From: an uncultured delta proteobacterium
GTDB taxonomy: Bacteria > Desulfobacterota > RBG-13-43-22
Assembly: GCA_963802945.1 (NCBI GenBank)
Contig: CAWDKY010000015.1
Coordinates: forward strand, 288,001 to 352,000
Length of the DNA stretch: 64,000 nucleotides
Direction of reading: 5' to 3'
A program made the translations under genes and the position numbers. Below are positions 1 to 64,000 of the stretch, one piece after another (positions within the stretch are counted from its first letter, which is position 1; each line of letters begins with the position of its first letter). The notes beneath the pieces are model-generated. The model worked only from the letters and a program-made list of their open reading frames with translations, was not told the DNA's origin and made no database searches.

Positions 1-303
1 TTTGACGGTTTCATCCGGGACCGTTGTTAGGTCGGCTTTAAAAAAAAAAGTGTTTGGGGACAAGCGAATGGTCGGATTTTTTAAGTCTATCCCCAATACC
101 TGACCTTCAGGCCCCACGGTCTGAGAACAAAACTTGAGCCAGGAACCGGGATGACAACCTAAATCGATGATGCGCTGCCCTGGTCGAATCAGTTTAAACT
201 CATCTTGGATCTCTTTTAATTTGTAAACCGACCGGGCGGGATATCCCTCTTCCTTGGCTTTGACCCTGAATGGGTCTTTTTGACCAGGATGGGCCATGTC
301 CAT
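1..303 (-). CDS. rlmE: 23S rRNA Um2552 methyltransferase RlmE/FtsJ, 5' part (runs off window start)
   Basis: Not in ORF track. Manual translation: MDMAHPGQKDPFRVKAKEEGYPARSVYKLKEIQDEFKLIRPGQRIIDLGCHPGSW...VLGIDL, with the FtsJ motifs GY.AR..YKL.E and DLG..PGSW. Confidence 0.9.
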   Translation of the reverse strand, partial: MDMAHPGQKDPFRVKAKEEGYPARSVYKLKEIQDEFKLIRPGQRIIDLGCHPGSWLKFCSQTVGPEGQVLGIDLKNPTIRLSPNTFFFKADLTTVPDETVK

Positions 304-434
304 AAATTCCAAAAACCAGGATATCTTTGAAAAACTCGTCAAGAATAAGACTCATTCTAATCACAAGTTTTTCTCTTTTGCAATCAGAAAAAATTCCGTA
401 GAATATAATTGGAGGTAGAAAAAGGGGGAAAGAC

Positions 435-620
435 TTAAGAGGTTTTCTTTTGCCAGTATTCCCTGAATTCATGGGCATACTTTTGAACCCAATCCCAAAC
501 CGCTTTGTCACCCAGGTCGTATCCGGCCTTTTCCGATTCAATCCATTTGTGTTTTAAAATCTCTACCAATTCTTCACGTAAGATATCAACTTGATTCATT
601 TTTTTATCTTCATCCTTCAT
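435..620 (-). CDS. small conserved protein, DUF4032-like
   Basis: EILKHKWIESEKAGYDLG...WDWV.KY motif; start trimmed to the ATG at 620. Confidence 0.7.
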   Translation of the reverse strand: MKDEDKKMNQVDILREELVEILKHKWIESEKAGYDLGDKAVWDWVQKYAHEFREYWQKKTS

Positions 621-630
621 GTGCGCTGTT

Positions 631-1323
631 TTATAAAAGATTATTTTCCAAAAAACTGAAGTGGCCTTCCCGCCCAATAATTAAATGATCGTGGACCTTA
701 ATCTGAAAATTATTGGCAGCGCGGGCTAACGTACGGGTTAGTTCCCGATCCTCCGGAGAAGGACGGGGGGAGCCTCCGGGATGGTTGTGGACCAGAATCA
801 GGGCCGTTGCTTTCAACCGTATAGCACTCTCCATGACCTTTCGGGGATAGACAACGGTTTGATCCACCGTTCCCTCTTGTAAAACTTCTTCTTCAATAAC
901 TTGATTTCGGGTATTCAGGTAGATCATCCGAAACTGTTCGTCCTTCAGCCATCCCATCTTAGACTGACAATAGGTTATCAGATCTCCGGGAGAGGTGATA
1001 ACATTTTGAGAATTAAGGAAACGATCGCGAAGATACCGCTCTGAGGCGGCTTTAACTAATTTAAAGAGTAAGGCGCTATGCTTCCCTACTCCTTTGACTT
1101 CCTTTAATTCTTCCAGAGGGGCCTCTACGATCCCTCGTAACGAACCAAACCTCTTTATTAAATCCTTGGCCAGGGGTTTGGTATCCTTCCTGGCTTGGGC
1201 ATAGTTCAAAATAAATTCCACTACTTCGTAATCTTGAAATGAATCCAACCCCGCCCGCAGAAAGCGGTCTTTTACTCGCCTTCGATGACCCACATAATGG
1301 GGAACTTCTTCACCCTGAGGAAT
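631..1323 (-). CDS. radC: RadC/JAB-MPN domain protein
   Basis: GHR.R...RF N-terminus, HhH motif VKGVG, JAB motif HNHPGG.P.PS.ED and DHLIIG. ORF track starts at GTG 1293, but the frame stays open to an ATT at 1323 with an AAGGAGG RBS. Confidence 0.9.
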   Translation of the reverse strand: MPQGEEVPHYVGHRRRVKDRFLRAGLDSFQDYEVVEFILNYAQARKDTKPLAKDLIKRFGSLRGIVEAPLEELKEVKGVGKHSALLFKLVKAASERYLRDRFLNSQNVITSPGDLITYCQSKMGWLKDEQFRMIYLNTRNQVIEEEVLQEGTVDQTVVYPRKVMESAIRLKATALILVHNHPGGSPRPSPEDRELTRTLARAANNFQIKVHDHLIIGREGHFSFLENNLL

Positions 1324-1513
1324 AAAAAACCCTCCTTGGCATGAAGTGCTATGCCCAAAGACTTAAGTTAATAAAAAGCGCTGCCGCAATCCAAGGTCTT
1401 ATAAAGTCTATTATTTTATCATAGCTGTTTTAAAAAAAACAATTATTTTTTTAGCGACACCAGACCTCTTTTTTCGTTCTAAACCCTCACACCCCAGAGG
1501 TGCACCAGGAAAC

Positions 1514-1537
1514 ATGAAAATTATTCTAAGGATTCAA
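1514..1537. repeat. 24-bp dispersed repeat ATGAAAATTATTCTAAGGATTCAA (copy 1)
   Basis: Identical to 48789-48812. Confidence 0.85.
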
Positions 1538-1675
1538 GTCCCACCATCGGCGGGATCGAACTCTATTTTCGTGTTAACTTACTAAAGAGGTTAACCATCC
1601 ATTACCAAAATCCTTGTTTCCTTTTAAATACTTTGGTATATTTAATTATCTCGTAAACGGCAATCAGGGGGACTT

Positions 1676-2371
1676 ATGAAAGCTTCAAAAAAAGGAAAAG
1701 GTGCAGGCGGCCGGATAGAAACCTTGAAAGATTATGCCCACACAGCCGAGTCGGATTTCTTAGAGGGTATTTCCCGTATGGCCGCTCATGAGGAAGAGGC
1801 TTCCATGTCTCTTTCGGTGGGGGCTAGGATCAAAGCCGTCCGGGAAACAAAAGCCCTTTCTCTTAAAGATATTGCCCAGAGAACCGGTTTCCTGGAATCG
1901 ACCATCGCCCAAATTGAAACCGGCGAGATTCTGCCTCCCTTAGGGGATATGGTCAAATTGGCCAGAGCTTTGGAAATGAAAATGGGTTATTTGTTGGTCC
2001 AAGGCGAGTCCAAGCCCTATACCGTGGTCCATAAGAAAAATCGTAAAACGGTCTCCAGGTACGGTTTCCAGAAAACCCAGCGTTATGGATATACCTATGA
2101 AACCCTGGCCCCGGAAAAGAAGGATCGAAACATGGAGCCTTTTCTGGTCACTTTGGAGCCGACTTCCCAGGATGAACCAACTTCTACTCATGATGGGGAG
2201 GAATTTATTTTTGTGCTGGAAGGGGAGGTTGAGGTTGTCTTGGGGGAAAAAAGAGAAGTTCTTGCTCCGGAAGATTCCATTTACTACGATTCCACCGTGG
2301 CTCACCGGGTGCGGGCCCTGGGAGATCGAATGGCCAGGATAGTGGCTGTGCTTTACACCCAGGCAAAGTAG
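1676..2371 (+). CDS. XRE-family HTH / cupin transcriptional regulator
   Basis: HTH (LSLKDIAQRTG...IETGE..PPLG) plus cupin (MEPFLVTL, HDGEEFIFVLEG, DSIYYDSTVAH). Confidence 0.9.
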   Translation: MKASKKGKGAGGRIETLKDYAHTAESDFLEGISRMAAHEEEASMSLSVGARIKAVRETKALSLKDIAQRTGFLESTIAQIETGEILPPLGDMVKLARALEMKMGYLLVQGESKPYTVVHKKNRKTVSRYGFQKTQRYGYTYETLAPEKKDRNMEPFLVTLEPTSQDEPTSTHDGEEFIFVLEGEVEVVLGEKREVLAPEDSIYYDSTVAHRVRALGDRMARIVAVLYTQAK

Positions 2372-2501
2372 CGGAAAAAAGTCAAGGTCCAGGAAGGCCA
2401 CGGGAACCTTTGGGAAATCATCCTGGGGTAGAATTTTCCCTCCCCTTAGACCTTTATCAATAGCCGTAGATTTCCTTTAAAATAAAATATTAAAAAATCT
2501 C

Positions 2502-2531
2502 TTGACTGAAGAAGGAGGCCGAGATTATAGT
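2502..2531 (+). promoter_or_regulatory. sigma70-type promoter of the nikR operon
   Basis: TTGACT-N18-TATAGT. Confidence 0.55.
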
Positions 2532-2559
2532 AGCACTTATTTTTTAAAGGTGCTACTAT
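2527..2559. promoter_or_regulatory. candidate NikR operator 1
   Basis: Perfect inverted repeat ATAGTAGCAC-N13-GTGCTACTAT overlapping the -10 box and the nikR start codon. Confidence 0.75.
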
Positions 2560-2974
2560 GGGAGTATTCAGGTTCGGCATATCACTTGAGAAAGCTTTGA
2601 TTGAGAGATTTGATCTTCTCATAAAGAAGAAAGGTTATGCCAACCGGAGCGAGGCGATCAGGGACCTAATCAGAGACAGTCTTGTTACTGAGGAATGGGA
2701 ATCGTTAAACACCGAAACCGCCGGAACCATAACCCTTGTTTATTCTCATGAGACCAGAGAGCTCACAGATAACCTTACCGAATTGCAGCATCATTACCAT
2801 AATTCGATCATCTCGGCAATGCATATACATCTCGACGAGCATAACTGCCTTGAGGTCGTTGTGGTGAAAGGCAAGGCCAAGGATATCAAGAAAATCGCCG
2901 ACAGGCTGATCGGGACAAAAGGAGTGAAACACGGAAAGCTCACGGTGACAACGACCGGTAAGTACTTAAAATAA
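2558..2974 (+). CDS. nikR: nickel-responsive regulator NikR
   Basis: RHH motif RFGISL...[11 protein letters not shown] and Ni site [11 protein letters not shown]. Confidence 0.96.
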
Positions 2975-2990
2975 TTTTTTTTCTTCTTTA

Positions 2991-3017
2991 GTGGCACGAT
3001 TATGATAATGGTAACAC
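2991..3017. promoter_or_regulatory. candidate NikR operator 2
   Basis: GTGGCAC-N13-GTAACAC; same half-site pattern and spacing as operator 1, upstream of the transporter genes. Confidence 0.65.
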
Positions 3018-3042
3018 CGCAAAGAAGGACAAGTGAGTTCGT

Positions 3043-3802
3043 ATGAAAAATCTATTGCGCTGATGTTTTCTGTATTTATGATTTTGGTTTATTGTTCCAA
3101 GTCGTTTGCCGCCATTCCTCTCATCACTGATGATACGGGGACACAGGACAAGGGAAAGTTTCAATTGGAATTCTTAGGAGAATACGCCCATGACCGGGAA
3201 GAAATCGTCAATAATAAAGGGGCCTTTTCGTCCACTTTGACTTACGGGATTGCTGACCCGGTTGACATCGCTATCTCCATACCCTATCAGTTTTGGCGTT
3301 CGTCCGATTCAGGTTTGGAGTCGACAGGGAGCGGCCTTTCTGGTCTGGCGATCGAAATAAAGTGACGGTTTTATGAGAAGGAAGGATTAAGCCTTGCATT
3401 GGAGCCGGGCTTCACCATCCCCATGGGGGATGACAAAAAAGATCTCGGCGCAGGGATGATGCCTTATTATCTTTATTTTATAACTTCGAAAGAGATGGAT
3501 CCATGGTCTTTTCACCTTAATCTCGTCTATATCAGGAATAATAACACAGAGGATGATCGTACGGACCTATGGCATGCTTCTTTTGCTTCAACCGTAGATG
3601 TGCTAAAGAAACTGAAGCTTGTGGCCGATATCGGTGTGGAGTCCAACCCCGATCAGTCATCGAGCAACCCCCCGGCCTATATTCTTGGCGGGCTGATCTG
3701 GTCACCCAAAGAGAATCTCGATATTGCCTGGGTGTCAAGGGCGGATTAACCTATTACGAAACGGATATCGCCATACGTGGCAGCATAACCTGGAGGTTCT
3801 AA
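3043..3802 (+). pseudogene. disrupted outer-membrane beta-barrel channel gene
   Basis: Signal peptide, PLITDDTGTQ motif and C-terminal ITWRF. In-frame TGA at 3363-3365 (EIK*RFYEK, probably Trp), plus frameshifts near 3048 and 3729. Confidence 0.65.
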
Positions 3803-4489
3803 ATGCATATACCTGACGGCTACCTGAGTCCTCAAACCTATGTACCCCTCTACGGGGCGTCTTTCGTCTTCTGGTCTATCGCCCTTAGGAAGATGAAGAA
3901 AGAGCTTTCTATTAAACATATCCCCTATCTGGCTATGTCGGCGGCTTTTTCCTTTCTCATCATGATGTTTAATGTGCCTATTCCGGGAGGCACCACGGGC
4001 CATGCGGTCGGCGCCGGGATTATCGCCATTCTGCTTGGGCCGTGGACGGCAGTTATAGCCGTGTCCGTCAGCCTGATCATTCAGGCGATAGTTTTTGGCG
4101 ACGGCGGAATAACCACGATAGGTGCAAACTGTTTCAATATGGCGGTGGTGATGCCCTTCGTCTCTTATTGGATATTCAGACTTATAAGAGGAAATGCCAA
4201 TGGCGGAGTGAGATTATCCATCGCAGCCTTTCTCTCCGGTTATGTCGGTCTTTCTGTTGCCGCGGCCTTCACCGGAATTGAATTCGGGATCCAGCCTATG
4301 CTGGCGATCGGACCTGGCGGAAGACCTCTCTATGCGCCTTACCCGTTGTCTGTGGCTCTGCCGGCCATGGTATTGGAGCATATGCTGTTATTCAGCATTG
4401 TTGAGGGAATAGTCACCGTATTGTTATTCAGGTATTTTGCTAAGCACGAGCCCGATTTGATCTATGCCTTGAGGGCAAAGGAGGCATGA
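3803..4489 (+). CDS. nikM: ECF Ni/Co transporter S component NikM/CbiM
   Basis: N-terminal MHIPDGYL, GTTGH, DGGITTIGAN; NikR context favours Ni. Confidence 0.9.
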   Translation: MHIPDGYLSPQTYVPLYGASFVFWSIALRKMKKELSIKHIPYLAMSAAFSFLIMMFNVPIPGGTTGHAVGAGIIAILLGPWTAVIAVSVSLIIQAIVFGDGGITTIGANCFNMAVVMPFVSYWIFRLIRGNANGGVRLSIAAFLSGYVGLSVAAAFTGIEFGIQPMLAIGPGGRPLYAPYPLSVALPAMVLEHMLLFSIVEGIVTVLLFRYFAKHEPDLIYALRAKEA

Positions 4490-4490
4490 A

Positions 4491-4826
4491 ATGACAAAAC
4501 TTCATAAGAAACTCTGGATAGGCCTGCTCATTCTGACACTACTTACCCCGTTGGGGGTCATCCTCCCCGAAAAATTCAAAGCCGAGGGAGCATGGGGTGA
4601 ATGGGGCCCGGAAGAACTCCAGAAACTTATTGGTTATGTGCCGGAAGGATTAAAGAGATTGGCCGATCTCTGGAAAGCCCCGGTCCCCGACTATAACTTC
4701 GGTGGAGAAGGGGCTTCCCTGACCGTTCAGGTTCTCTCCTATATCGTTTCAGGACTTATCGGAATCCTGGCCATCGGTCTTGTTATCTACGTAATTTCAA
4801 AGGTTATCGTGAGGAATGGAAAATAA
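4491..4826 (+). CDS. nikN: ECF accessory membrane protein NikN-like (PDGLE family)
   Basis: AWGEWG...APVPDY motif, two TM helices. Confidence 0.75.
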   Translation: MTKLHKKLWIGLLILTLLTPLGVILPEKFKAEGAWGEWGPEELQKLIGYVPEGLKRLADLWKAPVPDYNFGGEGASLTVQVLSYIVSGLIGILAIGLVIYVISKVIVRNGK

Positions 4827-5742
4827 AGTCCCCTCATTCCTGCTGGAAAGGCCATCCTCTAATTCTTTTATTCGGGGGAAGGGCTCACTGAAAAGTTCTT
4901 TTATCGACAAGGGCATTCATCAGCTGGCAGAGGTCGTCAAGACCGTGTATGTCCAGGGAGAAATGGTATCGAGCGATAATTTTTTTCAGAAGATCGATGC
5001 CAGGGTAAAAGTCCTCTTCCTCCTTTATTATATAATTATCGTGAGCCTAAAAAAAGACATTCCATCGGAATTTTTGATTGGCGTCTTTGTTTTCATGTTG
5101 ACGTTGCTATCAGGCCTGGATATTTTCAACCTTTATAAGCGCGTCCTCTTCTTTACTTTCCTCTTCGGTTTTTGCATCGCCTTTCCCTCTGCTCTCAGCA
5201 TCATTACCAAAGGCGAAATCGTTCTTCCGATACTGCACTTTACAAAAACCCATCGCTTATGGATATATCAGATACCTGAAGAAATCGGCCTTACCAGGGA
5301 AGGATTGTATGGCGTTCTGATGCTTACCTTGAGGGTTATGAACTCTCTAGCCCTTTCATTCTTTGTATTATATACAACGTCCTTCACCGAGATCATAAAA
5401 GCTCTTAAGGTGTTGAAGGTTCCAGACAGCTTTCTTATGATCTTGACCCTTTCTTATAAGTATGTGTTCATTTTCGCCAATACGATTGAAAATATGCACC
5501 TGGCCAAGAAAAGCAGATTGGCTGGGAAAGTGAGTAATGCAGAAGCCAGGGGATGGATCGCGGGAAGACTGGCCTTCCTGTTCAAAAAGAGTGCGCGGCG
5601 GGGTGAAGATATTTTCAAGGCCATGCTCGGCAGAGGCTATTCGAACCACATAAATATTTACGGGGTCAAGAAGCTCCAGGCACGTGATTGGATTGCGGGG
5701 GCTGTCCTTTTTCTGGTTGGGGTTCTATTTCTATGGATGTGA
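4816..5742 (+). CDS. nikQ: ECF T component NikQ/CbiQ
   Basis: IDARVK, AKKSR and AMLGRGY coupling motifs. Confidence 0.88.
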   Translation: MENKVPSFLLERPSSNSFIRGKGSLKSSFIDKGIHQLAEVVKTVYVQGEMVSSDNFFQKIDARVKVLFLLYYIIIVSLKKDIPSEFLIGVFVFMLTLLSGLDIFNLYKRVLFFTFLFGFCIAFPSALSIITKGEIVLPILHFTKTHRLWIYQIPEEIGLTREGLYGVLMLTLRVMNSLALSFFVLYTTSFTEIIKALKVLKVPDSFLMILTLSYKYVFIFANTIENMHLAKKSRLAGKVSNAEARGWIAGRLAFLFKKSARRGEDIFKAMLGRGYSNHINIYGVKKLQARDWIAGAVLFLVGVLFLWM

Positions 5743-5749
5743 GGTGATT

Positions 5750-6559
5750 GTGAAAGACATTATATGCCTTGAAGGGATAAGTTACAGCTATTACGACAGG
5801 ATTCCGGCCGTATGTGATATCGGTCTTTCAATTGGCGAGGGAGAAAGATTTGCTATTATCGGCGCGAACGGGAGCGGAAAGTCAACCCTTTTGCAGATCA
5901 TGAACGGCCTCATAAATCAATCAAGGGGAAAATATTTTTTCAGAGGAAATGAGGTATCAGAAGAGACATTAAAAAATAAAAGATTTTTGCGGTTTTTCAG
6001 GGAGCGGGTGGGCTATGTTTTCCAGGATTCTGACGTGCAATTGTTCTGTCCGACCGTTCTGGATGAGCTTCTTTATGGTCCTCTCCAGTTGGGAATCGAA
6101 GAAAAAGAGGCAGTGAATAGGGCTTTCGAGGTGATGCAGATTCTGAACATCGAGAATCTGAAGGACAGGCCTTCCTACATGCTTTCCGGGGGGGAGAAAA
6201 AAAGGGTCACCATTGGTTCGATTCTCACGATGAATCCGGAGATATTGCTTCTTGATGAGCCGACAACCGGCCTTGACCCGAGGACTCAGGTTTTTCTCGT
6301 CGAGTTGATGCTGGCCCTAAGCGATGCCGGTAAGACTCTGGTGATGGCCACACATGACCTTTCATTGGTCGATGAATTGCATATGCAGGTCGCCCTTCTG
6401 TCTGAAGAACACAGGATGGTGAAGATCGGCTCTTCTGACGAAATACTGAAAGATGAAGATTTACTGCTAAATGCAAACCTCATTCACGAACATGTTCACT
6501 ATCATGGTCAAGCAATCCATAAACACAGACATTCTCATTTCTTATTTCACAAGCATTGA
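5750..6559 (+). CDS. nikO: ECF ATPase NikO/CbiO with His-rich tail
   Basis: GANGSGKST, LSGGEKKR, LLLDEPT; GTG start at 5750 after GAGG; tail HEHVHYHGQAIHKHRHSH. Confidence 0.9.
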   Translation: MKDIICLEGISYSYYDRIPAVCDIGLSIGEGERFAIIGANGSGKSTLLQIMNGLINQSRGKYFFRGNEVSEETLKNKRFLRFFRERVGYVFQDSDVQLFCPTVLDELLYGPLQLGIEEKEAVNRAFEVMQILNIENLKDRPSYMLSGGEKKRVTIGSILTMNPEILLLDEPTTGLDPRTQVFLVELMLALSDAGKTLVMATHDLSLVDELHMQVALLSEEHRMVKIGSSDEILKDEDLLLNANLIHEHVHYHGQAIHKHRHSHFLFHKH

Positions 6560-6971
6560 GAAAGGAATTTCGCCTTCCGCACCTCTCTTTTGGGAAATGG
6601 GATTTATCCCTTCTTCCTGCTTCCACAAACAAAAATATCGATTACGGTTCGAACTCTTTTGATTTTTTCAAAATGAAACGATGCCAAGAAAATTATGGGT
6701 TCAGGGTGGAAGCTATTCAATCTGTACTGTTTTTTTCTCCTCGCTCTTCAAGAATAAATTGGGTCCGGGTTCCAATCTTTCCGGGGCCAGAAAATAGGAG
6801 CCGAACTCGATTTTATCAATTATTTCTGGCTTCCGCCCTGCCCTTTTCATTTCGAACCTTCTCCCTAATAATTTTTCATTTTTCTCCTTTTCATTTTTCT
6901 CCTTTACTCTGACTATCTCTTGTGTTATATAAATTCATTTACTCATTTTCGAGGAGTCATTTAATTTCATT

Positions 6972-8033
6972 ATGCCGAATTCGATAATCACCGGGACGGG
7001 CAGTTATATTCCGACTCGAAATATTGAAAATACTTATTTCCTGGACCATGAATTCCTGGGGGCCGACGGGAAAAAGAATCCAAAATCCAATGCGGATATT
7101 GTCCAAAAATTCAAGGAAATTACTTGTATCAATGAAAGAAGATATGTGACCGATGAACTTAACACATCGGATATAGCCTCCATGGCCGCCGAACGGGCGC
7201 TGGAAGGTAGGGACCGGGAAAGTCTGGATTACATCATCGTCGGGCATAATTTTGGCGAGTTGAGGTCCGATAACCCCAGATGCGATATGGTCCCTTCGAT
7301 CGCTGCCAGGGTAAAGCATAACCTGAGGATAAAGAATCCTTATACTGTGGTCTACGATATCCTCTTCGGCTGTCCCGGCTGGCTGCAAGGGATGATCCAG
7401 TCCGATTATTATATCAAATCGGGTGAGGCTAAAAAGATACTGGTGATTGGAGCGGAGACCCTGTCAAGGATTTCAGATCCCCACGACATAGACAGTATGA
7501 TCTATTCCGATGGGGCCGGTGCCGTCTTGGTTGAAGCCACCAATCAAGAGGTGGGCATTATTTCCCATATCACCCGTTCCGACACTTTTAACGAAGCTTA
7601 TCTTTTGCGGCTTGGGCAAGCCTATGGACCTGATTCTTACGGCGGCCGGCTGTTTCTCAAGATGGACGGTCACGAGATCTTTAAATATGCCGTCCGAACC
7701 GTGGCCGAAGTCGTAAAACAAAGTCTTGATAAAGCCGGCCTTTCCTTGTCCGACGTTAAGAAGGTTTTGATTCACCAGGCCAACCAGAAGATGGATGAAG
7801 CGATTTTAAAAAGACTATTTAACTTATATCAAACAGAAAAAAAACTGGAAGACTTAATGCCCATGACGATTTCCTGGCTGGGTAACAGCTCGGTGGCTAC
7901 TTTGCCCACCCTGTTTGATCTTTTGCAGAGAGGAACGCTGAACAACCACATACTTCATTCTGGAGACATTGCTGTTTTTTCATCGGTAGGCGCGGGTATG
8001 AACAGTAATGCTATGGTCTACAAAATGCCTTAA
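6972..8033 (+). CDS. fabH: 3-oxoacyl-ACP synthase III family
   Basis: Catalytic triad motifs FGCPG, IHQAN, GNSS; SDGAGA. Confidence 0.88.
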   Translation: MPNSIITGTGSYIPTRNIENTYFLDHEFLGADGKKNPKSNADIVQKFKEITCINERRYVTDELNTSDIASMAAERALEGRDRESLDYIIVGHNFGELRSDNPRCDMVPSIAARVKHNLRIKNPYTVVYDILFGCPGWLQGMIQSDYYIKSGEAKKILVIGAETLSRISDPHDIDSMIYSDGAGAVLVEATNQEVGIISHITRSDTFNEAYLLRLGQAYGPDSYGGRLFLKMDGHEIFKYAVRTVAEVVKQSLDKAGLSLSDVKKVLIHQANQKMDEAILKRLFNLYQTEKKLEDLMPMTISWLGNSSVATLPTLFDLLQRGTLNNHILHSGDIAVFSSVGAGMNSNAMVYKMP

Positions 8034-8052
8034 AGTGAAAAGGAATTAATCA

Positions 8053-8265
8053 ATGACTAATAAATCAAAAGCCACTTTCAGGAAAATGGAAAAGGAAAAG
8101 GCCCGACAGGCCAAGCAAAGAGATAAAGAAGCCCGCCGCCATCAATCCAAAACAACGAACTCCGGCCCATCTCTGAAAACAGGCGATGAAGACCCGGACA
8201 TTGCGGGTATCATTCCGGGTCCTCAACCCTTGCCCGAGCAGTGGGATGATGTGAAGAAAGAATAA
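8053..8265 (+). CDS. small basic hypothetical protein
   Basis: RBS AAGGA; K/R-rich N-terminus, EDPDIAGIIPGPQP C-terminus. Confidence 0.7.
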   Translation: MTNKSKATFRKMEKEKARQAKQRDKEARRHQSKTTNSGPSLKTGDEDPDIAGIIPGPQPLPEQWDDVKKE

Positions 8266-8276
8266 AGGTATTAATT

Positions 8277-8594
8277 TTATTCGGTTCGGGATATTTCCTC
8301 TTTTTCTTTTTTCATGGCCTCCTTGCCGGCATCAAAGGCGGAGGAAAGCATACCCCTTTTTTGTTCTACAAATTCTTTCCCTTTTTCAATAAAAGTAGCG
8401 GCCTTTTCTTTCCATTCTTCGGACAGGGTACCTGATTTTTCCTTCATATCTTCGGTCAAGTCCTTCAGCTTTCCCCGGGCCTGCGTTCCTTCCCAGGGGG
8501 CATAAAGGATGGCCAGGGCGGCTCCCACCGCTCCGCCTAAGATAAAAGATAGAACTACAGCACTTCCGGCAAAACCTCTGTTTCCTTCTGACAT
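8277..8594 (-). CDS. YtxH domain protein
   Basis: FILGGAVGAALAILYAP.EG...R motif followed by a coiled coil. Confidence 0.85.
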   Translation of the reverse strand: MSEGNRGFAGSAVVLSFILGGAVGAALAILYAPWEGTQARGKLKDLTEDMKEKSGTLSEEWKEKAATFIEKGKEFVEQKRGMLSSAFDAGKEAMKKEKEEISRTE

Positions 8595-8595
8595 A

Positions 8596-8985
8596 TTATT
8601 TCCCTCCTTTTGCTTTTCGTCTAATTAGAAATTTCCCGGCGGTTTTAGCTCCAATCGCCAAACCAGCCAGATTCACCAAGGTTGGATTGATCCCTCTGCT
8701 CATGATCCGATTAATAACGGAAAAGACTTTTGCTGATTCCTTTAAAGTTTGAAACAGGCCCTCTAATTGATTTAACCGTTCCTGGGTCTGAGACAGGATA
8801 CGATTGGTACTTTCCGAGGTTTCTTTAAGGTTTCGGACCATGGGGGTAATTTCCTTTTCCAGGGAATTCAAAAAGGCTTCCAGGTTACGTACTGTTCGGG
8901 AAATCTGTATCAGGGTCCTGATGAGAAAAAAGGCAACCGCCGCTGTCACAACTAAGAATCCCAAACTGATCCAATGCCAATCCAA
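8596..8985 (-). CDS. DUF948 (YoxC/YtxG-like) membrane protein
   Basis: N-terminal TM helix plus coiled coil, adjacent to ytxH; TTG start at 8985 after a G-rich RBS. Confidence 0.7.
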   Translation of the reverse strand: MDWHWISLGFLVVTAAVAFFLIRTLIQISRTVRNLEAFLNSLEKEITPMVRNLKETSESTNRILSQTQERLNQLEGLFQTLKESAKVFSVINRIMSRGINPTLVNLAGLAIGAKTAGKFLIRRKAKGGK

Positions 8986-9442
8986 AAGGAATCCCCCCTT
9001 CCAAAAAAGAATATTTATAAGCAATTTATCATTTTTTATTGCGAAAAGCAATGGATTTAACAAGTTAATGAAATGAAGAAAGTAGCGAAGCGATTATTAT
9101 CTCCTTGGGTGAGGCTTATTTGTTTTTATCTCTTTAGCTTACGGTTTCTCAATAAATCTCGCTATAGCTATGCGATTCTTGTGCTCTCAAATCTGGAAAT
9201 TCTCTCCGGCATTGATGGACTGGACAGCCGGGCCTATCTGTCTCTTTCCTGCATAAAAATAAAAGATTGGAAATTTCATTTTAAAAATCATACCCACTAG
9301 TTCAGGCGTAATAGACCAAAGATTTCTCCATCTGCCAAGGATAAAAATAGATTGATTTATCCTTATTAGAAAGATAAATTAGGATTGACGGAAATTAAAA
9401 ACTTATAAAGGAATATTTTTATATCAGCCTTGGTAAAAATTC

Positions 9443-10192
9443 TTGAGCAACTTAATAAAAAATTGGATCTTATCTGTTACCATCACTCTGGGGTTGATTT
9501 TGTTTGGCACATTTGGATTCGGAGCCGATCACCAGGGCCTGAAGGCCGATGGAAAGACCAATGTCATGCCGATTCGCTGGGATCAGGCCTTTTTAAGACT
9601 CATTTCCCCACCTGACAAGGCCAAGCTCGAACAGGGAGAAATCCTGTGTGAAATTAAAAAATGGGATAGCAACACCATAACCGCTCAAAGCATGGGCTTG
9701 ATTAAAGCCAAGGCCGAAGATTGCTTCAAGGTGGTCCGGAACTATAATCAATATATCAACCTGATGCCTTATACGAAGGAAAACAAGGTGGTCAGGTCTT
9801 TTCAATTGGAGGGAGAGCCTACCGGGGTCGAGGCAGTGGATTTTTGGACCCGGGTCAGGGTGCTGGGCATCAGCACCCGCTATCTGCTTCGTATCGCCCA
9901 CCTTCCAGAGCCTGCAAAACAGCGGTTTCGCAGTTTCTGGACCCTGGTGGACAAACCGGAACACCTGCCGGCCTGCCAGGATTCTGAAAGAAGGCCTTGC
10001 CAAAACGATCTGGCCGTTAATTTGGGCTCGCACCAGTTCGAGTCTTTTCCAGGAAATTCAAATTATACCTTGCACACCTATACCTTGACGGTTTCAGGAA
10101 AAAGCTGGCTTCAACAACCAGCCTTCCAGCTTGGAGGGACAAAATCCATGGGCGAGGTAACCCAGGCTATTCGAAATGTTTTAGAAAAATAG
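9443..10192 (+). CDS. exported SRPBCC/START-like protein
   Basis: Signal-like N-terminus; IKAKAEDCFKVVRNYNQYINLMPY resembles the SRPBCC pattern. Confidence 0.55.
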   Translation: MSNLIKNWILSVTITLGLILFGTFGFGADHQGLKADGKTNVMPIRWDQAFLRLISPPDKAKLEQGEILCEIKKWDSNTITAQSMGLIKAKAEDCFKVVRNYNQYINLMPYTKENKVVRSFQLEGEPTGVEAVDFWTRVRVLGISTRYLLRIAHLPEPAKQRFRSFWTLVDKPEHLPACQDSERRPCQNDLAVNLGSHQFESFPGNSNYTLHTYTLTVSGKSWLQQPAFQLGGTKSMGEVTQAIRNVLEK

Positions 10193-10928
10193 GAACGTCC
10201 CGCCAGCGGAATAAGAGAAGAAATTCATTAGGCGGTTTAAAAGCCCGCACTTCGACTACCCGCGTTGCTGTATCAATGGACACGTAAGGCATATAATCAC
10301 CGGAACAGGCCCCGGAGTTGACGTAAATCCCTTTTCCGAATGGGCGGCAGGCCATCTGGTGGGAGTGGCCCATGACGATAATATTACTTTTCCCATGGAG
10401 TAAGGCCTGTCGGGCGGCCTTATCCAGCCTTTCAAAGATCCGCTGCCCAAAGTCATAAAAAGGCCCTTCCAAAAAATCAGCTAGCCGGCTCAAGCCCTTC
10501 CGCCGCATGCCGCCGACTATCCAGGTGATGAGATAAGGTACCTGCCCTTTCTCACCGATGAAGGGATCGAATTGATGACCGTGGATAAACCACAACCGCC
10601 AGCCGTCCTTTTTCAGACGGATCTGTTTCAAGGTGCCTAAAATTTTTTGGGTGATCTGATCGTGATTTCCAAAAATACTTTCGTAGTGAGAAGAATTCCA
10701 GCGTTGGACAATCCGTGAATAGCGTTTCAGGATGGCTTCCAGCACATCCGATCTGGAGCCGGGATATGGCCCATAATCGGTTTGAAAAATATCCCCCATG
10801 AGAATAATCCGGTCATGGGTCCGTGAAAGATGGTCATCAAACCTAAGCAGACCTTCTTCTTTTCCCCGGAATTTATCCAAAACCGGGATATGGCCCAGAT
10901 GGAGATCACCAAAACTTGCAATGCGCAT
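10167..10928 (-). CDS. calcineurin-like metallophosphoesterase (LpxH-like)
   Basis: GDLHLG, GDIF, GNHD, HGH, GHSH motifs. Confidence 0.8.
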   Translation of the reverse strand: MRIASFGDLHLGHIPVLDKFRGKEEGLLRFDDHLSRTHDRIILMGDIFQTDYGPYPGSRSDVLEAILKRYSRIVQRWNSSHYESIFGNHDQITQKILGTLKQIRLKKDGWRLWFIHGHQFDPFIGEKGQVPYLITWIVGGMRRKGLSRLADFLEGPFYDFGQRIFERLDKAARQALLHGKSNIIVMGHSHQMACRPFGKGIYVNSGACSGDYMPYVSIDTATRVVEVRAFKPPNEFLLLFRWRDVPIFLKHFE

Positions 10929-11002
10929 TAGTTGATTTCAGCTTGGGTTTTTAGACGTAACACCAACTATCTTAAGTAGGTACGGTTTTTATCACAATGC
11001 TT

Positions 11003-11116
11003 AGAATTCAGGAGTCAGGAGCCGGAATCCAGAATAAGAAGCCCATCAAGCATAACGGAATTATAGCATTAAATTTATTTTTTCTTCTGAATTCTGACTC
11101 CTGGATTCTGAATTCT
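11003..11116. repeat. intergenic tandem-heptamer hairpin (AGRAKYC units)
   Basis: AGAATTC-AGGAGTC-AGGAGCC-GGAATCC ... GAATTCT-GACTCCT-GGATTCT-GAATTCT. Confidence 0.85.
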
Positions 11117-11120
11117 CTTC

Positions 11121-12410
11121 TTAATGTTTAAACGCCCTCTGACCGGTAAAGACCATGGTGGCCAGCGGAACGGCCTGGTTGCAGGCCTCAATCACCTCAA
11201 AATCCCTTATGGATCCTCCGGGCTGAACAACAGCGATTACCCCCTGGCGCAGTCCTACATCCACTCCGTCACGGAAAGGGAAGAAGGCATCGGAAATCAT
11301 CACCGATCCGGGCAGACCGGCCTTATCTCCTTTGGTCTTTTGATCGATCTCCTCCTTTTCCCCAGCCTCCCTCTTGCCCTGCTCGACTTCTAATTCCAAT
11401 TCATTATAGGAAATCCCATGCTGATCAAAGCAAAGGGCATCGGCATATTTGGTGTAAGCCTTATAAACCGCGATCTCGGCCACACCCACCCGATCCTGTT
11501 CTCCTGTGCCGATACCTACCGTGCATTCATCCTTGACATAAAGGACGGAATTGGAGGTGACCCCCTGTTCCACGGACCAGCCGAAGTACATGTCCTCCAA
11601 TTCCTTTTGCGTTGGTTGCCGAGAAATTCGGTACTCACGCCCTTGATAGGTACAGGCCGCCGGCATAAAATCTTCTTTTTTTTGTATAGCATTGATCGGT
11701 GACTGCTGGAGAACCAGACCCCCGTCCTGTAGACTTTTAAAGTCTATGAACCGAACCTGACGAAGGTTTTCCAAAAGATCCATTCGGGGCACCTTTAGAA
11801 TCCTTAGATTCCCGCGTGTGGCCAAAATGGGGATTGAACTTTCTTCAAAATCCGGGGCAGCCACGACTTCCAGATAATTTTGGGAAATGAGTTCAGCCGT
11901 GGTTTTGTCCATAGGGCGATTGAAAACAGCTGCGCCACCAAAGGCGGCGATCCGGTCGGCCCGGTTGGCCCGAAAGTAGGCCTCCGATAATCCGGCCCCA
12001 TAAGCGACCCCGCAAGGGTTATTGTGCTTGACGATCACGGCCGCTGGTTTGGCTGAAAGGAATTTGAGAATGTTCAAGGCATTATCCACATCGGTCAGAT
12101 TGGTCTTGCCGGGATGTTTTCCTTCTTGAATCATTTCGGCCTCGGTTATGGCTGAAACCATCCCCAGTCCCGTCCGAATGAATTGACATTCCCCCAGGAT
12201 GAGATTTCCATTGACTAATTCATACAGAGCCGCTTCCTGTCCTGGGTTTTCCCCGTAGCGCAGTCCTTTTTCTTCTAGGACCCCATCAGCTTGGGGCAGC
12301 TTCCAGGTCCTTTTGCGGTACGTCAGGGCTTGATCCCCCAGGGTGATGGTTAAGGTCAAAGGAAAATGATCGGCCATAACTGTTCGGTACATTTTTTTTA
12401 GGTCGTCCAT
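11121..12410 (-). CDS. purH: PurH-like AICAR transformylase (AICARFT/IMPCH family)
   Basis: LRYGENP.Q, VKHNNPCG, SDAFFPFRDG, QPGGS, FTG.R.FKH; ATG at 12410 after GGAGG. Confidence 0.85.
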   Translation of the reverse strand: MDDLKKMYRTVMADHFPLTLTITLGDQALTYRKRTWKLPQADGVLEEKGLRYGENPGQEAALYELVNGNLILGECQFIRTGLGMVSAITEAEMIQEGKHPGKTNLTDVDNALNILKFLSAKPAAVIVKHNNPCGVAYGAGLSEAYFRANRADRIAAFGGAAVFNRPMDKTTAELISQNYLEVVAAPDFEESSIPILATRGNLRILKVPRMDLLENLRQVRFIDFKSLQDGGLVLQQSPINAIQKKEDFMPAACTYQGREYRISRQPTQKELEDMYFGWSVEQGVTSNSVLYVKDECTVGIGTGEQDRVGVAEIAVYKAYTKYADALCFDQHGISYNELELEVEQGKREAGEKEEIDQKTKGDKAGLPGSVMISDAFFPFRDGVDVGLRQGVIAVVQPGGSIRDFEVIEACNQAVPLATMVFTGQRAFKH

Positions 12411-12419
12411 AGAACCTCC

Positions 12420-12510
12420 AGGTGTAAGGTGCAAGGCATAAGGGGTAAGGTTTATCCGTGGGTATTTTGCGTGTAGGCTTTATTGCCGTGAACCGTGAAT
12501 CGTAAACCTT
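12420..12510. repeat. intergenic tandem-heptamer element (degenerate arms)
   Basis: AGGTGTA-AGGTGCA-AGGCATA-AGGGGTA ... CCGTGAA-CCGTGAA-TCGTAAA. Confidence 0.7.
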
Positions 12511-13285
12511 AGATTTTTTCTCTTTCAATAAAAGCATAAGCGCTGTGGTTGTGAATGGATTCGAAATTTTCTGTATCCACGGAAAACCAGGTGATATTAG
12601 GATCGGACTCCAGTTTCCTGGCAACCTCCCGGACCACGTCTTCAACAAACATGGGATTCTCGTAACTTTTTTCAGTCACGAATTTTTCATCTTCGCGCTT
12701 CAAAACAGAAAAGACTTCCGAAGAGGCAGACTCTTCAACCAAACGGATAATATCCTCAATCCAAATAAATTTTTTAAACCGCAGGTTGACCCGAACTTCA
12801 CCTCTTTGGTTATGAGCACCGTGGGCACTGATTTCTTTGGAACAAGGACAGACCGTGGCGATGGGAATTTTTAATTCAAGGACCAAGTCCCGAGCTTTTA
12901 CCTGACTGGTAGATCCCTTTATCGTACAGATATATTCCATGAGACCTTCGGCCTGGGTGACCGGGGCCTTTTTAGTTATGAAATAGGGAAAAGTGACTTC
13001 TAGATGGGCTGATTCGGCATTTAGCCTGGTTTTAAGGGCCTCCAATATGGAACCAATATTTTCCATGGTGATCTGACGACGGTATTCACTCAAGACCTCG
13101 ATAAAGCGGCTCATATGAGTCCCTTTGTGATCATGGGGAAGATTGACGTACATATTGATGCTAGCTACTGTTTGTTGGTGGCCGTTCTCTTTATCCCGGA
13201 CTGTTATCGGGTATCGAATATTTTTTACCCCAACCTTATCGATCGGAATGTGCCGGTCGTCTTTTTGATCTTGAATATCTATCAT
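12509..13285 (-). CDS. folE2: GTP cyclohydrolase IB
   Basis: KGTHMSRF, CPCSKEIS, GAHNQR, ESIHNHSAYA. Confidence 0.96.
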   Translation of the reverse strand: MIDIQDQKDDRHIPIDKVGVKNIRYPITVRDKENGHQQTVASINMYVNLPHDHKGTHMSRFIEVLSEYRRQITMENIGSILEALKTRLNAESAHLEVTFPYFITKKAPVTQAEGLMEYICTIKGSTSQVKARDLVLELKIPIATVCPCSKEISAHGAHNQRGEVRVNLRFKKFIWIEDIIRLVEESASSEVFSVLKREDEKFVTEKSYENPMFVEDVVREVARKLESDPNITWFSVDTENFESIHNHSAYAFIEREKI

Positions 13286-13287
13286 AA

Positions 13288-13355
13288 GAGTTGCGAGTTG
13301 CGAATTGCGGGTTGCGGGTTAAAACCATTTCAACACGCAACCCGAAACCCGTAAC
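13288..13355. repeat. intergenic tandem-heptamer hairpin (GRGTTGC units)
   Basis: GAGTTGC x2-GAATTGC-GGGTTGC ... GCAACCC-GAAACCC-GTAAC. Confidence 0.85.
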
Positions 13356-13364
13356 AGGTTTTTC

Positions 13365-14777
13365 TCACCATCCTATCATCAAATACTCATGAATGGAGTT
13401 GGCGGCGATACGTCCGGCCCCCATGGCCAGGATGACCGTAGCCGAGCCGGTTACGATATCCCCTCCGGCCCAGACCCCTTTCTTATAGGTTTTCCCGGTC
13501 TTGGGATCGGCCACGATATAGCCCCTCTTGTTAGTTTGCAATCCTGGGGTCGTTGCCGTTATTAAAGGATTTGCCCCGGCCCCGATGGCTATGACCACCA
13601 GATCGGTCTGCATGGTGAATTCCGACCCTTTGATGGGAATGGGTCTTCTTCGACCTGAATCATCGGGCTCGCCCAGTTCCATTTTAATACATTCCATGGA
13701 TGTCACCCGGCCTTTATCATTTCCAATAAAGCGGGTGGGATTGGTCAGAAGGTGTAATTCTACCCCTTCTTCTTCTGCATGGTGAATTTCTTCCTTCCGG
13801 GCGGGCATTTCATCCCGGGAACGACGATAAACGATCTTTACACTGTCTGCGCCCAGCCGCAAGGCGGTCCGGGCCGAATCCATAGCCACATTGCCTGCTC
13901 CCAAGACAACCACATCTTTCCCGAGAACAATTGGGGTGTCGTATTCGGGAAACTTATAGGCCTTCATCAAATTGGACCTGGTCAGATATTCATTGGCCGA
14001 ATAAATACCGATCAAATTCTCCCCTGGGATATTCATAAATATCGGCAGTCCGGCCCCGACCCCGATGTAGACGGCATCAAAACCCTCGGCGAAAAGTTCG
14101 TCAATGGTCGAGGTCCGGCCGATGACGGCATTGCAGACGATCTTGGCCCCCAGTTTTTCCAGGATATCCACTTCGGCTTGAACAATGGCCTTGGGGAGAC
14201 GGAATTCCGGAATCCCATAGATCAAGACCCCGCCGGTTTTATGAAAGGCCTCGAAGATGGTCACCTCATGTCCTTTAAGGATCAAGTCTCCGGCCACCGT
14301 AAGACCGGATGGCCCGGAGCCTATCACAGCTACCTTTTTCCCTGTTGGCGCTGCTTTTTGTGGGAGCTTGAATTCCCCTTGGGTCCGCTGCCGATCGGCG
14401 GCGAAGCGTTCCAGACGTCCGACAGCCACCGGTTCTTCCCTTTTGCCCAGGATACACAAGGACTCACATTGACTTTCCTGGGGACAGACCCGACCACAGA
14501 CGGCCGGCAGACTGGTCTTTTCCCAAAGTTTCATAATGGCCCCGGGAAAATCCCCTTCTTTGATAAGCTTGACAAATCCCGGGATGTCGATTCCAACCGG
14601 GCATCCTTCCACACAGGAAGGCTTCTTACACTGCAGACATCGACTCGCTTCCAACTGAGCCGTCTCCGGGGAATACCCCAAAGGGACCTCATTAAAATTC
14701 CTGGCCCTGACCTTTGGATCTTGTTCCGGCATTTTCTGCCTGGATATTTTTTCTTTCTTCTTTATTTCTTCGACCAC
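13365..14777 (-). CDS. nfnB: NfnB/SudA electron-bifurcating transhydrogenase large subunit (GltD-like)
   Basis: CLQC...CVEGCP, CGRVCPQESQCE, GSGPSG, GAGNVAMD; adjacent to an nfnA-like gene. Confidence 0.88.
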   Translation of the reverse strand: MVEEIKKKEKISRQKMPEQDPKVRARNFNEVPLGYSPETAQLEASRCLQCKKPSCVEGCPVGIDIPGFVKLIKEGDFPGAIMKLWEKTSLPAVCGRVCPQESQCESLCILGKREEPVAVGRLERFAADRQRTQGEFKLPQKAAPTGKKVAVIGSGPSGLTVAGDLILKGHEVTIFEAFHKTGGVLIYGIPEFRLPKAIVQAEVDILEKLGAKIVCNAVIGRTSTIDELFAEGFDAVYIGVGAGLPIFMNIPGENLIGIYSANEYLTRSNLMKAYKFPEYDTPIVLGKDVVVLGAGNVAMDSARTALRLGADSVKIVYRRSRDEMPARKEEIHHAEEEGVELHLLTNPTRFIGNDKGRVTSMECIKMELGEPDDSGRRRPIPIKGSEFTMQTDLVVIAIGAGANPLITATTPGLQTNKRGYIVADPKTGKTYKKGVWAGGDIVTGSATVILAMGAGRIAANSIHEYLMIGW

Positions 14778-14794
14778 GTTAATTCCTCCGTATA

Positions 14795-14871
14795 AGTTCG
14801 GAGTTCAGAGTTCAGAGTTCGGAGTAAAAATACTTACCGTTGTTTGACTCTGAACTCTTAACTCTTAACTC
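14795..14871. repeat. intergenic tandem-heptamer hairpin (AGTTCRG units)
   Basis: AGTTCGG-AGTTCAG x2-AGTTCGG ... CTGAACT-CTTAACT x2. Confidence 0.85.
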
Positions 14872-14873
14872 GG

Positions 14874-15720
14874 TTATTTACTGCATTGACAGCCTGATTT
14901 TTCAAACCTTTCCATGGCCTGTTTTTCCTGTTCCAAATAGGCCTGCTGTCTTTGAATCAGTTCATCAAAATTGACCTTGTGGCCGTCAAATTCCGGCCCG
15001 TCGACACAGGCAAAGCGGGGCACACCATCGACAGTCACCCGGCAGCAGCCGCACATCCCGGTTCCATCCACCATGATGGGATTCAAGCTGACCATGGTTT
15101 TCACGCCATATCCAGCGGTCAGTTTGCTGGTGAATTTCATCATCGGAACCGGTCCGATGGCCACAATTAAAGCAATAGAATCTTTTTTATCCAAATATTC
15201 TTTTACAACATCAGTCACAAATCCATGATGACCGTAAGAGCCGTCATCGGTACAGACCCGAAGTTCATGGGAAGCCCGGGCCATCTGGTCTTCGAGGATC
15301 AAGCAGGTCCTTGGTCCTGGCACCGATGATGGCCACTACCTGGTTCCCGGCCTCTTTCATGCCCTTAGTAATGGGATGCAAAACCGCCACCCCGGTTCCT
15401 CCCCCCACACAGATCACGGTCCCCAATTTTTCGATGTGGGTCGGTTGACCCAAGGGACCGCAAATATCTTGAAAGGCATCCCCGGGATTAAGGCTCTTCA
15501 TCAAAGCGGTCGACTTTCCAACCACTTGATAAATTAAAGTAATGGTGCCCTTCTCAGGATCCGTATCGGCCATCGTCAAAGGAATCCGTTCCCCAGTTTC
15601 ATTGACCCGAATGATGACAAACTGGCCGGGTCTGGCTTTTCGGGCAATTAAGGGGGCCTTGATTACATTACTGATAACAGTACCTTGAGCCAGTTCCTCT
15701 TTTTCTAAGATCTCAAACAC
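14874..15720 (-). CDS. nfnA: NfnA/SudB small subunit (one frameshift near 15303)
   Basis: PGQFVI, ERIPLT, GGGTG in ORF 15265-15729 continue into DDGSYG, MVDGTGMCG.CRV, CVDGPEF in ORF 14874-15323. Confidence 0.88.
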
Positions 15721-15975
15721 GATTGCCACTCCTTCTTATATTGTATTTTGGAGAATTTTTTAAAAATAAGATTTAAATTATTAACATAATAACTCCTCTT
15801 CTGTCAAAAAAATGTTGGGATTTTTTAAGGCTTGTCGATAGTTACTCGCTACAGTTAGAGGGGGTGTCTGGAATATAAAATTTCAAACCCTAAAACCGCT
15901 AATGGAAACGAGAAGATAATTTCATTAAAGGCCGAATATCGCCTGACACTCTAAAGAAAAAAATCTTATTTATCC

Positions 15976-16197
15976 TTATAAAGATCCGAAACGATGAAAA
16001 GAAGCGGCGGGTAAAAATAGGCAGAGCAAGAAACCCATAATGGGCATGAACGTCATGGTCTGCAAGGCTGTCGGTACTCCCCAGTTATCGGCCACCAGAT
16101 CCAACAGGGTTACCCCTAATCCACCGGTCCCCATGGCAAACCCGATCATCAAACCCGAGGCCACCCCCAGCTTGCCGGGCAAAAGATCCTAGGCCAT
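15976..16197 (-). pseudogene. orphan duplicate of the 3' end of the MFS gene
   Basis: 15992-16197 aligns without gaps to 17198-17403 (about 22 mismatches in 206 nt by hand count); includes CAG>TAG. Confidence 0.85.
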
Positions 16198-16231
16198 AGG
16201 AAAAAGGTGCGGGTCTTGCAATTATACATTT

Positions 16232-16312
16232 TCATACATGCTCCACCCGATTTATTGCTCGACACACATCAGCATAGTTGAAACCCAGATATTCGGCAAT
16301 TTTCTTTAATGC
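16232..16312 (-). pseudogene. C-terminal HTH remnant of a RAYT transposase
   Basis: Manual translation ALKKIAEYLGFNYADVCRAINRVEHV*, followed by AATGTATAATTGCAAGACCCGCACC. Confidence 0.55.
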
Positions 16313-16480
16313 GCTGTTGCAAAACCCCAACAACCATTCAGACAGATAGGCATTTCTAAATCAAGAGTAGGGTCTGAGGGAGAGGCGAGCCCTATAAATC
16401 TTAACCTATAAAAAACAGTAACTGATTCGAACACCCGAATCTTACCTGCTTTTACTTAAGCTCTTCCTCAATAGGCACGG

Positions 16481-16876
16481 TTAACGGGTATAGGTGGCTG
16501 TTCCCCCAGTAGAAGTGGTCAAAAGCATAGGACTTACCACCGTACCGACCATAGGTGCGGTGAGCCAAAAAAGTGGCGTCGTGGATGTGCTGCTGTGGTA
16601 GAAATATAACGTGGTACCCTGATAGACCCAGTAAAAAGTGGGGTCCGCAGTCGCATAGACACCGGAACCTCCCGAGGCACTTCCAGATGAGTTTGCATTG
16701 AAAGTCAATTGTTCCGGCAAAGCCGTACCGTCTCCTGTAGAAAGACTATCAGACTTGGTCCAGGTACTACCCGTAATTGTTAAATAAGTGGGATTCCCAC
16801 CGTAAGTCCCGCCACATCCCATAAGAAAGACAAAAAGCAATCCAATGACTACCAGGAAAGAAACTTTTGATTTCAT
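16481..16876 (-). CDS. Thr/Ser/Gly-rich lipoprotein of unknown function
   Basis: Signal peptide with lipobox LMGC; RBS AAGGAG. Confidence 0.75.
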   Translation of the reverse strand: MKSKVSFLVVIGLLFVFLMGCGGTYGGNPTYLTITGSTWTKSDSLSTGDGTALPEQLTFNANSSGSASGGSGVYATADPTFYWVYQGTTLYFYHSSTSTTPLFWLTAPMVGTVVSPMLLTTSTGGTATYTR

Positions 16877-17088
16877 CAATCTTCTCCTTTACGAAAAAGA
16901 AAATGTGCGTGCTTAGACATGAACGCCCACACATAACAGATTGTCTGCGTTTCAGTACATAGAGTCTCAAGTCGTTCGATAAAATTTTCACGATCTTTAT
17001 CAATACGGAATATCTTCCTGCGTTCTATTCCCCGAATCATAACATGGTGCAAAATGCCGGGAGCATCAAGTCGTGTTGTTCTGGGCAT
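16876..17088 (-). pseudogene. RAYT (Y1 HUH transposase) N-terminal fragment
   Basis: MPR..RLDAPG.LHHVMIRGIERRKIF...WAFM..HAHFL; ends just after the HUH motif. Confidence 0.85.
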
Positions 17089-17175
17089 TTTTCTTTATTA
17101 TTATCACCAGACTACAATGTCAATTGAATTATTATAGAGAGTCCCGCCTGCCATGATTGTTGACTTTAAAAAGGA

Positions 17176-18345
17176 TTACCCCGGCGACCCTTTAGACCGA
17201 TGAAAAGAAGCGGAGGTTAAAAATAAACAGAGTAAGAAACCCATAATGGGCATGACAGTTATGGTTTTCAAGGCTGTCGGTACCCCCCAGGTATCGGCCA
17301 ACAGACCCAACAGGGTTACCCCCATGCCACCGGTCCCGATGGCAAACCCGACCATCAACCCCGAGGCCATCCCCAGCTTGCCGGGCAAAAGATCCTGGGC
17401 CATGACCACCGTGACGGAAAAACTGGCGATCAAAACAAATCCCGAAAGGGCCAGGACGACAAAGGCCCCCCATCCTTGGACTTGAAGAAAGAGGATAAGC
17501 AGGGGAATCATCAGGAGCATGGTCAAGGTTAGGAAGAACTTGTGCCCCCATCGGTCAGCCAGGCGGGCTCCCAAAAGGGTTCCTATCGTTCCTGAGATCA
17601 GAAAAGTGGTAACCATCTTGCCGGCCAGCAAGGGATCTCCTTTTAAGTAATTGATATAATAAAAAGGAATAAAGGTTACCAGTCCCATTTGTATCCAAGA
17701 TCTCATGGTGACAATCAGGATCAGTAGGGTCAATTTACCGTAAGAGGCGATGGATTTGGGGTTGATGGAGGCGGTCTCTTTTTGCTTCATAGGGGCAGGA
17801 TAGCGTAAGGCCGGCAAAAGGAAGAGGAGGAAACAGGCCATAAAGAAGCCCGGTAAGCAATAAAAAAGGGTTCCAGCCAGGGAAAAATGGGTAACCACAA
17901 GGGCAAGCGTAAATGGCCCTAAAGCAAATCCCAGGTTTCCTCCAACGGCAAATATGGACATTCCCGAGGCCTTCTTTTGGCCGATAAAAAAATGGGCGGT
18001 TTTAAATCCTTCTGGATGAAAAGCAGCCACCCCTAAACCTCCCAGAACGACCAATAAAAGAAGGATCCAATAGTTCGGAGATAAGCCGGAGAGACCGATG
18101 CCCAATCCGGCCACCAAAACCCCCATGGGAATCAACCAGACTTTGGGTCGAAGGTCCGAAAAAAAACCGAATATCGGCTGAATAATCGAAGAAGTCAGAT
18201 TTGAGGCCAGGAGTATTATCCCCGCGGAGGTGTAAGATAGGCCCAAAGATTCTTTCATAAAAGGCAGGAGGGCGGGGACGGCCCCCTGATTGATATCAGT
18301 TATCAGGTGGGTCAAACTCAACAGGAATAATATTTTAAGATCCAT
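17176..18345 (-). CDS. MFS transporter, Fsr-like
   Basis: HLITDINQG, QPIFGFFSD, AFHPEG, GGNLGFALGP, LADRWG. Confidence 0.88.
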   Translation of the reverse strand: MDLKILFLLSLTHLITDINQGAVPALLPFMKESLGLSYTSAGIILLASNLTSSIIQPIFGFFSDLRPKVWLIPMGVLVAGLGIGLSGLSPNYWILLLLVVLGGLGVAAFHPEGFKTAHFFIGQKKASGMSIFAVGGNLGFALGPFTLALVVTHFSLAGTLFYCLPGFFMACFLLFLLPALRYPAPMKQKETASINPKSIASYGKLTLLILIVTMRSWIQMGLVTFIPFYYINYLKGDPLLAGKMVTTFLISGTIGTLLGARLADRWGHKFFLTLTMLLMIPLLILFLQVQGWGAFVVLALSGFVLIASFSVTVVMAQDLLPGKLGMASGLMVGFAIGTGGMGVTLLGLLADTWGVPTALKTITVMPIMGFLLCLFLTSASFHRSKGSPG

Positions 18346-18387
18346 GGGCGGTTGTTCATTCCCTTAAAAATGATCAGGGGTTTACCC

Positions 18388-18416
18388 TTGACTAATTATG
18401 GAAAATAATTTAATAT
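18388..18416 (+). promoter_or_regulatory. sigma70-type promoter for the lysS/envelope operon
   Basis: TTGACT-N17-TAATAT, 65 nt upstream of lysS. Confidence 0.5.
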
Positions 18417-18480
18417 TTAATATTTATTTTCTTGTCCCCTGATTTTTGGATGATAGTAACGAATTTATAGGGCTTAGTCA

Positions 18481-19975
<1,495 letters not shown>

Positions 19976-19977
<2 letters not shown>

Positions 19978-20055
19978 TACTGGATACTGGATAAAAACAA
20001 AAAGTTTTTTTAAAGATCAACCTGGAATTTTTTCCAGCATCCAGTATCCAGCATC
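19976..20055. repeat. intergenic tandem-heptamer hairpin (GATRCTG units)
   Basis: GATACTG x2-GATA ... CAGCATC-CAGTATC-CAGCATC. Confidence 0.8.
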
Positions 20056-20073
20056 GGGTGTTTAAGGGTAAGA

Positions 20074-21322
20074 ATGTCTTTTGAATTATTTGTCAGTTAC
20101 ACGCTATCTCAAGGCCAAAAGGAAACAGACCTTTATTTCCATCATCACTTTTATCTCCATAGGCGGAGTCACTCTGGGGGTTATGGCCCTGATTGTTGTT
20201 ATAGCGGTAATGAGCGGTTTTGAAAATGACTTGAAAAATAAAATCCTGGGGCTGAATTCCCATGCCCTGGTTTTAAGCTGGGACAATGCCATAGAAAATT
20301 ATGCTCAGGTGGCCCGGCGGGTCGAATCGGTTTCCGGGGTAACCGCGGCCACTCCATTCATCCTGACCCAGGTCATGGTAAGCACCGGGAGTCAGGTGAC
20401 CGGGGCCGTTCTTCGAGGGATCGATATCCATAGCGCTCCAAAGGTGATTTCCCTGGATCGCATATTAAAGAAAGGGACCTGGCAGGCCTTGGAAGACCCT
20501 TCTCTGACTGAAGGACAAAAAGGTCAAGAATTGCGGGGTATCATTTTAGGCCAGGAGTTGGCCAAGAGCCTAGGCCTTTCTTTAAACGATACCTTGTCCC
20601 TCATTTCCCCTCTGGGGGAAATGACGCCCTTAGGGAGAATCCCCAAGATGAGACCTTTCAGGCTGGTAGGGATTTTTGAGTCAGGGATGTTTGAATACGA
20701 CTCCACCATAGCCTTTGTTTCCCTTTCTCAAGCCCAGTCTTTTTTGGGACTGGGCAGTAAAGTGACCGGTCTGGAACTCAAAACCCGGGATGTCTATAAA
20801 GCGGCTGAGATCGCCCGGGACATTCAGACCAAACTGGGTTTTCCCTTTTGGACCAAAGACTGGATGCGGATGAACAAAAATCTGTTCTCGGCTTTAAAAT
20901 TGGAAAAACTGGTCATGTTTATCATCCTGACCCTGATTATCCTGGTGGCGGCCTTTAATATCGTGGCCTCTTTAATCATGGTGGTCATGGAAAAAACCAA
21001 GGATATCGCCATCCTCAAATCCATGGGGGCAACGTCCGGAAGCATCATGAAGATCTTTATGCTGGAAGGGATGATTATTGGAACAGTGGGCACGGCTCTG
21101 GGACTGCTGGGCGGCGTGGGTTTATGCTGGATTCTTGAAAAATATCAGTTTATCAAATTACCCAGTGACGTTTATTATATCTCCTCCTTGCCGGTATTGA
21201 TGAAGGGGTGGGATATATTGATAATCGTGGCTTCCGCTTTGGGGATCAGCTTGCTGGCTACCCTGTATCCGGCCTGGCAGGCCTCCCGTCTTGATCCGGC
21301 CGAAGCCATAAGGTATGAATAA
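20074..21322 (+). CDS. lolE: lipoprotein-releasing ABC permease LolC/E (frameshift near 20098)
   Basis: MSFELFVS in one frame joins RYLKAKRK in another; VMSGF, VAAFNI, DIAILKSMGA, YPAWQASRLDP. Confidence 0.9.
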
Positions 21323-21328
21323 AGAAAT

Positions 21329-22018
21329 ATGTCTCAACCATTGATCACGATCAAAAATTTGGAAAAATATTTTATCAACAACCAGCATCGAGTGGAGGTA
21401 CTTAAAGGACTTGACCTTGAGCTTCACAGCCTGGATACCCTGGCTGTGGTAGGGGCCTCGGGAACCGGGAAATCCACTTTATTACATATCATGGGGACCC
21501 TGGACCGACCATCCGCAGGGCAGGTCCTGTTTGAAGGACAAAATATCTTTGAACAATCTGAAAAGGATCAGGCCCGGTTCCGCAATCAGAAAATCGGTTT
21601 TGTTTTCCAGTTTCATCATTTACTGCCGGAATTCACGGCCCTGGAAAACACCATGATGCCTCAATTGATCGCCGGTGAAAGCAAACCGGAAGCGCGGGAA
21701 AGAGCCAAAGAAATTCTGACCCAACTGGGTCTGAAAGAGCGTTTGTTCCACCGGATCGGAGAGCTTTCGGGCGGTGAACAGCAACGAGTGGCTATTGCCC
21801 GATCTTTAATTCGATCTCCCCAGCTAATCCTGGCCGATGAACCGACGGGAAATCTGGATCGAAAAACCGGGACCCAGATCATCGAACTGTTCAATCAACT
21901 CAATCAAGAAAAAGGGATAACCTTTTTGATGGTTACTCATAATCAGGATTTATCCAGACGATTCAAAAGAAATGTGAAAATCGTGGACGGCAAGGCCATA
22001 GAAGTGGCTATTAACTAG
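21329..22018 (+). CDS. lolD: lipoprotein-releasing ABC ATPase
   Basis: [39 protein letters not shown]. Confidence 0.93.
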
Positions 22019-22067
22019 CTAAGCTGTCGGAACTATCTCTAATGAAAGGATCTATAGGGAATCTCCT

Positions 22068-24722
22068 ATGCCGAAGAAAATCATTTTCATCTTGATGGTT
22101 TTTTCAATGATTCAATTTCTGAATAGGCCAAACGTCCAGGCTGCTTCAGAGGGCACAGTGGCCCTGATGCCTTTTACCATATACAGCCAGATCAACTTGG
22201 ACTATCTGCAACAAAATATTTTGGAGGCCCTTTCCAACGGATTAAGCCAACAAAATATCCCCGTCCTGCCCCTTTCCAAAACCCAACCTTGGCTGACCAA
22301 AAAGATCCCCAGTGACCGGAAAGAACTGCGGGCCATAGGAAAACAACTGGAAGCGGATTTCCTGATCTATGGCAGCCTGACCAAGATCGGTCAACGACTG
22401 ACCCTGAACGGAAATCTCCTGGAGATTAAGACCGAAAAACCCCCTCTGACCTTTTCCTTGACGGAAGAAGGATTGGAAAATATTCTGAAGTTAATGGAGA
22501 GATTTTCAAAAGAATTAGGGTTAAGGATTTTAGGTCAGGAAAAGATTGCCGGGATCTCCATTAAGGGGAATCAAAGGATTGAGGCCCAAGCCATAGAGAA
22601 AGAACTCAAATCAAAAATCGGTGAGGCCTATAGGCCGGAACTCCTGGATCAGGACCTTCGGGCCATTTTCAAAATGGGTTATTTTTCCGATGTAAAATTG
22701 GAGGTGAATCAAACCCCACAGGGGAAAGCGATCACCTTTGTGGTTGAGGAACGTCCTTTTGTTAAAAGAATCGATTTCAAAGGATACAAAGAAATCAAAG
22801 AGGATGACCTCAAAGAGCAGCTGACCATCAAGCCTTATACTATTTTAAATTTAAACACGGTTAATGAAACTTTGGAGAAGCTGACGGTCTATTACCAGTC
22901 AAAAGGATATTATAATGTCCAGATTACTTATTCGGTTACTTACGAGGAAAAAGGGCAAGGTGCTGTAATCGTCTATACTATCGTGGAAGGGAAAAAAGTC
23001 TATATCAAAACTATTGCCTTCCAAGGGAACAAAAGTTTTTCTGAAAAAAAACTGAAAGCCATCATGGAAACCAATGAGAAGGGGATTTTTTCCTGGATCA
23101 CATCCTCCGGTGTTTATAAAAAGGAGTTGCTGGAACAGGACCTGGAAAAATTATCTTCCTTTTATTACAACCATGGATACTTAAAGGCCAAAGTGGGGGA
23201 ACCAACCGTCCGGCACGAAGGAAACTGGTTGTATTTAACCATCCCTATCGAGGAAGGGCAGCCTTATCACATGGGTCAGGTGGGCGTCAGCGGGGATTTG
23301 ATTCAACCTCAAGACAAATTAATGACCTCCTTGGCCATTACCAAAGAAAATTTTTATAATCGAGAGGTGATCCGCAAGGATATTTTGATGCTTAATGATC
23401 TTTATGCCTCTGAAGGGTATGCCTTTGTCGAAATCAACCCTCAAATCAAGGAAGATCCGTCCGGTTTCAAGGTTGATCTCGTTTATGATATCAAAAAAGG
23501 GTCCAAGGTTTATTTCGAACACATTGACATTGTCGGAAACGTAAAAACCCGGGATAAAGTCATTCGAAGGGAATTCAAGATGTCAGAAAAAGACCTTTTT
23601 GATCCCACGGCCCTCAGGAAAACCAATGAAAACCTACACCGCTTGGATTTTTTCGAAGAGATCAATCTTTCGACTTCTCCGGGCAGCCAGGAAGATCGCA
23701 TGAAATTGAAGGTGGAAGTCAAGGAAAAGATGACCGGCTCCTTTTCCGTGGGGGCGGGATACAGTGCCGTAGAACAGGTTTTGCTTATGGGGCAGATTGC
23801 TGAAAAGAATCTTTTTGGGACCGGAAACCGTATAAGCCTGGATGCCCAACTCGGGGCCGTGACCACCCTTTATAGACTGAGTTTTTTCCAGCCCTACCTA
23901 TTTGATACCCAGATTTCATGTGATAGCAGTATTTATAAATGGATCTATCTCTATGATCAATACGAGAAAGACAGTTACGGAGGATCGTTGACTTTCGGCT
24001 ATCCTATCCCGATAGAATACACCAGGGCGTTTCTTACCTATGCTTACGAGGACGCCAGCGTGACTCAGGTTCATGATGACGCCGCTCAGGTTATCAAGGA
24101 TATGGCCGGCGAACATCAAACCAGCAGTGTTACTTTAACCCTTAAAAGGGATACGAGGGATTCGATCTTTAATACCACCAAGGGTTCGATTAATAGTGTT
24201 TCTGTGACATATGCCGGCGGCCCTCTCGGAGGAAGCAATTATTTTACCAGGTATGTCGCCACTTCAGGTTGGTATTTCCCCCTTTTTTGGGACACTACTT
24301 TTTTTGTTGGCGGCAAAGGGGGGTATATTACCCAAAATTCCGGGGGAGATTTGCCCCTGTATGAAAAATTTTATTTAGGCGGCATCAATTCGCTTCGGGG
24401 ATTTAAAGTTTTCTCCGTCAGCCCTTTGGATCCAAGAACTTACGACCCGATCGGCGGCGAGCAGATGGTGCAATTTAATGTGGAATATATATTTCCCTTG
24501 GTTCCAAAGATCGGGATTAAGGGACTTGTTTTCTTTGATGCTGGCAATGTTTTTAGCAAAGACCAGACGTTTGATTTAGGGTCCTTACGACAAAGCGTGG
24601 GGGTGGGAATCCGTTGGTACTCCCCGATGGGGCCTCTGCGCCTGGAATTTGGCTGGGATTTTAATCCCCAGCCCCACGATCAGACCGACCCCATAGAATT
24701 CAGTATAGGGGGATCTTTTTAA
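22068..24722 (+). CDS. bamA: outer membrane protein assembly factor BamA with an extra N-terminal domain
   Basis: POTRA repeats (GN..TRDKVIRRE), LRGF loop, SPMGPLRL, C-terminal F. Confidence 0.95.
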   Translation: MPKKIIFILMVFSMIQFLNRPNVQAASEGTVALMPFTIYSQINLDYLQQNILEALSNGLSQQNIPVLPLSKTQPWLTKKIPSDRKELRAIGKQLEADFLIYGSLTKIGQRLTLNGNLLEIKTEKPPLTFSLTEEGLENILKLMERFSKELGLRILGQEKIAGISIKGNQRIEAQAIEKELKSKIGEAYRPELLDQDLRAIFKMGYFSDVKLEVNQTPQGKAITFVVEERPFVKRIDFKGYKEIKEDDLKEQLTIKPYTILNLNTVNETLEKLTVYYQSKGYYNVQITYSVTYEEKGQGAVIVYTIVEGKKVYIKTIAFQGNKSFSEKKLKAIMETNEKGIFSWITSSGVYKKELLEQDLEKLSSFYYNHGYLKAKVGEPTVRHEGNWLYLTIPIEEGQPYHMGQVGVSGDLIQPQDKLMTSLAITKENFYNREVIRKDILMLNDLYASEGYAFVEINPQIKEDPSGFKVDLVYDIKKGSKVYFEHIDIVGNVKTRDKVIRREFKMSEKDLFDPTALRKTNENLHRLDFFEEINLSTSPGSQEDRMKLKVEVKEKMTGSFSVGAGYSAVEQVLLMGQIAEKNLFGTGNRISLDAQLGAVTTLYRLSFFQPYLFDTQISCDSSIYKWIYLYDQYEKDSYGGSLTFGYPIPIEYTRAFLTYAYEDASVTQVHDDAAQVIKDMAGEHQTSSVTLTLKRDTRDSIFNTTKGSINSVSVTYAGGPLGGSNYFTRYVATSGWYFPLFWDTTFFVGGKGGYITQNSGGDLPLYEKFYLGGINSLRGFKVFSVSPLDPRTYDPIGGEQMVQFNVEYIFPLVPKIGIKGLVFFDAGNVFSKDQTFDLGSLRQSVGVGIRWYSPMGPLRLEFGWDFNPQPHDQTDPIEFSIGGSF

Positions 24723-24732
24723 CACGAAAGTA

Positions 24733-24798
24733 GGGTTCGAGGATTCCAGGATTCGAGTCCCGTCTGTGGCGGGATTGGCCCCGGGACCCCAGGAATCC
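24733..24798. repeat. intergenic tandem-octamer hairpin (GGRTTCRA units) with inner TCCCG/CGGGA mini-hairpin
   Basis: GGGTTCGA-GGATTCCA-GGATTCGA ... TTGGCCCC-GGGACCCC-AGGAATCC. Confidence 0.75.
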
Positions 24799-24828
24799 TT
24801 TTAATTAATATCAGTCAGGAGACCAAAT

Positions 24829-25374
24829 ATGATCAAATTTTTTTTAAAAAGTACTGTTTTTGTGTCTGGTATTATTCTTCTATGGGTTGCCGTTCCTTCC
24901 TGGGCCGCCGAGTCTGTTAAAGTCGGAATTATTGATTTACAGAAATGCATCCAGCAATCCGAGGCCGGCAAAAGGGCTTCGAAAATTCTGCAAGACAAAG
25001 CGGATCACATCAAAAAGGATTTGGAAGCCAAACGGGAAGAATTGAAGAAACTGAGCGAGGATTTCAATAAAAAAAGCCAAGTCCTGAGTGCAGATGCCAA
25101 GAGAGAAAGAGAACAGGAACTGATCCAGAAAGATGCAGATTTAAGGGAACTGGTTCGTAAAAAAGAAGAAGAAATGCACAAAGATGAATATAACGCCATG
25201 CAGCCTCTTTTAAATGAGTTGTTTGAGATTACCAAAAAAATGGCCAAAGATGAAGGTTTTACCCTGATCCTGGAGTCCAAAACCGGGGTGGTTTATTTCA
25301 ATAAACCCGTCGAGGAAATAACCGATAAAGTCATCAAAATCGCCAACGAAACCAAAAAGGAAAAAAAGAAATAA
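24829..25374 (+). CDS. skp: Skp/OmpH periplasmic chaperone
   Basis: KVGIIDLQK...SEAGK, coiled coil, EITDKVI; follows bamA. Confidence 0.92.
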   Translation: MIKFFLKSTVFVSGIILLWVAVPSWAAESVKVGIIDLQKCIQQSEAGKRASKILQDKADHIKKDLEAKREELKKLSEDFNKKSQVLSADAKREREQELIQKDADLRELVRKKEEEMHKDEYNAMQPLLNELFEITKKMAKDEGFTLILESKTGVVYFNKPVEEITDKVIKIANETKKEKKK

Positions 25375-25376
25375 GC

Positions 25377-26463
25377 ATGAAGACGCCGGCGGCATCCCCT
25401 TCTGGGGTATCTTTGGAGCAACTGGCCCGGCTGGTTGGAGGAGAGGTCCGAGGGGTCTGTGAGAATTTGGTTGTCGGTATTACCGGGATCCGGGAGGCCC
25501 AAAAGGGTCAGATCACTTTTTTGAGTAATCCCAAATACGGCAAAGACCTGGAAACGACCCAGGCTTCGGCCGTTATTGTGGGATCGCCAATTTCCTCAAA
25601 CCTCCAAAGCCTTTATTAATAACCTCCAATCCTTATCTGGCCTATGCCAGGATCGCCCAGTTTTTTGCCCCCAACCCGATCACCCATGGGCATCAGTTCC
25701 TTGGCCCATTGCGGTGAGGATTGCCGAATCGGGGAAAAGGTCTCCATTTATCCCTTTGTCTATCTGGGAAACCGGGTGGAGATTGAAGACGGTGTTATTC
25801 TTTATCCCGGGGTTTATGTGGGGGATTCGGTCCGGATCGGGAAGGATTCCATTATTTATCCCAACGTTTCCATCCTTTCGGGAACCATCATCGGGCAACG
25901 GGTTATCATTCACAGCGGGACGGTGATCGGTAGTGACGGTTTTGGTTTTGCCCAGGACGGGATGATCCATGTCAAGATTCCTCAAACGGGCATCGTCCAG
26001 ATTGACGATGACTGCGAAATCGGGGCCAATAATACCATCGACCGGGCGGCCTTGGGCAAGACCTGGATCAAGACCGGGGTTAAAACAGACAACTTGGTTC
26101 ATGTGGCCCATAATGTGGTGGTCGGTGAACACTCTCTTCTGATCGCCCAGGTGGGTATCTCTGGGAGTACCACCTTGGGTAAAGGGGTCATTCTGGCCGG
26201 CCAGGTCGGTGTGGTCGGGCATATCACCATCGGGGATGGGGTTATGGTGGGGGCCAAATCGGGGGTGGCTAAATCCATTCCAGCCGGTGAAGTGGTTTCG
26301 GGAATACCGACAATGCCACATCAGACCTTTTTACGCACCCGATTTCTCATTCAACGATTGCCTAAGATGGACAAAATAAATACGGGCCTTGGAAGATCGG
26401 GTTCGTCTCTTGGAGGCTGAGATCACAAAAGAGAGAAAGAAAGACTATGGAAATAAGTCATGA
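25377..26463 (+). CDS. lpxD: UDP-3-O-acylglucosamine N-acyltransferase (several frameshifts, 25590-25685 and ~26375)
   Basis: [20 protein letters not shown] (in a third frame), [26 protein letters not shown]; hexapeptide repeats. Confidence 0.93.
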
Positions 26464-26911
26464 GGAAATCCAAAAGATTCTGCCCCATCGATATCCCTTT
26501 TTACTGCTGGATCGGATATTGGAATTCACTCTAAATGAGAAGGTGATCGGTTTGAAAAATGTGACGATCAATGAACCTTTTTTCCAGGGTCATTTCCCGG
26601 GAAAACCGATCATGCCCGGAGTATTGATTATTGAGGCTATGGCCCAGGCCGGAGGGATCCTGGCTGTTAAATCCAACTTCCAACAACTGGGAAACAAACT
26701 AGCCTATTTCCTGGCCATCGATAAAGTTAAGTTCAGAAAACCGGTGGTTCCGGGAGATCAACTAATTTTGGAATTGACGGCCTTACGCCGGGGGCAAAAG
26801 GTCTGGAAGATGCAGGGCAAGGCCTTTGTCCGGGAAAGTTTAGTGGCTGAGGCGGAACTAACCGCCTCTTTTTCTGATGATAAAGATACGCCGCCCGGTG
26901 AGGAGGTTTAA
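26447..26911 (+). CDS. fabZ: 3-hydroxyacyl-ACP dehydratase
   Basis: [31 protein letters not shown]. Confidence 0.96.
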
Positions 26912-27693
26912 TGTCTAAATATGCCATTCATCCAACAGCTATCATAGGCCCTCAAACCAAACTGGGAGAAAATGTCTCTATCGGACCGTACTCGATAATC
27001 GAAGAAGAAGTTTTTATTGATTCCGGGACTCAAATCGGGGCTCATGTATTTATCGATCGCTACACCCGAATCGGAAAGAATTGCCTGATTTCCCCTTTTG
27101 CCTCTATCGGCGGCCCGCCTCAGGATTTAAAATTCAAAGGGGAAAAAACCAACTTGATTATTGGCGATGAAAACAACATTCGCGAATATGTCACGATCAA
27201 CCGAGGAACTGCAGGAGGAGGAGGTTCAACCACCATAGGTAATCAGAACCTGTTAATGGCCTATTGTCATGTGGGGCATGATTGCCAATTGGGTAATGGA
27301 ATTATTATGGGTAATTTAACCACGTTGGCCGGTCATGTGGTCCTCGAAGATTATTCCCGTCTTTATGCCCTGGTAGCTGTCCAACAATTCGTCCGGGTGG
27401 GTGCCTATGCCATGGTAGGAGGAAAAACAGGGGTATTAAAGGATATTCCTCCTTATGTTATTGTCTCTGGGGATAGGGCCAAATTATTCGGCCTGAACAC
27501 CATTGGATTGAAACGCCATAATTTTTCCAATGAAACGATTGAGGCGCTTAAAAAGGCTTACCAGATTATGATTCGCTCCCATTTGATCCTCAAAGAGGCC
27601 CTGAAGCGGGTTGAAAAGGAGGTCCCTGCCTTTCCGGAGGTAACCCGGTTTTTGGACTTTATTAGAAATTCACAACAAGGAATAACCCGCTGA
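26911..27693 (+). CDS. lpxA: UDP-GlcNAc acyltransferase
   Basis: IHPTAII, PQDLKF, IREYVTINRGT, HVGHDC, GLNTIGLKR. Confidence 0.95.
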   Translation: MSKYAIHPTAIIGPQTKLGENVSIGPYSIIEEEVFIDSGTQIGAHVFIDRYTRIGKNCLISPFASIGGPPQDLKFKGEKTNLIIGDENNIREYVTINRGTAGGGGSTTIGNQNLLMAYCHVGHDCQLGNGIIMGNLTTLAGHVVLEDYSRLYALVAVQQFVRVGAYAMVGGKTGVLKDIPPYVIVSGDRAKLFGLNTIGLKRHNFSNETIEALKKAYQIMIRSHLILKEALKRVEKEVPAFPEVTRFLDFIRNSQQGITR

Positions 27694-28505
27694 TGATGAA
27701 ACAAGCTCCCATTGGGCTTATCGCCGGTAATGGAAATTTCCCCCTGTTGATCGCCAAAGCGGCCCGGCAGGAAGGAAAAAAAATTGTGGCCATAGCTCAT
27801 GTGGGAGAAACGCTTCCGGAACTGGAGCCCCTGGTGGATAAAATTTTTTGGATCCGTCTCGGGGAATTCGGGAAATTAGTCCGCACACTGCAAAAGGAAG
27901 GGGTTAAAGAAGTCCTGATGGCTGGCCGGGTGGATAAAAAAAAGATGTTTTCCAAAGCCCAACCAGATACGGAAGGGCGAGATCTCCTTAGTAGGCTGGT
28001 GCATCGGAAGGACGACTTAGTCTTGCGAATGGTTGCCGCCGAATTAGAAAAAAAAGGATTTCACGTTTGTTCTTCTACTGCATTTCTACCCTCTTTATTG
28101 GCCCCTCAGGGGGTCTTGACCAGGCGTCATCCTACTGCCGAGGAAGAAAAGGACATTGAATTCGGGTGGCCCCTGGCCAAGGAACTCGGTAAGCTCGATA
28201 TCGGACAGTGCTTGGTGGTTCGAAACAGGGCTGTAGTGTCTGTGGAAGCCATTGAAGGAACCGATGAGACCATAAGGAGAGGGGGTAAACTGGCCCAAGA
28301 AAAGGCAGTGGTCATTAAGGTCAGTAAGCCGATACAAGACCTTCGCTTTGATCTGCCGGCTGTTGGAGAGAAGACCATTCTGACTATGCATGAAGTCCAA
28401 GCCGGGGTTTTGGCCATAGAGGCTCATAAAACTATTATCTTTAACCGGGAGGAGACTGTTCGATTGGCAAATAGGTATAGGATGGTAATTGTTTCGAGGG
28501 AGTAA
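27693..28505 (+). CDS. lpxI: UDP-2,3-diacylglucosamine pyrophosphatase LpxI
   Basis: GLIAGNGNFP, LDIGQ, EAIEGTD, QDLRFDLPAVG. Confidence 0.92.
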   Translation: MMKQAPIGLIAGNGNFPLLIAKAARQEGKKIVAIAHVGETLPELEPLVDKIFWIRLGEFGKLVRTLQKEGVKEVLMAGRVDKKKMFSKAQPDTEGRDLLSRLVHRKDDLVLRMVAAELEKKGFHVCSSTAFLPSLLAPQGVLTRRHPTAEEEKDIEFGWPLAKELGKLDIGQCLVVRNRAVVSVEAIEGTDETIRRGGKLAQEKAVVIKVSKPIQDLRFDLPAVGEKTILTMHEVQAGVLAIEAHKTIIFNREETVRLANRYRMVIVSRE

Positions 28506-28592
28506 AAATAAAAAACGTTCGTCGTTCGGCGACCCCAGTTTTTATGGTTTTACTGTTCGCCGCAAGCAGGCATGAGAGCTTACTAAAAACGA

Positions 28593-28943
28593 ATGAATAA
28601 AGTCAAAGTCGGCATAGCCGGGGTCGGACACCTAGGGAAATACCATTGGGAAAAATCTGCCCAAATGCCGGATGTGGCATTGGTGGGTATGGCCGAGATT
28701 CTCCTAGAGCGACGGAAAGCCATTTCAAGGCAATATGATATCTCCTGGTATGAAGATTATCATCGACTGATTCCCAAAATTGCAGCTGTCAGTATCGTTG
28801 TGCCGACCATCCTACACGCCCGGGTGGCTAAGGATTTTTTACACCACCGAATCGATGCCTTGATTGAAAAGCCCATCAGTCGATCCCCAGTTGAGGCGGA
28901 AGAATTGATTTCTCTGGCCAAAACGAAGGAGCTAAGCGATTAA
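28593..28943 (+). pseudogene. truncated Gfo/Idh/MocA oxidoreductase (GnnA-like), NAD-binding domain only
   Basis: G.G.LG..H, VVPT..H, LIEKP; stops at 116 aa and lpxB follows directly. Confidence 0.75.
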
Positions 28944-30076
28944 AAAAATATGTGTCATCGCCGGGGAAGCCTCTGGAGACCTCCATGGGGCTTCACTAGT
29001 TAAGGCCTTAATCCAATTGGGCGATCCCGTTTCCTTTTTCGGGTTAGGGGGCCCGCTCATGAAGGAGATGGGGGTCAAGATGGTCTATCCCCCCCCCTTT
29101 GAATGTAATAGGTTTTACCGAGGTGATTTTTAAGATTTCTCATTTATTCAAGGCCTATCAAAAGATCAAGGGGGTATTGCGGAAAACAAAACCTGATTTA
29201 CTGATACTGATCGATTATCCCGACATGAATCTTCGACTGGCCAAAGCGGCTCACAAGGAAAAGATACCGGTTTTGTATTATATCAGTCCCCAGGTCTGGG
29301 CTTGGCGGTCCAGGCGAGTCAAAAGCATTGCTCGTTTTGTCGATCGGTTGGCGGTTATCCTCCCCTTTGAAGTGGAGTTTTATAAATCCTTTGGCGTCGA
29401 TGTTGAATTTGTAGGTCACCCGCTTTTGGATAGGATGAAAATAGGGACCCGGCAAGAAGGGGCACCTTCGCCGGGTCATTTTCAGGATCAAACCCTGATC
29501 GGCCTCTTTCCCGGAAGCCGGCCTACGGAAATAAAGGCCATACTACCCTTGCTGTTAGAGACTGCCGCTCGATTGACCAGGAAATACGGACACAGGATTC
29601 GATTTGTCCTCCCGGTAGCCAGCACCCTGGATTCCAAACCTATCCGAGAAAAAATTCGGCCGTATCAGGACAAAGGGGTTTTGCTGGAATTGGCCTCTGA
29701 GGATTCTCAGAAGACCATGGGCCAGTGCCAGCTGGCCATAATGGCTTCCGGCACGGTTACCCTGGAGGCGGCTATCTTAGGTATCCCGATGCTTATTGTT
29801 TATAAGACCTCTCCGGTCAATTACTGGATTGCCCGGCAGCTGATTGATGTGCCTTATGTGGGACTGGTCAATTGGGTGGCCGGGAAAAAAATTATCCCCG
29901 AATATATTCAAAATGAGGCCTCGCCGGAAGCGCTTACGGAGGGGGCCAAGTGTTATCTGGAGGACCCTAGGTATTATCAAAATATTCGCAGTGCCCTTTT
30001 AAGGGTGAGAGAGAAATTAGGCAAGCCCGGGGCATCTATGCGGGTAGCCCAACTGGCCAGGGAGATGATGAAGTGA
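28939..30076 (+). CDS. lpxB: lipid A disaccharide synthase (frameshift in poly-C 29089-29097; apparent ATT start)
   Basis: KKICVIAGEASGDLHG upstream of the ORF-track piece; IDYPD.N, SPQVWAWR, ILPFE, VGHPL, PGSR, SGTVTLE. Confidence 0.93.
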
Positions 30077-30086
30077 AAGCAATGCA

Positions 30087-30165
30087 GGGTTCAAGGACTC
30101 AAGGGGTCCAGGATTCGAGGGAATGGCTAAGAAACAAATTTTTGAACCCTCGCATTCTTGAATCC
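30087..30165. repeat. intergenic tandem-octamer hairpin (GGRTTCRA units)
   Basis: GGGTTCAA-GGACTCAA-GGGGTCCA-GGATTCGA ... TTGAACCC-TCGCATTC-TTGAATCC. Confidence 0.8.
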
Positions 30166-30186
30166 TGATTTATAACAACGGTTACT

Positions 30187-31917
30187 ATGATTACCCAACG
30201 AATTATTCAACTCATTAAACCTTACTGGCTCCGGTTAGCGGCCGCCATGTTCTGCATGCTGGTGGTGGCCGGGGCCACCTCTTTGATGGCCTATATGCTT
30301 AAACCGGTTATTGATGAGATCTTTATTCAAAAGAACATATCGAGACTTTCTTTTTTACCTCCTTTTATTATCCTTCTATTTTTTATTAAAGGCTTCTTTA
30401 ATTACTGGCAGTCTTTTCTGATGAGTTTTGTGGGAGAAAAGATTATTGCCAATTTGAGGGAGGGGCTCTATGCCCACTTGCAAAAACTTTCCCTGTCCTA
30501 TTTTGACCGCACCGCAACCGGTCTGCTCATGTCCCGAATTACCAACGATGTCACCTTAATTCAGGGGGCGGTTTCCAGTGCAGTAACTGGCATCCTCAAA
30601 GATTCCTTTACCATCCTGGGTCTGATCGGGGTTATCTTTTATCAGGATTGGCAGTTGGCCATCCTGGCCATGTTGGTGTTCCCGATTGCAGTGTTCCCTA
30701 TTGTTAAATTCGGCCGGATGCTTCGGAAGATCAGTACCCAAAGTCAAAAGACTATGGCCGATATTTCCATTCACCTGCATGAAACCTTGTTTGGAAATCG
30801 GATCATCAAGGCCTTCAATACCGAAAACCATGAGATTGAACGCTTCAATCAGAAGGTCCGGAAATATTTTCAATTAACCATGAAGGATGTTTCCATCAAG
30901 TCCATAACTCCTCCGATTATGGAATTTCTAGGAGGTATCGGTATTGCTGCCATTATCTGGTATGGGGGATACCAGGTCATTAAAGGTTATTCCACCCCGG
31001 GAACTTTCTTTTCATTTTTAACGGCCCTGTTGATGCTCTATGAGCCGATAAAACATTTAAGCGGGGTCAACAGTACGATTCAACAAGGGATGGCAGCAGG
31101 CATCAGGGTTTTTGAAGTCATGGACATCCCCGAGGAAATTCGTGATCATGAGGGGGCCAAAGCCATCAATGGAATCCGAGAGGGAATTATTTTTAATAAC
31201 GTGTCTTTTGGATATGGAAACGATTGGGTACTCAAAGGAATTGATCTTGAAGTAAAGGTCGGGGAAATTATTGCTATAGTCGGCACCAGCGGCGGCGGCA
31301 AAACAACCCTGGTCAACCTGATCCCCAGGTTTTATGAGGCCAGTGAAGGTGACATTTTAATTGACAACCGGTCCATTAAAGCCATCACTCAGGCCTCTTT
31401 GCGCCGGCAGATCGGCATGGTTACCCAGCAGACCATCCTGTTTAACGATACGGTCCATAACAATATCGCCTATGGCTCTCCGGAGAAAACGGAAGACGAA
31501 ATCATCCGAGCGGCTCAAGCCGCTTATGCCTATGATTTCATCCAGCGGCTTCCGGAAAAAATAGACACGATGATCGGTGAACATGGGGTTCGCCTTTCCG
31601 GAGGGGAAAGGCAGCGTATTGCTATCGCCCGGGCATTACTCAAGGATGCCCCCATCTTGATCCTGGATGAAGCCACTTCTTCCCTGGATTCGGATTCGGA
31701 AGCGGAAGTCCAGCGGGCCCTGGAAAACCTGATGAAAGGACGGACTACATTTATTATAGCTCACCGCTTTTCCACCATTCGGAATGTGGATCGGATTATC
31801 GTCCTGGCCGATGGAAGGATTGTTGAGGAGGGCAACCACGACCGTCTGATGGCCTTAAACGGAGAATACAAAAGACTCTATGAAATCCAGTTTAGGGAAA
31901 ATGGAACTATGGAGTGA
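30187..31917 (+). CDS. msbA: lipid A export ABC transporter
   Basis: TMD plus NBD (GTSGGGKTT, LSGGERQR, LDEATSSLD); follows lpxB. Confidence 0.92.
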   Translation: MITQRIIQLIKPYWLRLAAAMFCMLVVAGATSLMAYMLKPVIDEIFIQKNISRLSFLPPFIILLFFIKGFFNYWQSFLMSFVGEKIIANLREGLYAHLQKLSLSYFDRTATGLLMSRITNDVTLIQGAVSSAVTGILKDSFTILGLIGVIFYQDWQLAILAMLVFPIAVFPIVKFGRMLRKISTQSQKTMADISIHLHETLFGNRIIKAFNTENHEIERFNQKVRKYFQLTMKDVSIKSITPPIMEFLGGIGIAAIIWYGGYQVIKGYSTPGTFFSFLTALLMLYEPIKHLSGVNSTIQQGMAAGIRVFEVMDIPEEIRDHEGAKAINGIREGIIFNNVSFGYGNDWVLKGIDLEVKVGEIIAIVGTSGGGKTTLVNLIPRFYEASEGDILIDNRSIKAITQASLRRQIGMVTQQTILFNDTVHNNIAYGSPEKTEDEIIRAAQAAYAYDFIQRLPEKIDTMIGEHGVRLSGGERQRIAIARALLKDAPILILDEATSSLDSDSEAEVQRALENLMKGRTTFIIAHRFSTIRNVDRIIVLADGRIVEEGNHDRLMALNGEYKRLYEIQFRENGTME

Positions 31918-31948
31918 TTGAGGATTTCAGGTTATCTGATTCTTATTA

Positions 31949-32650
31949 GTGATGAAGACGACATTGATTATAGTTCCGGCTTTTCAGGAAGAAGCCAATA
32001 TCCTTCAAGTCATCGAGGATATCCGAACGCATATTTCAGAAGCGGATATCCTGGTAGTCAACGACGGCTCTATGGATCAAACCTCTCTTTTAGCTCGAAA
32101 GGCAGGAGTCAAGGTGATCGACCATCCCTATAATATGGGGATCGGGGCTGCAATCCAAACGGGATTTAAATATGCCGGTGAACGTAATTATTCAAAGGCC
32201 TTGCAGATTGACGGCGATTATCAACATCCGGCCATGGAAGGGCCCCGGCTGCTTCAGATCCTTACGAAAGAAAAAGCCGATCTGGTGATCGGCTCCCGGT
32301 TTATAGAACAAACTGACTATCGTGGTTCATGGCTCCGGCGAACGGGGAATCGCCTTTTCCAATGGGTGAATGCCCTGGCGGTGGGGCAGAAGATAGTCGA
32401 TAATACTTCAGGGTTCAGGGCCTATTCACATCGGGCCATTCGGCTTTTGTCTCAAACCTATCTGGGAGAGTTTCCTGAACCGGAATCCATCAGCTATCTT
32501 AAAAGTCAAGGTTGTAAGATTATCGAAGTCCCGGTTCAGATGCGGAATCGGCCGGGGGGAAAATCTTCCATAACCCCGCTGAGAAGTGTTTATTACATGG
32601 TCAGGGTTTTGACCTCGATTATTTCCTTTAATCAGCATTCTCGGAGGTGA
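31949..32650 (+). CDS. GT2 polyprenol-phosphate glycosyltransferase (DPM1/PpgS-like)
   Basis: IIVPAFQE, VVNDGS.D, IDGDYQH, VIGSRF, DNTSGFRAY. Confidence 0.85.
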   Translation: MMKTTLIIVPAFQEEANILQVIEDIRTHISEADILVVNDGSMDQTSLLARKAGVKVIDHPYNMGIGAAIQTGFKYAGERNYSKALQIDGDYQHPAMEGPRLLQILTKEKADLVIGSRFIEQTDYRGSWLRRTGNRLFQWVNALAVGQKIVDNTSGFRAYSHRAIRLLSQTYLGEFPEPESISYLKSQGCKIIEVPVQMRNRPGGKSSITPLRSVYYMVRVLTSIISFNQHSRR

Positions 32651-32653
32651 TTC

Positions 32654-33034
32654 ATGAATTTTTTAGCACTGAAAATCAGCACCTTCTTTTTATCGGTATT
32701 TTTATTGGTCTGGATTTTTTCCCTGGTCCGCCGAAGGCTTTTGATGGAAGAATATTCCTTTTTGTGGGTCTGCATCGCCGGGGTTTTTCTGGTCCTCTCC
32801 TTTTTTCACCCGATCATGGACAAGGTCGCTCACTTCCTGGGAATCGAGTATGGTCCTTCGGCCCTCTTTCTGTTTTTTAATGTAATGACCTTATTTATCC
32901 TAATCCATGTTTCCATCCAGCTTTCCGATTATAAGTCCAAGAAAAGGATTCTGGCTCAGGAAATAGCCTTATTACGAGACAAGGTCGAAGAACTTTCCCG
33001 AAAGATGAGCGTTCATGAATCTGCTGACCTTTGA
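32654..33034 (+). CDS. DUF2304 small membrane protein
   Basis: Three TM helices, VRRR.L.EEYS.LW, VA.FLGI, LAQEIALL. Confidence 0.8.
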   Translation: MNFLALKISTFFLSVFLLVWIFSLVRRRLLMEEYSFLWVCIAGVFLVLSFFHPIMDKVAHFLGIEYGPSALFLFFNVMTLFILIHVSIQLSDYKSKKRILAQEIALLRDKVEELSRKMSVHESADL

Positions 33035-33891
33035 TATCGAAGACTGGTACCATGTCAATTATCCCGTTGTTGACTTTACGATCTTTGATCAGCAAGGAAG
33101 ACCATCAAGCGCTTTTTGATAAAATCAGGAAGTTGACGGATTATTTGAACGGCCGGAGCATTCAAGGGACTTTTTTCGTATTGGGCCGTCTTTTGGAAAA
33201 AAGACCCGAGATCGGAGAATGGATTATTGGCCAGGGACAGGAACTGGCCTTACACGGCTTTGAGCATGATTTATTGACCGGGAAAAATCCTGACCAATTC
33301 AAAAGCGAACTGGAAAATTCTCTGCGGGTCTTTCGACAGATCACCGGAAATCATCCCTTGGGTTTTCGAGCCCCCTCCTGGTCTATTAACGAAAAAAATT
33401 GCTGGGTCCTGGAAATCCTAGAATCTTTCGGATTTGCCTACGACACCTCGGTTTTTCCTATTAAGAATTTCCTCTACGGGTTCCCCTCCGCTCCATCGGA
33501 GCCCTTTTTCCCCATCATCCGGGGACGGCAGTTGAAGATTTTAGAAGTCCCGGTTCCCATCCTCAAACTGGGGCCAAGCCGGATTGCCTATTCGGGGGGG
33601 GTTTTTTTTAATTTCTGGCCCTATACGGTGATCCGGAGAATTGTGAATCGACAAAACCGCCAGGGCCAAGCCATCCTTTTTTATTTCCATCCCTGGGATC
33701 TCTGGAAACGCTCTCCACAGCAAAACCGTCAGTTGAAAGCCCGCTGGGTAACCCTTCATCTGGGAGATACCCTACAAAAATTTGAAAAACTCCTGGAGGC
33801 CTATCCGATGGGAAGTTTATCTGCCAATCTCGATGCGCTTAAGGACCAGGCCAAGCCGGTTCGGATAGGAGGACTTCAAAATGAATCCTGA
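33015..33891 (+). CDS. polysaccharide deacetylase (CE4/NodB, DUF3473-type; frameshift near 33095)
   Basis: MNLLTFDIEDWYH in one frame, then TFFVLG, HGFEH, GFRAPSWS, YFHPWD. Confidence 0.85.
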
Positions 33892-35347
33892 GAACGATCG
33901 CTTCTACCTGAAAGCCTTTTATGGGCTATTGCTCTTTCATTTCCTGATCTGGTTTTCTTTGGGTATGGTTTTTGATCTTCACCCCGATACAGCCGACCAT
34001 TGGGTTTGGTCCCGATATCTCTCCTGGGGATATTATGAACACCCGCCCATGGTGGCTTGGGGAATACGCTTCTTCACCATATTTCTGGGCAATACCCAGT
34101 GGGCCGTGGAAATATGTGCCCAGGTTATTACCTTGCTTTCTTTCCTTGGCCTTTTTCTTTTGGCCCAAGAGACTTTTGGGACAAAGGTAGCCTTTTTTAG
34201 CCTCTTGACCTTGGAGGCGACCCCTTTATTTTCTGCAGGAAGCATGATCTTACATATCAATAACTTCTGCGTCCTGTTTTATATTTGGGCGGCCTTGGCT
34301 TTTTTGAAAGGATTTGAGCAGGGAGAAAAAAAATACTACTATTTTACCGGGCTGGCTTTGGGACTGTCTTTAATGTCTAAGGTCTCGGCTATATTCTTTC
34401 CCTTTATCGGTCTTCTCTTTTTGCTGGTTTCCCAGGAAAGAAGAAAGTTGCTCCGGTCGATTCATCTATATTTAGCTCTGTTGTTGGCCCTGGTGATCTT
34501 TTCCCCTTTCATTTACTGGAATATGAATCATGGCTGGATTTCCTTCAAGGCCCAATTAGAAAAAGGACTGATCTTCGGAAGTGGGGATTGGAATTCGGTG
34601 CTCGGTTTTTGGTTCGGACAACCCGTGCTCCTGGGGCCGGTGCTCTTTATCTTTTTTTTAATGGGGCTTTGGTCCGGAATAAAAAAATTTAAGCAGGATC
34701 ATCGTTTTGCTTACCTGGTCCTTTTAACCGTCGTCCCTATACTGGTTTTTGGACTGGCGGCTTTTAGAGGAAAATATTCGGATCCGGTCTGGGCTGACAT
34801 CGGCTGGCCTTTTGGGGCCATTTTAGTCGGCAAATACTTTTCAGACTGGCTTTCAAGAGTTTCATTAAAAAAGGGAATCCTGGTCGGAGGGCTGGTATTC
34901 CTGATCGGATGGCTGCCCATAGGTCTGGTGGCCGTTCACGCTTTTTATCCTTTTATCGATCTTGGAAATCTGGGCGATCGCACCCTGGAGATGAGAGGAT
35001 GGCGTGAGTTGGGGGAAGCGGTGGGAAAAGAATACCAGCACTATTTCCCGAGCCAGAAAAAGGTCTACATCCTTGCTGATGACTACCAACTGGCCAGTGC
35101 TGTCTCCTTTTACACCCCACAGCAACCCATCCCCTATTCTTTTGGGAAATCGAAAAGGAACATTTGGGTCACGGTAGAAGAAATAGAGCAAAACGGGGCT
35201 CTACTCGTTTGTGAACCCAAAACTTGTGAAAGGGACCAGGGAAAAACCAGAATCCTTTTTGAAAAAATTGAGTTTGTTTCCGAAGTGCCGATTTATAGAC
35301 AAGGGCAAGTGGCAAAAAAGTTCAAGCTTTACTATTGTTCCAATTAG
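33881..35347 (+). CDS. ArnT/PMT-like GT-C glycosyltransferase
   Basis: HPD...W.WS..L.WGY.EHPPM, multiple TM helices, GL..MSK, P..YWN..HGW.SF. Confidence 0.85.
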   Translation: MNPENDRFYLKAFYGLLLFHFLIWFSLGMVFDLHPDTADHWVWSRYLSWGYYEHPPMVAWGIRFFTIFLGNTQWAVEICAQVITLLSFLGLFLLAQETFGTKVAFFSLLTLEATPLFSAGSMILHINNFCVLFYIWAALAFLKGFEQGEKKYYYFTGLALGLSLMSKVSAIFFPFIGLLFLLVSQERRKLLRSIHLYLALLLALVIFSPFIYWNMNHGWISFKAQLEKGLIFGSGDWNSVLGFWFGQPVLLGPVLFIFFLMGLWSGIKKFKQDHRFAYLVLLTVVPILVFGLAAFRGKYSDPVWADIGWPFGAILVGKYFSDWLSRVSLKKGILVGGLVFLIGWLPIGLVAVHAFYPFIDLGNLGDRTLEMRGWRELGEAVGKEYQHYFPSQKKVYILADDYQLASAVSFYTPQQPIPYSFGKSKRNIWVTVEEIEQNGALLVCEPKTCERDQGKTRILFEKIEFVSEVPIYRQGQVAKKFKLYYCSN

Positions 35348-35351
35348 GCCG

Positions 35352-36524
35352 ATGCGAATCATTTCCAGATATATTTTTAAAGAAATCCTGACCCCCTTTG
35401 GGGTTACCCTTCTGGTTTTCACCTTGATTTTTCTGCTCGGTAATTTGATGCAGTTGATTGAGATGATCGTCCAGAAAGGGGTGGGGCTTGGGGATATTTT
35501 CCGGTTACTGGGTTACACCCTTCCCTTTCTCTTTGTCTATATTATACCCATGACTTTTTTTATTTCCATCCTCTTGGGATTCTTAAGATTGTCCAGCGAC
35601 AACGAAGTAACCGCCCTAAAGGCCTCGGGGATAGGGTTTTTCCAGTTTCTACCGCCGGTATTGATTTTGAGTGTGGCCTGTTATGCCTTGACCAGTTTTA
35701 CGGCCATGGTGGCCCAACCCTGGGGAGAATACTCTCTGAAAAACTTGATCTTTAATATTGCCGTGGTTCAGGCCAAGGTGACCTTAAAAGAACGGGTGTT
35801 TAACGATCAGTTTAAGGACTTGGTTTTTTATATTCAAAAGGTGAGCTCCGAAGGTGAAATGGAGGATGTCTTTATCTTCGATCAGCGCCAGAAAGATGTC
35901 CCCCAAACCATCGTGGCCAAGAAGGGCTGGTTGATTCCCAATCCCCGGGATCGGTCTCTCAACCTGAGGCTGGAAAACGGAACCATTTATAATGTTTCCC
36001 TCGGTTCCAAGAGTGCTCAAAATATCAATTTTAAAACCTACAACCTGATATTGCCCTTAGAGCAGATGTTGTCGACCCAGGGGAAAAGGGAAAAATCAGA
36101 GACCGAATTATATCCTCTCGAACTAAAAGAAAAAATCCGTCAAACTTCACCGGGGGAAAAAAAATATTACATTTATCAAATAGAATACTACAAAAAATTC
36201 AGTCTTCCATTCTCCTGTCTCGTCTTTGGTATGATCGCCTTCCCTTTAGGACTGCAATCTCGGCTGGCCGGAAGGTCCTGGGCCGTGGTTTTTGGGGGGA
36301 TTGTTTTTTTCATATATTACCTGATTCTGTCTTTGGCCTTCGGCTTGGGGGAAAAAGGGAGCTTAAGCCCTCTGATTGGTTTATGGCTTCCTAATGTGAT
36401 TGTGGGGGTCATGGGAGGATATTTATTCTGGGTTACCTGGAAAGAAAAAGAAATCAGGTGGCTGACCGGGCTGAACAACTTTCTGGAATGGGTAAAAGAG
36501 GCCATGAAAAAAGGAAATCAGTAG
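35352..36524 (+). CDS. lptF: LPS export permease LptF
   Basis: IISRYIFKE, RLSSDNEVTALKASGI, WLPN; ATG at 35352. Confidence 0.88.
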   Translation: MRIISRYIFKEILTPFGVTLLVFTLIFLLGNLMQLIEMIVQKGVGLGDIFRLLGYTLPFLFVYIIPMTFFISILLGFLRLSSDNEVTALKASGIGFFQFLPPVLILSVACYALTSFTAMVAQPWGEYSLKNLIFNIAVVQAKVTLKERVFNDQFKDLVFYIQKVSSEGEMEDVFIFDQRQKDVPQTIVAKKGWLIPNPRDRSLNLRLENGTIYNVSLGSKSAQNINFKTYNLILPLEQMLSTQGKREKSETELYPLELKEKIRQTSPGEKKYYIYQIEYYKKFSLPFSCLVFGMIAFPLGLQSRLAGRSWAVVFGGIVFFIYYLILSLAFGLGEKGSLSPLIGLWLPNVIVGVMGGYLFWVTWKEKEIRWLTGLNNFLEWVKEAMKKGNQ

Positions 36525-36527
36525 ACT

Positions 36528-37616
36528 GTGAAGATGTCCGGGACAAAACGATGGTTGTTTCCTCTAAGCCGATTGGCTGCCGGTTTATACGGATTTGGGG
36601 TTCGGCTTCGTCTTTGGCTGTATGGTTCGCATCTTTTGCCGATCCGACGCCTACCATTAAAGGTGATCAGTATCGGAAATCTGGCGGCCGGTGGAACTGG
36701 GAAAACGCCCCATGCCGCTCTAGTGGCCAACTATTTTAAAAAAAAGGGGATTAAAACAGCGGTCTTAAGCCGCGGCTACCGTGGGACAAAGATGAAACAA
36801 GGGGCGATTATCTCCGATGGCATTTCTATATCCGGTACCCTCGAAGAAGGCGGGGAAGAACCTTTTTGGCTGGCCCAAAAACTCACAGGAATCCCTGTGG
36901 TAGTGGGGAAAGATCGTTATCGATCAGGATTGCTTTGTTTTCAGAAATGGCAAACTGAATGGGTGGTTTTGGATGATGGTTTTCAACACCTCAGTCTGGA
37001 GCGGGAAATTGATATTTTGCTTCTACCGGGTCATCTGCCCTTTGATTCCGAAAGGCTCCTGCCCTTGGGATTTCTCCGGGAACCGATCAAAGAAATGCGC
37101 AGGGCCGATATGGTTTTAATCACCCATGCGGAAAGGCTTAATTTTTCCCAACGGGAGGAGGTGGCCAAAGAAATTCGTTCCCGGATTCCTTCCACCCCGA
37201 TTTTTTTCTCCGAACACAAACCGATGTCCCTCTGGTTTTATTCAAATAAAAAAGAGGTTCCTCTTTCATGGTTGGCCGGGAAACAGGTGGTCGGTTTTTG
37301 CGGCCTGGCCGACCCTGAATCCCTGGCCTTCAGTTTGAAACAAATCGGGGCGGATATGGTCAAGCTGGTCGAATTTCCGGATCATCACTTTTACCGGGAA
37401 AAAGATAAAAGATCCTTGGAAACCTTAAGCCGGTCCTTAAAGATCAACTTTCTGGTCACTACCGAGAAGGATGCTTTGAAGTTGGGGAAATGGGAAACGG
37501 CTGATTTGCATATCTTGGTATTAGGGATTGAAGCCGAAGTCTTGGATAGGGGTTTTTGGGAATTACTGGATCAGAATATAAGGCAAGCGGCAAGGGGTTC
37601 ACAGCATGAGGCTTAA
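36528..37616 (+). CDS. lpxK: tetraacyldisaccharide 4'-kinase
   Basis: ISIGNL..GGTGKTP, LSRGY, LDDGFQH, LLPLG.LRE, FPDHH, TTEKD. Confidence 0.95.
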   Translation: MKMSGTKRWLFPLSRLAAGLYGFGVRLRLWLYGSHLLPIRRLPLKVISIGNLAAGGTGKTPHAALVANYFKKKGIKTAVLSRGYRGTKMKQGAIISDGISISGTLEEGGEEPFWLAQKLTGIPVVVGKDRYRSGLLCFQKWQTEWVVLDDGFQHLSLEREIDILLLPGHLPFDSERLLPLGFLREPIKEMRRADMVLITHAERLNFSQREEVAKEIRSRIPSTPIFFSEHKPMSLWFYSNKKEVPLSWLAGKQVVGFCGLADPESLAFSLKQIGADMVKLVEFPDHHFYREKDKRSLETLSRSLKINFLVTTEKDALKLGKWETADLHILVLGIEAEVLDRGFWELLDQNIRQAARGSQHEA

Positions 37617-38706
37617 GGAATCCATTAGGGGGCTGGACAAGATTCTAATAAGGTCTCCCAATTGGGTGGGCGATGCCCTGTTGATTACACCAGCAGTTCA
37701 TCGTCTTAGAACTTATTTTCCCAAGGCTCATATCACCGTCTTGGCCAAGCCCTGGGTAAACCCTGTATTTACGGCCAGTCCTGATGTGGACCAAGTGATT
37801 CTATACCAAAAACCAGGTGTTCATCAGGGGATAGGTGGCCAGTGGCGGTTGGCGCAGGAATTAAAAAAATCAGGATTTGAGGTGGTAATCCATTTCCCTC
37901 ATTCTTTTGAAGCGGCCTGGATATCTTTTTTAAGTCATATTCCTATTAGGATCGGTTATGCCACGGAAGGGCGGGGCTTATTATTGTCCAACCGTCTTCG
38001 ATCCACTCCAGTAAGACAAAAGGAGCATCAAGTCCCCTTCTTTTTCCACCTCCTGGAGCCCCTGGGAATCCGGGAAGATCCTTCCATAGAAAAAAATCCT
38101 TTGGGTCTGAATGTCGATCAAAAAAGCCTTCAACAGGCCGAGGCTCGATTAGCTGCCCTGGGGATCGGCCCCTCTGATTTTTTAGTGGGTCTGGCCCCCG
38201 GGGCTGTTTATGGCTCAGCCAAGTGTTGGCCTTTTGCCCGCTTTGCTCAATTAGCCGAACGTCTAAAGAAGGAGTGGCAGGCCGAAGTGCTCTTTCTGGG
38301 AACGGATGACGACACCCTATCCGGAACTATGTTAGAAAGTAACCATTATTATAACCTGTTGGGGAAGACTACTCTGGGAGAGGCTTTGGCCTTGATAAAG
38401 AGATGTCGAGTGATGATCTGCAATGATTCGGGATTGATGCACGCTGCCTCTGCCCTGAATATTCCTTTAGTGGCCCTTTTCGGTTCAACCGATCTTCATC
38501 GAACCGGTCCCTGGGGGAGGATCAACAGGGTGATAAAAAAAGATTTTGTTTGCAGTCCCTGTCTCAAAAAAGTTTGCCCAAAAACTCCAACCTGCATGGA
38601 AGCCATATCAGTTGATGAGGTTTGGGAAACCTTATTAAGTTTGAAAGGACAGGGTGTTTTGAAAGAAATACCGGAGGATTTAAGCAGCGATACAGCTGTT
38701 CTATAA
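37606..38706 (+). CDS. waaF: LPS heptosyltransferase II
   Basis: PNWVGD, PGAVYGSAKCWP, NDSGLMH.A, LFGST. Confidence 0.88.
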   Translation: MRLKESIRGLDKILIRSPNWVGDALLITPAVHRLRTYFPKAHITVLAKPWVNPVFTASPDVDQVILYQKPGVHQGIGGQWRLAQELKKSGFEVVIHFPHSFEAAWISFLSHIPIRIGYATEGRGLLLSNRLRSTPVRQKEHQVPFFFHLLEPLGIREDPSIEKNPLGLNVDQKSLQQAEARLAALGIGPSDFLVGLAPGAVYGSAKCWPFARFAQLAERLKKEWQAEVLFLGTDDDTLSGTMLESNHYYNLLGKTTLGEALALIKRCRVMICNDSGLMHAASALNIPLVALFGSTDLHRTGPWGRINRVIKKDFVCSPCLKKVCPKTPTCMEAISVDEVWETLLSLKGQGVLKEIPEDLSSDTAVL

Positions 38707-38723
38707 AAGTATTGGAAAACCTT

Positions 38724-39689
38724 ATGGCTCAATATGATATTTCGCCACGTTCTTTAGTCTCAAAAATAAATCCTTCCGATCGGATTGCCTTCCTTACCTC
38801 CCATCGTCTGGGAGATACCTTACTGGGGATGATCGTTGTTAATAATTTGCGTCGCGAGGGATTGACTGTGGAGGTTTTTAGTCAGGTTGTTTTTGAGTTG
38901 AAAGAATGGTTCCCCGGAGTTAGTGTTTTCCCATTTTCTGAATTCAAAAATAGAGCCTCGACCTATCAACATATTTGGTTTGAACGCCCTAATCGATGGA
39001 TTAAAAAAGCCCCCTGTCCTCAGGCTAAATCCAATGTAGTGTTGAAAGAGTCACCACTCTATCGCTTGGCCTTACCGATGAGTACTATCTTTCAATTAAT
39101 TTGTCAGTATGAACTGGGAATTTCTCATCCGGTTTTGGAAAACGGACTGGTTATTCCTGCTTCGGCCAGGGAGACAAAAGACTCCAATAAAATTATTATA
39201 CATCCAACGAGCAGCAGTTGGATAAAAAATTGGAAAATAAAAGGCTTTATTCAAGTAGGACGGCTTTTGTGGGACCAAGGTTTTAACCCCGAGTTTATCG
39301 TCGATTCTCAGGAGATTAAGGTCGCCCTTCAATTGCGTGAAGCCGGGATGATTTGTTTTACTCATTCAGACCTTGTTGCTGTAGCCAGGCATTTGGGTAC
39401 TGGTTCCTGTTTTATAGGTAATGATTCGGGTCTTGGGCAGTTAGCTTCTAATGTAGGTACGCCGACCATCACGCTTTTTACCTTGCCTCGTAGAGCCATG
39501 CGATGGCAACCCTGCTGGGCACCGGCCATGGCTGTCTTGCCCGCCCTACCGGAAAAAATTCCTGAATTATTGCAGCATATCATCTGGAAACGTTGGATTA
39601 CACCTAAAGAAGTGTTTGACACCTTTCAAAACTTCAGAAAGACCGTAAAAGAAGGCAGGAAGGGTCTTGGGATCTCCGATGTCTTATAG
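38724..39689 (+). CDS. divergent GT9 glycosyltransferase
   Basis: LGDTL, IHPTSS...KNW, FIGNDSGLG.LAS. Confidence 0.75.
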   Translation: MAQYDISPRSLVSKINPSDRIAFLTSHRLGDTLLGMIVVNNLRREGLTVEVFSQVVFELKEWFPGVSVFPFSEFKNRASTYQHIWFERPNRWIKKAPCPQAKSNVVLKESPLYRLALPMSTIFQLICQYELGISHPVLENGLVIPASARETKDSNKIIIHPTSSSWIKNWKIKGFIQVGRLLWDQGFNPEFIVDSQEIKVALQLREAGMICFTHSDLVAVARHLGTGSCFIGNDSGLGQLASNVGTPTITLFTLPRRAMRWQPCWAPAMAVLPALPEKIPELLQHIIWKRWITPKEVFDTFQNFRKTVKEGRKGLGISDVL

Positions 39690-40779
39690 ACAGGTCAGTC
39701 AGGCTGGAAAATACATTGAAACCCACCAAATTGAACGGATACTTGTCATCAAGTTGACTTCGCTCGGGGATGTGGTTCATGCCTTACCGGTGGCCGCCGC
39801 ATTAAAGAGGACCTTCCCTTTTATCAAGCTTTATTGGGTGGTCGAAGATCGATGTGCCCCTTTATTGGAAAACCATCCTCTTTTGGATTCGGTCATTGTC
39901 TATCCCCGGCAGGAAATCCAAGGATTGATCTCGGAAAGAAAATGGGGTCAGGTCCTAAAAATATTTAAAAATCTCAGGCGGTCTCTAAGGGATTTGAATA
40001 TTGATCTTTCCATTGATCTGCAAGGCTTGGCCAAATCGGGATTAATGGTCTTGATGGCCTGGGCACCCTATCGGATCGGTTGTTTTGGACTTAAGGAAAT
40101 CAGTTATTTGGTATCAAAAAGCCTGCCGGAGGGGCGAGACCTCCACGCCGTGGATCGAAACTTGAAGGTGGCTGAATTCTTAGGGGCCGAGATTGAGGCC
40201 CCCAAATGCGTCATCAGTATTCAGGAAGATGAAAAGAACTGGGCCAAAGCCTTTTTAGGAAAATGCGAGGTGTCTGAAAAGGAGGTGCTTATCGGGCTTC
40301 AAATCGGGGCCTCATTTCCACAAAAGAGATGGCCTATCCTTAAGACAATAGCCTTTATTGAACAGGTCTCCCAAATCCAAAATGTCCGGGTCATCCTTTT
40401 TGGAGATCAAACCGATCAGGAAAGGCTGCTTCCTCATCTTTCTAAGATTCCTCCAAAAGTGATCAATACCGTCGGAGACCTTTCTTTACGCCGATTATTG
40501 GTCTTGATTGAGCACTGCCGGCTGTTTGTCGGGGCAGACACCGGGCCTCTTCACCTGGCCGTCGGCCTGGGACTGCCGGTCATTGCCCTGTATGGGCCCG
40601 ATGACCCCAAAAAGACCGGACCATACGGGCTTATTCACCGGCTCCATTATAAAAAGTTTCCCTGTAGTCCTTGTAATAAAACCCCGTCCTGTCAGGGCCG
40701 TTATGACTGCATGGAAGCCATTGAGGTCGATGAGGTTTTGGATTCCGTTCAGGCCTTTTTGGAAAGTTCGGGTCGTTGA
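39679..40779 (+). CDS. waaC: GT9 heptosyltransferase (WaaC-like)
   Basis: IKLTSLGDVVHALP, DLQGL.KS, DTGPLHLA, LYGP. Confidence 0.75.
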   Translation: MSYRQVSQAGKYIETHQIERILVIKLTSLGDVVHALPVAAALKRTFPFIKLYWVVEDRCAPLLENHPLLDSVIVYPRQEIQGLISERKWGQVLKIFKNLRRSLRDLNIDLSIDLQGLAKSGLMVLMAWAPYRIGCFGLKEISYLVSKSLPEGRDLHAVDRNLKVAEFLGAEIEAPKCVISIQEDEKNWAKAFLGKCEVSEKEVLIGLQIGASFPQKRWPILKTIAFIEQVSQIQNVRVILFGDQTDQERLLPHLSKIPPKVINTVGDLSLRRLLVLIEHCRLFVGADTGPLHLAVGLGLPVIALYGPDDPKKTGPYGLIHRLHYKKFPCSPCNKTPSCQGRYDCMEAIEVDEVLDSVQAFLESSGR

Positions 40780-40864
40780 ATTGAGAGTTTAAAGAAAAAT
40801 ATTTTTTCAAATGGAATTTTCTTTTCGCCGGGGACTTGGGATGGATTGGAAAAGGAGAGAATAA

Positions 40865-41110
40865 ATACCCTCGACAATCCAAGAAGAACTGAAACCCCTT
40901 TTTGAACCTGAATCCATAGCAGTTATTGGAGCCTCAACTGCCTCCAATAAATGGGATAATTGGATGGTGACCAGACCGATCCATGCCGGTTCCCGTGGCC
41001 GGATATTTCCGGTTAATCCAAAAGAAGAGGAGGTATTCGGCCTCAAAGCTTTTCCATATATTGGACCTGAAAGTTTAGTATTCAACATCGGGATGCGCTT
41101 TCCTCTCTGA
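40865..41110 (+). pseudogene. remnant of an NDP-forming acyl-CoA synthetase CoA-binding domain
   Basis: Manual translation LKPLFEPESIAVIGAS...IFPVNPK..EVFGLKAFP; ATA where a start codon is expected after AAGGAG; only 81 codons. Confidence 0.75.
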
Positions 41111-41183
41111 TTTCAAAACAACGGGAAGACTCCTAAAAGTCTGATTTTAACCAAAAGAAAGGATTTGGGAAGGAGGTATGATT

Positions 41184-41363
41184 ATGGTGATCAGTCAAGA
41201 ACTTTTGGAAATCCTGGCTTGCCCCAAGTGCAAAGGGGATATTCATTTAAATGAAACCAAAGACGGCTTGATCTGTGAAAAATGCCGGCTGATCTATGAA
41301 ATCAAAGACGATATTCCGATCATGTTAATTGAAGAGGCCAAACCCTATAACCACGATCCATGA
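41184..41363 (+). CDS. Trm112/YcaR family protein
   Basis: LLEILACPKCKG...LIC..C...Y.I.DDIPIML..EA. Confidence 0.9.
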   Translation: MVISQELLEILACPKCKGDIHLNETKDGLICEKCRLIYEIKDDIPIMLIEEAKPYNHDP

Positions 41364-41544
41364 TATAAATGGCCCCTGGTTCTTTCCATAGCTGGTCAAG
41401 GATTTGTATGTTGTGAACTTTTTCATGAGTAAATAAAATCAAGGTTGGGGTTCAGGGTGGCCATTTTGAAGTGCGCCCAGGTCCTCAGCCTGCAGGACCA
41501 CAACTTTGTCCGTAAAGACCAAGGAAGCTAACGAGTAAGGAAAT

Positions 41545-42405
41545 CTAGGGCTTCCACCTGCGGTGGATCCAGGTCCACTGTGAAGGATGTTTCCGTACGA
41601 AGGCTTCTATTAAATCGTTGTATTTTTGAGTATTGGTGAGGATGGTTTCCTCGGCGTCGCCTAGAATATCAAGAGGTATTTCTTCCGAGACTTCTATCTG
41701 GTGGCAATAATTCTCGTCCCGGTAGTTGTAAGCTATGACAATTGGAGTGTCTGTCTTCATGGCGATGAGAGCAGGTGCTCTCATCGTATAACAGGGAAGT
41801 CCAAAAAAATTTGCCTTTATTCCTTGATGCCCGCCTACGTGCTGATCAAAAGCAATCCCTATGACTTCATTTTTCTTTAGTAACCTTAAAATACTAAAAA
41901 TAGATTTTGTATCTGGTAAAAATTTAACACCTTTGTCTTCCCTGATTTTCTGCCAATATAGATTTACGGTCTTATGCGTAGCTTGCCTGGTAATAATATG
42001 AGCCCCTACGTTATATAACGCCTGTCCAGTACTTAAATAATCCCAGTTTCCGTAATGCCCGACAAGGACCATGAGCCCTTTACCTTTCAAGAGCGCTTTT
42101 TTAGCGTTCTCCAGGTTCTTTATTTTTATTTTGGTTTTTAATTTTTCATTTGATTCTTTAGGTAATCTCAAAAACTCGGCCATACATGTGCCGTAATGGA
42201 CGAAGTTGTCTTTAGCAATCTTATATATCTCATCCTCATTTTTTTCTTCTTTAAACGATTTTTTTAGATTGGCTATGACTAGTTTTCTTCTAAAGCGTAT
42301 AATATAAAACCAAAATAAACCGAACCCCCTACCGATCTTAAGAGCTAAGCTTTCAGGGAATATATTAAAAAAATTGATAAATAATTTAATTAAAAATATG
42401 GACAT
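41545..42405 (-). CDS. lipid A late acyltransferase (LpxL/HtrB family)
   Basis: GHYGNWD, DQH, FFG, P.QWTW.HRRWK; visibly AT-rich. Confidence 0.88.
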   Translation of the reverse strand: MSIFLIKLFINFFNIFPESLALKIGRGFGLFWFYIIRFRRKLVIANLKKSFKEEKNEDEIYKIAKDNFVHYGTCMAEFLRLPKESNEKLKTKIKIKNLENAKKALLKGKGLMVLVGHYGNWDYLSTGQALYNVGAHIITRQATHKTVNLYWQKIREDKGVKFLPDTKSIFSILRLLKKNEVIGIAFDQHVGGHQGIKANFFGLPCYTMRAPALIAMKTDTPIVIAYNYRDENYCHQIEVSEEIPLDILGDAEETILTNTQKYNDLIEAFVRKHPSQWTWIHRRWKP

Positions 42406-42559
42406 CTTTTCCGTGGGTCCGGCGTCCCAGGGCAACGGCAGCGGGATTCTTCTCTTCTTGGGTAGGTTGTTCGACTTCTGGTGCAGGGTTCTTAACTGTT
42501 TCCTGCACCATGAATTTAGCAAGTTGGTTAATATCGGCAGGAGCTTCCTTTTTAGTCAT
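42386..42559 (-). pseudogene. truncated small IS-associated protein
   Basis: Manual translation MTKKEAPADINQLAKFMV...KNPAAVALGRR; the basic tail I expect for this family is missing. Confidence 0.55.
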
Positions 42560-42607
42560 GCTTTATCCTATAGCATGACCGCTCAAGGAAATCAAGAAGG
42601 AGAAAAA

Positions 42608-42625
42608 TCAAACTGACCCACTACC
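42608..42625 (-). mobile_element. candidate IS1-family terminal repeat relic
   Basis: Minus strand GGTAGTGGGTCAGTTTGA resembles IS1-type GGTARTG ends; no transposase nearby. Confidence 0.45.
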
Positions 42626-42713
42626 ATTTTTACACACATAATGACATGACTCCTTCAGTAAGGATGGCCTCTTAAAATGAGTGGATTGCCAGAAAAAAGG
42701 GAGGGACAAGACC

Positions 42714-43880
42714 TCAGGCGTAAAGTAAATATTTTTGCCGTAGTTCTAAAAAGTCGTTCAATCCAACCATCCAAGAGGCCTCCAGTTCTTTAGTAGACTT
42801 TCCGACCTCCAGGGCCTGCCGGAGTTCCTGATCACCAATCAATAAATCAATGGGCAATCGCCTGGTTTCATATTCATAGGGAGGGGGTTTCCATTGAAAG
42901 GCATCTTTATTAAGGGCACGGACGGCTTGGAGCAACGTTAACGAGGTTAAATAGGGTTTAAACACCTGCCGATCAAACACCCACAAAAAAAATCCCCGGC
43001 ATTCCTGGCCCTGCCATTTTTGAAAGGTGGGGCGAAAGGCCATCTCGATCAACCGAACTCCCGGTAAAGAAACATCTTTAAGATACTCTTTGATTTCCTT
43101 GGGGTTGATAAAAGGGGCCCCGAAGACCTCAAAGGGGCGGGTAGTGCCCCGGCCTTCGGAGATATTGGTCCCTTCCCAAAGGACCTGGCCGGGGTAGACC
43201 AGGGCCGTTGATAAGGTCGGCATGTTGGGTGAGGGCATAATCCAGGGGCAATCGGTTTGATCAAAATATTGGGATCGCTGCCACCCATTCATGGAAATCA
43301 CCCTAAGCTCGGCCCCGATGTCCAATTCCTGATTAAACATTTGGGCCAATTCACCCATGGTCATGCCGTGGCGCATGGGCAGGGGATAGACCCCGACAAA
43401 GGAAGTCCAGGCTGGTTGAAGCCTATTTCCTTCCACGGCAGTTCCTGTAACCGGATTGGGGCGATCGAGGACTACGACTTCTTTCCCCTGCCTTCGGGCT
43501 TCCTGAAGACAATAGGTCAGGGTGGTGATAAAAGTATAGACCCGGGTCCCCACATCCTGGAGGTCAATCAAAAGAACATCGATGGCCTCCATCATCTGAA
43601 CCGTGGGGCGTCGTGTCTGGCTGTAAAGACTGTAAATGGGCAGTCCCGTGGCCGAATCCAGGCCATCCGGAGATTCAATCATATTGTCCTGTTCGGTGCC
43701 CCAGAATCCGTGCTGGGGGGAAAAAAGACATTGCATATTATTTTGAAATTTACTCCAGAGAAGATCTTTGGTATAAAATCCTATTTTAGAAACCGAGGCT
43801 TGGTTGGACAGCAGACCCCAGCGTTTCTTTTGCATGTCCGCCGGCGGATGAGATAAAAAAGAATCAATCCCAAGGAGCAT
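42714..43880 (-). CDS. DUF1343 / NamZ exo-beta-N-acetylmuramidase
   Basis: FSPQHG, SLY...RRP, DLQDVGTRVYT, LDRPNP, RHGMTMGELA, PSPNMP, SEGRGTT.PF. Confidence 0.9.
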   Translation of the reverse strand: MLLGIDSFLSHPPADMQKKRWGLLSNQASVSKIGFYTKDLLWSKFQNNMQCLFSPQHGFWGTEQDNMIESPDGLDSATGLPIYSLYSQTRRPTVQMMEAIDVLLIDLQDVGTRVYTFITTLTYCLQEARRQGKEVVVLDRPNPVTGTAVEGNRLQPAWTSFVGVYPLPMRHGMTMGELAQMFNQELDIGAELRVISMNGWQRSQYFDQTDCPWIMPSPNMPTLSTALVYPGQVLWEGTNISEGRGTTRPFEVFGAPFINPKEIKEYLKDVSLPGVRLIEMAFRPTFQKWQGQECRGFFLWVFDRQVFKPYLTSLTLLQAVRALNKDAFQWKPPPYEYETRRLPIDLLIGDQELRQALEVGKSTKELEASWMVGLNDFLELRQKYLLYA

Positions 43881-43904
43881 GATACAAATCCTTCATGCAA
43901 AAAC

Positions 43905-43980
43905 CGTTCGGCGATCAGTGTTCAGTGTTCGTCGAAGAATGACTAATGATCTTTTCGTACTCAAAATCGAATGTCGAAGG
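43905..43980. repeat. degenerate tandem-heptamer element (YGTTCRK units)
   Basis: CGTTCGG-CGATCAG-TGTTCAG-TGTTCGT ... CGAATG-TCGAAG; similar units at 28516-28531. Confidence 0.55.
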
Positions 43981-44085
43981 AGAAAAATTTCTTAATTCCA
44001 TCTTCTTAGCCCAATATTCATCATGCTATTTTCATGCTGACTGATTATAAGAAGATAAGCATAAAAGTCAAGGAAAGCCGACTTC

Positions 44086-44358
44086 ATGAAAAAAATCCTT
44101 CTCGTGACCATCGCCCTACTGGTTCTCCAGACGACCATTTTATTGGTTGAGGCCGCAGAAGGCAGCCTTTCCCGTCTTTCAACAGAAAAAAGCAAGTTCA
44201 TGACCTGGGGCTGGCCATCGAACATGGTTGATATCGGCCTTGGATATCTTTTTCCCATGAGTACTTGTTCCTGGGAGATCAGCTTTCCGGATCAATACGG
44301 CCGAAACAGATCGGCCTTTTTTTACAAATCATTTGGAGGTTTTGAAAATGTCTCTTAA
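44086..44358 (+). CDS. hypothetical exported protein
   Basis: MKK plus hydrophobic signal peptide (VEA-A); RBS AAGGA. Confidence 0.45.
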   Translation: MKKILLVTIALLVLQTTILLVEAAEGSLSRLSTEKSKFMTWGWPSNMVDIGLGYLFPMSTCSWEISFPDQYGRNRSAFFYKSFGGFENVS

Positions 44359-45112
44359 ACCCTATCAGCAGGAATTCGCCCGTTTTTTAGCGGAAACAGG
44401 TAGTCTTTTTTTTAGAAAGGGCTTGGTTCTAAAAGATGGCCGCCCCAGTCCCTATTTTGTCAATATGGGACGCCTGTGCACCGGCAAACTGAGTTTTTCC
44501 CTCGGCTCTTTTTTTGTCCGCCGTCTCCTGGAGTTGAAACGATTATCGGAAGTGGATATCATTTTAGGACCTTCCTATAAAGGCAGTGCCATTGCCCAGG
44601 CCATGACTATAAACTTTTGGACCGAGCACCGGAAAGAATTATTTTTTGAATATGATCGAAAAGAAATCAAGAATTACGGCGAATCCTCCGGGCAAAAAAA
44701 CCTGATGGTCAATAATAGTTTTTTCGATGGCTGCGGTCTCTGGATCGTGGATGATGTTGGCACTTCTATGGCTACCAAATATGATCTCCTGGAGAAGATC
44801 GTTCTGGAAGGGGAGCAGAAAAAGATCTCGGTTCGTATTGTAGGGTTATGCCTGGGTATCGACCGCCAACAAACCATGCCTTGTTATGATTCGGCGGGAC
44901 AGATCATCCTCGGGAAAAAGGGGGAAGATGCTTTAAAACAATTTACCGAAACGACCGGGGTGGCGGTTTATTCGATAGCCCCTATCTCCGAGGTAATCGA
45001 TTATCTTTTCAGAGAGCAGGTTCCGGTTCAAGTCGAGGGCGCCTGGCAGCCGATCTCCGAAACCCTTAAAAAGGTGTTTGATGATTATCTTAAAGAATAC
45101 GGGGCCATTTAA
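44348..45112 (+). CDS. pyrE: orotate phosphoribosyltransferase-like
   Basis: LKDGR.SPYF.N, GPSYKG, DRKE.K.YGE, IVDDV PRPP loop. Confidence 0.85.
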   Translation: MSLKPYQQEFARFLAETGSLFFRKGLVLKDGRPSPYFVNMGRLCTGKLSFSLGSFFVRRLLELKRLSEVDIILGPSYKGSAIAQAMTINFWTEHRKELFFEYDRKEIKNYGESSGQKNLMVNNSFFDGCGLWIVDDVGTSMATKYDLLEKIVLEGEQKKISVRIVGLCLGIDRQQTMPCYDSAGQIILGKKGEDALKQFTETTGVAVYSIAPISEVIDYLFREQVPVQVEGAWQPISETLKKVFDDYLKEYGAI

Positions 45113-45164
45113 TCTGAATAAGCAGGAAATATCAGTAGGACAGGATTTATGGAATTTAAAAGAG

Positions 45165-45728
45165 ATGAAAAAAGAAAAAATCAGACAATTACTCCATAAT
45201 AAAGGAAAGCCGATAACCGATCGCCCTGACCTTAAACTGGCCGCTGTTCTGGTTCCTTTATTTCAGAAAAACCGGAAAACCCATATCCTTTTGACTAAAC
45301 GAACGGACCGGGTGGAACATCATAAAGGACAGGTCTCTTTTCCAGGAGGGGCCTTTCGTTATGAAGACCTGGATCTTCTGACTACGGCCTTACGGGAGAC
45401 CGAGGAAGAGGTCGGGGTCGAAAGGGACTCGGTCGAGATTTTAGGGGAATTGGACCATGTGGTTACTCTCTCCAATTTCCGCATCTGCCCTTATGTAGGG
45501 GTCATTCCCTATTCGTATCCTTTTAAACTGAGTGCCTTCGAAGTGGAACGTCTGATCGAACTTCCGCTGAAATATCTCTTGGAAGAGGCCGAATTTAAGG
45601 AGGCCCTCTTTACCTACGAAGGGCGATCTAACATCAACCTTCATATCGATTTTCAGGGAGAAATCATCTGGGGAGCCACCGCCAGGATCTTGAAAAATTT
45701 TATGGACATCCTGCTCAAATCATCCTGA
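45165..45728 (+). CDS. Nudix CoA pyrophosphatase
   Basis: LLTKRT....HKGQVSFPGG, ALRETEEEVG, IWGATA. Confidence 0.9.
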   Translation: MKKEKIRQLLHNKGKPITDRPDLKLAAVLVPLFQKNRKTHILLTKRTDRVEHHKGQVSFPGGAFRYEDLDLLTTALRETEEEVGVERDSVEILGELDHVVTLSNFRICPYVGVIPYSYPFKLSAFEVERLIELPLKYLLEEAEFKEALFTYEGRSNINLHIDFQGEIIWGATARILKNFMDILLKSS

Positions 45729-45787
45729 AATTTTTACTTACTCAAACCTCTTTACAATTATTTTTCCCGATGGTATATCTTAATAGT

Positions 45788-45864
45788 CGGGACGTGGCTC
45801 AGTCTGGTAGAGCACAGCGTTCGGGACGCTGGGGTCGCTGGTTCAAATCCAGTCGTCCCGACCA
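45788..45864 (+). tRNA. tRNA-Pro(CGG)
   Basis: CGGGACG/CGTCCCG acceptor stem, anticodon arm CAGCG-TTCGGGA-CGCTG, GGTTCAAATCC T-loop, encoded CCA. Confidence 0.97.
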
Positions 45865-46313
45865 TTCTCCGCCCTTATTGATCATCAAAACAATCTCTGG
45901 CCGGTGTTGGACAAGCGGTTGGCTTATGAGCGGGTGGCCAGGCACGGCCAGATGGCGGAAATGGGAACCGGCCGTTTCTGAATATTCCCTTGCCTCTTTG
46001 ATCGTCAAAGAGCTTCTTTTTTTTCTGTTTTTCTCCTTGACTTTCATTTCATCCCTATTTTATATTCTTAACATCAATAAAAGATCCTACGTCTTGGTTC
46101 CGGAAAAGCCAAAGGACCGAAACGTTTATCCACAAGGGAAGAAAGGAGGAAGAAGATCTCTCTATCACCTCGTCCTTGGTCGTTCTAAAGTGACCTGCCA
46201 AAAAAGAGGTAATCCTGCTAAAGCATTTCGATCCCAACGGTAGCTTAATAGGAACAAGACATCATGTTAAAATGGGTTTTTAAGGTGTAATTGAAAAACA
46301 AGAGGAGGAATCT

Positions 46314-47519
46314 ATGGATTTTAAATTAACCGAGGAACAGTTGGCGCTGAAAAAAACGTATGACGATTTTTTCAGAGAGGAAATGAAAAAGGCTCCTCCA
46401 AGCGTTATCAAGGGCGGCTTGGAAGGTTCATACTCGGACGACGGCTTTGAGTTCAGCAGATATATAAGAAAAAAGCTGGTTGAAAAAGGCTGGTATGTCC
46501 AACATTGGCCGAAGGAATACGGCGGCCGGTCTGCGCCTCTCATTGAACAGTTGATCTTTAATGAATCGATGGGCTATTTCGGCGTGCCCGGAATCGACGG
46601 CTTTGGAGTGGGGATGTTCGGCCCGACCATTCTTCTTCATGGTACCGAAGAGCAGAAAAAAAGAATTCTTCTTCCCATTGCCCGCGGTGAGGTTCAGTAT
46701 TCCCAGGGGTGGAGTGAACCGAATGCCGGTTCCGATCTGGCTTCACTCAAAATGACGGCTATTAAAGACGGGGAATATTACATCGTCAACGGACAAAAAA
46801 CATGGTCAACCGGGGCACACAAGGCCGATCATATGTTTCTGCTGGCCCGGACCAATCCGGCCGAAAAGCGTGGCCGGGGCTTATCGGTTTTTAATTGTGA
46901 TTTTGCCTGGCCGGGTATTGAAGTCAGGCCCATCAAATATATGGACGGTGCCCATATTTATAACGAGGTCTGGTTTACCGATGTGAAGATCCATGAATCC
47001 GAGCGGATCGGGGCGGAGAATCAGGGCTGGGGCATTACCCGGGACACCATGAACTTTGAAAGATCGGGCATAGGAACTTTTTCCCGGGTCAGAAGACATT
47101 TGGAACAAGTTGTCGAATATGTCAAAACAACCAAACGGAACGGCAAATATCTCTATGAAGATCCCCTCGTTCGTCAAAAAATAGGAAGGATTTATGCCGA
47201 TATGGAGGCCGGACGGGCCCAGGCCTATCGGATCGCCTGGCTGCAGGAAAAGGGGAACCTGCGTTTTTCACCGGCCGCTGCCTCTGAATCGAAAGTATTC
47301 GGCACGGAATTAACCCAGCGCGTGGCTGATTTTACATTGGAAATCATCGGATTGCCTGGGAATCTGGAGGGTTCGAGTTGGGCGCCCTTACATGGCAGCA
47401 TGATCACCATGTATCAGTCGATTATCGGCAGCATTATCTGCGCGGGTTCAAATGAAATTCAACGAAATATTATTGCCTGGGTCGGCTGCGGTCTGCCAAG
47501 GTTAAAAGGACAAGGATAA
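46314..47519 (+). CDS. acyl-CoA dehydrogenase
   Basis: QGWSEPNAGSDLA, NGQKTWS, NEVWF.DV, I.AGSNEIQRNII. Confidence 0.93.
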   Translation: MDFKLTEEQLALKKTYDDFFREEMKKAPPSVIKGGLEGSYSDDGFEFSRYIRKKLVEKGWYVQHWPKEYGGRSAPLIEQLIFNESMGYFGVPGIDGFGVGMFGPTILLHGTEEQKKRILLPIARGEVQYSQGWSEPNAGSDLASLKMTAIKDGEYYIVNGQKTWSTGAHKADHMFLLARTNPAEKRGRGLSVFNCDFAWPGIEVRPIKYMDGAHIYNEVWFTDVKIHESERIGAENQGWGITRDTMNFERSGIGTFSRVRRHLEQVVEYVKTTKRNGKYLYEDPLVRQKIGRIYADMEAGRAQAYRIAWLQEKGNLRFSPAAASESKVFGTELTQRVADFTLEIIGLPGNLEGSSWAPLHGSMITMYQSIIGSIICAGSNEIQRNIIAWVGCGLPRLKGQG

Positions 47520-47532
47520 GGGGGTATAGATT

Positions 47533-48669
47533 ATGGATCTTGATTTCACTTCAGAACAAACAATGCTCAGAGACTCCGCAGCCAAATTTTTTGTTAACGA
47601 ATGTAATTTTGAAAAGGTTAAACATATCGAAGAGACCAAAGAAGGGTACTCTCCGGAATTGTGGCAGAAGGTAGCCGAACTGGGTTGGACGGGTATGTAC
47701 TTCCCTGAAGAATATGGCGGGTATGGCGGGACGTTCATGGATATGACCATTATCCAGGAGGAAATCGGCAAAGCTGTTTTCCCCAGCCCCTTTTTTTCTA
47801 CCGTTATTCAGTGTGGGCTGCTGGTATTGGAAGGCGGTACCAAGGAGCAAAAAGAGGATCTTTTGGGCCGCATTGCCGAGGGTAGTCTGATCATGTCTTT
47901 GGCCCAATATGAGCCGGAAACCGATTTCAGTTATGAGAGTATCCAGATGACTGCGGAACCCAAAGGGAATGACTATATCTTGAATGGGACCAAATTATTC
48001 GCTATGGATGCTAATATCGCCCAAAAGCTCATCGTAGCGGCCAAGGCGGGAAGCGCGGGCTTAAGTCTATTTCTCGTTGACGCCAAGGCTCCGGGGGTAA
48101 AAATAACCAAACTACCCTATGTGTCATCGGAAAATGCCTGTGAGGTCATTTTTAAGGATGTCAAGGTGGCCAAAGCGGACATGCTCGGGGCACCGGGTCA
48201 AGGAGCGACGCTGCTGGAGAAGATGTATGCCAAAGCGACGGTGGCCAAGGCGGCCGAGATGTCCGGGGGCTGCAAGGCTTCCATCGATATGACCGCCAAA
48301 TATGCCAGGGAAAGGGAACAGTACGGCAATCCCATCGGCGGCTATCAGGCCATCCAGCATTTCATGGCCAATATGCTGCTGGCCTCTGATACCTGTAATA
48401 ATTACCTGTATCGGGTTGCCTGTATGGTTGATGAAGGAGATGACTTCAGCCGAGATGCCTCTGCTCTGAAAGCTGTGGCCAATGAGGCTTACCGCTTTGT
48501 AACGGAAAGAGCCGTCAAGATATTTGGAGCCATTGGAACCACCAGAGAGGGCGACATCGCTCTATACTATCGAAGAGCCCATCCCTTCTCCATGATATGC
48601 GGAAGTACTTCTTACCATTATGAAAATGTTGCTCAAAAACTCCTAAAAGAAGGCATGGGGGCTTTTTAA
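47533..48669 (+). CDS. acyl-CoA dehydrogenase (probable partner subunit)
   Basis: LNGTKLF, REQYG.PIG.YQAIQH, FGAIG; degenerate C-terminal motif. Confidence 0.9.
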   Translation: MDLDFTSEQTMLRDSAAKFFVNECNFEKVKHIEETKEGYSPELWQKVAELGWTGMYFPEEYGGYGGTFMDMTIIQEEIGKAVFPSPFFSTVIQCGLLVLEGGTKEQKEDLLGRIAEGSLIMSLAQYEPETDFSYESIQMTAEPKGNDYILNGTKLFAMDANIAQKLIVAAKAGSAGLSLFLVDAKAPGVKITKLPYVSSENACEVIFKDVKVAKADMLGAPGQGATLLEKMYAKATVAKAAEMSGGCKASIDMTAKYAREREQYGNPIGGYQAIQHFMANMLLASDTCNNYLYRVACMVDEGDDFSRDASALKAVANEAYRFVTERAVKIFGAIGTTREGDIALYYRRAHPFSMICGSTSYHYENVAQKLLKEGMGAF

Positions 48670-48788
48670 GGCCCTTTTTACCCGTTCCCGGTATCTCTTT
48701 GGATATCCGGGAACGGGAAGAACTTTCAAAGTATCTTTCCCTCAGTTTTCGTTCTAAGTCATCATGCACCGTTAGGTCGCCACTAAAT

Positions 48789-48870
48789 ATGAAAATTATT
48801 CTAAGGATTCAATGGGAAGGCCTGGAAGCTAAAACCCTTGAACCCTCGAATCCTGGAATCCTCAAACCCT
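48789..48870. repeat. 24-bp dispersed repeat (copy 2) plus octamer arm
   Basis: 48789-48812 equals 1514-1537; then TTGAACCC-TCGAATCC-TGGAATCC-TCAAACCC. Confidence 0.8.
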
Positions 48871-48898
48871 ACCTTTGTTTTAAAGTGAAAAACCTGAC

Positions 48899-49939
48899 AT
48901 GACCGAATTTTCCATACTTGATCAGATAGCCAAAATTCGTGAATTCGAAAAAGGTCATCGGGCCACCCAGGTTATTAATACCGGTTTCAGGTGTGGAATA
49001 CTGGGTGCCCTGGCCGAATTCCCTGAAGGCCTCACAGTTAATGAACTGTCCTTAAAATTAATGCTCTATGCGCCCTTTTTAAAGATCTGGTGCCAAACCG
49101 CCTATCATTTTGAAATCCTTGACTGTGATGAACAGGGCCGATTTCGATTGCAGCCTTTTCTTGAAGAGGTTTTGGGCCTCAACATGGCCTATCAGAATTA
49201 TCCGGCCAGGGCGGAGAACAATATGGGTGGAGTTCAGCCAATAGGTGCAGACGACCCGCTTTGGGAATATATTCGAACCGGAAGATCAGCCTATTCACTC
49301 GAATCAAAAGGTGCCTCCTTGGCAGCCTGCCGGGCAACTCAGAGTATGCCTACGATTTTTATGTCCATGGTTTTTCCGGAAAAGGATCATCTCAAAAAGA
49401 AGCTGGAGGAGGGTTGCCGATATTTAGATATCGGCTGCGGGAGCGGCAGTTTGATTATTGAATTCGCTCAGATTTTCAAAAGAAGTTCCTTCGTCGGGAT
49501 TGATCCTGATCCCTACGGAATTGAAACCGCCGGGCAATCGATTTCCAAATTCGGGTTGGGTGATAGGGTAAGTGTGGAAAATTTGGGCGGTGAGGAAATC
49601 AATTTTAATGAAGCATTCGAGATGTCCGGTATGGTCCTGACCCTCCATGAAATTCTGCCGGAAGTCCGTCAGGAGGCTATGACCAAAAGTTTTCGGGCCT
49701 TGAAGAAAGACGGACAGCTTTTAATTCTCGACTATCCTTATCCGAGCCGCTTGGAGGATTTCCGAAATCCAAGATATGAGTATGGGATTGTCGAACAGTA
49801 TTTCGAAGCCGTGAGTGGTATCGTCCATATCCCCCAAGAAGAACAGGATGAACTGCTTTACCAAGCCGGCTTCAAAACCATCGAACGTATGCCCGTTGGT
49901 GACGGCGGCATGCTGGATTTTATTACAGCAGAGAAATGA
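48899..49939 (+). CDS. class I SAM-dependent methyltransferase with N-terminal winged-helix-like region
   Basis: LDIGCGSG, VGID, LHE, ALKKDG.LLI.D. Confidence 0.85.
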   Translation: MTEFSILDQIAKIREFEKGHRATQVINTGFRCGILGALAEFPEGLTVNELSLKLMLYAPFLKIWCQTAYHFEILDCDEQGRFRLQPFLEEVLGLNMAYQNYPARAENNMGGVQPIGADDPLWEYIRTGRSAYSLESKGASLAACRATQSMPTIFMSMVFPEKDHLKKKLEEGCRYLDIGCGSGSLIIEFAQIFKRSSFVGIDPDPYGIETAGQSISKFGLGDRVSVENLGGEEINFNEAFEMSGMVLTLHEILPEVRQEAMTKSFRALKKDGQLLILDYPYPSRLEDFRNPRYEYGIVEQYFEAVSGIVHIPQEEQDELLYQAGFKTIERMPVGDGGMLDFITAEK

Positions 49940-49959
49940 AAGGTGATTTTATCCAGGTT

Positions 49960-50499
49960 TTATTGATAACGGATCACAATCCCGCCAAACACACTTGTTC
50001 CTTCAATAACTAAATAATTCTGATTCTCATTGAAATTATTACTTTGATAAGTGGAGATACCAAAAGCGCCAGTCATATTCTCCGGTAATTTTACCCCGCC
50101 AAAAACAGCTTCAGCTTTAATGCGCACCGGCGTCGCTTTACTCAAAATGACCTCCGCCCCACCAAAAACGGCATTGATCTTTATTTTGGTTACTTTTTCT
50201 TTGAGTTCAATCCCTCGTAAATCAACCACTACTTTCCCGAATACGGCATTATACTCTTTTGAGTCTCCGGGAAGGCCTCGGTAAGTCCTCTCTTGAAATA
50301 TCACCTTTCCGGAGTTTCCCTGACAAGAGGGGAAAGAAATCCAACTACCAAAGATGATTTTCAGACCTATAAAAATGAGAATCAATCCGAAAAGAACTTT
50401 AAAAATCGGAATATGGATATGGAAAATAACATTCACAATGATTCCCAAACCTAAAAGAATAATTAAAACTCCTAGGAACAGCCCTATTCCCATTTTCAT
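49960..50499 (-). CDS. LiaF/DUF2154-like membrane protein
   Basis: Two TM helices, then repeated AVFG(G) beta motifs. Confidence 0.75.
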   Translation of the reverse strand: MKMGIGLFLGVLIILLGLGIIVNVIFHIHIPIFKVLFGLILIFIGLKIIFGSWISFPSCQGNSGKVIFQERTYRGLPGDSKEYNAVFGKVVVDLRGIELKEKVTKIKINAVFGGAEVILSKATPVRIKAEAVFGGVKLPENMTGAFGISTYQSNNFNENQNYLVIEGTSVFGGIVIRYQ

Positions 50500-50763
50500 A
50501 ACCTCCTCCTTATTTTTAATAACGGTTTTCTTTTTTAATGGAAAGAGTATAAAATAAGCTCACTGAGGGATCAAGGAGAAAAAGCAGGTTCGAGAATAGA
50601 ATTAGTAATCGATGGAGTATTCATTTGGGTGCTGGAGGAGCCATATTGATCAGTCCATTGGCAATTTTTTTATAGGCATTGCGCCCTTGATTGTGGATTA
50701 TAGCGCTGTAAGACGGGATGTTGGTTCTACAACTTATTCCCCCATACAAGGAGGTTAATTAAA

Positions 50764-51546
50764 ATGGAAGTTAAGGATAAAGTAATTGTTGTTACGGGCG
50801 GCGCCAGCGGCATCGGCAGGGCTTTTTGCCGTCGGTTCGCGCAGGAAGGCGCAAAAGGTGTCACCGTGGTTGATATTAACGAAGTAGGCGCTAAGGCCGT
50901 TGCCGATGAAATCAAGGGATTGGCGCTGAAATGTGATGTCAGCAATGAAGATGATATTATCAACGTGGTCAAGCGGACCGAAGAAAAATACGGTCCTGTT
51001 GATCTGTTTTGCTCCAATGCCGGAATATCGGTTAGAGGAGGCCTTGAGCTTTCCAATGAAATCTGGCAAAAAATGTGGGAAGTCCATGTGATGGCCCATG
51101 TATACGCCGCGAGGGCGGTTATTCCCCGAATGGTTGAACGAGGCGGCGGCTATCTTCTTAGTGTCGCCTCCGCAGGTGGCTTGCTGAATACGACCGGATC
51201 CTCTTCCTATGCTACAACCAAACACGCAGCCGTGGGTTTAGCGGAAAATATCGCCATTATGTACGGCGATCAGGGGATCAAAGTTTCAGTGGTCTGTCCA
51301 CAAGCTGTTCGCTCCGGGATGACCCGGGAAGAAGTCAGTGTGGCGGCTCTCGACGGCAGGTTAGAACCGGAGGCGGTCGCCGATTTGGTGATCGAAGCTT
51401 TGGCTGAGGAAAGATTTCTGATTCTGCCCCACCCTGAGGTTAAGACCTATTTGGAAAGAAAGACCTCCGACTACGACCGGTGGCTTGTCGGTATGCGCAG
51501 ACTCCGGTCGAAACACCTCAAAGGAGAGTCTTTAAAGTCCAATTGA
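50764..51546 (+). CDS. short-chain dehydrogenase/reductase
   Basis: TGGASGIG, SNAG, Y...K (YATTK). Confidence 0.93.
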   Translation: MEVKDKVIVVTGGASGIGRAFCRRFAQEGAKGVTVVDINEVGAKAVADEIKGLALKCDVSNEDDIINVVKRTEEKYGPVDLFCSNAGISVRGGLELSNEIWQKMWEVHVMAHVYAARAVIPRMVERGGGYLLSVASAGGLLNTTGSSSYATTKHAAVGLAENIAIMYGDQGIKVSVVCPQAVRSGMTREEVSVAALDGRLEPEAVADLVIEALAEERFLILPHPEVKTYLERKTSDYDRWLVGMRRLRSKHLKGESLKSN

Positions 51547-52015
51547 TCCATAGCATTTGATTAATAGCTGCAAAGTTAGTTCGCTTTTGGCGAACCATTT
51601 GGGAACCAAACTCATTCCCAGGAATCTTTAAGAATGAAAACACGCAACAACAGGGATACAGCCGATTGTACCTATCTACCCAAGACAGACGCCAAGCCCA
51701 ACAACTCCTGGCGCACCGTCCACTACAAAGTAATTAATAAGAACTTTGTTTATTGATAGGAGACAAAAAAGGCAAGAAAAATGCAGGGCCAAGGGAATAA
51801 ACAGGGCTGAAGGCAAGGAGACTAAGGGCGTCTTCTTCTCCATTTATGCAGGAATCGAAAGATCTTCTTTTGGCCATTGGTTGCATGCCCTAACAGTTCG
51901 ATGTCTTCGTGGTCTATTCAAACCATAAAATACCAATTCAACTAACTCAACAATGTCCCGGAATACGATTTTTAAGATCAACAGCCCGCCCAGGTGTTCT
52001 GCTTTGGTTTACCGC

Positions 52016-52042
52016 AATGTGCAAGATTATAGACCTGCTCCC
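52016..52042 (+). repeat. REP-like motif at the left border of the defence island
   Basis: AATGT-N10-AGACCTGCTCCC; resembles the RAYT-end motif AATGT-N9-AGACCCGCACC (minus strand, 16206-16230). Confidence 0.5.
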
Positions 52043-52083
52043 GACCCACTATTCGTTTCTGATGGTATATATACTTATGAAGA

Positions 52084-52699
52084 TTATCGTTTCAATTCTT
52101 TACCCTGAATACGTGCGGAACTGAGAACCTGACGATTAGCAGTAAAAACTTGGATTCCTGGGATAGTAGCGTAATCGCCATCGTCGGTGATGATTTGGAT
52201 GACGCCATGCTTGGCCATTGTTTCAAGGATGAAAAGGTCGTATCCATCTACAAGCTGGGTCTGAAGACGGTTTAAGGCGGCATCCGTTGTCACCTCGTCG
52301 ATCGACATGGGTAATGGTGCAGCCAAGGATTTTACCTGTCCCCAGGAGGCCTGGATTTCTGAAACGATACGTGCGTGATCGGCTGGTAAGTTATGACGAT
52401 ATTCCTTTGTAGGAATGGAACCATTGATTTGCACATAAATTTGGCGTTCAGTCCTCTCGATCAGGTGAGAAAGTTCCGCCAACTGATAGCCCCGACCAAT
52501 AGAGCCGGGCTCCCGATATAAGTGCCTGGTTTACATAGGTCGGGTAATCAGAGAGTTGGTAAGGAATCGCGGACTGACTGGCATTCGGATAAGTCATCCA
52601 GTACCAGACATTGGAATCAACTAGGAAAATGTCAGTGTTTTGTGGAGAATCCTTCTGAATATCGACCACATCTGACTGGATATTATAATTAATTGCCAT
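52084..52699 (-). CDS. PIN-domain ribonuclease (one frameshift near 52485)
   Basis: FLVDSNVW, LAEL, DGYD and ITDDGDY acidic residues split across ORFs 52448-52699 and 52084-52482. Confidence 0.8.
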
Positions 52700-53049
52700 T
52701 ATTCCGGTCCCATGGCCTGCTGTTCGAGGATGTCATCCACGATTTTACGATAGTCCCTATCGCCGTGATATTTAGCGGCATTCTCGATCACCCGTTCGAC
52801 GACCAGCTTGCCGGTTTCATTCAGATTCTCGATCTGGAGCAAACGGTGCAGGTCGGACTCCCGCATATCCTTCAACAGTTGCCCGATGGCAAAGTTAAAG
52901 AATGGCGATGCGAACTGAGTTACCCCGTTAAAATCGAGCGTGACCGTCTCACCATTTTTTAGTGGACCGTGTATCTCATCGTAAATCTTCTGCCCGTCTT
53001 CCTTGATGATACAGCGTGGGCCGATCTTGTCCTTGATTGATAGTTTCAT
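52699..53049 (-). CDS. STAS-like (DUF4325) protein
   Basis: G..IY..I...L..G..VTLDFNGV...ASPFFN.AIGQL. Confidence 0.8.
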   Translation of the reverse strand: MKLSIKDKIGPRCIIKEDGQKIYDEIHGPLKNGETVTLDFNGVTQFASPFFNFAIGQLLKDMRESDLHRLLQIENLNETGKLVVERVIENAAKYHGDRDYRKIVDDILEQQAMGPE

Positions 53050-53063
53050 GATCCTGTTCTCCT

Positions 53064-53951
53064 TTAGAACGGCGGTTCAACTTCATCACGGAACCGGTAA
53101 AGATTTTCGTCACAACGCAGGGTGATATGCACCATCGTACCTTCAAATGAAATTTCCCGATTCTCGTAGCGCTCGCCATCTTTATCGATAATGGCATAGC
53201 CGTCGTTGCTGTAAACTTCCAGCTTGCCTTGATTGGTTCGTATAAATTCCTTCAGCAGATCGAGGCCAATGCCCCGCGCAACACCTTCGGTACTGGTGCT
53301 CTTTCCCCTTGTAAAAGCCCACCGCAAACAGGCCTCAGCCGATAAGTCCTGAGCGCGAGGATCGTTACTTAAAAAATTACGAATCTTTGCCGGAATCCCT
53401 TGGCCAAAATCTACAACCGAAAGGATGAGATTATTTTTCCGCCAAAAGTGCTGACCACACGAAAAAACACCTATTTGGGTACCGCTATGCTCGAAGGCGT
53501 TATCATATATCTCCCACATTCTTTCACTGATTGCATCTCGGAGCCTTTCGCTGATATGCATCCAGCCCTTGCCAATCCAGTTGTAAGTCAGGTAATCCAT
53601 AATCCCGTTCATATTGAGTGACTTGTCTTCCCGATACGGAATTGAGTTGCCATCCCAAGCGGATGACGGAAAACCGAAACTACCGGCAAATCCGTTCTGT
53701 CTTAAGTTCATCATAATGGCATTATTCTGAATTGAATTCCAATCAAAAATCGCTGTTCCAAATCTTGATTCGATCAAACGAGCCAAACCACCTAAAAAGG
53801 CAATGGCATTTGGACGAAGGAATTGGCAGTTAGAAAAAGTGAATACAAAATCCTCAAAATAAGTATCAGCCTGACTCCAGATATTAAAAAGCCGCAGGAA
53901 ATCTCTGGCTTCATCGTTCAAGGTGGGAATCTCGATGACCTTTGGCGACAT
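53064..53951 (-). CDS. GHKL/HATPase_c protein, RsbW-like kinase, with a STAS-like N-terminal region
   Basis: N-box EIYDNAFEHS, G1 VVDFGQGIP, G2 GKSTS...RGIGL, C-terminal EGT; no His-phosphoacceptor box or TM helices seen. Confidence 0.78.
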   Translation of the reverse strand: MSPKVIEIPTLNDEARDFLRLFNIWSQADTYFEDFVFTFSNCQFLRPNAIAFLGGLARLIESRFGTAIFDWNSIQNNAIMMNLRQNGFAGSFGFPSSAWDGNSIPYREDKSLNMNGIMDYLTYNWIGKGWMHISERLRDAISERMWEIYDNAFEHSGTQIGVFSCGQHFWRKNNLILSVVDFGQGIPAKIRNFLSNDPRAQDLSAEACLRWAFTRGKSTSTEGVARGIGLDLLKEFIRTNQGKLEVYSNDGYAIIDKDGERYENREISFEGTMVHITLRCDENLYRFRDEVEPPF

Positions 53952-53953
53952 TC

Positions 53954-55063
53954 CTAAAGTTCTCCACGAAATGCTTTGGCGATCAAAGCCGCAGAAAAGG
54001 CCTTTATATCTTCTTCGATTTTCGCTGCTTCCAATTGGATCAGCTGCCGCCGTTTGACAATTTCAGAAAAACGTTTTTGGGCCTCGTATTCTGGCACTGG
54101 GACCAAAATATTTTCCAACTTCTTCAGACCAAGGGTCCGGTTTCTCCCTGCTGATCCTGGGGAGGCCACGCGAATGTCTTCTATTCCATGCTCACTGAGA
54201 AAATGGTGGCAAAGGAACTCGGATGTGGCCTTTTTCTCATGGGGCACATAGGTAATGAAACGATGGGAACCAACCCGGCCTTGATCTTCTGACTTGGCAA
54301 CGGCAATTGCTTTTTCCCAGGCAAAAACATTGTTAAAAACCAAATCCCCCTCATGAATACGGTAGATGCGTTTGTTGCCGATCTGTTTGCCTGTCAAAAC
54401 CGGCTTCTTGAAAGTGCCTTTGCCGAAACTGCGTATCCCCATCTCCTCATACTCTTGGTCGGGCTTTGTTTTGATCGCTCGGCGTACCAAACAAGCAAGT
54501 TCTTTTAAAGGCATCCAGTCAGCTCCCTCGATCATTTTACTATAAAGTGCCTGAAGCAGAATATCCAATTCTGTTTCCCTTTCAGCGGCTGCTTTCTGTG
54601 CTTCCTCAGCGCGACGGGTCAGTGCCTCGATATACGCGACGATCCGGCGTTGCTCCTTGATGTTATCAGGGATTGGAATTGCGATGGAGTAAAGAAGATC
54701 TCTCTTAATTCCGGGTTTTGGTCCTTGGGCGTGGATACCAAGCTGAAGATTGGTCAAACAATAGAATAACCACTTCGGCTCAAGATCTTTGGGATATTCT
54801 TCGATATAGAATGATGTATCAATCGGCCAGCAAGGGGTACTGGAGAAGTTTACCTCACCAACAGAGCCTTTCCGACCAATAACGATCGTTGGTGACTTTG
54901 TTAGACTTTCTGAGTGGAAACCGATGATCCCATTTGAACCGTATACTGGTAGTTTCCCATTCGGATCACGTTGCTTTGCTGAAAGACCCTTTCCATAATT
55001 GATTTTCACTAATTTTTCGACGAGCTTAAGCGGGAAAGGAGATGATTCAAATTGTGAATTCAT
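53954..55063 (-). CDS. hsdS: Type I R-M specificity subunit
   Basis: Two TRDs (PVYGSNG/IVIGRKGSVG; GDLVFN) and conserved IPIP...EQRRIV and VPVP..EAQ...LIAKAFRGEL. Confidence 0.93.
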   Translation of the reverse strand: MNSQFESSPFPLKLVEKLVKINYGKGLSAKQRDPNGKLPVYGSNGIIGFHSESLTKSPTIVIGRKGSVGEVNFSSTPCWPIDTSFYIEEYPKDLEPKWLFYCLTNLQLGIHAQGPKPGIKRDLLYSIAIPIPDNIKEQRRIVAYIEALTRRAEEAQKAAAERETELDILLQALYSKMIEGADWMPLKELACLVRRAIKTKPDQEYEEMGIRSFGKGTFKKPVLTGKQIGNKRIYRIHEGDLVFNNVFAWEKAIAVAKSEDQGRVGSHRFITYVPHEKKATSEFLCHHFLSEHGIEDIRVASPGSAGRNRTLGLKKLENILVPVPEYEAQKRFSEIVKRRQLIQLEAAKIEEDIKAFSAALIAKAFRGEL

Positions 55064-56589
55064 TCCCCATTCCCCCCCGCAAGCAGTTTCTGCATCTCCT
55101 GAATGAGCTTGAGAATCCGTTCTTCTTTGGCCGCGACGGAAGAGAGGATTTCTTGCGGTTCCATGTGTTCGATGGTTTCCGCTTCAATCAAACCGAGGCT
55201 GGAAAGGGTCATATTATAATTGTTGGCTATAATCTTCTGGGCTGGGACCAGCCAGGCACGGCCCTCTTCGGCTTTTCGCTTGGGCCACATGCGCAGCAAG
55301 TCGGGAAAGTCATTGCGGTACTGCGATCCAAACTTACGGGCTTTAGAAAGCGAGGAGCCGTCTCCGTCCACCTTGAAGAACCAGACATTCTTAGTGGGTT
55401 TTCCGGTATTTCGAAAGATAAAGAAACAGGTCGGGTTGGGGGTGTAGGGTTCAAACATTCCCTTGGGGAGGATCACCACAGCTTGGAGATCGAATTCTCT
55501 GAGAAGCCGTTCCTTAACAGTGACATGACTGCCCGTGTCGCCGAATAGAATGCCGTTGGGGAAGATAATTCCCGCTGTGCCGCCCCGGTCCAAACAACGC
55601 AGGGCATGGGCCAGAAAGAGGACATATTTATCCCCTTTTTCGATACGAAGCGACCGCTTGGCGTCACCACGCGATCCTGAGAACGGCGGATTCTCCAGGA
55701 TATAATCAAATTTGATCTCATCCCACTTATCCTCGCTACCGCAGATGGAGTCCCGCTGTACTAAAGGACATTGGTCGAATCCGTGGAGCATGGCATTCAT
55801 GGCGGCCATGCGCAGGATATCCTGGTCGCCGTCGAAACCATAGAAAGCGCCTGTCTGTAAAAAATTCCACTGGGCGCGGGAGAGTTTATCACCAATACCT
55901 ATCTTTCGGGTGGTTCCATCAGGAGAGACCTTCTCACGGATAAATTCCGGGCTGGTATTGGCCAGCAAAATGTACTCGTAAGCGGCAATTAAAAATCCAC
56001 CTGAGCCGCAGGCCGGATCGCAGACCGTGCCGTCCATCTTTGGATCAACCATCTGGGTGATGACCCGAATCAGATGGCGTGGGGTTCGGAATTGGGCCGC
56101 CTTCTTCTGCCCTCCCAATTCACTGGCCAGGTATTCGAACAGATCGCCCTTGATATCGGCATCCATCCCGAGAAAGGAGATGGGAGCAATGATATCCACT
56201 GCCCGCCGTAAGGTCGCACCGGTGGGGATGACAATGGCGGCGTTTCGAAAAATGGCCCGTGCGCCCTGGGATAATTTGGGGTGTCGGGCAAGCTTTGGCA
56301 ATGTGTCTCGTAGGGTGCGGAGCATGGCTTCATTGTCCGGATTGGCAGTGAGCAAGCTCCAGCGTAAAGGATCGTAGTTCAGTTCTTCGGGGCCATCCTT
56401 GAACTTGCCGAATAAAGAACGGTGGTTGCCGTTGCCTGCTTCCTTCTGCTCGTAATCCATTTCTTCAAGCATTTTAAGGAACAGGAGATAGGAAATCTGG
56501 GTTACATAGGTAATGGGGTTGGTGACATTGCTATCCCACATGACCTTACAAAGCGCTTTGAGCGTGTTCTGAATCTGTCCGCTGTCCAT
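55060..56589 (-). CDS. hsdM: Type I R-M N6-adenine methyltransferase
   Basis: QISYLLFLK, GDLFEY, QFRTPRH, DPACGSGGFL, NPPF, GILF. Confidence 0.95.
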   Translation of the reverse strand: MDSGQIQNTLKALCKVMWDSNVTNPITYVTQISYLLFLKMLEEMDYEQKEAGNGNHRSLFGKFKDGPEELNYDPLRWSLLTANPDNEAMLRTLRDTLPKLARHPKLSQGARAIFRNAAIVIPTGATLRRAVDIIAPISFLGMDADIKGDLFEYLASELGGQKKAAQFRTPRHLIRVITQMVDPKMDGTVCDPACGSGGFLIAAYEYILLANTSPEFIREKVSPDGTTRKIGIGDKLSRAQWNFLQTGAFYGFDGDQDILRMAAMNAMLHGFDQCPLVQRDSICGSEDKWDEIKFDYILENPPFSGSRGDAKRSLRIEKGDKYVLFLAHALRCLDRGGTAGIIFPNGILFGDTGSHVTVKERLLREFDLQAVVILPKGMFEPYTPNPTCFFIFRNTGKPTKNVWFFKVDGDGSSLSKARKFGSQYRNDFPDLLRMWPKRKAEEGRAWLVPAQKIIANNYNMTLSSLGLIEAETIEHMEPQEILSSVAAKEERILKLIQEMQKLLAGGNGE

Positions 56590-56611
56590 ATTTCAGTTAT
56601 TCCCTTATTGT

Positions 56612-58957
56612 TTACGCCGCCAGAAGGGTATTGAGCTCATCGATCATCTGTAGAAGTTTTTCTTTGCCGAAAAGTTGCTCCATACGCGTCAACCCGCCCC
56701 AGAGAGAAAATGGAGGTTGACTGAAGAGACGCATGGTAATCTCTTCACCGGTCATGACCCGTGCCTTAAGCAGTCGGAGCATTTGGGCCTGACCCGGATC
56801 AATACTGCTGGAATGTTCGGTCACCCAGGTATTAAAGGCCTTTTCAATGCGTTCCTCTCTCGTCAGAAACCGTTTCAATCCAAGAGCGACCCGGATGAAG
56901 TCGGTCAACGATCCGGTAGGCTGCTCAAAGGCCTGTCGTAAAGTGTCTTCGTTGAAATAGTGGGTGGGAGAATTCAAACGATGAGCCAGGTCTTCCCATT
57001 CTTCGTCAGCGAGTTCCTCGCCCCGGAAGATCTTCTCCACGGTGGGATCGGTCCGCCTGAATTCGACGACCTTCTTTTCCCATTCTTCACGATAGGTTTT
57101 CCGGTCTATGGCCAATCCTTCGGGGCCAACCAGAATGATTTCGCGGGCACGGATTTCATCCTCTAGTGATCCTTCGGCGAGTAATAAAAATTCACGGGAG
57201 CCGCCTTCGGGATATTTGGTTAAAGGTTGGGCTTGTTGTGCATCACCTTCTACAATTTCGCCTGTTTCGGTTGTCCTGGAACCTGGAGCGGCACCGACCA
57301 GTTTTGGCTTTTGATAAGCCTCACCAGGATCGTTGAAGCGCTTGGAGTTGCCGACAAAATCATAAATGATAAATTCATTCTTCCCGATCTTGGGACAAAG
57401 GCGGCTGCCACGGCCTCGCATCTGAGCGTATTTGATCGGCGACAGAGTGGGGCGCAACATGATCAGATTTTCAATGTCTTTCTGGTCATAACCGGTATCC
57501 AGCATGTCCACCGATACGGCGATCAGAGGGAGCGGATCATACTTGAATTCATCGATTACCGGTTTGGGATTGCCGTTATTGGTATAGCAGGTAATTTTTT
57601 TAGCAAAATCCTGCCGGACCTGGGCTGGGGAACGGTTGATTTGTCCGGCAATGCGCAGACAATCCTCATCAGTTAATAATCGGTTGAACAAACGGGCCAG
57701 GACTGAGGCCTGTTTCTCAGAGACGGAAAAGACGACGGTTTTGCGTGGACGTTCCCGGATACGCTCGGAATCTGCCGAATAATACTCTTGAAGGATGGTT
57801 ATCAATCGGTCTTCGGATTCCACATCACGTCCCCAGGCACCGGGTTTGATCTCTTCGCCTTCCCACTCCGCGCCTTCATAGGTCAAAACACTTTCAGCAT
57901 GATAAATTCGGTATTTGCTCAGATAACCTTCATTAATCCCTTTCTGGATGCCATATTCAAAGGTAGGACGGCCTTCCTTCCTGACGGCATCCCAACAGTC
58001 GAAAAAGATATAGGTATTACGAACCAGACGGCGTTCATGTTCACTGATGTACTGTAGTTCTCCGGGATTCGGCGTAGCGGTCAAGCCGATGTGGATGGCA
58101 TCGAAATGTCCAAGAGTAGTTCGGTGTGTATTATAAATAGAACGGTGGCATTCGTCAGTTACGACGAGATCAAAGTAACCATGTCCAAAACCGTTAGCAC
58201 CGAGTTGGGAAGCAATGGTGTCGAGAGTGCCGACAACAATCTGACCTTCGAGGCTATGCTTTCCCCCATAGAGAATGACGGTAGGCCAGTCGGAAAGGTA
58301 TTCATCGAAAGTCTCTTTGGCTTGTTTGGCCAGTTCGATGCGGTCAACCAGGAAAAGGACACGCGAGATGATGGCCGCCTGAAACCAACGCTTCATGAGC
58401 ATGGCGATGGTCAGGGTCTTTCCGGTTCCGGTGGCCATTTCAAAAAGCATACGCCTGCGACCGGCAATCAAGGCCTCATCGGCTTTTTGTAAACAGTTAA
58501 TCTGGTAGGGACGGGCCTCAATTTCTTCCCCCTTGAAACTAAACCGATGAGGAAATGGCAGGAGTTCAAGACATTGCTTAATATCACCCTTGCGATGCAG
58601 TTTAATATTCGCCCTTCGCTCCAGGTCGGCCTGACCCGGGAAACCCATAATCGGGCGAGCGTCGCCGTCCGCATAATCCCAGAAATAATGATCTTGCCCA
58701 TTGCTGAGGATGACGAAGGGAGCGGAGAGCGATTGCGCATAATCACGTGCCTGTTCCTTGGCCGAGTATGGATCGATGGAAAAACGCTTTGCTTCAATGA
58801 CAGCCAGAGGCCGCGTACGAGAATCCCTCAGAAGGTAGTCTGCGCGGCCATCGGCGGATGGTTCTTCCGTAGATACCTGAGCTTTGTTGGTGATCTTCCA
58901 GGAGGCGGCCTCCAGTAGCTTGTCAATCACCATTCTGGCATCGGCTTCAGTAGGCAT
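56612..58957 (-). CDS. hsdR: Type I R-M restriction subunit (EcoAI/EcoEI-like)
   Basis: ADY.L...VIEAK nuclease motif, MATGTGKT, DECHRS, GLTATP, MLDTGYD, QMRGRGSR. Confidence 0.95.
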   Translation of the reverse strand: MPTEADARMVIDKLLEAASWKITNKAQVSTEEPSADGRADYLLRDSRTRPLAVIEAKRFSIDPYSAKEQARDYAQSLSAPFVILSNGQDHYFWDYADGDARPIMGFPGQADLERRANIKLHRKGDIKQCLELLPFPHRFSFKGEEIEARPYQINCLQKADEALIAGRRRMLFEMATGTGKTLTIAMLMKRWFQAAIISRVLFLVDRIELAKQAKETFDEYLSDWPTVILYGGKHSLEGQIVVGTLDTIASQLGANGFGHGYFDLVVTDECHRSIYNTHRTTLGHFDAIHIGLTATPNPGELQYISEHERRLVRNTYIFFDCWDAVRKEGRPTFEYGIQKGINEGYLSKYRIYHAESVLTYEGAEWEGEEIKPGAWGRDVESEDRLITILQEYYSADSERIRERPRKTVVFSVSEKQASVLARLFNRLLTDEDCLRIAGQINRSPAQVRQDFAKKITCYTNNGNPKPVIDEFKYDPLPLIAVSVDMLDTGYDQKDIENLIMLRPTLSPIKYAQMRGRGSRLCPKIGKNEFIIYDFVGNSKRFNDPGEAYQKPKLVGAAPGSRTTETGEIVEGDAQQAQPLTKYPEGGSREFLLLAEGSLEDEIRAREIILVGPEGLAIDRKTYREEWEKKVVEFRRTDPTVEKIFRGEELADEEWEDLAHRLNSPTHYFNEDTLRQAFEQPTGSLTDFIRVALGLKRFLTREERIEKAFNTWVTEHSSSIDPGQAQMLRLLKARVMTGEEITMRLFSQPPFSLWGGLTRMEQLFGKEKLLQMIDELNTLLAA

Positions 58958-59021
58958 CGGTATTTTTAGCTTTCCTTGATGTTAAATGACCTGGAGATTA
59001 GGTTGAAGGAATCGTGGTCAT

Positions 59022-59047
59022 GGGGTCGCATCTTAAATGTACACATT
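59022..59047 (-). repeat. REP-like motif at the right border of the defence island
   Basis: Minus strand AATGT-N9-AGATGCGACCCC, inverted relative to 52016-52042. Confidence 0.5.
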
Positions 59048-59480
59048 TCTTAATCTGTGAACTTGATGTTGATTCTGAATCAAATTATTTTCTACCCTTG
59101 TCCGATTGTTATTGATTTAATCCAAATATTCTACTCCCTTTTATCACACACCCCAAACAAAAACCCCATCTCCTATTAGAAAAAATGGGGGCTTGTCGGA
59201 CTGCTTTATGTAAGGCCTTTCAAGGTGGGATGTTGTCGGAATCCGGAAGAATTATACCAACCTCTTGAAAAATAATCAAATTGTTCTATTATCCAGAATA
59301 AAGTCTAGGATGGAGAAAAGAGCAGATGGATAAATGGATAAATGGAGGGCAAGAGAGATTGAATTAAAAACACTCCCTGATGACCAATGGAAATGGGGTT
59401 GCAAAAGATTTTTTTACTTGATATGAAAGAAAACGAATAATGAATTCAATCTGAAAAGTTTCAGAAAAGGAGGATATGGG

Positions 59481-60065
59481 ATGCAGATACTGGCTTTCAA
59501 CGGGAGCCCGCGTAAAAACGGAAATACCTCGACCATCATCGAGGCCATGCTGAAAGGGGCAAGATCAGCCGGTGCGAAAACCACCGAGATTCGATTGCAC
59601 GACATCAATCTGAAAGGATGTCAAGGATGTCTGTCCTGCCGCAGGAGACCGGGAAAATGCAAGCAACGGGACGACCTGAGTCCTTATCTGGAAGCGATCA
59701 AGACCTGTGACGGGGCTATCTTCGGCACGCCGATCTATATGTATCACGTGACCGGTCAAATGAAGATCTTTATTGATCGATGTTATTCTTTATACATCAG
59801 CAGTCCTGAGGGAACAGGCTATCTTTCCGCCGTACCGGCGGGAAAGACCTTCGCTCTGGTGACCTCTCAAGGACATCCTGATGTAGAGCGCTTTCAAAGA
59901 CCCATCCGCTGGCTGGCCGCCATGACCGGCACCGGTCTGGGGATGGAGGAAGTCGGCAGGATCATTCAGGGGGATAGCCATGTGACACCTGCCAAAATGG
60001 ATAAGGCTCTTCTCGAAAAGGCTTTTAAAATCGGACAGAAGCTGGTGAAAAGGGATAAAACTTGA
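59481..60065 (+). CDS. iron-sulfur flavoprotein / NADPH-dependent FMN reductase family
   Basis: GSPRKNGNT, CQGCLSC.....KC, GTPIY, MK.FIDR. Confidence 0.9.
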   Translation: MQILAFNGSPRKNGNTSTIIEAMLKGARSAGAKTTEIRLHDINLKGCQGCLSCRRRPGKCKQRDDLSPYLEAIKTCDGAIFGTPIYMYHVTGQMKIFIDRCYSLYISSPEGTGYLSAVPAGKTFALVTSQGHPDVERFQRPIRWLAAMTGTGLGMEEVGRIIQGDSHVTPAKMDKALLEKAFKIGQKLVKRDKT

Positions 60066-60104
60066 GATGGACTCACTTAAATAACATTTTTGGGTACTTT
60101 CCAG

Positions 60105-60431
60105 TTACCAAAACTGTATTTGAGATATTCCTTCGGTTTCCCTGATGTGCCGTCGCACATCTTCTCTGATCTCCGGGTCCATAACGGGCTCGACCAGGGA
60201 TATGAATCTTCCTTCCGTATCCTTGGAGCTTTTCCAGGTTACGACCGATCCGGGGACCAAGGCGTAACGAAACCTTCCACTACCGCAGCAGGCGGATTCC
60301 GCCGCCCCTTCCCCCAGGAGAAAGAGGATCCGTCTTCCATCCTGCTCGATGGTTTCCTCCTTATAAAGGGTGTACCATCCTGCGATGTTTCTAAATTCTT
60401 CATTGAGTGCATGAACAAACGGCCTACTCAT
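60105..60431 (-). CDS. hypothetical protein
   Basis: Clean ORF with RBS AAGGGG; SACCG and VPG.V..W motifs. Confidence 0.65.
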   Translation of the reverse strand: MSRPFVHALNEEFRNIAGWYTLYKEETIEQDGRRILFLLGEGAAESACCGSGRFRYALVPGSVVTWKSSKDTEGRFISLVEPVMDPEIREDVRRHIRETEGISQIQFW

Positions 60432-60453
60432 GAGATTTCCCCTTTAATTCGAT

Positions 60454-60534
60454 GATTCAAGGGCTCGAGGGGCCAAGAGTTCAAGTGAAAAGCGAAAATT
60501 TTAAAACCGCTTTTCCCCCTGGACCCCTCGAATC
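60454..60534. repeat. intergenic tandem-octamer hairpin
   Basis: GATTCAA-GGGCTCGA-GGGGCCAA-GAGTTCAA ... TGGACCCC-TCGAATC. Confidence 0.7.
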
Positions 60535-60615
60535 ATCCGCTCATTTTCTCTTCACAAACAGGCTACCTTAAAGAAGGGGGCTCGCCAACTCCGAACTACA
60601 CACTCTGAACTTGAA

Positions 60616-61824
60616 TTAGGCCCCCTCTAAGCCGACAATACCTACAAAAATAGCACATCCATCAGGGGCCCCGCCAAGATTATGGGTCAAACCCAGTTTC
60701 GGGTTTTTTAGTTGTCTTGAAGGGAATCCCGGATTAAGCAGTTCATCGGCCCGGCCCTGAAGCTGGAGATACATCTCATAGATCATCCGCAGCCCGCTGG
60801 CCCCGATGGGATGGCCGAAGCATTTCAGTCCGCCGTCAACCTGAACGGGAAGTTTGCCGTCCAGGTCAAAGAAACCGCTTTCAATGTCATCCCTGACCTT
60901 TCCTCGGGGACTGAATCTCAGATCTTCCATGGTCACGGCTTCGGTGATGGAAAAACAGTCGTGAACCTCGGCCATACTGATCTCTTCACGTGGATTTTTG
61001 ATCCCGGCCTCTTGATAGGCCTTTTCTCCGGCCCGGACAGTGGCTTCAACGTGAAGGAAGTCAAAATTCTGGTTAAAATTCCCATCCCTGGGGGCCATGG
61101 CAATCTGAAGGGCCTTGACGAATACCGGATCTTTCTTCCTGGCCTTGGCGATTTCAGGCGTCGTTATAATAGCCGCGGCACAGCCGTCACTGACCCCGCA
61201 ACAATCAAACAGGCCCAGTGGCCAGGAAACCATGGGGGCATTGATAATCTGGTCCATAGTCACATTCCCCTGGAAGTGGGCATTCTTATTCCTCATACCG
61301 TTCTGATGACTCTTCCAGGAAACCCTGCCGATCATGTGTTTCCCCTCATCATAGGTCAAGCCATATTTGGCGAAATAAGTGGTGGCCAGCATGGCAAAAG
61401 ATCTCGGAGGCGTGGATTCGGCGAGCATGGAATGGCTGGGACCAGGTGTTCCTCCATCACCCAGACCGCTGATCCCGCTGTCTTTGAACTTATCTACCCC
61501 GATGGCCAATACCATGTCATAAATCCCGGCCGCCACGGAATAACAGGCATTCCGAAAGGCGTCCGAGGCGGTGGCACAGGCGTTTTCAACCCGCGTCACC
61601 GGAATATATTGGAGCCTCAATGGTTCTGAGATAGTCATTCCCGTTTGGCCAGTGGCCGTCCCAACCCAGGCGGCTTGAACCTCTTCAGGCCCAATCCCGG
61701 CATCATTAAAGGCCTGATAAGCGGCATCAACGATCAGGTCTGCCGCACCGGCATCCCAACGTTCGCCAAACCTGGTACATCCCATTCCCAGGATGGCTAC
61801 CCTGTTTCTAATACTTCCTGGCAT
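60616..61824 (-). CDS. thiolase, SCP2/archaeal type
   Basis: RVENACAT, SDG.AA, EVHDCF, GHPIGASG. Confidence 0.92.
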   Translation of the reverse strand: MPGSIRNRVAILGMGCTRFGERWDAGAADLIVDAAYQAFNDAGIGPEEVQAAWVGTATGQTGMTISEPLRLQYIPVTRVENACATASDAFRNACYSVAAGIYDMVLAIGVDKFKDSGISGLGDGGTPGPSHSMLAESTPPRSFAMLATTYFAKYGLTYDEGKHMIGRVSWKSHQNGMRNKNAHFQGNVTMDQIINAPMVSWPLGLFDCCGVSDGCAAAIITTPEIAKARKKDPVFVKALQIAMAPRDGNFNQNFDFLHVEATVRAGEKAYQEAGIKNPREEISMAEVHDCFSITEAVTMEDLRFSPRGKVRDDIESGFFDLDGKLPVQVDGGLKCFGHPIGASGLRMIYEMYLQLQGRADELLNPGFPSRQLKNPKLGLTHNLGGAPDGCAIFVGIVGLEGA

Positions 61825-61847
61825 GTTATACCTCCTTTAAACTCAAT

Positions 61848-63284
61848 TTAGTCCCTTACTGGTTTACATTTCCAAAAATAGGTATGGGCTCCGAGTGTGT
61901 GTCGCAATTGTCTGAAGGTCATCTCGACGCGCATACCCACTTGACATTCATCCGGTTCACGGTCAACCATAAGAAATTGACCCCGTCCCCCTCCATCAAA
62001 ATCGACGACCGCGGCCGTGGCCGGAGGATCGATTCCGCCGGCTAAAAAGTCGTGGCTGAAGCTTCTGACCGTTCCCGCCTTGTCGGCAAATCGATAAGGT
62101 TCAAAATCATCCCTGGCCTGGCATTGGAGGCAGATATGGGCCCGTGTGGAACTCTGGCTGAGATACAACTGCGGAGTCCCGCATTTTTTGCACTTCACCC
62201 CATAGAGCGGCAGGGCCGTTTCATGTTCCCTCCATTGGGCCGACATGGAGGCTGCAGCTGCAGGGGGTCTGGCCGCAGGCGCCAGGGAGATCATTTCCCT
62301 CCACCTCAGGTATCGGCCGTAGCTGTTCAGTATTTTTTTGATTTCCAGGTGTTTCTTGATGCCTCTGCGATTTTTGATATTCTTAATCTCTTCCGTCACC
62401 CGGAGCAGAATCGCTGCACTTCCGTTGCCATAACTCACCAGTAGAATCCGGTCCCCGGGCTTGGCCACCTCCAGGGCCGCTACCAGGATCATCAGCGGAA
62501 GGGCCGTGCCGGTATCCCCCACAGTTCCCAGCAAGGGATCCTGGATCTGTTCTGGTTTAAAGCCCATCTGTTTGCCTAATGTGGCCTGAACTCTGGCGTT
62601 GGCGCCATAAAGACAGACCTTGGCGATATCTCCTTTGGCCACGTTGCTTTTTTTCAGTAAACCTTCAACGGCTTCCTTCGGGATTTTCAGATAACCCTGC
62701 TCACGTCCGAATCGATCCTCCCAATGACGGACGAATTTATCATCGCTGTCCCGCCAGTAATCGCTCAAATCATCGGATAAGGTATAGGAATCTTCGACTT
62801 CAACCGCGACCTTATCCTTTCCAAAAAGCAAGGCGGCACTCCCGTCGCCAAAGGCCATTTCATCCCCACCGGCCGCACCGCCCAAACGCATATCCGCGGC
62901 TGTGACTAATACCTTATTCAATGAACCCGCTTTAACGGCATCCAGGGCAGATAGCATGGCGGTTGTCCCGGCCCGGAGGCAGTTGCTAAAGTCCGCATTG
63001 CGAGATGCTCTCGGAAGATCAAGGGCACTCGCGACGATGTTCGCGCATTGTCGTTCTCGATAAGGTGAACAGGTTGTTGCCATGAACAGGGCATTGACGG
63101 TTTTAGGATCAATGCCTTTCAGGCAGTCCAGGCCGGCGGCGACCGACATGGTTACCGGATCCTCGTCGGATCCTGCGACTGCCTTCTCCCCGCGTCCCCC
63201 GGGCTGACCCCACATCTGCCCGATGACACTTTGAGGCAACCTATAATATGGAATGTATGCGCCGAATGATACAATACCTGCCAT
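61848..63284 (-). CDS. HMG-CoA-synthase-like domain fused to DUF35 (Zn ribbon plus OB fold)
   Basis: GAYIPYYRL, DEDPVTM, FGDGSAA, SYGNG; then CKKCG...CLQC and VGMRVEMTFR...YFWK. Confidence 0.88.
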   Translation of the reverse strand: MAGIVSFGAYIPYYRLPQSVIGQMWGQPGGRGEKAVAGSDEDPVTMSVAAGLDCLKGIDPKTVNALFMATTCSPYRERQCANIVASALDLPRASRNADFSNCLRAGTTAMLSALDAVKAGSLNKVLVTAADMRLGGAAGGDEMAFGDGSAALLFGKDKVAVEVEDSYTLSDDLSDYWRDSDDKFVRHWEDRFGREQGYLKIPKEAVEGLLKKSNVAKGDIAKVCLYGANARVQATLGKQMGFKPEQIQDPLLGTVGDTGTALPLMILVAALEVAKPGDRILLVSYGNGSAAILLRVTEEIKNIKNRRGIKKHLEIKKILNSYGRYLRWREMISLAPAARPPAAAASMSAQWREHETALPLYGVKCKKCGTPQLYLSQSSTRAHICLQCQARDDFEPYRFADKAGTVRSFSHDFLAGGIDPPATAAVVDFDGGGRGQFLMVDREPDECQVGMRVEMTFRQLRHTLGAHTYFWKCKPVRD

Positions 63285-63674
63285 TTTTCCTCCTTTCAAA
63301 TCTTCTGTGTTTTTTCTCTTATTTTGTTGCTTAAAAGACCCCTAAGTAATCAGGTCTTTTCCCCATTGTCCTTTGAAGTCAGGACATATATCTCTTCCCA
63401 TCTCGTGAGATGTTAAAACAAATTTATTTGGGTAAAACTATAATTATTTATAATTTAAACTAAAAAGGCCGTCAAGGAAAAATAAAGGGGGAAAAGAAGA
63501 AACAACTTACGGTCGAAAACAGGGCATTCTGTGGGGTGGTTTCATTTGAGGCTCCCTGCACCAAAGTGTTATCATACAAGGCAAATAGCTACCTATTTGA
63601 ATTTGCTTGCCAATACAGTAAAAAGCTAAACGTGATTGCCATGCAGTCAAATTAACGAGGATGATTTAGATAAT

Positions 63675-63716
63675 CAAACAAAAAGAGGGCTTTGAAAATG
63701 GCCCTCTTTTTGTTTG
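63675..63716. terminator. intrinsic terminator after the thiolase gene
   Basis: Perfect 16-bp stem CAAACAAAAAGAGGGC/GCCCTCTTTTTGTTTG with T-runs on both strands. Confidence 0.85.
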
Positions 63717-63728
63717 GTATCGTAAAAG

Positions 63729-64000
63729 TTAATTAAGTGCTTCTATAATAGTTGTAGCTCCTTGACCTCCTCCGATGCACTGTGTGGCCAATCCATAACG
63801 CTTACCGCTGCGCCGGAGTTCCTTGGCCACTGTGAAAACGAGCCGATTGCCTGTCGCGCCGATCGGGTGTCCGATACCGAGAGATCCGCCGTTGACGTTC
63901 ACCTTGTCCTCAGAGATGCCGAGTTCCTTCAATGTGCCAATAACCTGACAGGCGAAGGCCTCATTGAATTCAATCCGATCGATCTGATCAATCGTCAGTC
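63729..64000 (-). CDS. classical thiolase, 3' end (runs off window end)
   Basis: EFNEAFA, VNVNGG..GIGHPIGATG, CIGGGQG. Confidence 0.92.
   Translation of the reverse strand, partial: LTIDQIDRIEFNEAFACQVIGTLKELGISEDKVNVNGGSLGIGHPIGATGNRLVFTVAKELRRSGKRYGLATQCIGGGQGATTIIEALN

Follow-up and report, generated by a model that had tools for sequence, protein, structure and literature searches.

The closest described counterpart of the locus analyzed here is VapKSC, an operon that was named and tested in Escherichia sp. E4736 by Chambers, Rani, Min, Villa and Corbett (EMBO J 2026, PMC13373217; PDB 9z7o). In that work, the toxicity of VapC is abolished by D28A and is countered by VapS, its antitoxin; rescue by VapS is lost when its C-terminus is removed or with the S48E substitution, and a phosphomimetic at Ser48 of VapS leads to the release of VapC. 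The Ser48 position in the STAS domain of VapS is absolutely conserved as Ser or Thr, and VapK pairs a CapK-like STAS domain with a GHKL kinase domain, has no HTH and carries a conserved aromatic residue, F54, at its predicted ssDNA site. The crystal complex of VapS and VapC has 2:2 stoichiometry, and VapS leaves the active-site Mg2+ in place. The Escherichia operon alone confers about 2-log protection against one phage, Bas42, which is lost with VapC D28A, VapS S48A or VapK F54A (PMC13373217). Neither VapS phosphorylation nor VapK activation by ssDNA was demonstrated directly, because VapK is insoluble; the evidence that ssDNA from DNA damage activates the kinase is biochemical for the related CapK and, for VapK, consists of a model and one mutant (PMC13373217).

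Several other systems share parts of this architecture. In CapK-CapS, too, a STAS-containing GHKL kinase targets a conserved Ser of a STAS partner for phosphorylation, but an HTH is present at the N-terminus of CapK, and CapS, which has a winged-helix DNA-binding domain, is the repressor of an operon located downstream; CapK-CapS is located directly 3' of restriction-modification (R-M) genes in 88 of 443 cases (PMC13373217). The coupling of PIN and DUF4325 genes was catalogued as early as 2017, as the PIN.4 subfamily (Matelska et al., PMC5499597). As in the VapBC type II toxin-antitoxin systems and PIN.4, a VapC-type PIN toxin in VapKSC is held by a protein antitoxin, but this antitoxin is a STAS protein, and release is described as occurring via phosphorylation rather than via antitoxin degradation (PMC13373217). 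In the SpoIIAB-SpoIIAA and RsbW-RsbV pairs, the substrate of the GHKL Ser kinase is a single STAS domain that has a conserved Ser; the kinase there holds a sigma factor, and a PP2C phosphatase resets the STAS protein. Finally, PrrC, a single ATPase-nuclease that is held by the R-M complex of the EcoprrI type I locus, provides an RNase back-up layer for restriction.

The hsdRMS operon and the genes at its 3' end

The window, i.e. the entire 64,000-nucleotide stretch of DNA that was analyzed, very probably contains an intact hsdRMS operon with a VapKSC module at its 3' end, one that would act as the Escherichia system does, has a frameshifted vapC and belongs to a mobile block. The genes hsdR, hsdM and hsdS, followed by those for a GHKL ATPase, a DUF4325/STAS protein and a PIN protein (in two frames), are all co-oriented on the minus strand. 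The first gene, hsdR (56612..58957), encodes an apparently complete type I restriction subunit of 781 amino acids with the Pfam domains HSDR_N, ResIII, Helicase_C and EcoEI_R_C and a PADLOC match to REase_I (E 5.6e-63). It is followed by hsdM (55060..56589), for a type I methyltransferase of 509 amino acids (Pfam HsdM_N and N6_Mtase; PADLOC MTase_I, E 1e-108), and hsdS (53954..55063), for a specificity subunit of 369 amino acids with two target-recognition stretches (Pfam Methylase_S; PADLOC Specificity_I, E 4.7e-58). The three subunits together have the composition that defines type I R-M, namely nuclease and helicase in HsdR, an N6-adenine methyltransferase in HsdM and two target-recognition domains in HsdS. 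The EcoEI_R_C domain, together with a sub-threshold match of HsdR to the NCBIfam EcoAI/FtnUII family (231 bits, cutoff 550), suggests an EcoAI/EcoEI-like branch. At the protein level, HsdR is 81–95.5% identical to the HsdR of five related loci (L005, L008, L009, L014 and L015; numbers of this type denote loci that carry relatives of the module).

The genes are tightly packed, and both the coordinates and the junctions agree with the initial annotation, which had described six co-oriented genes: hsdM and hsdS overlap as ATGA, the hsdS stop codon and the kinase start codon are separated by 2 nt (TAG-GA-ATG), the gap between the kinase and STAS genes is 14 nt, and the STAS stop and PIN start overlap by 1 nt (TAATG). 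Scans for promoters and terminators gave counts not above those in shuffled sequence and say nothing firm on transcription. A promoter-like site, TTGATT-17-TATAAT with TG, lies 5' of hsdR (59251..59279, minus strand) and is a consensus match only; the region has 15 such sites compared with 10.8 +/- 3.4 in shuffles, and with a count so near the shuffle level, the hsdR site is weak evidence. The terminator scan detected no terminator-like site within the hsdRMS-vapKSC block.

Probable kinase, STAS antitoxin and split PIN toxin

The STAS protein is the most readily recognized member of the trio. The vapS-like gene (52699..53049, minus strand) encodes 116 amino acids with a Pfam DUF4325 domain (E 6.9e-18), and the protein matches chain A of PDB 9z7o, ‘Escherichia VapS’, over residues 2–113 (E 6.2e-35), with 58 of the 112 aligned residues identical (~52%). 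Ser48, within FASPFFN, is Ser in all 34 aligned homologues and bears the same number as the residue that was mutated in Escherichia VapS; the initial annotation had singled out this Ser as the likely phosphorylation site, which fits its having been the tested residue (PMC13373217). The C-terminal region that VapS needs according to the paper, residues 94–116 (PMC13373217), is matched by a short C-terminal helix region in the window protein that aligns through residue 113.

The gene for a vapK-like Ser/Thr kinase (53064..53951, minus strand) encodes 295 amino acids, with an N-terminal STAS-like domain at approximately residues 1–125 and a C-terminal GHKL domain at approximately 135–280 (Pfam HATPase_c, residues 142–278, E 1.6e-7). 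The N-box, G1 and G2 motifs (E147, N151, D181, G183, G227 and G229) are invariant in 27 of 27 homologues, and none of these 27 has an invariant His among the N-terminal 130 residues, bearing out the earlier description of a HATPase with GHKL boxes and no His-box. A histidine-kinase reading was rejected, given the lack of an invariant His outside the ATP-binding domain and an N-terminal domain that appears STAS-like and is not a helical dimerization domain. The AlphaFold2 model of the whole kinase (pLDDT 85, pTM 0.86) retrieved GHKL domains only in a fold search, the best PDB matches being the CheA P4 and WalK ATP-binding domains. When the N-terminal domain was modeled separately (pLDDT 88), the nearest folds were the STAS domains of RsbV, SpoIIAA and SulP (probability up to 0.98, best E 0.13), so that its STAS-like character is suggested by a fold ranking with weak E-values. 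Position 44 is occupied by F or W in all 27 homologues, and F44 is our guess at the counterpart of F54 in Escherichia VapK. The probable assignment of this protein to VapK thus rests on domain make-up and gene order.

Taken as a set, the three proteins resemble Escherichia VapKSC in the kinase-STAS-PIN gene order, in a kinase that appears to combine STAS-like and GHKL domains and has no HTH detectable by Pfam, in a 116-amino acid VapS with Ser48 and a C-terminal helix region, and in Asp28 of VapC (PMC13373217). Unlike the Escherichia operon, the module abuts the 3' end of a type I R-M operon, its vapC is frameshifted, and its VapS is only ~52% identical. The trio is best described as a new example of a named system, with little that is new in kind. 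The initial annotation had already proposed that the kinase, STAS and PIN genes form one antiphage module with the PIN RNase as output, which is the arrangement reported for Escherichia; its statement that no characterized system has this layout is superseded by the naming of VapKSC in 2026 and the listing of PIN-DUF4325 coupling in 2017 (PMC13373217, PMC5499597).

Two related arrangements were considered and rejected. A CapK-CapS pair does not fit, as Pfam finds HATPase_c and DUF4325 only, with no HTH or winged HTH, the 116-amino acid STAS protein terminates in a helix of the VapS type, and it is a PIN toxin that this protein is paired with. An anti-sigma partner switch of the SpoIIAB-SpoIIAA or RsbW-RsbV type does not fit either: scanning of the 7 locus proteins and 14 flanking proteins found no sigma-factor or PP2C domain, in line with the earlier remark that a sigma factor is missing, and the window kinase differs from those of the classical pairs in having a STAS-like domain of its own and an RNase as the output. 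The defense-system search that had been recommended added little: PADLOC-DB v2.0.0 (2023) predates the naming of VapKSC and contains no VapS or VapC model, and the kinase yielded a weak DrmA match only (E 5.4e-6), which leaves the assignment without support from an independent classifier. NCBIfam returned nothing useful for the kinase, STAS and PIN proteins.

By analogy with the Escherichia system, VapS would bind the PIN RNase VapC and hold it inactive; VapK would phosphorylate Ser48 of VapS, upon which VapS would release VapC; and the freed VapC would cut RNA and stop growth, so that phage infection is aborted. The trigger would be ssDNA from DNA damage or phage infection, a step that for VapK is deduced even in the original work (PMC13373217). 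For the present locus, homology, domains, residues and conserved gene order are observed directly, whereas toxicity, the antitoxin role and phosphorylation would carry over from the published experiments (PMC13373217). The initial annotation had envisaged a partner switch that responds to a phage signal. Of this, the Ser-gated release of the PIN protein holds, but a strict switch does not, given that in the published data the STAS protein binds the toxin directly as an antitoxin, with no kinase that swaps two partners (PMC13373217).

The PIN gene is split in the window. Its N-terminal part (52484..52699, minus strand) comprises 72 in-frame codons, including that for Asp28, and matches residues 5–73 of chain C of PDB 9z7o, ‘Escherichia VapC’ (E 7.3e-9); the C-terminal part (52084..52482, minus strand), 132 codons in a shifted frame, matches residues 72–200 of the same chain (E 1.5e-32). 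The frame is broken by an extra base (52483..52483, minus strand), which lies between the Ser72 codon and the next Leu, outside any homopolymer run, and which corresponds to a one-column gap in six of six relatives in the DNA alignment, so the frameshift that had been noted is indeed present in the given sequence. The N-terminal ORF (52448–52699) leaves the frame after 52484 and stops at 52448. The two halves adjoin in a single frame in 18 of the 18 relatives in which both were matched. The broken reading frame is a property of the individual copy in the window and not of the family. Neither piece alone matches a Pfam domain; the VapC proteins of intact relatives match PIN (PF01850) with E-values of ~1e-6 to 1e-11. 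The acidic residues of the PIN domain are retained, as had been claimed: Asp28, which bears the number of the residue mutated in Escherichia VapC, the Glu of LAELSH, the two Asp of VDGYDLF and the two conserved Asp of ITDDGDY (which has three in all) each occur in every one of 32 homologues.

The in-frame product of vapC here would be the 72-residue N-terminal fragment only. If the extra base is not a sequencing error, it probably inactivates the toxin arm, and the module may be dead in this genome. Inactivating mutations are common in self-toxic genes, and self-toxic effectors are frequently encountered in broken form, as this frameshift illustrates. We give somewhat less than an even chance to the possibility that the module is decaying in this genome, in which case the frameshift would be a genuine inactivating mutation and the kinase and antitoxin would remain as orphans downstream of a functional R-M system. 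Such decay is favored by the position of the extra base outside a homopolymer, unlike the usual homopolymer-type sequencing slip, and by the existence of broken relatives, namely L012, with a second vapC frame break and a fragmented vapK, L017, with a truncated vapK, and L020, with vapK in two pieces. These relatives, however, are all metagenome bins of uncertain quality, and a single-base assembly error is possible in the window itself, where neither vapK nor vapS is broken and no stop interrupts either half of vapC in its own frame, so that any decay would have to be very recent.

Distribution and mobility of the block

Of 34 related loci, which come from many phyla, 32 have the kinase-STAS-PIN gene order; the remaining two are truncated by contig ends. 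At least one defense gene is located nearby in 18 of the 34 loci, type I R-M genes in 9, and other DNA-modification systems (type II, IIG, III, BREX PglX and DUF499/DUF1156) in 7 more. The source is not Escherichia: neither the block (megablast) nor vapKSC (blastn) had a match in 5,426 E. coli genomes, and the nearest relatives are in bins of Desulfobacterales and Thiosymbion and in other environmental bins. Among plasmids, the kinase query retrieved four records, one of which, Deinococcus gobiensis P5, carries the full triad, and the vapC half used as a query retrieved none. Among phages, 10 records contain kinase-like genes. The two of these that were examined, Javan172 and Burkholderia vB_E188, encode a kinase and a STAS protein beside an integrase and no PIN protein; these pairs were rejected as VapKSC and are relatives of the kinase-STAS pair.

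At the DNA level, the related loci resemble the window only at positions 52046–58977, and the flanks differ; the hsdRMS-vapKSC block has the behavior of a cassette that moves horizontally. Its borders show short imperfect repeats at chance level only, no clear G+C step and no tRNA, the sole tRNA being 6 kb away. The mobility of the block raises the question of whether VapKSC is mainly an addiction module that keeps the hsdRMS cassette in place, with phage defense as a side effect. That the block moves as a unit between differing flanks is compatible with this scenario, and both the coupling of PIN toxins to type I R-M subunits and the stabilization of defense islands by toxin-antitoxin genes have been discussed (Matelska et al. 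2017, PMC5499597). We nevertheless consider it improbable: the published phage protection requires kinase, Ser and nuclease alike (PMC13373217), and simple addiction has no need of a kinase input.

The module and the adjacent restriction-modification system

Setting addiction aside and returning to VapKSC as a phage defense module, its position beside hsdS can be read in two ways. In one, the module would guard the R-M system and fire when a phage anti-restriction protein of the Ocr/ArdA type blocks it, as PrrC does with EcoprrI; the initial annotation had suggested such release upon inhibition of R-M. What points this way is the position beside hsdS and the PrrC precedent, in which an RNase toxin is likewise encoded at a type I R-M locus. 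The resemblance ends there, as PrrC has no sequence relation to VapKSC, and no PrrC-related domain is detected by Pfam in the kinase, STAS or PIN protein, whereas VapKSC has a kinase and an antitoxin of its own and mostly occurs without R-M. The triad is kept in 32 of 34 relatives, but type I genes are nearby in only 9. Furthermore, the Escherichia operon protects on its own, and the published model relies on kinase activation by ssDNA and involves no R-M partner (PMC13373217), so that the suggested release upon inhibition finds no support. We regard the guard role as very improbable.

In the other reading, which is possible although rather unlikely, the two systems would be functionally coupled, with the type I enzyme as the upstream sensor: restriction followed by nuclease processing would generate ssDNA that turns VapK on. 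VapKSC would then form a second, abortive layer, an arrangement that extends the explanation preferred here, an hsdRMS operon with a VapKSC module that acts as in Escherichia, rather than excluding it. The 2-nt hsdS-vapK junction, the lack of terminator-like sites within the block, the identical junction in four related loci (L005, L014, L015 and L018) and the presence of type I R-M genes in the flanks of 9 loci and of other DNA-modification systems in 7 more are all consistent with coupling. Defense genes generally cluster in islands, however, and adjacency to R-M genes is therefore weak evidence. VapKSC does not need R-M, since no R-M gene is nearby in 10 or more loci whose contigs reach at least 9 kb (e.g. 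L011, L020, L023 and L031). In addition, L005, L008, L009, L014, L015 and L018 share the hsdRM lineage of the window and may represent one ancestral event, and the Dsr2 and QatABCD systems stand between hsd and vapK in L008 and L009. For CapK-CapS, with its frequent position directly 3' of R-M, the same idea has been put forward (PMC13373217).

A stronger form of coupling, which we consider more doubtful still, is that hsdRMS-vapKSC would be a wired two-layer unit, in which ssDNA from type I cutting and translocation on invading DNA would activate VapK and the RNase would fire only when engaged restriction fails. The recurrence of vapKSC behind at least six kinds of DNA-modification systems (type I, II, IIG, III, BREX PglX and DUF499/DUF1156) would then reflect wiring and not island clustering. 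Across the 34 loci, vapKSC is repeatedly found behind DNA modification-based defenses, and in the locus described here, a clean natural case, a conserved 2-nt junction links vapKSC to type I R-M genes; with this natural cassette and the recurrence, a feed of restriction products into the kinase becomes an idea open to direct test.

A type I restriction-modification operon ending in VapKSC

Window positions 52084–58957 hold six co-oriented minus-strand genes (ORF map), the layout proposed in the initial annotation: hsdR (56612–58957, 781 aa), hsdM (55060–56589, 509 aa), hsdS (53954–55063, 369 aa), a vapK-like gene for a GHKL ATPase (53064–53951, 295 aa), a vapS-like gene for a DUF4325/STAS protein (52699–53049, 116 aa) and a vapC-like PIN gene in two frames (52448–52699 and 52084–52482, ORFs of 83 and 132 aa). 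The tight packing reported there is likewise found in the sequence: hsdM and hsdS share an ATGA overlap, 2 nt lie between hsdS and the kinase gene (TAG-GA-ATG) and the STAS stop overlaps the PIN start as TAATG. Pfam, PADLOC and NCBIfam concur on a complete type I restriction-modification (R-M) system of the EcoAI/EcoEI-like branch, and the genes flanking the block belong to ordinary metabolism (acyl-CoA dehydrogenases, short-chain dehydrogenase, FMN reductase, thiolase). Between a promoter-like site (59251–59279) and the hsdR start (58957) lies a terminator-like hairpin (59164–59190, minus strand; 11 pairs, then a T run) that could be a leader element or a chance occurrence. The window has a single tRNA gene, for tRNA-Pro (CGG; 45788–45864), 6 kb from the cassette; a 157-aa ORF overlapping it (45770–46243) matches nothing in Pfam and is likely to be spurious.

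The three genes at the end of the block form a further member of the VapKSC family. Chambers et al. (EMBO J 2026, PMC13373217; preprint 10.64898/2026.02.02.703251) defined this family by a CapK-like kinase that combines STAS and GHKL domains (VapK), a STAS protein that carries a short region at its C-terminus (VapS) and a VapC-like PIN nuclease (VapC). PDB sequence searches match the STAS protein to chain A of 9z7o, ‘Escherichia VapS’ (E 6.2e-35, residues 2–113; 58 identities counted in 112 aligned residues), and the N- and C-terminal PIN pieces to residues 5–73 (E 7.3e-9) and 72–200 (E 1.5e-32) of chain C, ‘Escherichia VapC’. Ser48 of VapS and Asp28 of VapC, both mutated in the Escherichia system by Chambers et al., carry the same numbers in the window. 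The layout, for which the initial annotation knew of no characterised system, is that of VapKSC as named in PMC13373217; the core of the proposed kinase-STAS-PIN mechanism was right but is already published. Literature searches found the name ‘VapKSC’ only in that paper and its preprint, and ‘DUF4325’ in three papers, none of them with experiments on that family; the coupling of PIN and DUF4325 genes had been catalogued earlier by Matelska et al. (2017, PMC5499597), who also describe type I R-M subunits to which PIN nucleases are coupled. All that sets the locus apart is that it is tightly fused to a type I operon and that its toxin gene is broken.

Kinase make-up and conservation of the module

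A collection of species-representative genomes was scanned once, the query being a VapK alignment that combined the window with a Deinococcus plasmid copy; 157 stretches matched, of which 35 were confirmed, yielding 34 loci (L005–L038; 27–74% identity). These were annotated by tblastn with the window proteins (with an extra tblastn for L035), ORF maps and Pfam, the last run on 338 of the 410 mapped ORFs, that is, all except the known kinase and STAS ORFs and those farthest from the triad. The K-S-C order is kept in 32 loci, and in the other two (L016, L021) the contig ends inside the module. The nearest cassettes come from Desulfobacterales-like, Thiosymbion, Chlorobium and Nitrospirae bins; a search for the cassette in E. 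coli genomes gave no match, and the Deinococcus gobiensis plasmid has the order HTH-K-S-PIN. VapS Ser48, the serine (ASPFFN) originally placed at about the site phosphorylated in anti-anti-sigma factors, is conserved in 34/34 homologues, and the acidic residues that the PIN protein was said to retain (D28, the Glu of LAELSH, both Asp of VDGYDLF and two conserved Asp of ITDDGDY) are each present in 32/32.

Among 27 aligned VapK homologues, the GHKL residues of the N-box (E147, N151), G1 (D181, G183) and G2 (G227, G229) are all invariant, and the first 130 residues contain no invariant His, in agreement with the boxes and the missing His-box of the initial annotation. In the PDB, the AlphaFold2 model built from this alignment (pLDDT 85, pTM 0.86) has ATP-binding domains as its neighbours, those of CheA and WalK and of further GHKL proteins. 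When residues 1–127 are modelled separately (pLDDT 88), the nearest folds are those of RsbV and SpoIIAA, further anti-sigma antagonists and the STAS domains of SulP proteins, with probabilities up to 0.98 and target-normalised TM-scores up to 0.72, but the best E is 0.13 and none of the matches reaches E ≤0.001. The STAS-like fold of the N-domain, taken with the GHKL motifs and fold, matches the STAS + GHKL make-up described for VapK in PMC13373217, with modest statistical support for the STAS half. All 27 homologues (27/27) have F or W at position 44, which may correspond to F54 of Escherichia VapK.

Several loci depart from a single triad. L036 (Caldilineaceae) carries two vapKSC copies 9.5 kb apart (L036:499–2126 and L036:10001–11487), surrounded by type I hsdR and hsdS, HEC-01 and IetAS genes. 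Just upstream of vapK in L033, a short ORF (L033:9753–9998) weakly matches the start of VapS (residues 2–44, E 4e-4, tblastn) and could be what is left of a second STAS gene. Kinase-STAS pairs with no PIN gene occur in Streptococcus phage Javan172 (L003:2884–4162), Burkholderia phage vB_E188 (L004:2575–3782) and a Hymenobacter plasmid (L002:6566–7864); their STAS proteins have no annotated DNA-binding domain, and both phage pairs adjoin an integrase. In a table of a Francisella prophage, a similar protein of 293 aa precedes a DUF4325 protein of 112 aa (PMC7924643).

Predicted mechanism and the frameshift in vapC

According to Chambers et al. (PMC13373217), Escherichia VapC is toxic and its D28A mutant is not; VapS neutralises VapC, an activity that requires the VapS C-terminus and is abolished by S48E; in the 2:2 complex of the two proteins, S48 is buried at the interface; and the roughly 2-log protection against phage Bas42 is gone in D28A, S48A and VapK F54A. 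For the window, homology, domains, residues, gene order and conservation are shown; it is highly probable that the module belongs to the same family and works by the same mechanism. VapS would neutralise the VapC RNase, as its homologue does, single-stranded DNA would activate VapK, and VapK would phosphorylate VapS, the last two steps being derived even for Escherichia by analogy with CapK, for which both were demonstrated in vitro (PMC13373217). Possibly the cassette has a role in addiction, which would leave the kinase unexplained.

The two VapC matches join at Ser71/Leu72 of Escherichia VapC (Ser72/Leu in the window), and DNA alignment with six relatives places one extra base at window 52483, outside any homopolymer run, which may be a sequencing error or a real mutation. 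The halves abut in one frame in all 18 relatives in which both are matched; in L012, vapC is broken at another point. As sequenced, the in-frame VapC has 72 residues, including D28, and is missing the other catalytic residues; the odds that this genome makes a working toxin are roughly even.

Defence neighbours and the mosaic cassette

Within flanks from 8 kb upstream to 6.5 kb downstream of the vapK start (Pfam and PADLOC on 49 selected ORFs), type I R-M genes accompany 9 of the 34 loci (L005, L008, L009, L013, L014, L015, L018, L033, L036). Another seven have other DNA-modification systems (BREX PglX in L026; type III in L029 and L038; type II in L034; type IIG in L035; a DUF499-DUF3780-DUF1156 methyltransferase in L022 and L024), two have other defence genes only (Dsr2 in L006; SoFic and PDC-S02 in L007), and no defence gene was found in the flanks of 16, eight of which are contigs shorter than 10 kb. 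A defence gene of any kind thus lies near 18/34 loci. Chambers et al. (PMC13373217) count 103 of 289 vapKSC operons (36%) that have an immune gene no more than 10 kb away, and place 88 of 443 CapK-CapS pairs directly downstream of R-M; their Dataset EV3 may already list the R-M neighbours of vapKSC. The trigger suggested originally, a PrrC-like guard that releases the toxin when the R-M enzyme is inhibited, finds no support: most relatives have no type I genes, and the Escherichia operon tested in PMC13373217 worked alone. A wired coupling of R-M to VapK is possible.

Similarity of the window to all related loci is confined to 52046–58977 (blastn, whole window), so the block is a cassette whose surroundings differ between genomes. 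The junction of hsdS stop, 2 nt and vapK start is common to five genomes (the window, L005, L014, L015, L018). In the same hsdRM lineage, Dsr2 (L008) and QatABCD (L009) are inserted between hsd and vapK. HsdR and HsdM of L015 are the closest to those of the window (95.5% and 94% protein, 90.6% DNA identity), yet its VapK is only 59% and its VapS 38% identical; VapS of L018 is 40% identical, and L005–L013 show 79–91% for VapS and 81–86% for HsdR. The cassette is a mosaic in its vapKS part (window 52699–53951), which suggests that vapKS types are exchanged within one hsd lineage or that the kinase-antitoxin pair evolves fast.

Dsr2 (SIR2) lies directly upstream of vapK in L008:6066–10004 and L006:9–2951 (PADLOC E 0 and 2e-250); in L008, it sits between hsdM (a 695-aa ORF) and vapK, with no separate hsdS seen among the mapped ORFs by Pfam. 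L009:5132–9986 contains a complete QatABCD between hsdS and vapKSC (PADLOC E 3e-146 to 9e-65), and a YhcG-type nuclease (PDC-S02) and a 23S-rRNA-IVP protein are encoded between its hsdM and hsdS. In L015, two tandem ORFs for a group II intron reverse transcriptase/maturase (L015:5701–6993 and L015:7533–8825), which score identically in Pfam, separate hsdM from hsdS. In Pseudanabaena (L022:6171–16828, L024:6159–16816), vapKSC, an M78-peptidase gene and one unknown gene are embedded in the DUF499-DUF3780-DUF1156 system, between DUF3780 and the DUF1156 methyltransferase.
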